Origin: Candidatus Kapaibacterium sp. | GTDB lineage: Bacteria > Bacteroidota > Ignavibacteria > Kapaibacteriales > UBA2268 | Assembly: GCA_963678775.2 (NCBI GenBank) | Contig: CAXXGR010000008.1 | Location: 272,632-296,631 of the forward strand | Length of the DNA: 24,000 nucleotides | Direction of reading: 5' to 3' | Shown: piece by piece, positions 1 to 24,000 of the stretch | Layout of the letters: every line of letters begins with the position of its first letter | Position numbering within the stretch: position 1 is the first letter of the stretch | Made by a program: the position numbers and the translations under genes | Notes under the pieces: generated by a model | Told to the model about the DNA's origin: nothing | Seen by the model: only the letters and a program-made list of their open reading frames with translations | Database searches by the model: none

Positions 1-47
1 CATGGAAACCAAGAATTAAACCATGTTTTCTTGAATACATAAAACTT

Positions 48-203
48 TTACCTCACTGGCTTGTAAGCTTTAGTCAGTTCTCCATTTTTATTTAAAATCT
101 TGGCATTTTTAAGCAACTCAATAGTGCTTACTTTATTAGATTTTATTTTCTCAGCTAGCTTTGAGAAGGATTTTATGTATTTATTTTGCTCTGATGTTGT
201 CAT
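48..203 (-). CDS. small hypothetical protein (51 aa); possibly the first gene of a two-gene, toxin-antitoxin-like cassette that leaves the window
   Basis: Below the ORF-track size cutoff. Manual reverse-strand translation from ATG (203-201) to TAA (50-48) gives MTTSEQNKYIKSFSKLAEKIKSNKVSTIELLKNAKILNKNGELTKAYKPVR. Seven nt downstream a second ATG (40-38) opens MYSRKHGLILGFH..., which runs off the left edge. No family recognised. Confidence 0.3.
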   Translation of the reverse strand: MTTSEQNKYIKSFSKLAEKIKSNKVSTIELLKNAKILNKNGELTKAYKPVR

Positions 204-356
204 AATATTTACCTAAGTAGATATAAATATATAGTTTACAATATACTATAAATTTTGTTTATAATCAATATATCTTTATAAACGTATTATCTTCAACTCC
301 CTTTTATGGCACAGTTTTTTATTCTTTTATGAAAAAGAATATTTTTGAGGTCTACT

Positions 357-1676
357 ATGAATGAGCTGTTCCCTTCATCAAATCCTAAACAGGATAAGTC
401 TTATCAGCCGCTTGCTGAAAGGATAAGGCCAAGAACTATTGACGAAATTTTTGGTCAGGAGCATCTTGTTGGTGACGGAGCTCCTTTGCGAGTGTTTATG
501 CACAGAAAGCAGTTTCACTCCATTATTTTCTGGGGCCCTCCAGGCACCGGCAAAACTACTTTGGCTTTGCTAATTGCAGAGTACGCTGACACTGATTTTA
601 TCAGACTTTCCGCTGTGGAAGCCGGAGTAAAAGATGTCCGCGAGGTTATCTTAAAGGCAAGCCAAAGGCTCAAGTCAGGTAAACGCACTCTACTTTTTAT
701 AGATGAGATCCATAGGTTTAACAAATCGCAACAGGACGCTTTGCTACATGCGGTTGAAAATGGTATTATTATTCTAATTGGTGCAACTACTGAAAATCCA
801 TCATTTGAAGTAAATTCTGCCTTGCTTAGTCGCTGCCAGGTATATAAATTAAAAAGCCTTAGCGAAGAGCAGGTACTAAGACTAATAAATCATGCTCTCG
901 AAAAAGATGAGATATTAAAAGCTGCCGGCACAGAAATAGAAGATAAAGAGTTCCTCGTCAGTATTTCCGGTGGAGATGCTCGCACTGTGCTAAATGCTAT
1001 AGATTTAGCTTTTAAACTTGCCGAAAAGAAAGACGACAAGGTCATTTTGACAAAAGAATTATTCCATAAGGCTCTTCAACAAAAAACTACCATTTATGAT
1101 AAAAAAGGCGAAGAACACTACGATACTATTTCAGCCTTTATCAAATCTATGCGTGGTTCGGATCCTGATGCAGCTCTGTTCTGGCTTGCCAAAATGTTGG
1201 AAGCAGGCGAAGATCCTAAATTTATCGCACGCAGATTAATCATATTTGCATCCGAAGACGTAGGAAATGCAGACACTTATGCTATTACTCTGGCTGTTTC
1301 TACATTCAAGGCAGTGGAAGTAATTGGTATGCCTGAGTGTAGAATTAATCTTGGTCAGGCTGTAACATACCTTGCCTCCTGCCCTAAATCAAATGCAGCA
1401 TATCTGGGCATTAATAAAGCAATGGCAGATGTAAAAAGCGGTGCGGACGTATCAGTACCCATGCACTTAGGCAATGCCCCAACTAAATTTATGAAAAACG
1501 AAGGTTATGGCAAGGGCTATCAATATCCACACGACTTCCCGTTCCACTTTGTCCAGGAAAATTACTTCCCAGACAGTATCAAATATAAACAATATTATAT
1601 TCCGGGTGAGTTTGGCAAAGAAAAAGTCTTTTTAGAAAGACTAAAACTTATGTGGCCTGATAGATTTGAGGAGTAG
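357..1676 (+). CDS. rarA: replication-associated recombination protein A (RarA/MgsA AAA+ ATPase)
   Basis: Walker A GPPGTGKTT, Walker B LLFIDEIHRFNK, ATTENPSFE, and a C-terminal MgsA-type helical region (HYDTISAFIKSMRGSDPDAALFWLAKMLEAGEDPKFIARR). The track start is TTG 345. ATG 357 (MNELF...) with GAGG 6 nt upstream is preferred. Confidence 0.93.
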   Translation: MNELFPSSNPKQDKSYQPLAERIRPRTIDEIFGQEHLVGDGAPLRVFMHRKQFHSIIFWGPPGTGKTTLALLIAEYADTDFIRLSAVEAGVKDVREVILKASQRLKSGKRTLLFIDEIHRFNKSQQDALLHAVENGIIILIGATTENPSFEVNSALLSRCQVYKLKSLSEEQVLRLINHALEKDEILKAAGTEIEDKEFLVSISGGDARTVLNAIDLAFKLAEKKDDKVILTKELFHKALQQKTTIYDKKGEEHYDTISAFIKSMRGSDPDAALFWLAKMLEAGEDPKFIARRLIIFASEDVGNADTYAITLAVSTFKAVEVIGMPECRINLGQAVTYLASCPKSNAAYLGINKAMADVKSGADVSVPMHLGNAPTKFMKNEGYGKGYQYPHDFPFHFVQENYFPDSIKYKQYYIPGEFGKEKVFLERLKLMWPDRFEE

Positions 1677-1775
1677 GGGGACATAATGCCCCTTTGATAA
1701 AAAATACAGAATATGTATTTTCGTTTTTCTGAATAATATTACTTATTTTGATTTAGTGAAATATTTTCCCACACC

Positions 1776-1807
1776 ACTCGCTTTTGCGAGTCACCCCTCA
1801 AGAGGGG
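1776..1807 (+). other. two adjacent GC-rich hairpins (ACTCGC-tttt-GCGAGT and CCCC-tcaaga-GGGG) directly upstream of the ATPase gene
   Basis: Inverted repeats read directly at 1776-1791 and 1794-1807. No T-tract follows, so this is not a canonical terminator. Function unknown. Confidence 0.5.
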
Positions 1808-1828
1808 AATTAGACGGAATAGATTTTT

Positions 1829-2914
1829 ATGGAATTCATTTTTATCAAAAACTATAAGGCTATAAAGTTATTAAAAATAGATAGCCTTAGTAGAGTAAAT
1901 GTTTTTACCGGTAAAAACAATACAGGCAAATCCTCTTTATTAGAGGCAATCGCACTATTGGCTTCCCAAGGAAGTTTAAAATGGATAAAAATTATTCTTG
2001 AATTACGTGGAGAAAATGTTGATAATGACTTTTTTGACTTTGATAGAAATTATAGAATATTAGCTTCTCTTTTTTCAAATAGGAACAATGCTGTTAATTT
2101 TGAAAATATAATTACTATTGAAAGTAGCAACAAATCTTTCTTTGCACGATTTGTCTATTATGTCAAAAACTACACGCGTGCGATGATAAACGGCAAAGAA
2201 GTTTTCGGAGATGTTACAACCATTTTAAGCAAAGATGAAGAAGATGAAGATAAAAAAGTTGGTTTAGAGATAGGTAATGATGAAGATGCCCATCTATTGG
2301 AATTTGATACCAATATGTTAAAAATCAACAGTTTATCTCAAGAATCTACTCCCATACATTTCATAAATTCTTACGGGAAAGCTTTAGAGGAATCATCAGT
2401 ATTGTGGGATAAAATAACTCTGACTGATAAAGAAGATTCCGTGGTAGAAGCACTTCGAATTATTGATCCTAAAATACAGAGGTTGTCTTTTATTAGCGAA
2501 GAATATTCCAATAATAAAAGATACCCAGTTGTTAAACTTGAAGGAAGTAAGGAAGTCTTGCCACTTCAAAGTATGGGTGATGGTATAAATCGTATTCTGA
2601 AGGTGATTCTGGCAGCAGTTAACTGTGAAAATGGAACATTGCTTATTGATGAGTTTGAAAACGGATTACATCATAGCGTTCAACAAAAACTATGGGAAGT
2701 CATATTTAGTATTTCTAAAAAGTTAAATATACAGGTGTTTGTTACTACTCACAGCGAAGATGCAATTCATACATTTGCAAAAGTTTTAGAAAAAGACGAA
2801 ACTAATGAAGGTAGTTTGTATCGATTAGCTTATCGCAATGATAATCTTACCGCAAATCTATTTACAGAAGAAGAAATAAAAAATGCAGCTAAACTAAATA
2901 TAGATTTGAGGTAG
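1829..2914 (+). CDS. stand-alone ABC/SMC-like ATPase (AAA_21/AAA_15-type), predicted conflict-system ATPase
   Basis: Walker A GKNNTGKS (aa 28-35), signature-like LQSMGDG, Walker B LLIDEFENGLH and H-loop VTTHS. A long insert separates Walker A from the signature motif. No transporter partner is present. Confidence 0.8.
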   Translation: MEFIFIKNYKAIKLLKIDSLSRVNVFTGKNNTGKSSLLEAIALLASQGSLKWIKIILELRGENVDNDFFDFDRNYRILASLFSNRNNAVNFENIITIESSNKSFFARFVYYVKNYTRAMINGKEVFGDVTTILSKDEEDEDKKVGLEIGNDEDAHLLEFDTNMLKINSLSQESTPIHFINSYGKALEESSVLWDKITLTDKEDSVVEALRIIDPKIQRLSFISEEYSNNKRYPVVKLEGSKEVLPLQSMGDGINRILKVILAAVNCENGTLLIDEFENGLHHSVQQKLWEVIFSISKKLNIQVFVTTHSEDAIHTFAKVLEKDETNEGSLYRLAYRNDNLTANLFTEEEIKNAAKLNIDLR

Positions 2915-2915
2915 T

Positions 2916-3524
2916 ATGGATAAGATTCTTTTAGTAGAAGGAAGTGATGATCTTCATGTTTTTTCAGCACTATTTGAAAAATATAAGTTACCTGAATCAT
3001 TCAAAATTGAAGATACAAAAGGTATTTCAAATCTATTAGCTTCAATCCCTATTTATATCAAGGCTCAGCAAACTCATATAGGAATAGTTGTTGATGCAGA
3101 TGAAGACTTGCAAGCCCGTTGGCAAGCTGTTACTAGTCAATTAGAACCTTTTGGTTATAGAATACCTGCTTCTTCGAATCCTCAAGGATCTATATTAAAA
3201 AATACTGGTTATCCGACCGTTGGAATATGGGTAATGCCAAATAACCAATTGACAGGCATGATTGAAGATTTTATGGCATATCTTATTCCTGAACATGATT
3301 TGCTGCTGGAAAAAGCAGGTGTAATTTTAGATCAGTTAGAAGCAGAAGGTCTAAACAAATACAAGGCAATTCATAAATCAAAAGCTAAAATCCATACTTG
3401 GCTTGCTTGGCAAAAGTCACCCGGAACTCCTTTGGGATCAGCTATCACAAAGAAATACTTCGATGCGAACAATAAAGAAGCACAAAAATTTATTCAATGG
3501 ATTAGGGATTTGTTTGACTGTTAA
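2916..3524 (+). CDS. Toprim-like (DUF3226/DUF4435/OLD-nuclease-like) protein partnered with the ABC-type ATPase
   Basis: ATG lies 1 nt after the ATPase stop, with GAGG 4 nt upstream. N-terminal ILLVEGSDD (Glu8) plus IVVDADED (Asp60, Asp62) match the Glu + DxD Toprim signature. Family assignment is by eye only. Confidence 0.6.
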   Translation: MDKILLVEGSDDLHVFSALFEKYKLPESFKIEDTKGISNLLASIPIYIKAQQTHIGIVVDADEDLQARWQAVTSQLEPFGYRIPASSNPQGSILKNTGYPTVGIWVMPNNQLTGMIEDFMAYLIPEHDLLLEKAGVILDQLEAEGLNKYKAIHKSKAKIHTWLAWQKSPGTPLGSAITKKYFDANNKEAQKFIQWIRDLFDC

Positions 3525-4102
3525 GCTTTTCCCTGCTTCACTTCAGGCTTTAAATTCCATTTTTTGTCTATCTGCTTAGCAAGTAAAGTAATCAAAAAGC
3601 CTACGCTCGTTCCTAAAATCGCGCCGCCTGTAATATCAATAGGATAGTGCACTCCTACATATACTCTTGAAAATGCAACAGTTGCCGCTATGCCGTAAAA
3701 CCAATATCTGTTTTTTCTGAAATAATATGTCAATATTGTTGCCAGGGCAAAGTTGTTTGTGGCATGTGACGAAGGAAATGATTTGCCACCACCACAGCCT
3801 ACAAGCAGGCGAATATCATCTCCGCTCAGCGTGTGACATGGTCTTGGTCTTGCAAAAAATTCTTTCAGTATACGACTCGATAACTCATTGGCAAGACCAA
3901 CAGTTAAAACAATCATAAATGCATAAAACAAACCTTTCCACCTAAATTTTATAAATAAATATAAAAATCCTATGATATATACAGGAGTCCAATATTTTAT
4001 ACTAGTAATAATTGGCATCGCCAAATCCATTATTATATTAGACATTTCGGCATTTACAAACTGAAATATTTCAGTATCTATTTGTAAAATCTGCTCCAAC
4101 AT
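3521..4102 (-). CDS. PAP2-family lipid phosphatase (phosphatidic acid / undecaprenyl-diphosphate phosphatase type)
   Basis: All three PAP2 motifs are present: KEFFARPRP (KxxxxxxRP), PSSH (PSGH) and SRVYVGVHYPIDI (SRxxxxxHxxxD). The protein is multi-TM. Its stop codon overlaps the convergent stop of the 2916-3524 gene. Confidence 0.88.
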   Translation of the reverse strand: MLEQILQIDTEIFQFVNAEMSNIIMDLAMPIITSIKYWTPVYIIGFLYLFIKFRWKGLFYAFMIVLTVGLANELSSRILKEFFARPRPCHTLSGDDIRLLVGCGGGKSFPSSHATNNFALATILTYYFRKNRYWFYGIAATVAFSRVYVGVHYPIDITGGAILGTSVGFLITLLAKQIDKKWNLKPEVKQGKA

Positions 4103-4148
4103 ACTGAATACCTTTTTATTATCTAAATTTTATTATACTTGTAACCAC

Positions 4149-4192
4149 TTATCCACAAACGAGTTATAAAGATGTGGGATACTTGTGGAAAA
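4149..4192. promoter_or_regulatory. DnaA-box pair in the PAP2/nrdJ divergent intergenic region
   Basis: A perfect TTATCCACA lies at 4149-4157. TGTGGAAAA at 4184-4192 is the reverse complement of TTTTCCACA, which fits TTWTNCACA. A weaker TGTGGGATA lies at 4173-4181. Confidence 0.45.
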
Positions 4193-4305
4193 CAATAGTC
4201 TTTTATGAAAAATATAGACCTTAATTTGTATCTTAAGCGAAGTAGCCACTAAAAGAAACTATTATTAGTTTACCCCTTTTACGGGACTCGCTTTAAGTTT
4301 GTTAT

Positions 4306-4376
4306 ACACTATTATATGTATATATCAAGGTTATGTTTCACAATATACCAATTTTTAAGTTGATTTGGTATATTGT
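4306..4376 (+). promoter_or_regulatory. NrdR-box-like palindromes / inverted repeat in the nrdJ leader
   Basis: ACACTATTATATGTAT (4306-4321) and TCACAATATACCAATT (4338-4353) resemble the NrdR box acaCwAtATaTwGtgt, and their centres are 32 bp apart. ACAATATACCAA (4340-4351) and TTGGTATATTGT (4365-4376) form a perfect 12-bp inverted repeat. Confidence 0.4.
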
Positions 4377-4411
4377 CAAGTGTAATTATTGATATTTCCG
4401 ACGGTGACAGC

Positions 4412-7400
4412 ATGAAATTTAGCCGACTATTTACGAAAGATGGTGTAAGTCCATTCGACTTATTTAAATATACAAAACGGACTTCTGTTCTTAGGAATCC
4501 CGATGGTTCTGTCGTATTTGAAGCAAATGATGTAGAAGTTCCTACTTCATGGTCTCAAATGGCAACGGACATTCTTGCTCAAAAGTACTTCCGAAAAGCG
4601 GGCGTACCTCTTTTTGACGAAACAGGCAAACCGGTTTTAGATAAGGATGGCAATCAAGTGCTTGGTAGTGAAAAATCTATCAAACAAGTGGTTCACAGAT
4701 TAGCTAACACTTGGAGAACTTGGGGACAAGAGCACAACTACTTCGATACAGAAGAAGACGGAAAAATATTCTATGATGAACTTGTTTATATGCTTGTAAA
4801 TCAAATGTCTGCTCCTAATTCGCCTCAGTGGTTTAACACTGGCATATTTAACGAGTATAATATAACAGGCAACAAACAGGGACATTACTATGTAGATCCT
4901 GTTTCTAAGAAGATTAATAAGTCTAAAGATGCATACTCTCGCCCTCAGCCTCATGCTTGCTTTATCCAGTCTGTGGATGATGACTTGCTAAACGAAGGCG
5001 GTCTTTTTGATTTGGCTACCAGAGAAGCACGTATATTTAAATATGGCAGTGGTACAGGTACTAATTTCTCTAACATTAGAGCGCTGGGCGAACCTCTTTC
5101 CGGTGGCGGTATTTCTTCCGGTTTGATGAGTTTCCTAAAAATATTTGACAGGGCTGCCGGAGCTATCAAATCAGGTGGTACTACTCGCCGGGCTGCTAAG
5201 ATGGTTATTTTAGATATTGACCATCCGGATATTGAAGAGTTTATTACTTGGAAAGCCCGCGAAGAAGAAAAGGTTGCCGCTTTAGTTGCCGGCTCCAGAA
5301 TCAATAAAGCATTTTTGCAAGCGATAGTAGAAGAAGCTATTAGCAACGGCACCGACCGTAAAAATAATCAGCGACTAAACACTCTTATCCAAAGAGCTAT
5401 ACACAGAGGAACTCCTCTTAATATAATAGACAGAACATTAGATTTAGTTTCTCAGGGATTTACTTCTCTTGATTTTGAAGATTTTGATACTTATTACGAA
5501 GGCGAAGCTTATCTTACTGTAAGTGGTCAAAATTCAAACAACTCAGTACGTATCACTAATGAATTTATGCACTGCGTTGAAAATGACGAAATGTGGGAAT
5601 TAAGATACCGTACCACAGGTGAAACGGTCAAAGCTATCAGAGCTAGAGATCTCTGGAACAAAATTAATATGAGTGCTTGGAAAAGTGCTGACCCGGGTGT
5701 GCAGTATGACTCTACTATAAATGAGTGGCACACTTGCCCGGAATCAGGCAGAATTAATGCGTCTAATCCTTGTAGCGAATATATGTTCTTAGATAACACT
5801 GCTTGCAACTTAGCCAGTTTGAACTTAATGAAGTTCTATGATGAAACGACGGGCAGTTTCCTGATTGACGAATATTTACATGCTATTCGTATATGGACTG
5901 TTGTGCTTGAAATATCTGTACTTATGGCTCAGTTCCCTTCTAAAGAAGTTGCACAAAAAAGTTTTGATTTCCGTACACTGGGCTTGGGATATGCAAACAT
6001 CGGCACATTGCTTATGGTAAATGGCATTCCTTACGATTCTCCTGAAGCTTTGGCTATGACAGGTGCTTTGACTGCTATGCTTACAGGCCAGGCTTACGCG
6101 ACTTCTGCGGAAATGGCGAAAGAGTTAGGTACATTTGACAAATATGACATCAATAAAGAACACATGCTCAGAGTAATTCGTAATCATCGCCGTGCGGCTT
6201 ACAATGAAGCTCCGGCAAAATACGAAGACCTTACTGTAAGACCAATGGGTATCAATCCAAAATATGTGGATGAAAAGCTGGTTGCTGCTGCAAGAGCTAC
6301 ATGGGACAAAGCTTTGGAATTAGGCGAAGAGAATGGTTACAGAAACGCTCAGGTTTCTGTGATAGCTCCTACCGGAACTATTGGCCTGGTAATGGATTGT
6401 GACACTACCGGCATAGAACCAGACTTCGCTATTATCAAATACAAAAAACTTTCAGGCGGCGGTTATTTCAAAATTGTTAACCAATCAGTACGCAAGGCTC
6501 TTTCTAAATTGGGCTACAGCAACAAACAGATTGAAGATATTGAAAAATACTCAAAAGGTAATGCCACTTTAGCCGGGTGCCCTTATATTAATAAAAACTC
6601 TCTTGAAGCAAAAGGCTTTTCAAAAGAGCAGTTAGACGCCATCGAGCCTCAACTTGCATCTGTCTTTGATATTACTTTTGCTTTTAATAAATGGTCACTT
6701 GGCGAAGATTTCCTAAAATCATTAGGATTCTTCGAAAGCGACTATAACGATTCTAAATTCAATTTGCTAAAACGACTTGGATTTACTGATCAGCAAATAG
6801 ATGCCGCTAACGATTATGTATGCGGGACTATGATGATTGAAAATGCACCTCACTTGAAAGAAGAGCATTTGACTATTTTTGACACTGCCAACAAATGCGG
6901 TAGAAAAGGCACTCGCTTTATCCACCACATGGCTCATGTCAGAATTATGGCTGCTGCTCAACCTTTCATTTCAGGCGCTATCTCTAAAACTGTAAATATG
7001 CCACAGGAAGCATCTGTTTCTGAAATTGGCGACGTTTACATGACTTCATGGAAGTCTATGGTGAAAGCTATTGCCCTCTACAGAGACAGCTCTAAACTTT
7101 CACAGCCTTTGAATACTACGAACTACTCGGATTTGGATGAAATTATTACTCTTGGTGATGAAAACACATTAGACGAAACTAAAGGACCAAAAGAGGTTCA
7201 GGAAATTATTGCTGATAGAATTCATTACAAACTTGTACGCCATAAACTTCCTAAAAAACGCTCCGGTCACATCAGAGAGGCTTACGTTGGTGGGCATAAA
7301 GTCTTTTTGAGAACGGGCGAATATGAAGATGGTTCTCTAGGTGAACTTTTCATCGATATGTACAAAGAAGGTGCTTCATTCCGTGGCTTGCTGAATAGTT

Positions 7401-7924
7401 TTGCTATTTTGGCTTCAAAAGCCTTGCAGTACGGTGTACCTTTGGAAGAATTGGTGGATTCATTCACTTTTACAAGATTTGAACCTGCCGGATTGGTAGA
7501 CGGCCATGAAGCTATTAAAAATTCCACTTCTGTTTTGGATTATGTTTTCCGCTCACTTGGGTATGACTATCTTGGAAGAAATGATTTTGTGCATGTTAAC
7601 GCTGTGGACGAAGACAGACATGATAACGACTCAAGTCCGGCAATCTCTACGCCTACAATTATAGATACAGATGAAACTCTGCCATCTGATGAGGAAGATA
7701 TCGAGCCGGAGTTTATTGATGAGTTAGTGTCTGTAGGCTCAGAAGCAATCACTAACAGCAGTACAAATGGAACAGCTACTGCGACTCTTACAGTGAGTAA
7801 AGACGATGCAGTTGCCTTTGGCTATACAGGCGAGCAATGCGCTCAGTGCGGTTCTGCCAGAGTAAAACGCAACGGTAGCTGCACTGTATGTGAAGATTGC
7901 GGTAGCACAAGTGGTTGCTCATAA
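4412..7924 (+). CDS. nrdJ: adenosylcobalamin-dependent (class II) ribonucleoside-triphosphate/diphosphate reductase
   Basis: The NrdJ-type N-terminus reads MKFSRLFTKDGVSPFD...VEVPTSWSQMATDILAQKYFRK. The active-site region is SNPCSEY...TACNLASLNL. There is no ATP-cone and no adjacent nrdB. The C-terminal tail is Cys-rich (CxxC...CxxC plus terminal Cys). The track start is TTG 4373. ATG 4412 is preferred because homologues start at MKF. Confidence 0.93.
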   Translation: MKFSRLFTKDGVSPFDLFKYTKRTSVLRNPDGSVVFEANDVEVPTSWSQMATDILAQKYFRKAGVPLFDETGKPVLDKDGNQVLGSEKSIKQVVHRLANTWRTWGQEHNYFDTEEDGKIFYDELVYMLVNQMSAPNSPQWFNTGIFNEYNITGNKQGHYYVDPVSKKINKSKDAYSRPQPHACFIQSVDDDLLNEGGLFDLATREARIFKYGSGTGTNFSNIRALGEPLSGGGISSGLMSFLKIFDRAAGAIKSGGTTRRAAKMVILDIDHPDIEEFITWKAREEEKVAALVAGSRINKAFLQAIVEEAISNGTDRKNNQRLNTLIQRAIHRGTPLNIIDRTLDLVSQGFTSLDFEDFDTYYEGEAYLTVSGQNSNNSVRITNEFMHCVENDEMWELRYRTTGETVKAIRARDLWNKINMSAWKSADPGVQYDSTINEWHTCPESGRINASNPCSEYMFLDNTACNLASLNLMKFYDETTGSFLIDEYLHAIRIWTVVLEISVLMAQFPSKEVAQKSFDFRTLGLGYANIGTLLMVNGIPYDSPEALAMTGALTAMLTGQAYATSAEMAKELGTFDKYDINKEHMLRVIRNHRRAAYNEAPAKYEDLTVRPMGINPKYVDEKLVAAARATWDKALELGEENGYRNAQVSVIAPTGTIGLVMDCDTTGIEPDFAIIKYKKLSGGGYFKIVNQSVRKALSKLGYSNKQIEDIEKYSKGNATLAGCPYINKNSLEAKGFSKEQLDAIEPQLASVFDITFAFNKWSLGEDFLKSLGFFESDYNDSKFNLLKRLGFTDQQIDAANDYVCGTMMIENAPHLKEEHLTIFDTANKCGRKGTRFIHHMAHVRIMAAAQPFISGAISKTVNMPQEASVSEIGDVYMTSWKSMVKAIALYRDSSKLSQPLNTTNYSDLDEIITLGDENTLDETKGPKEVQEIIADRIHYKLVRHKLPKKRSGHIREAYVGGHKVFLRTGEYEDGSLGELFIDMYKEGASFRGLLNSFAILASKALQYGVPLEELVDSFTFTRFEPAGLVDGHEAIKNSTSVLDYVFRSLGYDYLGRNDFVHVNAVDEDRHDNDSSPAISTPTIIDTDETLPSDEEDIEPEFIDELVSVGSEAITNSSTNGTATATLTVSKDDAVAFGYTGEQCAQCGSARVKRNGSCTVCEDCGSTSGCS

Positions 7925-7953
7925 TTTGATTTTTAGCATTTGATTTTGATTAA

Positions 7954-7985
7954 GTCGTTCTTCGAAAGTGGAGCGGCTTTTTTTT
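7954..7985 (+). terminator. rho-independent terminator after nrdJ
   Basis: GTCGTTC (7954-7960) pairs with GAGCGGC (7971-7977), giving 7 bp with two G-U pairs and a 10-nt loop. A T8 run follows at 7978-7985. Confidence 0.55.
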
Positions 7986-8087
7986 ATGCAGTATTCTTCA
8001 ATACATAATTATAATTAGTTATTTCTTAATTTTACAGTTATATTGCAAGCTATTAATATAAAATGATTTATTTCTTGAGGGAACTAA

Positions 8088-8441
8088 ATGTACTATTTAA
8101 TCAATCCTTTTAAAAATATTTTCAATTATTCCGGTAGAGCATCCAGAAAGGAATTTTGGATGTTTCAGCTTTACTATTTTATTCTATATATCTTACTGAT
8201 TTTCCCTTTAAGTTTCATAATTATGCTATTTGATACTGATATAGATAATCTTTCAGATATATTTTTCTTTGGTTTCCTTATATTACACAGTATTGTTAAT
8301 TTATCTATATCTGTTAGAAGAATTCACGATTTAAATAAAAGTGCGAGTTATTTGTTTTATAGTTTTATTCCTTTGGTGGGACATACAATAGACGAACCGC
8401 ATTATAAGTTCAGCAATAAAAGCAGGTACACTTTATGGTAA
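8088..8441 (+). CDS. DUF805-family membrane protein with aberrant/truncated C-terminus
   Basis: It has the N-terminal GRASRKEFW motif, hydrophobic segments and the SVRRIHDLNKS loop motif typical of DUF805 (YhaH/YhaI-like). After IPLVG the sequence diverges, lacking the usual hydrophobic segment and the G.N.YG.DP end. GAGGGA lies upstream of the ATG. Confidence 0.6.
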   Translation: MYYLINPFKNIFNYSGRASRKEFWMFQLYYFILYILLIFPLSFIIMLFDTDIDNLSDIFFFGFLILHSIVNLSISVRRIHDLNKSASYLFYSFIPLVGHTIDEPHYKFSNKSRYTLW

Positions 8442-9043
8442 AAGCTTCAATAGTAATCCTAATTCTTACTTTAGCACTGCAGGGTTGTGTATTCGATATT
8501 GCAGGATTCGTAATTAGAGGAGGAAGAGCTCCATTAGGAAAGCTTGAATATTTAAATAAGTACACAGATTCAGTGAAAGCGTTGGCAAAACCTTTAAGAA
8601 CTGATGGATATTATTATGCTATTGGGTCACGCTATACTTTAGACACAAAACACGATTATATGATATTGGTCCTATATTATGATGGAACAGTTTTTGTAGA
8701 ATCATGGTATGATCCTGACGGTGAATATGTAGCAGATTTTTCTGAAAGTAATGTTGAATATTTAATTCAAAAAAATAGAAATTTTCGAGCGACCTGGGGT
8801 GCATACATAATAGAAAAAGACAGTATCAAATTTCAATATTATACACCTAGTGATAATATTTTCTGTGATTTTTTGAGAACCTATAAAGGCACTATCATAA
8901 ATGATTCCACAATACACTTTAAATATTATCATGATACGAAGTGTGGTGGTTCTTATCCAAAGAAAGGACAAATTGATTTCGAGTTCAAATTCTTTCCAAT
9001 GGAAAACAAACCGGACTCAAGTAATACCTTTTTGTTTAAATGA
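8435..9043 (+). CDS. hypothetical lipoprotein
   Basis: The N-terminus MVKASIVILILTLALQGC is a signal peptide with a lipobox-like LQGC. The start overlaps the upstream stop by 7 nt. No family recognised. Confidence 0.6.
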   Translation: MVKASIVILILTLALQGCVFDIAGFVIRGGRAPLGKLEYLNKYTDSVKALAKPLRTDGYYYAIGSRYTLDTKHDYMILVLYYDGTVFVESWYDPDGEYVADFSESNVEYLIQKNRNFRATWGAYIIEKDSIKFQYYTPSDNIFCDFLRTYKGTIINDSTIHFKYYHDTKCGGSYPKKGQIDFEFKFFPMENKPDSSNTFLFK

Positions 9044-9062
9044 TAAAAAATGAGATAAATCT

Positions 9063-9272
9063 ATGAAACACAAAAAACTAGTCATAATGCTACTATTAGC
9101 ATTGCTGCAAACTTCGAGTTTGCTTGCGCAGCACACGATAACTTTCGGCTATGACGCTGCCGGAAATAGGAATCAAGTAAATTCTCCTATTTCATGCTTA
9201 GAAATTGATTGCCCCTGCCCGGATAATACCGACGGGTGGTTAGTGTTGGATGCTACACAACAAGAGGCATAA
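9063..9272 (+). CDS. small secreted protein with a single YD (Rhs-type) repeat and a Cys cluster; possible Rhs remnant
   Basis: The signal peptide is MKHKKLVIMLLLALLQTSSLLAQ. ITFGYDAAGNRNQV then matches the YDxxGR/N YD-repeat core, followed by SCLEIDCPCPD. Only 69 aa long. Confidence 0.45.
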   Translation: MKHKKLVIMLLLALLQTSSLLAQHTITFGYDAAGNRNQVNSPISCLEIDCPCPDNTDGWLVLDATQQEA

Positions 9273-9728
9273 GTTTCGTATTTTTTCTAGCTATTATTTT
9301 TTTAATAGCTATTGACCCCGTTGGCACTTGGGGACCAAAATATAATCAAGATGTTATTTCACAAAATATTGGCGGTAAATTAGTTCTTGATATATGTTAT
9401 ACAGCAGATCACCATGATTGGGATTATAACGAATTATATTTTTCCTGAGGCTCTTGCAGATGATGGTCATTCTCTAGGAATCAGTATAGGAGTTATCATT
9501 TTTATGGTAATTCTATTGCCGGACTTTTCCATAAATCTTTCTCTCACAGTAAGAAGACTTCATGATATTAACAAAGAAGGTACTTATGTGTTATGGAGTT
9601 TTGTTCCGCTTGTAGGTGGAATAATACTATTGATGGCATTGATCGAATCAGGTGATATAGGCAAAAACTACTATGGTGAAGATCCAAGAGATATAAGAAG
9701 AAAGAAACAAAATATAGAAAATTTTTAA
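9236..9728 (+). pseudogene. chimeric/frameshifted remnant: a TM segment and the start of the unrecognised domain joined to the C-terminal half of a DUF805 protein
   Basis: Two overlapping ORFs lie in different frames. ORF 9236-9448 encodes FVFFLAIIFLIAI...VISQNIGGKLVL, which resembles the TM plus TISQSIGGELLY block of the 17450-18547 protein. ORF 9387-9728 encodes only the DUF805 C-terminal half (TVRRLHDINKEG...VPLVGGIILL...GKNYYGEDP) and lacks the GRAxRxEYW N-terminus. Confidence 0.5.
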
Positions 9729-9736
9729 AAGTGGCT

Positions 9737-9768
9737 AAGGATATCCGAATAAATAGATATCTTTTTTT
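9737..9768 (+). terminator. rho-independent terminator
   Basis: AAGGATATC (9737-9745) pairs with GATATCTTT (9756-9764) across a 10-nt loop. The stem runs into a T-tract ending at 9768. Confidence 0.55.
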
Positions 9769-10015
9769 CTCATGAACTAATTTTTCATATCTGTGTACTT
9801 ATTTTATGTCAGGGAAATAATACTTATCCATTCGACATATTTTCTTTTTCAAAGGGGCTTTTAAGTAATCTTTATTCCTTATGCTGGTACTCAGGATTTA
9901 GGAGGTGTATGCTTGTATCCGAACTTCACATGAGGCAGGTATTTTTTTGATTTGAATAACAATGCAGTAGGTGGTTGTAAATACTATTGTTGTCAATTAT
10001 TTTCAGAGGAAGATT

Positions 10016-11362
10016 ATGCAAAGATTTGATTTTAAAAACAACGTCATGTTCAAAGTTGTAGTTATTGCAGCCCTTATTATTATCCTTCAGTTCCCTAATG
10101 CTTTGGTAAGATCTCTTATTCATGAAAGGGAAGAGATTCATCAGAATGCTGTTATGGAAGTCAGCAAAAAATGGGGGACCGGGCAGACTATCACCGGGCC
10201 TTATATTTCTATTCCTTATGACAGAGTTATCACTAATAGGGGTGCTTATACTGACACTACTGCAAGCATCGAGATTAAAAAAGAGTTCTTATACATTCTG
10301 CCGGAAAAGCTTAAAATCAATGGAAAACTTAAGCCAGAAGAGCGCTACCGTGGGCTTCATGACGTTGTAGTATACGAATCGGATATTAAGCTGGAAGGAG
10401 CATTTAAACCATTGGAACTGTCTGCTATGGACTTAGATATAAGACGCGTTCATTTCAACAAAGCGCAACTTAATGTCGGGATTTCTGATTTGAAAGGGAT
10501 AGAAAAGCAGATAAAGCTAAAGTGGAATGACACACAGGAGTTCTTTAATTCCGGCTTAACTACTAACGACATTGTCCGCTCCGGCATAAGCGTACCTATT
10601 GATGTTTCTGACACCTATAGCAATGGCTATAATTTTTCACTTAGTCTGGATCTAAAAGGCAGTCAGGACGTATTTTTTGCACCTCTGGGTAAGACTACAG
10701 ATGTATACCTCCAATCATCATGGAAGCACCCAAGCTTTGCCGGAGAGTATCTGCCTGACTCAAGGACTATCAATGAAAATGGCTTTAAAGCCCACTGGAA
10801 CATACTCCACCTAAATAGAAATTATCCGCAAATGTGGACTAATGATAAATATAAAGTTGGTAAAAGTCTATTCGGTGCTAATCTGTTGCTCGCCGTTGAC
10901 AGATACAAAAAATCCGACAGGGTTGCCAAATACTCAATCTTATTTATAAGCTTAACTTTTATGGTATTTTTCTTTGTAGAGATTTTAAATAAATCGTACA
11001 TACACCCTATTCAGTATTTACTTGTAGGTACGGCGCTAATAATATTTTATACTTTGCTGCTATCATTCAGTGAGCACATGCTATTTAATGTAGCTTACCT
11101 GCTTGCATCACTGCTCACTTTACTTCTGATTTGCGGATATACCTTGGCGATACTCAAATCTAAGCAAGTCAGTCTTCTGATGCTTGGCATATTGACAATA
11201 CTTTACGGTTTCATCTTTACTATTATCTCTATGCAGGAATATTCACTAATAATCGGCAGTATAGGCTTATTTATGATACTTGCCATTGTGATGTATTTCT
11301 CTCGCAAAATAGACTGGTATGAAATAAAGCTAGGTGGAAAATTGAAACAGGATATAGAATAA
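10016..11362 (+). CDS. creD: cell envelope integrity inner-membrane protein CreD
   Basis: It has an N-terminal TM, then FPNALVRSLIHEREEIHQNAVMEVSKKWGTGQTITGPYISIPY, a CreD-type periplasmic domain start, and a C-terminal cluster of TM helices. The track start is GTG 9971. ATG 10016 with AGAGGA upstream is preferred. Confidence 0.85.
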   Translation: MQRFDFKNNVMFKVVVIAALIIILQFPNALVRSLIHEREEIHQNAVMEVSKKWGTGQTITGPYISIPYDRVITNRGAYTDTTASIEIKKEFLYILPEKLKINGKLKPEERYRGLHDVVVYESDIKLEGAFKPLELSAMDLDIRRVHFNKAQLNVGISDLKGIEKQIKLKWNDTQEFFNSGLTTNDIVRSGISVPIDVSDTYSNGYNFSLSLDLKGSQDVFFAPLGKTTDVYLQSSWKHPSFAGEYLPDSRTINENGFKAHWNILHLNRNYPQMWTNDKYKVGKSLFGANLLLAVDRYKKSDRVAKYSILFISLTFMVFFFVEILNKSYIHPIQYLLVGTALIIFYTLLLSFSEHMLFNVAYLLASLLTLLLICGYTLAILKSKQVSLLMLGILTILYGFIFTIISMQEYSLIIGSIGLFMILAIVMYFSRKIDWYEIKLGGKLKQDIE

Positions 11363-11393
11363 ATATTTAAGTTATGTTGAGTTGAGATATTTG

Positions 11394-11423
11394 CCCCGTG
11401 CAGCCGCACGGGGTGTGTTTTTT
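11394..11423 (+). terminator. rho-independent terminator after creD
   Basis: Perfect 8-bp GC-rich stem CCCCGTGC / GCACGGGG with loop AGCC, followed by TGTGTTTTTT. Confidence 0.85.
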
Positions 11424-11482
11424 AATCGAATATTAAAAATTATTTTAATAGATTTATACAATCTTTTATATTAGGAAAATAT

Positions 11483-11680
11483 ATGAGTCTTTCAATAAAT
11501 CTTGAAATGAAAATGCACAACGATTCTAATTTAGAACAAAACCAAACACCTACAAACAATGCATCAAAGAAAGTTGATTTAGTTACACTTTTAGATGATA
11601 TAGACCAAGGTGAAATATATAAAGAGTTCGAAACCGGTAATGATGTTGGTAATGAGATTTTAGAAACGGAAAAAATATGA
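11483..11680 (+). CDS. small acidic hypothetical protein (65 aa)
   Basis: AGGAAA lies 6 nt upstream of the ATG. The stop overlaps the next start (ATGA at 11677-11680). The C-terminal half is Asp/Glu-rich. No family recognised. Confidence 0.5.
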   Translation: MSLSINLEMKMHNDSNLEQNQTPTNNASKKVDLVTLLDDIDQGEIYKEFETGNDVGNEILETEKI

Positions 11681-12612
11681 AGGAAATTTTCAATTTAATT
11701 TATATCATAGCTATACACATTGTATGTTTGCCAATATTATATGTTTTTATATATTTTACTTTTACGAATACTCTTAGATTATTCTTGATTTCGGATATTA
11801 GATTGAAACCAATCTTATCTAAACCTTTTGGTATTGTCGGCATTTGTTTAGTTGAGTATTTTCTGATATTAGCGGATATACCAGATGAAATTACGAACCT
11901 ATTTATGTTTCTAAATGTAATTTTAGCTACTAATATTTTATTCTACAAAATTATTCTAAGTGCAAGAAAAAAAAATGGAAGACCTTTTTTAATTGCACAT
12001 TTAGGAACTGCAGTTGTTCTATTGCAGACATTGATTGCATTTACCGTTTCAGCATATTTAGATAAAACCAGTCCAAATGAATACTACGACGGTAAACCTA
12101 CGATTGATATCATAAAGCAGGATATTGGAGGATATTTAAGAGTTGAAAAAGTATCAGATATCTATGATTCTTGGAATATCAAGACTAAATACATGTATAT
12201 TACTCTTTCCAACGATACTTTGAAACTTGGTGAAGGATACTTCTATCAAATTTGGCAACCACCTATTAATCAGATTTATAAATACAAAAACTGGTATTTA
12301 TTGCCTTCATCAGAGCGAAAGGAATCAAAATTGATAATGTGGAATTTGGAAACTGAAGCAATAAAAAATTGGATTCTATCAGAAGATGATATTATTGACA
12401 CTGAAATATGGCAAGATAACGAACCAGACAGTTATGAGAATAATACAGACAAATCTTGTAATTTTATATCAAAAATTAAAGACAACATCGTTTTTATTAG
12501 ATACGAATATAAATCTTTAGACTCTGAAATTGAAGAAGATTCCCGTATACTAAAATATAAAATCGATCAGCAGACTGGTGATTTAACTTTGATTGATGTC
12601 ATTGAGGAGTAA
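11677..12612 (+). CDS. membrane protein: about 4 TM helices plus an unrecognised soluble C-terminal domain (shared with the 17450-18547 product)
   Basis: Four hydrophobic segments lie in aa 1-128. Three blocks in aa 131-311 are collinear with the C-terminus of the 17450-18547 protein: IIKQDIGGYLRVEKVS vs TISQSIGGELLYNMKIT, NWYLLPSSERKESKLIMWNL vs EWFIIPVNEDLSAQLLMYNF, and ILKYKIDQQTGDLTLIDV vs YVVYQIDEESGELSYYDM. Confidence 0.65.
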   Translation: MKEIFNLIYIIAIHIVCLPILYVFIYFTFTNTLRLFLISDIRLKPILSKPFGIVGICLVEYFLILADIPDEITNLFMFLNVILATNILFYKIILSARKKNGRPFLIAHLGTAVVLLQTLIAFTVSAYLDKTSPNEYYDGKPTIDIIKQDIGGYLRVEKVSDIYDSWNIKTKYMYITLSNDTLKLGEGYFYQIWQPPINQIYKYKNWYLLPSSERKESKLIMWNLETEAIKNWILSEDDIIDTEIWQDNEPDSYENNTDKSCNFISKIKDNIVFIRYEYKSLDSEIEEDSRILKYKIDQQTGDLTLIDVIEE

Positions 12613-12614
12613 AA

Positions 12615-13136
12615 TTGGATTTATTTTGGGAAATAATATACTGGTCAGGCTTGCATCTTGCATTTGCCTATCCCCTATTCCTTTTTTTTAAGATAAGCAT
12701 TACTATACTTAATGCAATTGAAGCAGAAGGTTCAAACAAAAGGAGACAGAGAATTTATTTGATTCTGTGTTGCTTAGCTGTGCTTACAATCGAAGCTCTG
12801 GTCTTCACTAAAGCCCTTCCACATTGGCTGATGATGCTACAGATATTTATAAATCTGATGATTCCCAGTTTCCTGATTTACAGCAAGATGCACGACAAAC
12901 AAAGAGAGCAAAAATTGAAAGAAAATGGGAATGTGTTTATCATAACTTTGATTTATATTCCACTAATTGCTCTCAGCATGGGTGTGGCATTTGCTGTTAC
13001 TATATTTATGATGGACTTAACTAATAAAATGGATACTAGAAACTGTGAATTTCAAATCATTCTGCCATCTTACCCGCCATTTACAAGGGAGGGTCGGTTT
13101 TCCATAGGAAAAGCGGGGTGGGTTTTAACGCTCTAA
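12615..13136 (+). CDS. membrane protein (about 4 TM), tandem paralogue of the TM module of the preceding gene, without the soluble domain
   Basis: TTG start with GAGGAG 5 nt upstream, inside the end of the previous gene. TM3 plus the basic loop (LQIFINLMIPSFLIYSKMHDKQ...) parallels LFMFLNVILATNILFYKIILSARKK of the upstream protein. The C-terminal 40 aa are non-homologous and overlap a G-rich structured stretch. Confidence 0.5.
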   Translation: MDLFWEIIYWSGLHLAFAYPLFLFFKISITILNAIEAEGSNKRRQRIYLILCCLAVLTIEALVFTKALPHWLMMLQIFINLMIPSFLIYSKMHDKQREQKLKENGNVFIITLIYIPLIALSMGVAFAVTIFMMDLTNKMDTRNCEFQIILPSYPPFTREGRFSIGKAGWVLTL

Positions 13137-13241
13137 ACTATCCCTCCAAAAAACCACGTACACACTCTCTTATTTTATGCATGCCTGTTAAATTTTGCGT
13201 ATATTATAAAATATCATTAATTATATAATTACACAAAAAAC

Positions 13242-15806
13242 ATGGCAAAAGATAAATATATCAATGATCAAGCTGCAACTACCGATGACTTCGGTACGCA
13301 CGCCAATATAGCCACCACCCTACTAGACACAATCGCAGATGAAGATAATAAGCCAATGACTATAGGTCTGGAAGGCTCCTGGGGCTCAGGTAAGTCCACT
13401 GTTGTGAATTTGATGTTTGAGGGAATAAAGAACGGTTTTATCGAATCTAAAACGGCTGAAGAAAACTCTGATTCTCAAAAAAATGAAACTTGGAAAAACA
13501 TCGAATACTTTTATATAGATGTTTGGCAGCACGAGCACTCTTGTATTAAGAGGGCAATTTTGCATGAGATGATAAAGACTTTGAAAAAAAAAGAAATTTA
13601 CAAAGGTCTTGATCCAATAGAAAAAGAACTGCACGGAACAACTACTAAGACATTCGTCACACCCTTTAGTATAATTCTTGCTTTTGCTGTAGTTGTAATT
13701 CCACTTATCGCAGCAATTTTGAATAATGCAGATTTAAATAATCTAACCTGGGAATTTACTGGATCGTTCGAAATAAATCTGATTGTTAGTATTGTATTAC
13801 TTGTTGCTTCTATTGGTGTTTTATTTAAATGCACTCCTAAACTCCTAAACATAACTGATAGATTTAAAAATAAAGATAACAAAAAAGAATTCCTTCTAGT
13901 TGAACAAACAACTACGACCTTTGAAAATTCTTCAATCGAGTTCAGTAGACACTTTAATGATATATTAGAAGTAGTAAATGGACAAAACAGTAAAAAGAAA
14001 ACCCTAATAGTCTTCGACAATCTCGACCGCATAGATGAAAAGAAAGCCAAAGAAATGTGGGCAGAGCTTCAAGTATTTATGCAGTATAGAAACCCGGGGG
14101 CAACTGAAGAAGAAAAAGAAGAACGCCCGTGGATTATTATTCCTTATGATTTAGATGGAATAAGGAAGATTTGGGGAGAGGAAGATGAGAAAAAGGCTTA
14201 CTCTAAAGAAGAACTAAATAAGAGACTTGAACTTCTTATCAATGATCGTGAAAGTAATCCAATTAAATCTTTTTTAGATAAAACTTTTTCTTTTAGAGTT
14301 CATGTGCCAAAGCAAATTACTAGTTACTGGAATTTTTACTTAGACAAATTTTCATGCAATTCCCCAGCGTCTATTCCTAGCATCGAATATCATATCACCT
14401 TAAAAGAAGCAGAAGATAATGAAGACTATTTTAGTGACGATAAAATTTTCAAAACAATTAAAAAAGTAATAGAATTTAAAGATCTTCAAAGCATAAGTAA
14501 ACCAATAAAACCGCGGGAAATAAATGATATTTTAAATACAGTAATTTTCTATAGAAATTTGATCTGTAAAATTAAAAACCACTCAATTTCTATTGAATCA
14601 TTATGCTTCTTTGCTTATCACTATTCTAGAAACGGACATTTGACACAAGAAGACAAACTTAATGTTGCCTATATCTCTGATCAGCAAATTTTAAAAAATA
14701 ATTTTCCAGTATATAAAGAAATAGACTATAATTTAAATTTAGATGCGATAGACTATCAACTTGACTTAACGAGTACAATAGAAATTACAATGGTTGACTT
14801 AATCCCAAACTATAAAAACAGTGGTAATAGATCTATCTGCTTAGATAAACTCTCTGATCTTGAAAATCAATTTAGCAATCTATTTTGGAAGAGAATACAT
14901 TCTTTTCTAACTTATGGGAATGATTTCAATACATATATCTGTTATTCTAATATACTAATGTTTTTCCACTCTAAATACAATGCATTTCATAATGATATTT
15001 ATCAGTGTTTATGTCTGCTAAATGATTTATTTATAAAGCAAAATATATCAACAATAGCTTTCAATAAATCTGGGAAAAACTACCTAAAATTAATTCATCA
15101 ATATAATATTGCAGATAACAACACAGATTTCCTCAATAAAGTCTTGAACGCATACAAAAAATGGATCCTCGAAACATGGCACAACAAAAGCAATAGTCTT
15201 GTCGATTTTAATATTTATTTAGAAATTTTTTCTATTGCAAAAATGCTTGATAAAGATTTTGTTATTAATATTAATTATAAAAACTATAATATGCTAATAG
15301 GAGCAATAATTGTACAAAAGATTATACTTCGTAACTTTTTTAACCTCGAAGAAAACAACTTTTACCCACAAAATGAGAAAACTATTGATCAAATTGGAAA
15401 AGTACGACTAACTGATTTAGTATTAGTGATTTTATTTACTAATGAATATAATAAGGAGTTTTTACAAAAGATATCTGAAGAAATATTAAAGATATTAAAA
15501 TATGCAGTAAAAAATGCTGAATACGAATCATTTGCTCATTTGTTAATAAGCATTTGGGAGTCTTTTAAAATCTTCTCACAGGCAAAAATACCAAATGATA
15601 CACCTTTGACAAATTTATTTCGAAAAGTATTATTGCATCAAATTACTTGGAAATATATTGATTTTTGTAATAATATTTTAGAGATGGAGGAGTTTAAAAT
15701 TATACCTGACATACTGGATGCTGACTCAAGTAATATCTCTGAATCCATAAAAAAAAGTGATCTAAATAGAGCTATTTTAAATCGCATAAAAATAGGGAAA
15801 CAATAG
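13242..15806 (+). CDS. KAP-family P-loop NTPase with a transmembrane hairpin inserted in the NTPase domain
   Basis: Walker A is GLEGSWGSGKST (aa 42-53) and Walker B is TLIVFDNLDRID (aa 254-265). Two hydrophobic helices (about aa 141-160 and 178-195) lie between them, as in KAP NTPases. YIDVWQHEH matches the family's conserved W after Walker A. A long helical C-terminal region follows. Confidence 0.82.
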   Translation: MAKDKYINDQAATTDDFGTHANIATTLLDTIADEDNKPMTIGLEGSWGSGKSTVVNLMFEGIKNGFIESKTAEENSDSQKNETWKNIEYFYIDVWQHEHSCIKRAILHEMIKTLKKKEIYKGLDPIEKELHGTTTKTFVTPFSIILAFAVVVIPLIAAILNNADLNNLTWEFTGSFEINLIVSIVLLVASIGVLFKCTPKLLNITDRFKNKDNKKEFLLVEQTTTTFENSSIEFSRHFNDILEVVNGQNSKKKTLIVFDNLDRIDEKKAKEMWAELQVFMQYRNPGATEEEKEERPWIIIPYDLDGIRKIWGEEDEKKAYSKEELNKRLELLINDRESNPIKSFLDKTFSFRVHVPKQITSYWNFYLDKFSCNSPASIPSIEYHITLKEAEDNEDYFSDDKIFKTIKKVIEFKDLQSISKPIKPREINDILNTVIFYRNLICKIKNHSISIESLCFFAYHYSRNGHLTQEDKLNVAYISDQQILKNNFPVYKEIDYNLNLDAIDYQLDLTSTIEITMVDLIPNYKNSGNRSICLDKLSDLENQFSNLFWKRIHSFLTYGNDFNTYICYSNILMFFHSKYNAFHNDIYQCLCLLNDLFIKQNISTIAFNKSGKNYLKLIHQYNIADNNTDFLNKVLNAYKKWILETWHNKSNSLVDFNIYLEIFSIAKMLDKDFVININYKNYNMLIGAIIVQKIILRNFFNLEENNFYPQNEKTIDQIGKVRLTDLVLVILFTNEYNKEFLQKISEEILKILKYAVKNAEYESFAHLLISIWESFKIFSQAKIPNDTPLTNLFRKVLLHQITWKYIDFCNNILEMEEFKIIPDILDADSSNISESIKKSDLNRAILNRIKIGKQ

Positions 15807-15826
15807 AAAATCTTTAATTAAAAAAT

Positions 15827-15867
15827 CCCCCACTCTCAAAATACTGAAAGTGGGGGTTTCATTTTTC
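15827..15867. terminator. bidirectional rho-independent terminator between the KAP NTPase gene and glyA
   Basis: CCCCCACT (15827-15834) pairs with AGTGGGGG (15849-15856). The stem is flanked by A-rich sequence on the left (aaaaaat) and T-rich sequence on the right (tttcattttt), so it can serve both convergent genes. Confidence 0.8.
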
Positions 15868-15889
15868 AAAAATCTAAGTGGGATTATTC

Positions 15890-17185
15890 TTATGATTTTT
15901 GATGCAATGGGAATTTTGCTGTAAATTCTTTTACTTCGTTTCTTACTGCTTCGTAAACTTCTTCGTTACCTACGTTAGTAAGTACTTTGTCGATCATGCC
16001 GGCAATTGCTTTCATGTCGTCTTCTTTGCATCCGCGAGAAGTCATTGCAGCAGTACCTAATCTGATACCTGAAGTTACTAATGGAGAGCGTTTTTCGCCC
16101 GGTACAGTGTTTTTGTTACAAGTGATGCCAGCTTCATCCAAAGCGTTTTCAGCTTGTTTGCCATTGATGTCTTTATTAGTAAGGTCAATAAGCATCAAGT
16201 GGTTATCAGTACCGTCAGAAACTAATTTATAGCCGTTAGCCATCATTTCAGTAGCTAAAGTTTGAGTGTTTGCAATTACCTGATCGATATATCTTTCGAA
16301 TGAATCAGTCAAGCATTCGCCAAAAGCAACTGCTTTAGCAGCAATAACGTGCATTAATGGACCGCCCTGTACGCCAGGCATAACAGTAGAATCCAATAGT
16401 TCACTCATCATTTTAGTTCTGCCTGATTTAGGCGCAACAACACCAAATGGATTTTCGAAATCTTTACCCATCATAATAAGACCACCGCGAGGGCCACGCA
16501 AAGTTTTGTGAGTAGTAGAAGCTACTACGTGGCAATGAGGAACCGGGTTGTTCAATTTGCCTTTTGCAATAAGACCTGCAGGGTGAGCGATATCTGCAAA
16601 CAAGAAAGCACCGATAGAATCAGCGATTTCACGGAAGCGTTTGAAGTCGATATCTCTTGGGTAAGCAGAAGCACCAACAGTGATAAGTTTTGGTTTGTGC
16701 TCTTTAGCTAATTTTTCAACATTATCATAATCGATTCTGCCTGTTTCAGGGTCAAGAGTATAAGGAATAAAGTTATACAATTTACCTGAGAAGTTCACAG
16801 GAGAGCCGTGAGTCAAGTGACCGCCGTGAGAAAGGTCTAAGCCCATCACAGTGTCACCAGGTTTGATAAAAGTCATGTAAACAGCCATGTTCGCTTGAGA
16901 GCCACTGTGCGGCTGCACGTTAGCATACTCAGCACCAAAAAGTTTTTTCAGTCTGTCGCGCGCGATATCTTCCGCAACGTCCACCCATTCGCAGCCGCCA
17001 TAGTAGCGTTTGCCGGGGTAACCTTCAGCGTATTTGTTAGTAAGGACTGAACCTTGCACTTCCATTACTTCAGGAGAAGTAAAGTTTTCACTGGCGATAA
17101 GCTCGATTTTTTCATGCTGTCTGTTATATTCTTTAGTGATAGCATCAAAAACTTCAGGATCTGCTTTTTTGATCAAATCGTACAT
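15890..17185 (-). CDS. glyA: serine hydroxymethyltransferase
   Basis: Conserved along the full length: [20 protein letters not shown], and the PLP-lysine motif [19 protein letters not shown] lies upstream of the ATG. Confidence 0.96.
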
Positions 17186-17396
17186 TTTTGATTTCCTCGA
17201 TTTTTATTTAAAATTGGGTATAATTCAATAGGAAAATGTGCTAGTGTAAAATTATCCAAAATAAAGGATATTATCAAATGATTTTGGTTTCAGTAATCAG
17301 GAATAAAAGTATTACGAATGGTGAATATGTAAAAGTAACAATATATAAGCACATTTTATGATATTAAATCAGCTAGCACCTGCACAAAATGGAAGA

Positions 17397-17421
17397 GGCA
17401 ACTCTAAATTTTAGAATTGCC
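17397..17421 (-). terminator. possible terminator hairpin downstream of the DUF805-fusion gene
   Basis: GGCAACTCTA pairs with TAGAATTGCC (one mismatch), 29 nt past the stop. On the minus strand it is followed by tcttccattttgtg, a modest T-tract. Confidence 0.35.
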
Positions 17422-17449
17422 CCAATCACTAAAAATATAATCAAATAAT

Positions 17450-18547
17450 CTAATCAAATTGCATATCATAGTAGGAGAGCTCACCGCTTTCTTCATCAAT
17501 TTGATAAACTACATAACGGAATTTCTCAGGATCAGGATCTTCACCCAATTTAATATCTTTAGGATCAATCATTATAATTGATACAAGATCACCGTAAACT
17601 TCACCAATATAGAATAAAGTATTTTTTGTGATGTAAGATTTTTCTTCTCCGTAAATATTTTTGCTGATAAAATTGTAGTCTATCTTCTGTAGTAATGTTT
17701 CATCTTTAGCAAAGTTATACATCAAAAGCTGAGCAGATAGATCTTCATTTACCGGAATAATAAACCACTCTCCAAAAAGTCCCATTTCCAAGTTTTCAAG
17801 AAGAGGTTCACGTTTGCAGTTCGCAGATCCTATATAAGTAGTGTCATTTGCTTCTGAAATATAGCTAAAATCAATATTATGTTTCTTTGATAGTTGACTA
17901 CCGGTAATCTTCATATTATAAAGCAGTTCACCGCCAATTGACTGACTTATAGTACCAGTTTTATCTTCATCTACTTCAGTCATCCCGTCTTTAACCAGAA
18001 AACCAATTAAAGTAAAAAAGCCAATGACACCCAGAGCAATGACAATAGAAGCAAAAATTGTAATTAATTTTCTCTGTTTCCTGATCTTTTCTTTTCTTTT
18101 CTGTATAAAACTCTCTGTTTCTTCATCAGAATCGGAAGGATACTTATCTTTGTATGGATCTTCACCATATTGATTCTCCCCTACATCACCCGGTAATAAG
18201 TGCATAGCAAAAATACTAAATGCTCCAAAATAAGGAATAATTCCCCAAAAAATATTATACCCACTTTTACCTATATCATGGAAACGTCTGATAGATAAAA
18301 ATATATTTGCTATCATCAAAATTAAGATATAAATAGTGAGAAAAATAAAAAACACCCCACTTATAGAACTATAAGTGAATTCAGGATCATTCAGCATTTT
18401 GAATTCAACCCCAACGATATGTTTTAGAAATTGCACAATTAGGAATGGTATAAACCACGACATAAAGAAAAACAACCAGTATTCTTTTCGGGTGGCTCTG
18501 CCCTGGAAGTCAAACAATTTTTTGAAGTAAATTTTGTAGTCGTTCAT
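17450..18547 (-). CDS. DUF805 membrane module fused via an extra TM helix to an unrecognised about 170-aa C-terminal domain
   Basis: Aa 1-131 form a complete DUF805 (GRATRKEYW, SIRRFHDIGKSG, GENQYGEDP). A charged linker, a TM helix (ITIFASIVIALGVIGFFTLIGFLV) and a domain homologous by eye to aa 131-311 of the 11677-12612 protein follow. Confidence 0.75.
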   Translation of the reverse strand: MNDYKIYFKKLFDFQGRATRKEYWLFFFMSWFIPFLIVQFLKHIVGVEFKMLNDPEFTYSSISGVFFIFLTIYILILMIANIFLSIRRFHDIGKSGYNIFWGIIPYFGAFSIFAMHLLPGDVGENQYGEDPYKDKYPSDSDEETESFIQKRKEKIRKQRKLITIFASIVIALGVIGFFTLIGFLVKDGMTEVDEDKTGTISQSIGGELLYNMKITGSQLSKKHNIDFSYISEANDTTYIGSANCKREPLLENLEMGLFGEWFIIPVNEDLSAQLLMYNFAKDETLLQKIDYNFISKNIYGEEKSYITKNTLFYIGEVYGDLVSIIMIDPKDIKLGEDPDPEKFRYVVYQIDEESGELSYYDMQFD

Positions 18548-18663
18548 AAGTCTTTAAAATCAAAGTGTAAAAAGAATTGCAAATATATATATAATATTTA
18601 TTATATCATAATAAGCATTGATATAAATTACTCTTATCTTTATCATGAAGTTATTATACTCTT

Positions 18664-19866
18664 CTACTCAAACTCCATCAAAAACTTGCGCACGTGTAGG
18701 TGCTCTATACCTTTATAATTGCCATCTGCAAATGGATCCATTGATATTAGAATTTTTCTGTAATTGTCATCTATCTCAAGTAGATTTCCGAACTCTCTTT
18801 GCCTTGTGGATTCGTCTGATAGCATATAAGCGACTTGTATATAGATAGTATTATCACCTTTTTTGGAAACAAAATCGATTTCTTTATCGCCGAGTTTCCC
18901 TACATAAACATCATACTGCATAACTTTCAGATGATGATACACAAGATTCTCCAAAACTTTAGATATATCATTTATCTGATATGGTACTATTGAGTGGCGT
19001 AATCCCAAATCTTCTAAATAGAACTTTTCACCAATTTCGAATATCTTCTTGCCTGCAACTTCGCTTCTTTTTACTCTATCAGTAAAGAATACACTTTCCA
19101 AATGCGAGAGATATTCAATAATAGTTTTTGCCTGAATATTCATATTCCGTGATTTTAGAGACTTACTTATATTTTGAGCTGAAAATATATTCCCCAAATT
19201 ATCGCATAGAAAATGTATCAGATTATCAAGAAAACTAATATTTCTAATTTTATATCTTTCTACCACATCACGCAAAACGATGGAGTTGTATATGTTTTTT
19301 AAGTACTCGTAGTAAACAGCTTCATCTTTCTTTAGATTGATAAGGTGCGGCATTCCTCCATACTTTATATACTCCAATAAACTTGCATCACTATCTTCAA
19401 GCTTATGAAAATCTAAAAACTCTTTGTAAGAAAGAGAAAATATACGAATTTGGATATATCTTCCGGCAAGAAGAGTAGCTATCTCGCCCGAAAGCAGCTT
19501 GGCATTACTACCCGTGCAATAAATATCATATTTGCCTGTTGTAGAGAAGTGCCTTAACACCTTCTCAAATTGCTCTATATCCTGTACTTCATCAATAAAC
19601 AGATAGTTATTTGATTCAAAGGACTTTGCTTCTACAAACTCAATCAGAGACTTATAATCAACAATGTTATCGAACTCATAGCTTTCTTTATTGATATAAA
19701 TAATATGAGCTTCCGGGTTAGCATTTTGTATTTCATCCATCAATTGATAAAATATATAGCTTTTCCCTACTCTACGCTGACCAATAAGTACTTTTATCAA
19801 ATTAGAATCGATATAAGGTCTTATTCTTTCGATATAAATGTTACGTGATTTGAATGACTTTTGCAT
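18664..19866 (-). CDS. AAA+ ATPase of the AAA_14 + DUF4143 (COG1373-like) family
   Basis: Walker A is IGQRRVGKSY and Walker B is NYLFIDEVQ. The C-terminal region contains GDKEIDFV...IYIQVAY, typical of the DUF4143 region of this family. Confidence 0.8.
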   Translation of the reverse strand: MQKSFKSRNIYIERIRPYIDSNLIKVLIGQRRVGKSYIFYQLMDEIQNANPEAHIIYINKESYEFDNIVDYKSLIEFVEAKSFESNNYLFIDEVQDIEQFEKVLRHFSTTGKYDIYCTGSNAKLLSGEIATLLAGRYIQIRIFSLSYKEFLDFHKLEDSDASLLEYIKYGGMPHLINLKKDEAVYYEYLKNIYNSIVLRDVVERYKIRNISFLDNLIHFLCDNLGNIFSAQNISKSLKSRNMNIQAKTIIEYLSHLESVFFTDRVKRSEVAGKKIFEIGEKFYLEDLGLRHSIVPYQINDISKVLENLVYHHLKVMQYDVYVGKLGDKEIDFVSKKGDNTIYIQVAYMLSDESTRQREFGNLLEIDDNYRKILISMDPFADGNYKGIEHLHVRKFLMEFE

Positions 19867-19872
19867 ACTATT

Positions 19873-19933
19873 TTACTTATAAGTAACAGAATGCCTAAAT
19901 ATACAAAAAGTTTTACTTATAAGTAAAACTTTT
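19873..19933. repeat. twin palindromic sites upstream of the AAA_14 gene
   Basis: The palindrome TTACTTATAAGTAA occurs at 19873-19886 and 19913-19926, 40 bp apart, each inside an identical 16-mer TTTTACTTATAAGTAA. The distal copy extends to a perfect 28-bp palindrome, AAAAGTTTTACTTATAAGTAAAACTTTT (19906-19933). Confidence 0.85.
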
Positions 19934-19962
19934 AAGGTTTTCTGTATTTACGATACTCATCC

Positions 19963-21738
19963 TTATTGTGCGGATATTTCAACTACATCCTCCGGCAGCT
20001 TAAGTATATCTTTGAACTTTCTATTATAAAGAGTAATAGACATAGGATTAAAAGCAATCTTAAGCAAATACTTCTCTCCAAATTCAGCTTCCAGATTCAG
20101 CATTATCTCATTGTTCACATCTTCCACAGATACTATGTTTGAGCTGCATAATCTATACTCCAGTATCATTTCCGATAAATCATGAATGCCTTTCACTACG
20201 GTTTTGTCGCTCCAGTCCAAGGCAGCAGTAGAAAATAAAGGAAGCTTATCAGCAGGAAATTGTTGCAAATCATCAGTACTAAACCCCAATCCTGTGTTTA
20301 CAGGCATAGTCTCATTCAATTCAAAGCCCGAATGAATATATGGCACACCATCTCCCAAAATCATAGTTAGAAACCAAAAAACTATATTTGCATGCTCATC
20401 ATCAGGCAACAAGTATTGAGTTCTGGGAGTGTTATGACTCTCAGTAGTAGCGAAATATTTAATATTCGGATTTTTTCTTTTCAGAAAATCAATCAACTTA
20501 TCTTTAGAATAATAATCAAACGGAAGAGCCCCAATCGCCGCTTGATAGCCAATCTTAGCGGATTTTTCGTCTAAATAGAAATTTTCCTCTCTCAGAATCA
20601 AGTCGGGCTTTGCCTCTTTTGCCTTACTAATTATATTACGAAGTAAAGTATCAGGCAGAGCATGCCCCATATCTACCATAGCACCATCAATTTTGTAAGC
20701 TCTAACATAATATGGAATAATATTTTCAAGATATTGGTGCAATTCTTTATTTTCATTTTTAGGATGTAGCAAGTTTTGATCATACATTCTCAAGGTATTA
20801 TAAGCCATATAATCAAAATCATCTGCATTATATAACTTCAAATAACTTACATCTGACCATAGAGGCTGAGTATCATCAGGCGGCCAGTCTGCAAAAGCAC
20901 CGGGGATAGTAAGCTTTTCGCCATTACTATCGAATGCAAACAACTTAGCATTAGTCAAATCGCGTCTAACTTTTCCTACGGGTTTTGCATATTTATTTCG
21001 ATAATTTTCATCCGGTACTGGTAGATTCGAAAAATCTTTTGAGTTTATCTTGCTTTTGATTTCATCCAGTGTATGGTTATCAAATGACGGCGGAGTAAAA
21101 TTCTTTTCCATATCAGATTCTTTCACCCAGTAAAACCAGTCAGGATGCTCTATCGCAAGCTCTGAGTCTATAGAGGCAGTTCGAAATACAAACTCACAAA
21201 TTACTTTCATATCAAGCAAATGGGCCGCTTCTACAAATGCTTCAAACTGTAACTCTATTGGTAATTGCAACAAATCTTCGCCAAGTCTCTCATCAAGACT
21301 GTAGTGATTGTTTGTCGCATAAGGAGAACCAAGATCTCCCTTTTTGCCATAAGAGCCAACTGAATTGACAGGTAAAAGGTGAATAGTATCGCAGCGAAGT
21401 GATTTAATATATCTTAACATCGCTATGGCTTTCAAAAAAGTACCCGATGATTTAAACTTCCCGCGAATATCTTGAATTTTACCAAGATTATAATGATCGA
21501 AAGCCGTACTGTAACGTATCATCATATTATAAGTGCAGTTCTTGATTGGCTTGGTATTATCGCCTGCCTTAATGAGGAAGATTGAATCTTCAAAAAAGTG
21601 AAAAGGGTCTGTCCGGACACCGGCTTTTACGTAGCTGTAAGGGTCATACCATTGAGTAGGCACATAGATTGGCTCGTGCTTAATCTCTCGGTAAAGCACC
21701 TTAATTCTTTGCATTACAATATCTAAAGCAGACGTCAT
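19963..21738 (-). CDS. alpha-amylase superfamily (GH13, GlgE-like) alpha-glucan-active enzyme; specific activity unknown
   Basis: GH13-like blocks are present: DTIHLLPVNS, GSPYATNNHYSLDERLG, AHLLDMKVICEFVFRTAS, EHPDWFYW, IDGAMVDMGHAL (candidate nucleophile Asp) and ILREENF (candidate acid/base Glu). Confidence 0.6.
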   Translation of the reverse strand: MTSALDIVMQRIKVLYREIKHEPIYVPTQWYDPYSYVKAGVRTDPFHFFEDSIFLIKAGDNTKPIKNCTYNMMIRYSTAFDHYNLGKIQDIRGKFKSSGTFLKAIAMLRYIKSLRCDTIHLLPVNSVGSYGKKGDLGSPYATNNHYSLDERLGEDLLQLPIELQFEAFVEAAHLLDMKVICEFVFRTASIDSELAIEHPDWFYWVKESDMEKNFTPPSFDNHTLDEIKSKINSKDFSNLPVPDENYRNKYAKPVGKVRRDLTNAKLFAFDSNGEKLTIPGAFADWPPDDTQPLWSDVSYLKLYNADDFDYMAYNTLRMYDQNLLHPKNENKELHQYLENIIPYYVRAYKIDGAMVDMGHALPDTLLRNIISKAKEAKPDLILREENFYLDEKSAKIGYQAAIGALPFDYYSKDKLIDFLKRKNPNIKYFATTESHNTPRTQYLLPDDEHANIVFWFLTMILGDGVPYIHSGFELNETMPVNTGLGFSTDDLQQFPADKLPLFSTAALDWSDKTVVKGIHDLSEMILEYRLCSSNIVSVEDVNNEIMLNLEAEFGEKYLLKIAFNPMSITLYNRKFKDILKLPEDVVEISAQ

Positions 21739-21828
21739 AAACCAATCGTAATAATGTGATATAACAAAATAAGTTATTTTTTTGTAAATTGCATAATTAT
21801 TTCATCCCATAATCAGAGAGAATCGAAA

Positions 21829-22572
21829 ATGATTACTTTGAATGTGAATGTAGATCATGTTGCTACATTAAGACAAGCTCGCGGCGGAGTTGAACCTGAT
21901 CCGGTAACTGCTGCAGTTACTGCCGAATTAGCCGGCGCAAGCGGCATAGTTTGTCACCTCCGTGAGGACAGACGCCACTTGCAAGATAGAGACCTTTACG
22001 CTCTAAAAGATGTAAACCAAACAAAGCTGGACTTTGAAATGGCAGCTACCGAAGAAATTATAAAAATTGCTTTGGATGTAGTGCCTGATTTGGTAACTAT
22101 TGTACCGGAAAAACGCGAAGAACTTACGACAGAAGGCGGTCTTGATGTTATCAATAACTTTGAACTTCTAAAAAAGACTACTGAAAGAATGCACGAGAAA
22201 GGCATAGAAGTAAGCATCTTTGTAGAACCTGATGAAAAGCAAATAGAAGCTTGCCTCAAAATTGGTGCTGATATGGTAGAACTCCATACAGGGACTTATG
22301 CAAATGCTATAAAAGGTGATTTGCTGCAGAAAGAATACGAAAGATTAGTTTTTGCTTCTAACTTAGCCGCAAACGAAGGCTTAATGATTGCTGCAGGTCA
22401 TGGTTTGAATTATACAAATTCAAAACCTATCTGCTACATCCATGAGATTAACGAGCTAAGCATAGGTCATTCTATTATGGCTCGCTCTATCATCGTAGGT
22501 ATTGACAGAGCTGTCAGAGATATGCTTGACTTAATTAATAATGCAGTTCTTTTGAGAAATCTTGATTTATAA
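21829..22572 (+). CDS. pdxJ: pyridoxine 5'-phosphate synthase
   Basis: LNVNVDHVATLRQARGG..EPDPV, HLREDRRH and ELHTG motifs, with the typical length of about 245 aa. Confidence 0.95.
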   Translation: MITLNVNVDHVATLRQARGGVEPDPVTAAVTAELAGASGIVCHLREDRRHLQDRDLYALKDVNQTKLDFEMAATEEIIKIALDVVPDLVTIVPEKREELTTEGGLDVINNFELLKKTTERMHEKGIEVSIFVEPDEKQIEACLKIGADMVELHTGTYANAIKGDLLQKEYERLVFASNLAANEGLMIAAGHGLNYTNSKPICYIHEINELSIGHSIMARSIIVGIDRAVRDMLDLINNAVLLRNLDL

Positions 22573-22587
22573 ATAATTGGAAATAAT

Positions 22588-24000
22588 ATGTGTGGCATAG
22601 CAGGAATAATAAATCCGGCAGGTAATTCTGAAAAAATCAATCTTGAAATTTTGAAAAATATGACTGATGTTATAACTCATCGTGGACCTGACTCCGAAGG
22701 GCAATGGATATCGGTTGACAACAAGTGCGGTTTAGGATTCAGAAGACTATCTATTATAGATTTATCCGATGCCGGCAGTCAACCTATGCACACTCCTGAC
22801 GGTAGATATTCTATAGTTTTTAACGGTGAAATATATAATCACCTGGAAATTAGAAAAGAACTTGAAAAGATTGGCTATAAGTATAGTTCCGGGACTGATA
22901 CCGAAACTATACTTTACGGCTATGCAGAATGGGGCAAGGGCATCCTTGTGAAAATGAGAGGTATGTGGGATTTTGCCATTTATGATAGCCAAGAGCATAA
23001 GCTTTTTGCTTCTCGTGACAGAATTGGTATCAAACCATTTTACTTTGCTAATTACAATGGTGTTTTTGTTTTTGGTTCGGAAATCAAATCTATTCTACAA
23101 CATCCTTCTATTCCAACGGAACTAAATGCTAAAGAATTGCCGAATTACCTTAATCTAGGCATGAGCAGTCAAAAGACCTCGCTATTTAAACATATTCAAA
23201 AGCTTTCTGCAGGTCACTACCTAGAAATAGATAAAAATGGCGAGATAAATGTACAGCGTTACTGGTCTCCTTTAGATAAATCTGAAGAATCATATCATGA
23301 TTGGGATCAGAAGAAAATACAGACTCATCTTATAGAACTTCTTAGAAGTGCCATAGATGACCGCATGATGAGCGATGTACCTTTTGGAGTATTCCTTAGC
23401 GGTGGCATTGACTCAAGCCTAAACGTTGCCCTGATGGCAGAGCTTATGGATAGACCTATAGACACTTATACTGTTGGCTTTAAAGAGCTGGAAGAATACA
23501 ATGAATTGGAATATGCTCGCATCATTTCTAAACGTTATAAGACTAATCACCACGAAATACTAATCGACGAACGTGAATCCATCGATGTACTGGAGAAACT
23601 GGTTTGGCACGAGGACGAACCCAATGCGGATCCTGTGTGCATACCTCTATATTTTCTATGCAAGCTTACAAAGGAAAGTGGCACTACAGTAGTGCAAGTC
23701 GGCGAAGGCAGCGACGAACAGTTCGTAGGATATAAGTGGATGATGCGTGATTTGAATTTTTACAATTCTTATTACAAAAAATTTGCAGCGCTGCCCGCTT
23801 TTATGAAAAAAGGTACTTATGGATTAGCGAAACCCATATTCGAATCGCAAAATCAATATTTGGCTTTGGACTACCTCCGCAGAGCCACTTTTGACAAGCA
23901 ATTTTATATGAGTGGTGTATCTATTATTTCTCCTGCTCACCAGCAAAGATTATTCAAATCTGCTCACAGTGATTTGACAAATATTCCTGATGAATATGCA
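22588..24000 (+). CDS. asnB: asparagine synthase (glutamine-hydrolysing), 3' end outside the window
   Basis: Absent from the ORF track because no stop lies in the window. Manual translation from ATG 22588 gives MCGIAGIINPAGNSEK...HRGPDSEG...GFRRLSIIDLS...VFNGEIYNH, a class II glutamine amidotransferase domain with nucleophile Cys2. The synthetase PP-loop SGGIDSS lies near 23400. The frame stays open to 24000. Confidence 0.9.
   Translation, partial: MCGIAGIINPAGNSEKINLEILKNMTDVITHRGPDSEGQWISVDNKCGLGFRRLSIIDLSDAGSQPMHTPDGRYSIVFNGEIYNHLEIRKELEKIGYKYSSGTDTETILYGYAEWGKGILVKMRGMWDFAIYDSQEHKLFASRDRIGIKPFYFANYNGVFVFGSEIKSILQHPSIPTELNAKELPNYLNLGMSSQKTSLFKHIQKLSAGHYLEIDKNGEINVQRYWSPLDKSEESYHDWDQKKIQTHLIELLRSAIDDRMMSDVPFGVFLSGGIDSSLNVALMAELMDRPIDTYTVGFKELEEYNELEYARIISKRYKTNHHEILIDERESIDVLEKLVWHEDEPNADPVCIPLYFLCKLTKESGTTVVQVGEGSDEQFVGYKWMMRDLNFYNSYYKKFAALPAFMKKGTYGLAKPIFESQNQYLALDYLRRATFDKQFYMSGVSIISPAHQQRLFKSAHSDLTNIPDEYA

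Follow-up and report, generated by a model that had tools for sequence, protein, structure and literature searches.

A translationally coupled ABC-type ATPase and DUF3226 gene pair in Candidatus Kapaibacterium: a member of the candidate defence family PDC-M38 with an OLD-like Toprim partner

What kind of system is formed by the two adjoining genes that lie between rarA and a PAP2 gene in Candidatus Kapaibacterium sp., and is it likely to act against phages? The window analysed here is a stretch of 24,000 nucleotides (contig CAXXGR010000008.1 of assembly GCA_963678775.2, positions 272,632 to 296,631 of the forward strand). [quoted passage not shown] Our analysis indicates that the two-gene cassette is real and intact, and that in it the gene for an ABC-type ATPase precedes that for a small OLD-like Toprim protein of Pfam family DUF3226 with a putative nuclease role. 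The pair is a member of a widespread, mobile gene pair that is catalogued in PADLOC as the anti-phage defence candidate PDC-M38. The reading that we favour, with a probability of about 0.68, is that the pair was acquired horizontally as a translationally coupled conflict module, of the class that joins an ABC ATPase to an OLD-type Toprim nuclease (here PDC-M38, in which the ATPase is AbiLi-like, of the AAA_15/AAA_21 type, and the nuclease is DUF3226).

The upstream gene, gene A, contains the following features.

1829 to 2914, forward strand: gene A, a 361-aa ABC-type ATPase, Rad50/SMC/PtuA-like (ORF call, profiles, AF2 model, Foldseek)
1910 to 1933, forward strand: Walker A motif GKNNTGKS (G28 to S35, including K34), with G28, N30, N31, G33 and K34 invariant
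2108 to 2386, forward strand: variable, beta-rich insert, approximately residues 94 to 186 (DSSP of the model, residue frequencies)
2564 to 2584, forward strand: ABC signature-like LQSMGDG (L246 to G252), with G250 and G252 invariant and M249 and D251 at least 90% conserved
2639 to 2671, forward strand: Walker B, catalytic Glu and D-loop in LLIDEFENGLH, with D274, E275, E277, N278 and H281 invariant
2744 to 2755, forward strand: H-loop TTHS (T306 to S309, including H308), from the translation and homolog alignment

The four ATPase motifs that had been listed from the letters were all read in the translation of 1829 to 2914, and across 48 homologs the residues of all four are invariant or at least 90% conserved. 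In the profile searches, the protein matched Pfam AAA_15 (84.5 bits) and AAA_21 (77 bits), the PADLOC model PDC-M38A (PDLC04611; E 6.2e-92, residues 5-361 on model positions 6-383 of 383) and the PADLOC model AbiLi (PDLC02336; E 4.3e-59, model positions 6-340 of 340). The AF2 model of gene A had a pLDDT of 91.6, and Foldseek placed PtuA closest to it (E 2.6e-13), followed by Rad50, SMC and GajA. The beta-rich insert occupies the place that is taken by a coiled coil in AriA, Rad50 and SMC, and its mean top-residue frequency is 0.39, compared to 0.66-0.75 in the catalytic lobes of the ATPase. This insert is a putative trigger-sensing surface.

The features of the downstream gene, gene B, are as follows.

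2916 to 3524, forward strand: gene B, a 202-aa DUF3226 protein with an OLD-type Toprim core and a helical region (ORF call, profiles, AF2 model, Foldseek)
2928 to 2951, forward strand: Toprim glutamate motif LLVEGSDD (E8, with D12 at i+4), E8 and D12 invariant in the family
3093 to 3101, forward strand: Toprim DxD (D60-A-D62), D60 invariant and D62 at least 90% conserved
3264 to 3269, forward strand: E117-D118 at the start of the first helix past the core sheet (residue order and secondary structure)
3381 to 3425, forward strand: helix K156-x3-H160-T-W-L-A-W-Q166 with P169-G170, where conservation within the family is highest

The Pfam search decided between the two options that had been left for the family of the pair. 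Gene B matched DUF3226 (PF11536) with 243.2 bits against a gathering threshold of 27, over model positions 2-208 of 208, and had no match to DUF4435 at E values up to 1; the second option, AAA_21 with DUF3226, was thus the right one. Gene B also matched PDC-M38B (PDLC04624) at E 9.2e-64, with residues 3-202 on model positions 14-220 of 220, and the same model was matched by all 48 of the sampled gene B homologs. The AF2 model of gene B had a pLDDT of 94.1. When this model was compared with the PDB using Foldseek, the top four matches were the C-terminal catalytic regions of class 2 OLD proteins (prob 0.96-1.0, TM 0.44-0.48), with 6njx, 6njv and 6nk8 as the best structural matches; the likeness to the OLD fold is moderate, with TM below 0.5 and E 3.5e-3. 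As for profiles, Pfam OLD-like_TOPRIM scored 16.6 bits on gene B, below its curated cut-off of 23.2. The only sub-threshold profiles that recurred among 48 family members were OLD-like_TOPRIM (23 members), HEC-01B (15), AriB (11), DUF4435 (5) and Old (4). An hhalign comparison of the family profile with the C-terminus of P2 Old aligned the first motif alone (prob 31%), and a PDB sequence search with gene B and its profile returned nothing significant, only the LLVEG motif of AriB at E ~0.8.

The Glu8 and Asp60/Asp62 signature that had been noted by eye is present, and it is placed as in a Toprim core, where a Glu comes after beta1 and a DxD after beta3: in the model, E8 stands past strand 3-7, and D60-x-D62 past strand 54-59. 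The LLVEGSDD motif aligns with VLLVEG of P2 Old and with LLVEG of AriB. The catalytic machinery of Bp OLD comprises E400, E404, D455-x-D457, E508 and K562 (PMC6755086), and the order E8, D12, D60-x-D62, E117, K156 in gene B matches it on comparable secondary-structure elements. In Bp OLD, the second-metal ligands and the catalytic Lys are E404, T506/E508 and K562. From residue order and secondary structure in the predicted model, we propose that E117-D118 may correspond to the metal-B glutamate of OLD (Bp E508) and K156 to the catalytic lysine of OLD (Bp K562). In the family alignment, E117 and K156 are invariant, as are E8, D12 and D60. Gene B is a putative metal-dependent nuclease effector.

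The PADLOC profile search also settled the membership of the pair. The component A and component B models of PDC-M38 were both matched full length, and the two genes adjoin on one strand with a 1-nt gap, which is the layout of PDC-M38. The sequence-only reading was correct about the type of variant, but the novelty is lower than it had thought because this catalogued family is matched full length. PDC-M38 is a computational candidate that was predicted by guilt-by-embedding among 145 candidates and is given in the supplement of Payne et al. (bioRxiv 10.1101/2024.01.29.577857), where the PDC families were drawn from cassettes inside BREX, DISARM or type I R-M loci. A full-text literature search for DUF3226 and PDC-M38 found no experimental test of any such pair. 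A related candidate, HEC-01, which is likewise an ABC ATPase and Toprim pair, gave no protection in E. coli.

The arrangement of the pair between its neighbours is defined by four further features.

1676 to 1693, forward strand: G+C-rich stem-loop GGGGG-N8-CCCCC followed by TTTG, just past the rarA stop (RNA fold)
1776 to 1807, forward strand: two adjoining short G+C-rich hairpins, ACTCGC-TTTT-GCGAGT and CCCCT-CAAG-AGGGG (RNA fold)
2907 to 2918, forward strand: coupling junction of GAGG (2907-2910), the TAG stop (2912-2914), one base and the ATG (2916)
3521 to 3524, no strand: TTAA palindrome that supplies the stops of both gene B (forward strand) and the convergent PAP2 gene (reverse strand), with no spacer

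Around the pair lie rarA/MgsA, PAP2 and a class II RNR-like gene, and the placement of the pair between rarA and PAP2 agrees with the sequence-only reading, as does the single nucleotide between the TAG stop of gene A and the ATG of gene B. Judged from its letters, the junction between the two genes is one of translational coupling. At the other end, the TAA of gene B (3522-3524, forward strand) and the TAA of PAP2 (the complement of 3521-3523) share the TTAA, and a terminator scan between gene B and PAP2 found no terminator-like site, in line with the earlier statement that neither spacer nor terminator is present. The G+C-rich hairpins that had been reported upstream of the pair are present, but the RNA fold gave three rather than two. 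The first is probably the end of the rarA transcript, and it was missed by the strict terminator scan because its T-run is short. The other two (1776-1791 and 1794-1807) end 21 nt 5′ of the ATPase start, are each unique in the window, and may serve as a 5′ leader structure or as an insulator. The fold of the rarA-ATPase intergenic region had a z of -2.2 and was matched by 2 of 200 shuffles.

The impression that the pair is more AT-rich than rarA and nrdJ held when it was computed. The GC content (with GC3 in brackets) is 0.311 (0.235) for the ATPase gene and 0.345 (0.222) for the DUF3226 gene, compared to 0.406 (0.351) for rarA, 0.406 (0.338) for nrdJ and 0.419 (0.354) for glyA. The locus carries no integrase, tRNA or flanking repeats marking an insertion, and no Rfam family was found there. 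Of two repeats, a 12-nt direct one and a 24-nt imperfect inverted one, each falls within coding sequence and neither brackets the pair; they were judged to be chance occurrences. The GC content of further accessory-looking genes in the window is equally low.

These junctions bear on the question of whether the pair is still functional. If the pair were an inactive remnant, acquired DNA that has no remaining function, then the want of a terminator, the overlap of its 3′ end with a convergent gene and the lack of a confident promoter assignment would fit. A sigma-70 promoter scan gave weak matches only, and no promoter was assigned because the lineage may use other promoter types. Against decay, neither ORF is truncated in comparison with its family, no catalytic or family-invariant residue has been lost, and the tight coupling of A and B is preserved. 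The PAP2 gene of a relative (L081) also has overlapping convergent ends, so that the overlap looks like a matter of genome style. We consider a remnant very improbable.

The pairing of the two genes is strict. The ATPase gene lies immediately upstream of the DUF3226 gene at 14 of 14 other loci, among unrelated neighbours; the intergenic gaps at the 10 other loci that were measured range from -4 to +13 nt, and the pairing is kept down to 26-30% identity. The distribution is patchy and includes mobile elements. The DUF3226/PDC-M38 branch comprises 4,623 clusters at 50% identity and occurs as a compact unit of ~1.7 kb in Bacteroidota, cyanobacteria, proteobacterial plasmids and prophages; the INPHARED phage genomes gave no matches. 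The pair adjoins an integrase at one locus (L113). The chromosomal neighbours of the pair in other genomes are mostly housekeeping genes, and the locus studied here does not lie within a dense defence island. The next-best homologs to the pair are 72% and then ~50% identical, and the 72% homolog has a different downstream neighbour. One usable syntenic relative (L081) came from a metagenome scan anchored on PAP2. In the nearest syntenic relative, whose nrdJ is 73% identical, the pair is absent, and lolD and ribosomal genes stand in place of rarA and the pair. The proposal of a conflict module that combines an ABC ATPase with a Toprim/OLD-like protein is supported by the family, the fold and the patchy, self-contained nature of the cassette; the defence function itself is what we infer.

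The position of the pair directly downstream of rarA, on the same strand, raises the possibility of a housekeeping role in DNA repair or replication restart, in which the pair would be an analogue of RecF (ABC ATPase) and RecR (Toprim) acting with rarA. The domain composition equals that of RecF and RecR, and the N-terminus of the ATPase has a weak RecF match (TIGR00611, 41.6 bits over the N-terminal 50 residues only; PDB RecF, E 2e-3). However, this score is far under the TIGR00611 cut-off of 172. A rarA-anchored scan of 80 loci in representative genomes of other species, which belong to Chlorobiota, Kapaibacteria, Ignavibacteria and Bacteroidota and are at most 58% identical, found the pair at none and PAP2 nearby at none, and conversely rarA was seen as a neighbour at none of the 14 other pair loci (9 of them inspected gene by gene). 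The patchy distribution on plasmids and prophages, the GC3 of the pair, which is atypical for the host, and the three stem-loops that separate it from rarA also argue against such a role, which we regard as having a very small chance of being correct.

An addiction module is a somewhat more serious alternative, although we still think it unlikely. Under this explanation, the DUF3226 protein would be a toxin and the ATPase its antitoxin, the pair would persist on plasmids or other mobile elements by post-segregational killing, and the copy found here would be a chromosomal remnant. A 6.4-kb mobilizable MOBQ plasmid of Citrobacter carries essentially nothing but the pair as cargo, and on a 14-kb plasmid of Acinetobacter the pair adjoins a RelE/ParE pair; both contexts would suit such a module. 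Other contexts point instead to anti-phage selection: in Plesiomonas, the pair lies just beyond P2-like tail genes, and at a further locus (L116) it has a type IIG-like restriction-methylase on one side and myovirus tail genes on the other. That the PDC families come from within R-M, BREX and DISARM loci likewise favours anti-phage selection, and an ATPase with a variable insert would be a costly antitoxin unless it senses something. In any case, addiction is not exclusive of defence, because many toxin-antitoxin systems are abortive-infection systems.

By analogy with characterised systems, the pair is best read as a nuclease module under the control of its ATPase, which would serve in phage defence or abortive infection and work in a PARIS- or OLD-like manner. 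In such a mechanism, the ATPase would be both sensor and regulator; it would form oligomers via its ABC heads and sequester the small nuclease in an inactive state. The fast-evolving, beta-rich insert would recognise a cue from a phage or another mobile element, and ATP binding or hydrolysis would then release or activate the DUF3226 protein. The two-metal site of this protein (E8, D12, D60, D62 and E117, aided by K156) would cleave nucleic acid: DNA, as OLD does, or tRNA or other RNA, as AriB does. The predicted outcome would be an arrest of phage replication or of host growth, as in abortive infection.

Bacterial immune systems repeatedly combine an ABC ATPase with a Toprim protein (OLD, Gabija, PARIS, AbiL, RloAB), and only a few of these pairs are understood in their mechanism. 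The authors of the PARIS structure describe the remaining ATPase-Toprim pairs as structurally distinct and unstudied. The present locus contributes one more intact and clean example, in which both proteins are confidently modelled and concrete residues for mutation can be listed; it leaves the prior suspicion about the ATPase-Toprim class as it was. A bolder idea, which we hold to be rather doubtful, is that the DUF3226 pairs are a mechanistically distinct branch of this class, in which the short AbiLi-like ATPase would sense a new kind of trigger via its hypervariable beta-rich insert in place of a coiled coil, and the compact ~200-aa nuclease would have a substrate unlike that of OLD (DNA) or AriB (tRNA-Lys). 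If this is true, then the branch would be a large unexplored immune family of ~4,600 clusters at 50% identity.

Comparison with known systems shows where the pair stands. There is no structural difference between it and PDC-M38, although the pair here is not embedded in an R-M, BREX or DISARM locus. The likeness to AbiL of Lactococcus and RloAB of Campylobacter includes the ATPase, which matches the AbiLi model full length. AbiLii is predicted to resemble the C-terminal region of class 2 OLD, 6NJV (PMC13064643), and this structure is also among the best PDB matches of gene B; a phage RloB-like protein had a TM of 0.46 to gene B. The difference is that gene B belongs to another Pfam family, and it matched neither AbiLii (PADLOC) nor RloB (Pfam) at E values up to 1.

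Similar to PARIS, the pair is a two-gene operon in which an ABC ATPase comes first and a separate OLD-type Toprim protein second, the latter with an N-terminal Glu motif of the LLVEG type, and the pair probably shares the toxin/antitoxin-like sensor-effector logic of PARIS. Generic AriA/AAA_21 models match the ATPase at E 1e-25. In contrast, AriA in the PDB matches the ATPase only over residues 195-311 (E 7.8e-5), and AriA is ~100 aa longer and has coiled-coil legs, where the 361-aa ATPase has its beta-rich insert. The PARIS effector is the DUF4435 protein AriB of ~310 aa, and the earlier remark that the nuclease-like partner is shorter than AriB was accurate (202 aa, compared to 308-316 aa in PDB chains). 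The PADLOC AriB profile matched gene B at E 1.7e-4 over residues 2-67 only, and the Foldseek match to AriB was poor (prob 0.28, TM 0.29).

Could the pair nevertheless be a plain member of PARIS (AriA/AriB) or AbiL (AbiLi/AbiLii)? The matches of the ATPase would allow it, and the UniRef names of some homologs read "DUF4435 domain-containing". However, DUF4435 matched only 5 of the 48 relatives, all sub-threshold, and gene B was not one of them. The pair is judged to be neither AbiL nor PARIS because its partner is neither AbiLii/RloB nor AriB/DUF4435, and plain membership in either is improbable.

The PtuA chains of Septu and retron PtuA-PtuB systems are the closest solved structures to the ATPase, while the NCBIfam PtuA model scored 31.6 against a cut-off of 500. 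The Septu effector PtuB is an HNH nuclease, whereas the partner here is Toprim-like. The OLD proteins (P2 Old, class 2 Bp/Xcc OLD and GajA) likewise join an ABC ATPase to a catalytic region of Toprim and helical parts, and their conserved residues (E, E/D at i+4, DxD, E, K) come in the same order. No UvrD-like helicase is linked to the pair in this window. The sequence similarity of gene B to OLD is sub-threshold only, and the domains that are fused in OLD are encoded here by two ORFs that are separated by a stop codon and one nucleotide.

By sequence comparison, the two genes that lie between rarA and the convergent PAP2 gene belong to PDC-M38, a catalogued family of candidate defence systems whose design class is well known. 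The two open reading frames are located exactly where the sequence-only reading had placed them, and all of the motifs that it had quoted were found, including ILLVE8GSDD12 and VVD60-A-D62-ED in the small protein. The features are as follows:

1829..2914, + strand: ATPase gene, 361-aa ORF
2916..3524, + strand: DUF3226 gene, 202-aa ORF
ATPase, G28-KNNTGK34-S: Walker A
ATPase, residues 246-252, LQSMGDG: signature-like motif
ATPase, LLID274-E275-FENGLH: Walker B and catalytic Glu
ATPase, TTH308S: H-loop
1676-1693, 1776-1791, 1794-1807: G+C-rich stem-loops in the spacer upstream of the pair

The TAG of the ATPase gene (2912-2914) is separated by one base from the ATG of the DUF3226 gene, as had been noted, and a GAGG is located 5 nt 5′ of this ATG. 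The stop codons of the DUF3226 and PAP2 genes were confirmed to overlap in a common TTAA palindrome (3521-3524), and the terminator scan found no terminator-like site between these genes, in agreement with the earlier observation. In L081, a syntenic metagenome contig, the PAP2 gene overlaps a convergent lolD-like neighbour by 35 nt (L081 8536-8570), and therefore overlapping convergent gene ends look like a lineage habit and not like something specific to the pair. G+C-rich hairpins are present upstream of the pair (RNA fold z = -2.2 for the spacer), but they number three rather than the two originally counted, and each occurs only once in the window. The AT-richness that had been judged by eye holds when computed as GC3 (0.235 for the ATPase gene and 0.222 for the DUF3226 gene, versus 0.351 for rarA, 0.338 for nrdJ and 0.354 for glyA); equally low values were obtained for several other accessory-looking genes of the window.

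Two repeats were observed in this region. The exact 12-nt direct repeat ATAGATTTGAGG is present at the 3′ ends of rarA (1660-1671) and the ATPase gene (2900-2911), with a TAG stop 0-3 nt after each copy; it brackets the ATPase gene alone, not the pair, and is probably due to chance. A 24-nt inverted repeat with 83% complementarity (1600-1623 in the rarA 3′ end; 3403-3426 in the LAWQKSPG codons of the DUF3226 gene) was judged to be chance because both arms are constrained coding sequence.

The ATPase scored above the Pfam thresholds for AAA_15 (84.5 bits) and AAA_21 (77 bits), and gave full-length matches to the PADLOC models PDC-M38A (E 6e-92) and AbiLi (E 4e-59), with weaker generic matches to AriA, NsnB, HEC-01A, GajA and Old. 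Since 48 homologs vary little or not at all at the residues of Walker A, the signature, Walker B, the catalytic Glu, the D-loop and the H-loop, the protein should be an active ATPase. The solved structures closest to its confident AlphaFold model (pLDDT 91.6, pTM 0.90) were PtuA (Septu, retron), Rad50, SMC heads and GajA (E 1e-13 to 1e-10, TM about 0.45-0.5), and the modelled protein is therefore assigned to the Rad50/SMC-type ABC ATPases, a kind common in defence systems. In place of the coiled coil of AriA, Rad50 and SMC, the protein has a beta-rich insert (about residues 94-186), which is conserved much less than the catalytic lobes (mean top-residue frequency of 0.39 versus 0.66-0.75).

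The small protein is a full-length DUF3226 protein (Pfam, 243 bits) that matched PDC-M38B with an E of 9e-64; no NCBIfam model matched it, and a PDB sequence search returned no relative. A Toprim/OLD-type metal-binding signature had been noted in this protein, and the fold search with its very confident model (pLDDT 94.1, pTM 0.89) agrees with it: the best four PDB matches were the C-terminal catalytic regions of Xanthomonas and Burkholderia class 2 OLD nucleases (prob 0.96-1.0, TM 0.44-0.48, E 3.5e-3 to 2e-2), followed by PARIS AriB at low confidence. Its score against OLD-like_TOPRIM was sub-threshold (16.6 versus 23.2 bits). Among 48 DUF3226 members, the recurrent weak profile matches were OLD-like_TOPRIM (23), HEC-01B (15), AriB (11), DUF4435 (5) and Old (4), and all others were singletons. 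Against the phage P2 Old C-terminus, the DUF3226 profile aligned at the Toprim glutamate motif (LLVEG opposite VLLVEG; prob 31%) and nowhere beyond it.

E8, D12, D60, E117, K156 and the HTWLAWQ helix are invariant in the DUF3226 family, and D62 is conserved at 90% or more. The class 2 OLD machinery comprises E400, E404, D455-x-D457, T506/E508 in the first helix after the core, and K562 (Schiltz et al., PMC6755086). The order of the residues is identical and the spacings are similar (52/55/39 in DUF3226 versus 55/51/54), and in the predicted model the DUF3226 residues sit on comparable secondary-structure elements. Going by order and secondary structure rather than by superposition, they are putative counterparts of the OLD machinery.

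Fourteen other distinct DUF3226 loci were compared, from Bacteroidota metagenome-assembled genomes, Larkinella, Crocosphaera subtropica ATCC 51142, an oscillatorian cyanobacterium, Plesiomonas, Acinetobacter and Citrobacter plasmids, and five IMG/VR viral contigs. A homologous ATPase gene (358-392 aa) was directly upstream on the same strand in all 14, with a gap of -4 to +13 nt in the 10 measured. This obligate, coupled pairing still holds at 26-30% identity, and the divergence of one protein approximately parallels that of the other. The family (4,623 clusters at 50% identity, E up to 1e-3) consists without exception of standalone proteins of about 200-240 aa.

The pair is mobile, and its flanking genes were unlike from locus to locus in every case. 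It is essentially the sole cargo of a 6.4-kb ColE-type MOBQ plasmid (Citrobacter), adjoins a RelE/ParE pair on an Acinetobacter plasmid of 14 kb, lies just beyond P2-like tail genes in a Plesiomonas replicon, adjoins an integrase at another locus (L113), and at L116 has a type IIG-like restriction-methylase on one side and genes for a myovirus baseplate and fibre on the other. The INPHARED phage genomes yielded no copy. A four-gene block with MksE- and MukB-like proteins (L106 8698-15078), a predicted Wadjet/MksBEFG-like condensin system, comes directly after the pair in Larkinella. Such systems are often anti-plasmid. The 3′ end of the DUF3226 gene in one of the Bacteroidota genomes shares 29 nt with a gene for a UvrD/PcrA-type helicase (L119 6160-9127); this recalls one OLD nuclease class with a helicase gene immediately downstream (PMC7049728), and it may simply be the housekeeping helicase.

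The exact pair proteins were found on one 485-kb contig only. The next-closest small protein (72% identical) is on a 1.2-kb contig where the downstream neighbour is not PAP2, and beyond it both proteins fall to about 50% identity. The closest rarA elsewhere is a 58% match, from which the host seems to branch deeply within the Bacteroidota/Ignavibacteriota/Chlorobiota group, and neither PAP2 nor the pair was found in 80 rarA loci. In L081, the best syntenic relative (nrdJ 73% identical), the divergent nrdJ-PAP2 arrangement is kept, and the PAP2 3′ end is followed by the lolD-like gene and an rplQ-rpoA-rpsK-rpsM cluster, with no rarA and no pair. These comparisons fit acquisition of the pair, short of proof of an insertion event; no tRNA, integrase, Rfam element or bracketing repeats were found around it. 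The nrdJ-like ORF, listed from a TTG at 4373, probably starts at the ATG at about nt 4412 (codon 14, MKFSRLF; ORF region 4373-4414), because its L081 homolog begins at the corresponding ATG.

Elsewhere in the window, about 15 kb from the pair, a 400-aa AAA_14 + DUF4143 ATPase (18664-19866, - strand) is a full-length match to another PADLOC candidate, PDC-S01 (E 9e-144). A low-GC block (0.28-0.30) at 11677-15806 (+ strand) contains ORFs of 311 and 173 aa, for which the profile search gave no family match, and then an 854-aa KAP-family P-loop NTPase with an N-terminus weakly like QatA and PifA; the block may represent a further accessory or conflict locus. Three DUF805 paralogs (8088-8441, 9387-9728, 17450-18547) and a CreD inner-membrane protein gene (9971-11362) are scattered 3′ of nrdJ.

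PARIS is the closest system of known mechanism. In PARIS, the Toprim nuclease AriB is held sequestered by a hexamer of AriA until it is set free in response to an anti-restriction protein of a phage, and the freed AriB dimers cut tRNA-Lys and halt translation (PMC10802264; PMC12409363). OLD nucleases act on DNA by the same two-metal chemistry of the Toprim domain (PMC6755086). The pair probably follows the logic of PARIS: the ATPase would act as sensor and inhibitor, with recognition by its variable insert, and the DUF3226 protein would be a metal-dependent nuclease effector that, once activated, stops phage or host growth. The comparisons show the domain identities, the intact motifs, the obligate coupled pairing and the mobility of the pair, and its phenotype, sequestration, trigger and substrate are inferred.

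In terms of named systems, the sequence-only reading had left a choice between a PARIS-like pair and AAA_21 + DUF3226, of which only the latter stood: PARIS was rejected because the partner is DUF3226 rather than DUF4435 as in AriB, its fold agrees poorly with AriB, and the two ATPases differ in their insert. AbiL was rejected since the ATPase is AbiLi-like yet its partner matches neither AbiLii nor RloB, OLD proper because the ATPase and the nuclease-like protein are separate polypeptides, Septu because there is no HNH partner, and RecF/RecR because the RecF score (41.6) is far under the cut-off of 172. The authors of the PARIS structures (PMC10802264) and a 2026 review (PMC13064643) set AbiL, RloAB and an ATPase-Toprim pair of Nostoc, which has no name, apart from PARIS and describe them as mechanistically unexplored. 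The pair agrees with PDC-M38 in every sequence criterion of PADLOC; this is one of 145 candidates that were predicted from their embedding in R-M, BREX and DISARM loci (guilt-by-embedding) and are explicitly described as untested (Payne et al., bioRxiv 10.1101/2024.01.29.577857). The original proposal of an ABC ATPase + Toprim/OLD-like conflict module is supported computationally by family, fold, pairing and mobility. The pair is a reasonable target for experiments, and it would not surprise a specialist.

What the first reader, a model, noticed from the sequence alone, without database searches (positions are those of the whole stretch)
11483..13136. Translationally coupled trio of unknown function: acidic 65-aa protein, 4TM + soluble-domain protein, 4TM-only paralogue
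Seen: the three ORFs are chained by an ATGA overlap (11677-11680) and a 2-nt gap, with a GAGGAG site for the TTG start at 12615. They start 60 nt after the creD terminator and end 105 nt before the KAP NTPase gene on the same strand. Genes 2 and 3 share a similar TM module (FMFLNVILATNILFYKII vs LQIFINLMIPSFLIYSKM). The loop of gene 3 (YSKMHDKQ...ENGNVFIITLIYIPLIA) faintly recalls the DUF805 RRxHD...PLVG region. I recognise no family. Inference: a small soluble factor plus duplicated membrane proteins next to an NTPase fits a membrane-acting effector or immunity set, possibly working with the KAP protein.
Basis: partly seen in the sequence, partly recalled or inferred. Interest (0 to 1): 0.65.

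Follow-up and report, generated by a model that had tools for sequence, protein, structure and literature searches.

The report
Truncated MazE antitoxin plus membrane paralogues
The three chained genes are real but ordinary: a cut-down MazE antitoxin that keeps only its toxin-binding tail, followed by two related four-helix membrane proteins found only in Kapaibacteria. They sit at a recombination hot spot and are not tied to the neighbouring KAP NTPase.

Summary
The ORFs, the ATGA overlap, the 2-nt gap, the GAGGAG site and the flanking distances are all as described. Three things change the picture.

1. g1 (65 aa) is not family-less. Its residues 30-61 are homologous to the MazF/PemK-binding tail of MazE antitoxins. 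It lacks the AbrB DNA-binding domain, and no PemK gene lies in the window.
2. g3 is the conserved anchor gene. It is 141 aa in every relative. The window's 173-aa form comes from a 1-nt deletion in a G run, possibly an assembly error.
3. g2 is found in only one other, closely related MAG. It is a g3-like 4TM module fused to a beta-rich domain, predicted periplasmic. That domain recurs on a DUF805 protein 5 kb away.

The g3 loop shows no DUF805 relationship. KAP linkage is not conserved: KAP is absent from two lineages and separated from g3 by IS110 or MazEF cassettes in others. The family is confined to a few Kapaibacteriaceae/Chlorobiota MAGs.

My best reading, which is inferred and not shown, is that g1 is a stand-alone anti-PemK tail co-transcribed with orphan membrane proteins. 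A TA-like pairing of g1 with the 4TM proteins is the main rival. Interest is modest.

The parts
11392..11425 (+). Intrinsic terminator of creD. It marks the left boundary of the unit.
   Evidence: 10-bp, GC-rich hairpin followed by a T run. The near-identical g1-g2 block shared with L001 begins just after it.
11483..11680 (+). g1: a 65-aa acidic protein, a 5'-truncated MazE-type antitoxin that has the tail only and no AbrB/SpoVT domain.
   Evidence: ORF. No Pfam, NCBIfam or PADLOC hit. Homologues of 52 aa occur in L005-8 and L012/13, always 2 nt upstream of a g3-family gene. dN/dS is 0.37-0.48.
11576..11659 (+). The segment of g1 (aa 32-59) homologous to the MazF/PemK-binding C-terminal tail of MazE.
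   Evidence: 50 % identity over 28 aa to the MazE of L004/L009. The g1-family HMM scores 30.2 and 27.1 bits against those MazEs, with 0 of 5000 tail-composition-preserving shuffles reaching that (maximum 11). It scores 9.6 bits against E. coli MazE residues 53-81, reached by 1 of 5000 shuffles. The L004 MazE aligns over nearly its whole length (residues 3-75) to PDB 1ub4_C, and over 1-77 to 7d2n_E. Tail dN/dS is 0.2-0.4.
11677..12066 (+). g2 N-terminal module (aa 1-130): four TM helices, paralogous to g3.
   Evidence: TM segments lie at about 7-38, 50-68, 72-93 and 104-122. It is collinear with g3 to the g3 C-terminus and shares Y9, H14, P19/20, E60, P69, N80 and the K..NG..F motif. HMM-shuffle test. 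The start codon occupies the same junction as the g3 start in L005/L012.
12067..12609 (+). g2 C-terminal beta-rich soluble domain (aa 131-311), predicted periplasmic.
   Evidence: 24 % identity over 213 aa, E = 2e-6, to the C-terminal half of the DUF805-fusion protein at 17450-18547 on the minus strand. AF2 predicts all-beta structure at low confidence (pLDDT 48). The positive-inside rule places loops 1 and 3 in the cytoplasm and the C-terminus outside (sequence). There are no Pfam, PDB or Foldseek matches.
12582..12614 (+). Conserved 33-nt leader of g3, including GAGGAG (12604-12609). It is also the last 10 codons of g2.
   Evidence: The same sequence precedes g3 in L001, L003, L004 and L009, whatever the upstream gene. 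The g2 C-terminus aligns to its paralogue's C-terminus to the last residue, so the leader in the other strains is probably a relic of the g2 3' end.
12615..13136 (+). g3: an orphan 4TM inner-membrane protein. The native form is 141 aa (equivalent end about 13039). The window copy is extended to 173 aa.
   Evidence: Six homologue clusters, all 141 aa, at 53-88 % identity, plus L012 at 46 %. dN/dS is 0.2-0.5. A profile search of 1.84 billion representatives finds only this family. There are 44 invariant columns, including H14, E60, H70 and N80.
13031..13032 (+). Site of the 1-nt deletion (GG instead of GGG) that removes the g3 stop codon.
   Evidence: Alignment with L001, L003 and L009 shows ATGGGATACTAG against the window's ATGGATACTAG. 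Related MAG assemblies carry indel errors; for example, the L012 SHMT gene is split into four ORFs.
13066..13128 (+). Intergenic repeat element, read through by the frameshifted g3. It forms the boundary of the variable cassette region upstream of KAP.
   Evidence: One copy in the window and in L001, five in L003 (a ~247-nt unit array interrupted by IS110), two in L004 and one in L009. No Rfam hit and no fold signal.
13242..15806 (+). KAP-family P-loop NTPase. It is a neighbour and not a conserved partner of the trio.
   Evidence: PF07693, E = 2.3e-11. It is absent or separated from g3 in related loci. It is only 42-51 % identical to the KAPs of L001, L003 and L004, with an unrelated C-terminal part in L001 and L004; the L003 KAP aligns over its full length at 43 %.
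17450..18547 (-). 365-aa DUF805 protein whose C-terminal TM plus soluble domain is the only detected paralogue of the g2 C-terminal domain.
   Evidence: DUF805 E = 2.6e-24 at aa 11-129. Its aa 161-362 align to g2 aa 105-308. The gene is absent from L001 and present in L003/L004.

Best explanation
Shown:
- The trio is a composite, lineage-restricted operon (Kapaibacteriaceae/Chlorobiota MAGs). It sits at the creD-proximal edge of a recombination hot spot.
- g1 is a 5'-truncated mazE. It has lost the AbrB/SpoVT DNA-binding domain. It keeps, under purifying selection, the acidic L..L...I.....Y.E[FI][DE].G..VG.E tail, which corresponds to the MazF-binding tail of solved MazE-MazF complexes.
- g3 is the conserved resident gene: a 141-aa protein with four TM helices, belonging to an orphan family.
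- g2 is a tandem paralogue of g3, found in only one other, closely related MAG. It carries an extra beta-rich domain shared with a nearby DUF805 fusion protein.

Predicted from sequence:
- g3 has its N- and C-termini outside, with two basic cytoplasmic loops. The extra domain of g2 is periplasmic.

Inferred mechanism:
- g1 acts as a DNA-binding-less antitoxin. Its disordered acidic tail binds and neutralises a PemK/MazF-type RNase in trans. The likely target is the toxin of the MazEF cassette that sits just downstream of g3 in sister strains. This would be an anti-addiction or orphan-antitoxin role, allowing strains to lose or resist that cassette.
- g1 is simply co-transcribed and translationally coupled with the membrane genes.
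- g2 and g3 most likely form a small hetero-oligomeric inner-membrane complex. The conserved intramembrane H14, E60 and N80 suggest an ion- or proton-handling site, and the g2 periplasmic domain could serve as an added sensor or binding module.
- The KAP NTPase is an independent, allele-swapping, single-gene defence candidate.
For: Homology of the g1 tail to MazE:
- 50 % identity over 28 aa to the MazE of L004/L009.
- The g1-family HMM scores 30.2 bits, reached by 0 of 5000 composition-preserving shuffles. It also aligns to E. coli MazE residues 53-81.
- The local MazE aligns over nearly its whole length to PDB MazE 1ub4_C and 7d2n_E.
- The MazE C-terminus is disordered and is the toxin-neutralising part (PMC4333400).

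Evidence on the likely target:
- g1 shares lineage-specific tail features with the local MazE, such as S/T-G in place of the canonical W-G. This points to a PemK of that type as the target.
- The tail motif is retained after saturating synonymous divergence (dS 0.9-1.6, omega 0.2-0.4).
- No AbrB remnant is present, and there is no room for one: only about 58 nt separate the terminator from the start.
- In the sample, g1 and MazEF never share a locus. g1 is present without MazEF in the window, L001, L005-8 and L012/13. MazEF is present without g1 in L004 and L009.
- The MazEF cassette is a clean indel between the g3 stop and the repeat element.

Anatomy of g2 and g3.

Independence from KAP. Single-gene KAP NTPases with variable C-terminal regions defend against phage on their own (PMC13552941).
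Against: - No PemK/MazF gene is in the 24-kb window, and the rest of the genome could not be examined. A target for g1 is therefore unproven.
- The g1-to-4TM junction is conserved at nucleotide level in three diverged lineages. A purely 'hitch-hiking' g1 does not predict this. It fits a functional g1-4TM pair better.
- The exclusivity of g1 and MazEF rests on about 6-7 loci, and L003 has neither.
- The role proposed for g2 and g3 is inferred only from topology and conserved polar residues. No homologue of known function exists. AF2 models were poor (pLDDT 44-48).
- g2 has only one near-identical relative (two nonsynonymous and no synonymous differences). Selection on it cannot be measured.
Confidence: 0.38

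Rival explanations
1. TA-like or abortive-infection-like membrane module. The 4TM proteins (g3, and g2 with its periplasmic domain) are membrane-depolarising or pore-forming effectors. g1, made in coupled stoichiometry, holds them inactive by binding their basic cytoplasmic loops with its acidic, labile MazE-derived tail. Loss of g1 by proteolysis or translation shut-off would release the effector.
For: - The g1-to-4TM junction (stop and ATG within 2-4 nt) is conserved and orthologous in the window clade and in L005 and L012/13. It mirrors the ATGA overlap between MazE and PemK in L004.
- g1 is net -9. g3 loops 1 and 3 carry 10 K/R and are predicted cytoplasmic.
- In six of seven lineages, g3 is accompanied by a protein bearing a MazE-type tail: g1 upstream, or full MazE about 100 nt downstream.
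- Precedents exist for small cytosolic antitoxins neutralising membrane toxins: SpoIISABC (PMC3057836, PMC4926146) and PanA with TM toxins (PMC8832971).
Against: - g3 persists intact and under purifying selection without g1 in L003, L004 and L009. L003 has no MazE-like gene at the locus at all.
- The retained tail motif is the one MazE uses for the MazF fold, with no sign of remodelling for a new partner.
- g1 is identical in the window and L001 while g3 loop 1 differs strongly between them, so there is no co-variation.
- There are no hits to holin, RexB, SpoIISA or other toxin models.
- g3 is syntenic and vertically placed next to creD, and is not mobile as a pair.
Confidence: 0.2
2. Orphan membrane immunity proteins. 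g2, g3 and the 106-aa paralogues in L003/L004 would be a tandem array of diversifying inner-membrane immunity proteins against membrane-targeting toxins of competitors or against phage entry (superinfection-exclusion-like). g1 would be unrelated cargo.
For: - Tandem, fast-diverging paralogues occupy one slot: g2N, up132/129 and g3.
- The locus is mosaic. g1-g2 differs at 2 sites in 1.2 kb, whereas the first 200 nt of g3 carry 34 differences between the window and L001. g3 is 91 % identical to L003 while creD is 75 %.
- The distribution is lineage-restricted.
- The neighbourhood is rich in small membrane proteins and conflict genes: DUF805, SLATT_5, an RHS-like fragment, KAP and MazEF.
Against: - No cognate toxin or effector gene is adjacent in any locus.
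- g3 is single-copy, syntenic and fairly conserved (dN/dS 0.2-0.5, not diversifying overall).
- There is no similarity to any known immunity family.
Confidence: 0.12
3. One reading: a small soluble factor plus duplicated membrane proteins that act together with the downstream KAP NTPase as one multi-gene effector, immunity or defence system.
For: - The genes lie on the same strand. No predicted terminator lies between g3 and KAP in the window.
- g3 and KAP share the creD-SHMT interval in the window, L001, L003 and L004.
- KAP proteins are membrane-associated (PMC13552941).
Against: - KAP is absent where g1-g3 occur in L012/L013 and L005.
- In L003 and L004, KAP is 2.8-4.3 kb from g3, behind IS110 or behind MazEF plus oppositely oriented genes.
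- KAP alleles are swapped independently. KAP is 42 % identical between the window and L001, whose g1-g2 is 99.8 % identical.
- The PADLOC matches to QatA and PifA cover only the P-loop, and no Qat partner genes are present.
- Single KAP genes suffice for defence.
Confidence: 0.05
4. No special system. g1 is a slowly decaying relic of an old mazEF insertion with no present function. g2 and g3 are ordinary lineage-specific envelope proteins.
For: - g1 lacks both a DNA-binding domain and a local toxin.
- g1 is dispensable in L003, L004 and L009.
- The g1 N-terminal part evolves almost freely.
- All three families are tiny and confined to a few MAGs.
Against: - The tail motif is preserved after synonymous saturation (omega 0.2-0.4), and the ORF is intact in three lineages.
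- The start, stop and coupling geometry are conserved.
Confidence: 0.15

Closest known systems
MazE / PemI / ChpS antitoxins (AbrB/MazE/SpoVT family; PDB 1UB4, 1MVF, 7D2N)
   Same: g1 carries the C-terminal acidic, disordered, toxin-neutralising tail motif. It is most similar to the MazE of sister Kapaibacteria (50 % over 28 aa). It precedes the next gene with the same ATGA or 2-nt coupling as mazE-pemK.
   Different: There is no AbrB/SpoVT swapped-hairpin DNA-binding or dimerisation domain, so no autoregulation is possible. No MazF/PemK gene follows; a 4TM membrane gene occupies the toxin slot. g1 is 52-65 aa, against about 80 aa for MazE.
Orphan / anti-addiction antitoxins (chromosomal or phage-borne antitoxin homologues that neutralise toxins in trans, e.g. 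the phage orphan antitoxin against DarTG1, PMC11825919)
   Same: An antitoxin-derived gene without a cognate toxin, located where the matching TA cassette comes and goes in related strains.
   Different: Trans-neutralisation is untested here. g1 is only a tail fragment and is conserved in operon with membrane genes.
SpoIISA-SpoIISB/C (Bacillus) and PanA-TM-toxin pairs: protein antitoxins for membrane toxins
   Same: The architecture matches: a small, cytosolic, disordered protein next to a polytopic membrane protein. g2, like SpoIISA, is TM helices plus a soluble domain.
   Different: There is no sequence relationship (no Pfam SpoIISA or Panacea hit). The gene order differs from spoIIS. The g2 soluble domain is predicted periplasmic, not cytoplasmic. 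g3 exists without g1 in several strains.
DUF805 (PF05656) membrane proteins
   Same: The genomic neighbourhood is the same. A DUF805 fusion protein (17450-18547, minus strand) shares the TM-plus-beta-rich C-terminal domain with g2.
   Different: The 4TM modules of g2 and g3 show no DUF805 signal (hhalign probability 0.7 % or less; HMM controls negative). The RRxHD...PLVG motif is absent.
Lambda RexB-type 4TM effectors and LrgA/holin-like small membrane proteins
   Same: Size (about 141 aa) and four TM helices. The proteins sit in a defence-type variable region next to a soluble partner gene.
   Different: No sequence match in PADLOC, PHROGs or Pfam. The partner is a 65-aa antitoxin tail, not a RexA-like sensor. 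The resemblance is recalled from memory only, as a lead.

Membership tests
MazE-type (AbrB/MazE/SpoVT) type II antitoxin | N-terminal swapped-hairpin AbrB/SpoVT DNA-binding domain (PF04014) | tested here: not met
   No Pfam or NCBIfam hit for g1 at E <= 1. tblastn with the L004 MazE finds only aa 52-79 in the window. Only about 58 nt lie between the creD terminator and the g1 start.
MazE-type (AbrB/MazE/SpoVT) type II antitoxin | C-terminal acidic disordered tail with the MazF-binding motif | tested here: met
   BLASTP gives 50 % identity over 28 aa, E = 2e-7. The g1 HMM scores 30.2 and 27.1 bits against local MazEs (0 of 5000 shuffles) and 9.6 bits against E. coli MazE residues 53-81 (1 of 5000). 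The local MazE aligns to 1ub4_C over residues 3-75 of 79.
MazE-type (AbrB/MazE/SpoVT) type II antitoxin | Cognate MazF/PemK toxin gene immediately downstream | tested here: not met
   The downstream genes are 4TM proteins with no PemK hit. tblastn with the L004 PemK finds nothing in the window, L001, L003, L005 or L012/13.
MazE-type (AbrB/MazE/SpoVT) type II antitoxin | Neutralises a MazF/PemK RNase by direct binding | not testable with these tools
   This needs co-expression rescue, a pull-down, or complex prediction.
Type II TA with membrane toxin (SpoIISABC-like / PanA-TM toxin-like) | Small cytosolic protein encoded adjacent to, and coupled with, a polytopic membrane protein | tested here: met
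   g1/g2 share an ATGA overlap. g1/g3 have a 2-nt gap in L005 and L012/13.
Type II TA with membrane toxin (SpoIISABC-like / PanA-TM toxin-like) | Sequence membership in SpoIISA_toxin, Panacea or other known TA families | tested here: not met
   No hit in Pfam, NCBIfam, PADLOC or PHROGs for g1, g2 or g3.
Type II TA with membrane toxin (SpoIISABC-like / PanA-TM toxin-like) | The toxin gene never occurs without its antitoxin | tested here: inconclusive
   g3 lacks g1 in L003, L004 and L009. L004 and L009 carry a full MazE with a similar tail about 100 nt downstream. L003 has none.
Type II TA with membrane toxin (SpoIISABC-like / PanA-TM toxin-like) | The membrane protein is toxic and is neutralised by the small protein | not testable with these tools
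   This requires expression assays.
DUF805 (PF05656) | Match to the DUF805 profile, including the RRxHD...PLVG loop | tested here: not met
   No DUF805 hit for g2 or g3 at E <= 1-10. hhalign of the g3 family against local DUF805 proteins gives probability 0.7 %, and the g2 N-terminus gives 0.1 %. DUF805 proteins score no better than shuffles against the g3 HMM.
KAP-NTPase multi-gene defence systems (Qat, Pif) | Conserved operonic linkage of the accessory genes with the KAP NTPase | tested here: not met
   KAP is absent in L012/13 and L005, and is separated from g3 by IS110 or MazEF plus a TonB receptor gene in L003/L004. KAP alleles are exchanged independently.
KAP-NTPase multi-gene defence systems (Qat, Pif) | Partner proteins matching QatB-D or PifC models | tested here: not met
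   PADLOC returns no family for g1-g3. KAP matches QatA and PifA only over residues 6-63, the P-loop.
g3 orphan 4TM family (defined here) | About 141 aa, four TM helices, invariant GLH.AFA.PL / E60 / FTK.LPH / F.N...P / KE.G..F motifs | tested here: met
   This holds for g3: alignments A1 and A7 have 44-51 invariant columns. g2 aa 1-135 is a distant member.

The most novel reading that the evidence does not exclude
The MazE-derived tail has been re-used to gate a new class of small four-helix membrane effectors. On this reading, g1 plus a g3-family protein is a previously unrecognised TA or abortive-infection family: a labile, tail-only antitoxin with no DNA-binding domain keeps a membrane-depolarising channel closed. 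g2 would add a periplasmic sensor domain. In L004 and L009 the full-length MazE just downstream of g3 would serve both PemK and g3.
Probability: 0.13. Interest if true: 0.62.

Novelty: new variant of a known kind. Interest (0 to 1): 0.36.

Why it matters
If the best reading holds, this is a natural 'minimal antitoxin': a MazE reduced to its toxin-binding tail and kept for a long time without its toxin or its DNA-binding domain. It sits at the same hot spot where the matching MazEF cassette is gained and lost. That would be a neat case for the anti-addiction idea and for how TA cassettes are domesticated.

If the rival holds, it would show an antitoxin tail switching from an RNase to a membrane protein.

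Either way, the practical value is modest. The families are confined to a handful of uncultured Kapaibacteriaceae MAGs. g2 and g3 have no relatives of known function. The supposed link to the KAP NTPase, which made the locus look like a multi-gene defence system, does not hold.

Tried and rejected
1. Family scans. Pfam, NCBIfam, PADLOC and PHROGs scans of g1-g3 gave nothing above noise. Per-member scans of the g3 family and of the g2 domain also gave no consistent weak family.
2. DUF805 relationship of g3 or the g2 N-terminus: rejected.
3. Protein searches in large collections.
   - g2 has one 99 % relative.
   - g3 has six clusters.
   - g1 has three clusters.
   - A full HMMER profile search of 1.84 billion representatives with the g3 family found only itself.
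4. Contig scans. Two scans of metagenome contigs, three of viral contigs and one of GTDB genomes found no further loci beyond the two species already known. tblastn against phage and plasmid collections found no match.
5. Structure.
   - AF2 of g2 alone gave pLDDT 44, and of the g2 soluble domain with a 3-row alignment gave pLDDT 48.
   - Foldseek against PDB gave no hit with E < 0.1 and TM-scores no higher than 0.36, so it is uninformative.
   - PDB sequence searches with g1 and with the soluble-domain profile found nothing.
6. Rfam on the whole window gave no hit. The repeat element shows no RNA-fold signal (z = -0.39).
7. KAP partnership: rejected on synteny.
8. g1 as a frameshifted full-length mazE pseudogene: rejected. 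No AbrB-coding remnant exists in any frame, and there is no space for one.
9. CPBP/Abi-type intramembrane protease, holin, LrgA and RexB resemblances for g3 were considered from memory. No model matched and the motif order differs, so I am not pursuing them as claims.


Full report
**Observation**

- g1 is at 11483-11680 (65 aa). It has 14 D/E against 5 K/R.
- g2 is at 11677-12612 (311 aa).
- g3 is at 12615-13136 (173 aa, TTG start).
- g1 and g2 overlap by ATGA. g2 and g3 are 2 nt apart.
- GAGGAG (12604-12609) lies 5 nt before the TTG.
- A strong hairpin with a T run (11392-11425) ends creD about 60 nt upstream.
- The KAP NTPase gene starts 105 nt downstream (PF07693).

At 28-37 % G+C these ORFs are far longer than chance allows. 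The probability of no stop in 311 codons is 7e-13. The longest stop-free stretch is 318 codons, against at most 136 in 500 shuffles.

**Source organism and relatives**

- Related loci come from a 'Chlorobiota bacterium' MAG (JBFHIJ01) and from Candidatus Kapaibacterium MAGs.
- All three protein families are confined to this lineage.
  - g2 has one 99 % relative.
  - g3 has six clusters, plus the copy in L012/13.
  - g1 has three clusters.
- An index-free HMMER profile search of 1.84 billion representatives with the g3 family returned only itself.
- Scans of metagenome contigs, viral contigs, phage records and plasmid records added nothing.

**g1 is a truncated MazE**

In L004 and L009 a canonical MazE-PemK pair lies just downstream of g3. 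Its MazE ends in ...YDLDTLLAQIDESELYDEIDSGDSVGMEL. The corresponding stretch of g1 reads VDLVTLLDDIDQGEIYKEFETGNDVGNEIL.
- BLASTP gives 50 % identity over 28 aa.
- An HMM of the three g1 homologues scores 30.2 and 27.1 bits on those MazEs. None of 5000 shuffles that preserve tail composition reaches this (maximum 11).
- The same HMM scores 9.6 bits on E. coli MazE residues 53-81, reached by 1 of 5000 shuffles.
- The local MazE aligns over nearly its whole length to solved MazE chains: residues 3-75 to 1ub4_C and 1-77 to 7d2n_E.
- In MazE the C-terminus is the disordered, toxin-neutralising part, and residues 1-50 bind DNA (PMC4333400).

g1 has no AbrB/SpoVT domain. There is also no room upstream for a decayed one. 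The short N-terminal part of the 52-aa homologues (KIKIED, KIRFED) may correspond to the last beta-strand of the AbrB fold. I did not test that.

The tail is under purifying selection (omega 0.2-0.4) despite saturated synonymous divergence. The N-terminal part is barely constrained.

**g3 is the anchor gene, and its length in the window is not native**

- Every homologue is 141 aa.
- The window has ATGGATACTAG where the others have ATGGGATACTAG. One G is missing at 13031-13032, the TAG stop is lost, and 32 extra residues are read out of an intergenic repeat.
- Sister assemblies show indel errors. For example, the L012 SHMT gene is broken into four ORFs. The deletion may therefore be an assembly artefact.
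- g3 has four hydrophobic segments.
- By the positive-inside rule, the N- and C-termini lie outside, and loops 1 and 3 are cytoplasmic, carrying 10 K/R in total.
- Polar residues in or next to the membrane (H14, E60, H70, N80) are invariant.
- dN/dS is 0.2-0.5.

**g2 is a composite**

Its first ~135 residues are collinear with g3 right to the position of the g3 C-terminus. They share Y9, H14, P19/20, E60, P69, N80 and the K..NG..F motif.
- The similarity is weak: BLASTP E = 7e-4 and hhalign E = 0.004.
- It exceeds all 2000 global and all 2000 local-block shuffles against the g3 HMM.
- DUF805 controls do not exceed shuffles.
- The 106-aa proteins that replace g2 in L003/L004 also pass this test.

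The rest of g2 (TM4 plus about 180 beta-rich residues) matches the C-terminal half of the 365-aa DUF805 protein at 17450-18547 on the minus strand, and its 337-aa orthologues. Identity is 24-26 % over about 210 aa, E = 2e-6. In both proteins a basic stretch precedes the TM helix, so the domain is predicted to be periplasmic.

I could not identify the fold.
- AF2 gave pLDDT 44-48.
- Foldseek gave no hit with E < 0.1 and TM-scores no higher than 0.36.
- Neither Pfam nor PDB sequence searches found a match.

**How the locus is built**

| Locus | Arrangement after creD |
|---|---|
| Window, L001 | g1, g2, g3, repeat, KAP |
| L003 | 106-aa paralogue, g3, repeat array with IS110, KAP |
| L004 | 106-aa paralogue, g3, MazE-PemK, TonB receptor gene, KAP |
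| L009 | g3, MazE-PemK |
| L012/13 | g1, g3, lipoprotein gene, SHMT; no KAP |
| L005-8 | g1, g3 follow urocanase and precede a DNA methylase |

- The 3' end of g1 and the following ATG are collinear at nucleotide level between the window (g1 to g2) and L005/L012 (g1 to g3). g2 therefore occupies the ancestral 4TM slot next to g1.
- The 33 nt before g3, including GAGGAG, are conserved whatever lies upstream. They encode the last 10 residues of g2, which align to the paralogue's C-terminus.
- That leader is therefore probably a relic of the g2 3' end in strains that lost or truncated g2. The 2-nt 'coupling' of g2 and g3 is partly a by-product of this.

**Mosaicism**

- Between the window and L001 the background divergence is about 3-5 %.
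- The g1-g2 block (11400-12612) differs at only two sites, both nonsynonymous.
- The next 200 nt, which encode g3 TM1 and loop 1, carry 34 differences.
- g3 is about 91 % identical to the L003 copy, while creD is 75 % and the ribonucleotide reductase (RNR) gene is 81 %.
- The MazEF cassette is a clean indel between the g3 stop and the repeat element. It is 92-95 % identical (aa) between L004 and L009, whose g3 genes are far more diverged (dN 0.32, dS about 1).

**KAP**

- Linkage to KAP is not conserved (see the table above).
- The KAP proteins of the window and L001 are only 42 % identical, and their C-terminal parts are unrelated. The window KAP is 51 % identical to the L004 KAP over the NTPase region and 43 % to the L003 KAP over its full length.
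- PADLOC matches to QatA and PifA cover only the P-loop.
- Single-gene KAP NTPases with variable C-terminal regions have been shown to defend against phage on their own (PMC13552941).
- I therefore treat KAP as an independent neighbour.

**Mechanism (inferred)**

I favour g1 as a stand-alone PemK/MazF-neutralising tail, for three reasons.
- It keeps the motif that MazE uses for the MazF fold.
- It shares lineage-specific features with the local MazE.
- In this small sample, g1 and the MazEF cassette never share a locus.

g2 and g3 would then be co-transcribed orphan membrane proteins, probably forming a hetero-oligomer with an ion- or proton-handling site.

The main rival is a TA-like pair in which g1 restrains the 4TM proteins.
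- For: the g1-4TM junction is conserved, and there are precedents in SpoIISABC and in PanA with TM toxins.
- Against: g3 is intact without g1 in three lineages, and there is no g1/g3 co-variation.

None of this can be settled without experiments.

**Verdict**

It is partly wrong: a family is recognisable for g1, the DUF805 link to the g3 loop fails, and the KAP link fails. The locus is a lineage-specific variant built from a known part (a MazE tail) and orphan membrane proteins. Interest is modest.

Noticed in passing
window 13066-13128; L003 10414-13143; L004 14259-14594; L009 2935-2997: A conserved ~63-nt element with two short hairpins (ACCCTCC/GGAGGGT and TTTTCC/GGAAAA) lies between g3 and KAP. 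L003 has five copies within a ~247-nt unit array that is interrupted by an IS110-family transposase gene. The last copy always sits about 115-170 nt upstream of the KAP start. It may be the recombination or insertion site of this hot spot. It has no Rfam hit and no RNA-fold signal.
   Followed up: partly
window 13242-15806 versus L001 11567-14506, L003 13257-15920 and L004 14683-16860: The KAP NTPase alleles are 854, 979, 887 and 725 aa long. They are only 42-51 % identical in the NTPase part, and the C-terminal parts of the L001 and L004 alleles are unrelated to the window's. The flanking genes are about 95 % identical at nucleotide level between the window and L001. This looks like allelic replacement typical of defence genes.
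   Followed up: partly
L004 10529-11106; L009 2041-2618: A MazE-PemK cassette is inserted exactly between the g3 stop and the repeat element. It is 92-95 % identical (aa) between two lineages whose g3 genes are far more diverged (dN 0.32, dS about 1), so the cassette was exchanged recently. A perfect palindrome TATACAtTGTATA lies in its upstream region and is a candidate operator.
   Followed up: partly
window 11400-12612 versus 12615-12800: The g1-g2 block (28.5 % G+C) differs from L001 at only 2 of about 1200 sites. The next 200 nt (g3 TM1 and loop 1) carry 34 differences. There is a sharp recombination breakpoint at the g2/g3 junction. Loop 1 of g3 appears to come in two allelic types: KI[SG]I.ILN.IE.E.SNK.RQR and KQGN..LNKI...
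   Followed up: partly
window 7985-9767: This segment is absent from L001. It holds a C-terminally truncated DUF805 gene (8088-8441), a 202-aa putative lipoprotein (8435-9043), a 69-aa signal-peptide protein with a single RHS-like repeat (9063-9272) and an N-terminally truncated DUF805 gene (9387-9728). It looks like an insertion into a tandem DUF805 pair such as the one in L004.
   Followed up: no
window 17298-18662 (gene 17450-18547, minus strand): The 365-aa DUF805-fusion gene is absent from L001 but present at about 91 % nucleotide identity in L003/L004. The side of the interval beyond SHMT is therefore variable too. Its DUF805 part matches a phage 'moron/membrane protein' family (phrog_12855, E = 4e-18).
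   Followed up: partly
L003 5604-6203: A SLATT_5 protein (a predicted pore-forming conflict-system effector domain) occupies the RNR-creD interval in L003. The window and L004 have DUF805 genes there instead.
   Followed up: no
L012 11550-12850 versus L013 11550-12845: SHMT is split into four ORFs in L012 but is intact in the near-identical L013. This shows indel errors in these MAG assemblies, which bears on the 1-nt deletion in the window's g3.
   Followed up: no
L003 9662-9982; L004 9661-9972: The ~106-aa g3-like proteins upstream of g3 end in a different reading frame inside the conserved g2-derived leader (stop TGA in aacTTTGATTGA). They look like a divergent g2-slot allele that lost TM4 and the periplasmic domain.
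   Followed up: partly

What the first reader, a model, noticed from the sequence alone, without database searches (positions are those of the whole stretch)
13242..15806. KAP-family P-loop NTPase with intradomain TM hairpin and a long divergent C-terminal region
Seen: Walker A GSWGSGKS, then two hydrophobic helices (nt about 13662-13826), then Walker B LIVFDNLDR. This is the hallmark KAP topology. About 590 further residues are very AT-rich, Asn/Ile/Lys-rich and helical-looking, with no recognisable domain. Established: KAP NTPases are membrane-embedded NTPases that are sporadically distributed and often sit in variable regions. To my recollection, the single-gene 'transmembrane NTPase' (Tmn) anti-phage systems reported in 2020 are of this type, but I cannot verify that here. 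Inference: this is a defence or abortive-infection NTPase, alone or together with the upstream membrane trio.
Basis: partly seen in the sequence, partly recalled or inferred. Interest (0 to 1): 0.65.

Follow-up and report, generated by a model that had tools for sequence, protein, structure and literature searches.

The report
Membrane-anchored KAP NTPase, probable phage defence
This gene encodes a membrane-anchored ATPase of the KAP family that most likely defends the cell against viruses; it has a known architecture, and its notable feature is that closely related genomes carry very different, recombined versions of it at the same chromosomal position.

Summary
ORF 13242-15806 (854 aa) passes the Pfam KAP_NTPase threshold. 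It has Walker A GSWGSGKS, a two-helix transmembrane hairpin inserted before Walker B LIVFDNLDR, and an all-helical C-terminal region. It belongs to an unannotated subfamily of mostly ~1100-aa KAP proteins. Members of that subfamily lie inside restriction-modification operons, next to integrases and on plasmids. It hits no PADLOC Tmn model. Its only defence-library matches are the P-loop N-termini of PifA and QatA.

The host is a Candidatus Kapabacteria MAG. The gene sits convergent with glyA in four related genomes and is absent from the same slot in a fifth. A genome with ~95% identical flanks carries an allele only 40% identical, and the divergent block coincides with the ORF. The four alleles are recombinant mosaics: conserved NTPase core segments separate swapped transmembrane and C-terminal cassettes. 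The last 414 residues have no relative among 1.84 billion representative proteins, yet the frame stays open (P about 2e-17).

The upstream membrane trio is not coupled to the gene.

Verdict: probable single-gene antiphage sensor-effector that works like Tmn or the recently validated KAP defence proteins. It is a new member of a known kind. The function is inferred, not shown.

The parts
13242..15806 (+). KAP-family transmembrane P-loop NTPase gene, 854 aa. This is the whole unit. The block that diverges between near-identical genomes coincides with this ORF.
   Evidence: ORF. Pfam KAP_NTPase 43.9 bits. Nucleotide identity to L004 is 95-100% up to 13239, falls at the ATG, and returns at 15820.
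13374..13397 (+). Walker A motif GSWGSGKS (aa 45-52), with catalytic Lys51
   Evidence: G45, W47, G48, G50 and K51 are invariant across 88 subfamily members.
13641..13847 (+). Transmembrane hairpin (aa 134-202) inserted in the P-loop domain between Walker A and Walker B, with a short outward loop at aa 162-177
   Evidence: Hydropathy. AlphaFold2 helices 141-161 and 178-209. A hairpin at the same position in nearly all of the 40 top homologues.
13575..13990 (+). Variable cassette 1 (aa 112-249): the hairpin and its flanks, exchanged between alleles
   Evidence: No nucleotide match to L004 despite ~95% identical flanks. Amino-acid identity is 27-41% between alleles, except P0002-P0004 at 91%. 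L001-L004 nucleotide identity here is 83-93% against a background of about 80%.
14004..14030 (+). Walker B motif LIVFDNLDR (aa 255-263)
   Evidence: D259, D262 and R263 are invariant across 88 members. It lies in the conserved core segment 13991-14192, which is 88% identical to L004.
14193..15806 (+). Variable cassette 2 (aa 318-854): the helical C-terminal arm, the presumed sensor
   Evidence: No nucleotide similarity to any other allele. Amino-acid identity 18-25% for aa 441 to the end. All-helical in AlphaFold2. GC 0.26.
14562..15803 (+). Orphan part of the arm (aa 441-854), with no relative in public protein space
   Evidence: phmmer against 1.84 billion representative proteins found only the query itself plus one spurious hit. 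The frame is open with P about 2e-17.
13137..13241 (+). Upstream intergenic region, presumed to hold the gene's own promoter. Conserved with L004.
   Evidence: 105-nt AT-rich gap after the trio. 97-98% identical to L004. No promoter was demonstrated; the sigma-70 scan was no better than shuffles.
15827..15856 (.). GC-rich hairpin with T-runs on both sides. Probably a bidirectional terminator shared with the convergent glyA. It marks the right edge of the variable block.
   Evidence: Terminator scan and sequence. Homology to L004 and L007 resumes at 15820/15821.

Best explanation
The gene encodes a self-contained, membrane-anchored antiphage sensor-effector of the KAP P-loop NTPase family.

Shown here:
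- A two-helix hairpin inserted in the core, which places the NTPase and the long helical C-terminal arm on the cytoplasmic face of the inner membrane.
- Accessory status and a defence-type genomic context across the subfamily.
- Recombinational replacement of the hairpin cassette and the arm cassette between lineages.

Inferred by analogy with Tmn, PifA and the validated KAP defence proteins:
- The protein oligomerises in the membrane.
- The variable C-terminal arm binds a phage-encoded trigger.
- Binding changes NTP turnover and the conformation of the oligomer.
- The ring of hairpins then disturbs membrane or ion homeostasis, as in Mg2+ export and plasmolysis by Tmn or leakage by PifA. Phage replication stops.

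Allele diversity at this fixed locus is produced by homologous recombination. The conserved NTPase-coding segments and the flanking genes serve as homology arms, which gives the population a panel of specificities.
For: Family and architecture:
- Pfam KAP_NTPase is above threshold.
- K51, D259, D262 and R263 are invariant in an 88-member alignment.
- The hairpin is present in nearly all of the top 40 homologues and is modelled with the core at pLDDT 80-95.
- The whole-model fold search gives RdrA of RADAR, ORC and CED-4 as best matches. This indicates a STAND/AAA+-like core followed by helices.

Accessory and hypervariable:
- L004 flanks are ~95% identical in nucleotides (RNR 99.7%, CreD 97.8%, SHMT 98.6%, PdxJ 100% in amino acids), but the KAP alleles are 40% identical.
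- The divergent block runs from the ATG to just after the stop codon.
- The gene is absent from the same slot in L007.
- The mosaic is discordant with genome relatedness. Window versus L001 is 96% identical at gene nt 31-210 against a background of about 80%. L001 versus L004 is 83-93% identical in the hairpin cassette.
- The orphan C-terminus stays open (P about 2e-17), so selection maintains it.

Context of seven distant relatives:
- Two lie in or next to type I-like R-M operons.
- Two lie next to integrases in mobile elements.
- One is flanked by AAA_15/AAA_21 ATPase gene pairs.
- One is beside an IS481-type transposase.
- One is beside a helicase and an HTH-M78 regulator.
- Relatives also occur on plasmids of six genera.

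Literature:
- Tmn has the same architecture and a variable C-terminal solenoid that sets specificity. Activity needs Walker A.
- Single-gene KAP NTPases with transmembrane helices and unknown C-termini protect against phages and need Walker B and the C-terminal region.
Against: - No experiment exists on this protein or its subfamily.
- There is no PADLOC hit beyond about 55 N-terminal residues to QatA and PifA, and no Tmn hit.
- There is no Pfam YobI-ATPase hit for this allele.
- The protein is about 300 aa shorter than its typical relatives, so the arm may be truncated.
- The C-terminal model is of low confidence. pLDDT is below 55 beyond aa 700 in the full model and averages 59.8 in the C-terminal model. 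The solenoid assignment rests on non-significant fold matches.
- Only four alleles exist in public data and all come from MAGs, so some mosaicism could in principle reflect strain-mixed assembly.
- Immediate neighbours are housekeeping or membrane genes (glyA, CreD). The window also carries an AbiL-like pair and a PDC-S01 candidate, but these lie 10 kb and 3 kb away.
Confidence: 0.6

Rival explanations
1. It is a lineage-specific housekeeping or regulatory membrane NTPase. For example, it might control assembly of a membrane complex with neighbours such as CreD, the DUF805 proteins or the upstream trio, with no role in conflict.
For: The gene keeps the same position, convergent with glyA and downstream of CreD, in four Kapabacteria genomes. 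KAP NTPases were originally proposed to regulate membrane-associated complexes (quoted).
Against: - It is absent from the slot in L007, where CreD and glyA remain.
- The allele is replaced in a ~95%-identical background while the 65- and 311-aa trio proteins stay 99-100% identical.
- Alleles in L001 and L003 lack the 65- and 311-aa genes.
- Distant relatives have unrelated, mobile or R-M neighbours.
- A housekeeping gene would not carry an orphan, recombining C-terminus.
Confidence: 0.1
2. It is a conflict gene aimed at something other than lytic phage. Examples are exclusion of plasmids or other mobile elements, or an addiction or selfish module that promotes its own retention.
For: Relatives ride on plasmids and integrase-bearing elements. 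PifA, the best PADLOC match for the subfamily, is F-plasmid-borne (background). The same slot holds MazEF in L003 and IS copies in L001.
Against: No partner antitoxin-like gene is conserved with it. All experimentally tested proteins of this architecture were found to act against phages. There is no integrase or transposase in the window itself.
Confidence: 0.15
3. It is a decaying or truncated relic of a formerly ~1100-aa KAP gene, and its AT-rich C-terminus is drifting without function.
For: It has 854 aa against about 1100-1150 aa in most relatives, and the alleles vary from 725 to 979 aa. GC is low, the sequence is an orphan, and the model confidence is low beyond aa 700.
Against: - There are 0 in-frame stops in 414 codons at 26% GC, where about 37 are expected.
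- All four alleles are intact ORFs ending just before the same terminator.
- Catalytic residues are invariant.
- Divergence is far too great for in-situ drift at ~5% flank divergence, so it reflects exchange of functional alleles.
Confidence: 0.07

Closest known systems
[quoted passage not shown]
   Same: - A single gene with no conserved operon.
- Walker A, then two transmembrane helices inside the P-loop domain, then Walker B of the D-x-L-D-R type.
- A long alpha-helical C-terminal region that carries most of the variability.
- Found on chromosomes and plasmids across phyla, including Bacteroidota.
   Different: - No PADLOC Tmn model hit for this protein or for 43 relatives.
- The best profile is KAP_NTPase, not YobI-ATPase. 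YobI is only a weaker secondary hit in some relatives, for example 40.7 against 62.4 bits in P0002.
- 854 aa against a median of about 1270 aa in the E. coli clades.
- The proximal/distal arm and ARM/HEAT layout could not be confirmed.
- Here the hairpin itself is a swapped cassette, whereas in Tmn the hairpin is described as conserved.
EF_KAP and three metagenomic KAP P-loop NTPases shown to be antiphage (PLoS Biol 2026, PMC13552941)
   Same: They are single proteins with a KAP NTPase domain, transmembrane helices and a C-terminal region without known domains or structural relatives. Protection needs both Walker B and the C-terminal region.
   Different: [quoted passage not shown] It comes from Firmicutes and is linked to small serine recombinases.
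PifA (F-plasmid KAP NTPase that excludes phage T7)
   Same: It is the best PADLOC match for the subfamily (E down to 5.8e-22, 43 of 43 full-length members; this protein 6.8e-08). It is in the KAP family and has a membrane-linked abortive mechanism.
   Different: The match covers only about 50-110 N-terminal residues. PifA lacks transmembrane helices. The C-termini are unrelated.
QatA of the QatABCD system
   Same: KAP-type P-loop N-terminus (PADLOC E 1.3e-08; NCBIfam QatA 35.7 bits).
   Different: The NCBIfam cut-off is 600 bits, so it is far from met. No qatB, qatC or qatD neighbours are present. The architecture is different.
STAND-type immune NTPases (Avs, CED-4/Apaf-1-like) and RdrA of RADAR
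   Same: It works alike in outline: a P-loop core followed by a helical, repeat-like sensor region that varies. The best fold matches are RdrA, ORC and CED-4. Some relatives carry TPR or beta-propeller C-termini (P0067, P0074, P0084).
   Different: TM-scores are only 0.14-0.24. No separate effector domain exists, so the membrane hairpin is the only candidate effector. It is not a STAND member by profile (nSTAND_NTPase5 16.3 bits against a cut-off of 34).

Membership tests
KAP family P-loop NTPase (Pfam PF07693) | Match to the family profile above the curated threshold | tested here: met
   43.9 bits against a cut-off of 20, E 2.3e-11, aa 21-279. Alleles and relatives score 52-110 bits, some over the full profile.
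KAP family P-loop NTPase (Pfam PF07693) | Intact Walker A (GxxGxGKS/T) and Walker B (hhhhDxLDR) | tested here: met
   GSWGSGKS at aa 45-52 and LIVFDNLDR at aa 255-263. K51, D259, D262 and R263 are invariant in 88 sequences.
KAP family P-loop NTPase (Pfam PF07693) | Transmembrane helices inserted within the NTPase domain. This is the original description as I recall it from Aravind et al. 2004, and as quoted. | tested here: met
   Two hydrophobic helices lie between Walker A and Walker B. Flanking positive charges fit a cytoplasmic NTPase.
Tmn defence system (PADLOC/DefenseFinder definition; YobI family) | Match to a Tmn HMM of PADLOC-DB | tested here: not met
   No Tmn hit at E<=10 for this protein. 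None at E<=1 for 43 subfamily members. Caveat: I ran no positive control with a bona fide Tmn.
Tmn defence system (PADLOC/DefenseFinder definition; YobI family) | [quoted passage not shown] | tested here: not met
   No PF20693 hit at E<=0.01 for this protein. In relatives it is secondary to KAP_NTPase, at 26-41 against 62-110 bits.
Tmn defence system (PADLOC/DefenseFinder definition; YobI family) | Two transmembrane helices inside the P-loop domain, in a single-gene system without a conserved operon | tested here: met
   for the helices. Searches show no conserved neighbour.
Tmn defence system (PADLOC/DefenseFinder definition; YobI family) | C-terminal proximal coiled-coil arm plus distal ARM/HEAT alpha-solenoid | tested here: inconclusive
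   All-helical with 15-20-residue helices. Only weak, non-significant matches to solenoid proteins, and the model pLDDT is 59.8.
Tmn defence system (PADLOC/DefenseFinder definition; YobI family) | Decameric membrane complex; phage-triggered ATP turnover, Mg2+ export and plasmolysis; antiphage phenotype | not testable with these tools
   This needs expression, phage challenge, cryo-EM or multimer modelling. The features are described.
QatABCD (QatA) | QatA equivalog score, with qatB, qatC and qatD neighbours | tested here: not met
   NCBIfam QatA scores 35.7 bits against a cut-off of 600. The neighbours are a membrane trio and glyA.
PifA | Full-length similarity to PifA, a soluble KAP protein without transmembrane helices | tested here: not met
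   Only aa 12-63 match the PADLOC PifA model. This protein has a transmembrane hairpin.
Validated 'KAP NTPase fused to an unknown antiphage region' class (PMC13552941) | KAP NTPase domain, membrane helices and a domain-less C-terminal region in one protein | tested here: met
   The architecture is as described.
Validated 'KAP NTPase fused to an unknown antiphage region' class (PMC13552941) | Sequence relatedness to EF_KAP or the three tested ORFs; antiphage phenotype | not tested
   The sequences are not held in the library.

The most novel reading that the evidence does not exclude
This is a chromosomal single-gene defence locus that diversifies by shuffling modules. The conserved NTPase-coding segments act as built-in recombination arms. 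The transmembrane hairpin cassette and the C-terminal sensor arm assort independently between lineages: P0002 and P0004 share a 91%-identical hairpin but have arms only 25% identical. On this reading the membrane hairpin, with its short outward loop, is itself a target of selection, for example escape from phage inhibitors or an effect on specificity, and not just an anchor. The ~1100-aa KAP subfamily would then be a defence family that current defence-finding HMM sets do not recognise.
Probability: 0.3. Interest if true: 0.55.

Novelty: new member of a known kind. Interest (0 to 1): 0.4.

Why it matters
Membrane-anchored NTPase defences are only now being characterised. The Tmn preprint and the experimental validation of KAP defence proteins both date from 2026.

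- This locus extends the architecture to an uncultured lineage (Candidatus Kapabacteria) and to a KAP subfamily that PADLOC models do not capture beyond the P-loop.
- It offers a natural experiment. Four alleles share one NTPase core at one chromosomal position, but their hairpin and arm cassettes have been shuffled. These are ready-made chimeras for asking which module sets phage specificity and what the hairpin does.
- If the defence function is not confirmed, the locus remains a clear example of whole-ORF allelic replacement bounded by the start codon and the terminator.

Tried and rejected
- Tmn membership: no PADLOC Tmn hit for the protein or for 43 relatives, so it is not filed as Tmn. 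I could not obtain a bona fide Tmn or EF_KAP sequence for a positive control or a direct comparison. Neither paper has supplements held, and only accession numbers appear.
- QatA and PifA: only the P-loop N-terminus matches.
- Solved structures by sequence: none.
- Fold search of the full model: weak STAND/AAA+-like hits only.
- C-terminal-only model: low confidence, with only non-significant alpha-solenoid matches.
- Source of the C-terminal cassette: nothing among 1.84 billion representatives. P0121 is a spurious hit to an unrelated NDH2-like protein.
- In-genome diversification mechanism (silent cassettes, shufflon or DGR-like repeats): no partial gene copies and no meaningful repeats in the window.
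- More alleles: two metagenome scans found none.
- Phage origin: no PHROG hit and no match in 50,697 phage records.
- Operon with the upstream trio: rejected from synteny and from the lack of co-variation.
- Antisense ORFs 13386-13634 and 13598-14050: not conserved in the other alleles, so treated as spurious.
- Promoter scan: not above shuffles.
- Rfam and tRNA scans of the window: nothing.
- The 2004 KAP paper could not be retrieved. Its content is cited from memory and from the quotation.
Full report
**1. Observation**

The window has one ATG-started ORF at 13242-15806 on the + strand, 854 aa long. Walker A GSWGSGKS is at aa 45-52. Walker B LIVFDNLDR is at aa 255-263.

Two strongly hydrophobic helices lie between the two motifs. 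Hydropathy gives aa 134-166 and 171-202. AlphaFold2 gives helices 141-161 and 178-209. Lys/Arg-rich stretches flank the hairpin and the 16-residue connecting loop is acidic/neutral. The NTPase and the C-terminus should therefore be cytoplasmic.

Pfam KAP_NTPase scores 43.9 bits against a cut-off of 20. The C-terminal part has GC of about 0.26 and is rich in Ile, Asn, Leu and Lys.

The coding region is real. The last 414 codons contain no in-frame stop, against 38 and 59 in the other forward frames. None of 20000 shuffles was stop-free, and the composition-based probability is about 2e-17. Antisense ORFs inside the gene are not conserved in the other alleles.

**2. Family**

A search of 5.8 billion protein clusters returned three close relatives and more than 100 distant ones.
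- The close relatives are P0002-P0004, 725-979 aa long and 42-51% identical over about half of the query.
- The distant relatives are 25-30% identical, and most are 1100-1160 aa long.
- Every listed hit carries PF07693, and the hairpin sits at the same place in nearly all of the top 40.

In an 88-member alignment G45, W47, G48, G50, K51, D259, D262, R263, R425 and N432 are invariant. Homology to the subfamily is colinear up to about aa 560-640. The protein is about 300 residues shorter than typical members.

The last 414 residues are an orphan. A full phmmer scan of 1.84 billion representatives found only the query and one spurious hit.

The subfamily scores best with KAP_NTPase (52-110 bits). 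YobI-ATPase is a weaker secondary hit in some members (26-41 bits), and is not detected in this allele.

**3. Defence libraries**

For this protein PADLOC gives only about 55 N-terminal residues to QatA and PifA (E about 1e-8) and nothing else up to E=10. Across 43 full-length relatives the hits are PifA, QatA and the candidate PDC-S20. None hits Tmn.

NCBIfam QatA scores 35.7 bits against a cut-off of 600. There is no PHROG hit, no match in phage genomes and no solved relative by sequence.

**4. Structure**

The full-length AlphaFold2 model has mean pLDDT 73. The core is at 80-95, aa 440-690 at about 70-89, and the region beyond aa 700 is below 55. It shows a P-loop alpha/beta core with the protruding hairpin, followed by helices only.

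The best fold matches are RdrA of RADAR (E 2.8e-4, TM 0.24), ORC subunits and CED-4. This indicates a STAND/AAA+-like core with a helical extension.

A separate model of aa 395-854 has pLDDT 59.8. It matches only alpha-solenoid proteins, none significantly: designed helical repeats, eIF3a PCI, AP2, karyopherins and TPR proteins. A solenoid-like arm is plausible but not established.

**5. Genomic setting and evolution**

This is the most informative result. The flanking genes identify the host as a Candidatus Kapabacteria/Kapaibacterium MAG.

In four related genomes (window, L001, L003, L004) the KAP gene occupies the same slot, downstream of CreD and convergent with glyA. The rest of the CreD-glyA interval differs between genomes:

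| Genome | Other content of the CreD-glyA interval | KAP allele |
|---|---|---|
| Window | membrane trio (65, 311, 173 aa) | P0001, 854 aa |
| L004 | membrane trio (65, 311, 141 aa) | P0004, 979 aa |
| L001 | transposase genes | P0002, 835 aa |
| L003 | MazEF, a TonB-dependent receptor, small ORFs | P0003, 725 aa |
| L007 | a relative of the 173-aa protein and a 188-aa ORF | none |

L007 has SHMT 97% identical to the window. Its homology to the window resumes at 15821.

L004 is a near-identical background. Its flanks are ~95% identical in nucleotides. In amino acids RNR is 99.7%, CreD 97.8%, the 65- and 311-aa trio proteins 99-100%, SHMT 98.6% and PdxJ 100% identical. The KAP proteins are only 40% identical.

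Nucleotide identity to L004 changes along the gene as follows:
- 97-98% up to 13239.
- It falls at the ATG.
- It persists weakly in the two NTPase core segments (13242-13574, and 13991-14192 at 88%).
- It is undetectable in the hairpin cassette (13575-13990) and from 14193 to the stop codon.
- It returns at 15820, just before a shared hairpin terminator at 15827-15856.

Module-wise identities do not follow genome relatedness:
- The N-terminal segment of the window allele is 96% identical in nucleotides to L001, against a background of about 80%.
- The hairpin cassette of P0002 and P0004 is 91% identical in amino acids. The window's cassette is 27% identical to both.
- All C-terminal arms are 18-25% identical to one another.

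Five percent flank divergence cannot produce this pattern by in-situ mutation. The alleles are recombinant mosaics in which conserved core segments separate exchangeable cassettes. No silent cassettes or repeats exist in the window. Two metagenome scans found no further alleles. Variable modules have lower GC (0.26-0.30) than core modules (about 0.37-0.40) in all four alleles.

**6. Context of distant relatives**

| Relative | Neighbourhood |
|---|---|
| P0059 (Microbulbifer) | between hsdS and hsdR of a type I R-M operon |
| P0044 | directly after an R-M helicase and a methylase/specificity fusion |
| P0007 (Methanolobus) | in an element with an integrase and a protein-primed-type PolB |
| P0098 | next to the integrase of an element with primase and terminase genes |
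| P0034 | flanked by AAA_15/AAA_21 ATPase gene pairs |
| P0071 | beside an IS481-type transposase |
| P0041 | beside an AAA_30/UvrD helicase and an HTH-M78 regulator |

Relatives also occur on plasmids of Thermaerobacter, Fulvitalea (next to an integron-type integrase), Vibrio, Bacteroides, Rhizobium and Haloterrigena. This is the distribution expected of a defence gene.

**7. The upstream trio**

The 65-, 311- and 173-aa genes overlap one another and are separated from the KAP gene by 105 nt. Three points argue against a functional unit:
- The 65- and 311-aa proteins are 99-100% identical between the window and L004 while the KAP gene is replaced.
- The 65- and 311-aa genes are absent next to the alleles in L001 and L003.
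- A relative of the 173-aa protein persists in L007 without a KAP gene.

**8. Literature**

Tmn was first described as a KAP-type NTPase with two helices inserted in the P-loop domain. A 2026 preprint (PMC13001434) reports the following:
- It assigns Tmn to the YobI family.
- It reports a decameric membrane complex.
- Tmn recognises phage T2 RIIB through variable cytosolic helical arms.
- Recognition raises ATP turnover and causes Mg2+ export and plasmolysis.
- Variability is concentrated in the C-terminal region, and there is no conserved operon.

A 2026 PLoS Biology paper (PMC13552941) shows that single KAP P-loop NTPases with membrane helices and domain-less C-termini protect against phages. 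Protection needs Walker B and the C-terminal region. The kind of system is therefore known.

**9. Mechanism**

Shown here:
- The protein belongs to the KAP family.
- The catalytic motifs are intact.
- The hairpin is inserted inside the NTPase domain.
- The C-terminal arm is helical.
- The gene is accessory and its alleles are recombinant mosaics.
- Subfamily members sit in defence-type genomic contexts.

Inferred:
- The protein oligomerises in the membrane.
- The arm binds a phage protein.
- NTP turnover and a conformational change follow.
- The hairpin ring perturbs ion or membrane homeostasis and halts infection.

I give about 0.6 to a defence function of this general kind and about 0.3 to a specifically Tmn-like ion-export mechanism.

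Rivals:

| Rival | Confidence |
|---|---|
| Conflict gene aimed at other mobile elements, or a selfish module | 0.15 |
| Housekeeping membrane regulator | 0.1 |
| Decaying relic | 0.07 |

**10. Verdict**

The KAP identity and the defence-like, patchy character hold. Membership of Tmn as currently modelled fails. The link to the trio is rejected.

This is a new member of a known kind. Its value lies in the mosaic allelic series at a fixed locus and in flagging a KAP subfamily that current defence HMMs miss.

Caveats:
- All genomes are MAGs.
- Only four alleles exist.
- I ran no positive control for the Tmn model.
- There is no experiment.

Noticed in passing
window 1829-3524 (+): A two-gene pair of an AAA_15/AAA_21 ATPase (361 aa) and a DUF3226 protein (202 aa). 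It matches PADLOC PDC-M38A/B (E 6e-92 and 9e-64) and AbiLi (4e-59). The segment 1676-3521 is absent from the near-identical genome L004, where RarA abuts PAP2. It therefore looks like an inserted defence islet.
   Followed up: partly
window 18664-19866 (-): An AAA_14 + DUF4143 ATPase (400 aa) matches the PADLOC candidate PDC-S01 over its full length (E 9.4e-144). It is conserved at 97% in L004. A similar gene lies near the KAP homologue P0044 in L058 (16593-17726).
   Followed up: no
window 7984-9768 and 17297-18663: Two further segments are absent from L004. The first holds small DUF805-like membrane proteins (8088-8441, 9387-9728) and a 202-aa putative lipoprotein. The second holds a 365-aa DUF805 protein (17450-18547). 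DUF805 paralogues recur in variable numbers around this locus in L001 and L003.
   Followed up: partly
window 12615-13136 (173-aa ORF); L004 9373-9892: The third gene of the upstream trio differs from L004 by a frameshift near its 3' end (141 aa in L004, with the last 36 residues in another frame). It also has a local dip to 67-87% nucleotide identity at 12640-12760, although its surroundings are 95-100% identical.
   Followed up: partly
window 11677-12612 and 17450-18547: The C-terminal soluble part of the 311-aa trio protein (aa 105-308) is weakly similar to the C-terminal part of the 365-aa DUF805 protein (24% over 213 aa, pairwise E 2e-6). This suggests a shared uncharacterised domain on two different membrane anchors.
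   Followed up: no
L003 5847-6424; L001 8618-9713 and 15652-18213: The same CreD-glyA interval carries a MazE/PemK toxin-antitoxin pair and a TonB-dependent receptor in L003. In L001, DDE transposase genes lie within the interval and further copies lie beyond glyA and the DUF805 gene. The slot is a general hotspot for accessory genes.
   Followed up: partly
L052 4577-15057 and L058 3083-10727: Two distant KAP homologues are embedded in, or directly follow, restriction-modification operons (hsdS-hsdM-hsdS-KAP-hsdR in Microbulbifer thermotolerans). This may be a recurrent association worth a systematic count.
   Followed up: no
L057 5914-11270 (Fulvitalea axinellae plasmid pFA5): A ~1090-aa KAP homologue lies about 1 kb downstream of a gene annotated as site-specific tyrosine recombinase/integron integrase. 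It may be a cassette-like acquisition.
   Followed up: no
window 19906-19933: A perfect 28-nt palindrome lies in the gap between the AAA_14 gene and the 591-aa alpha-amylase-like gene. It is probably a terminator hairpin.
   Followed up: no
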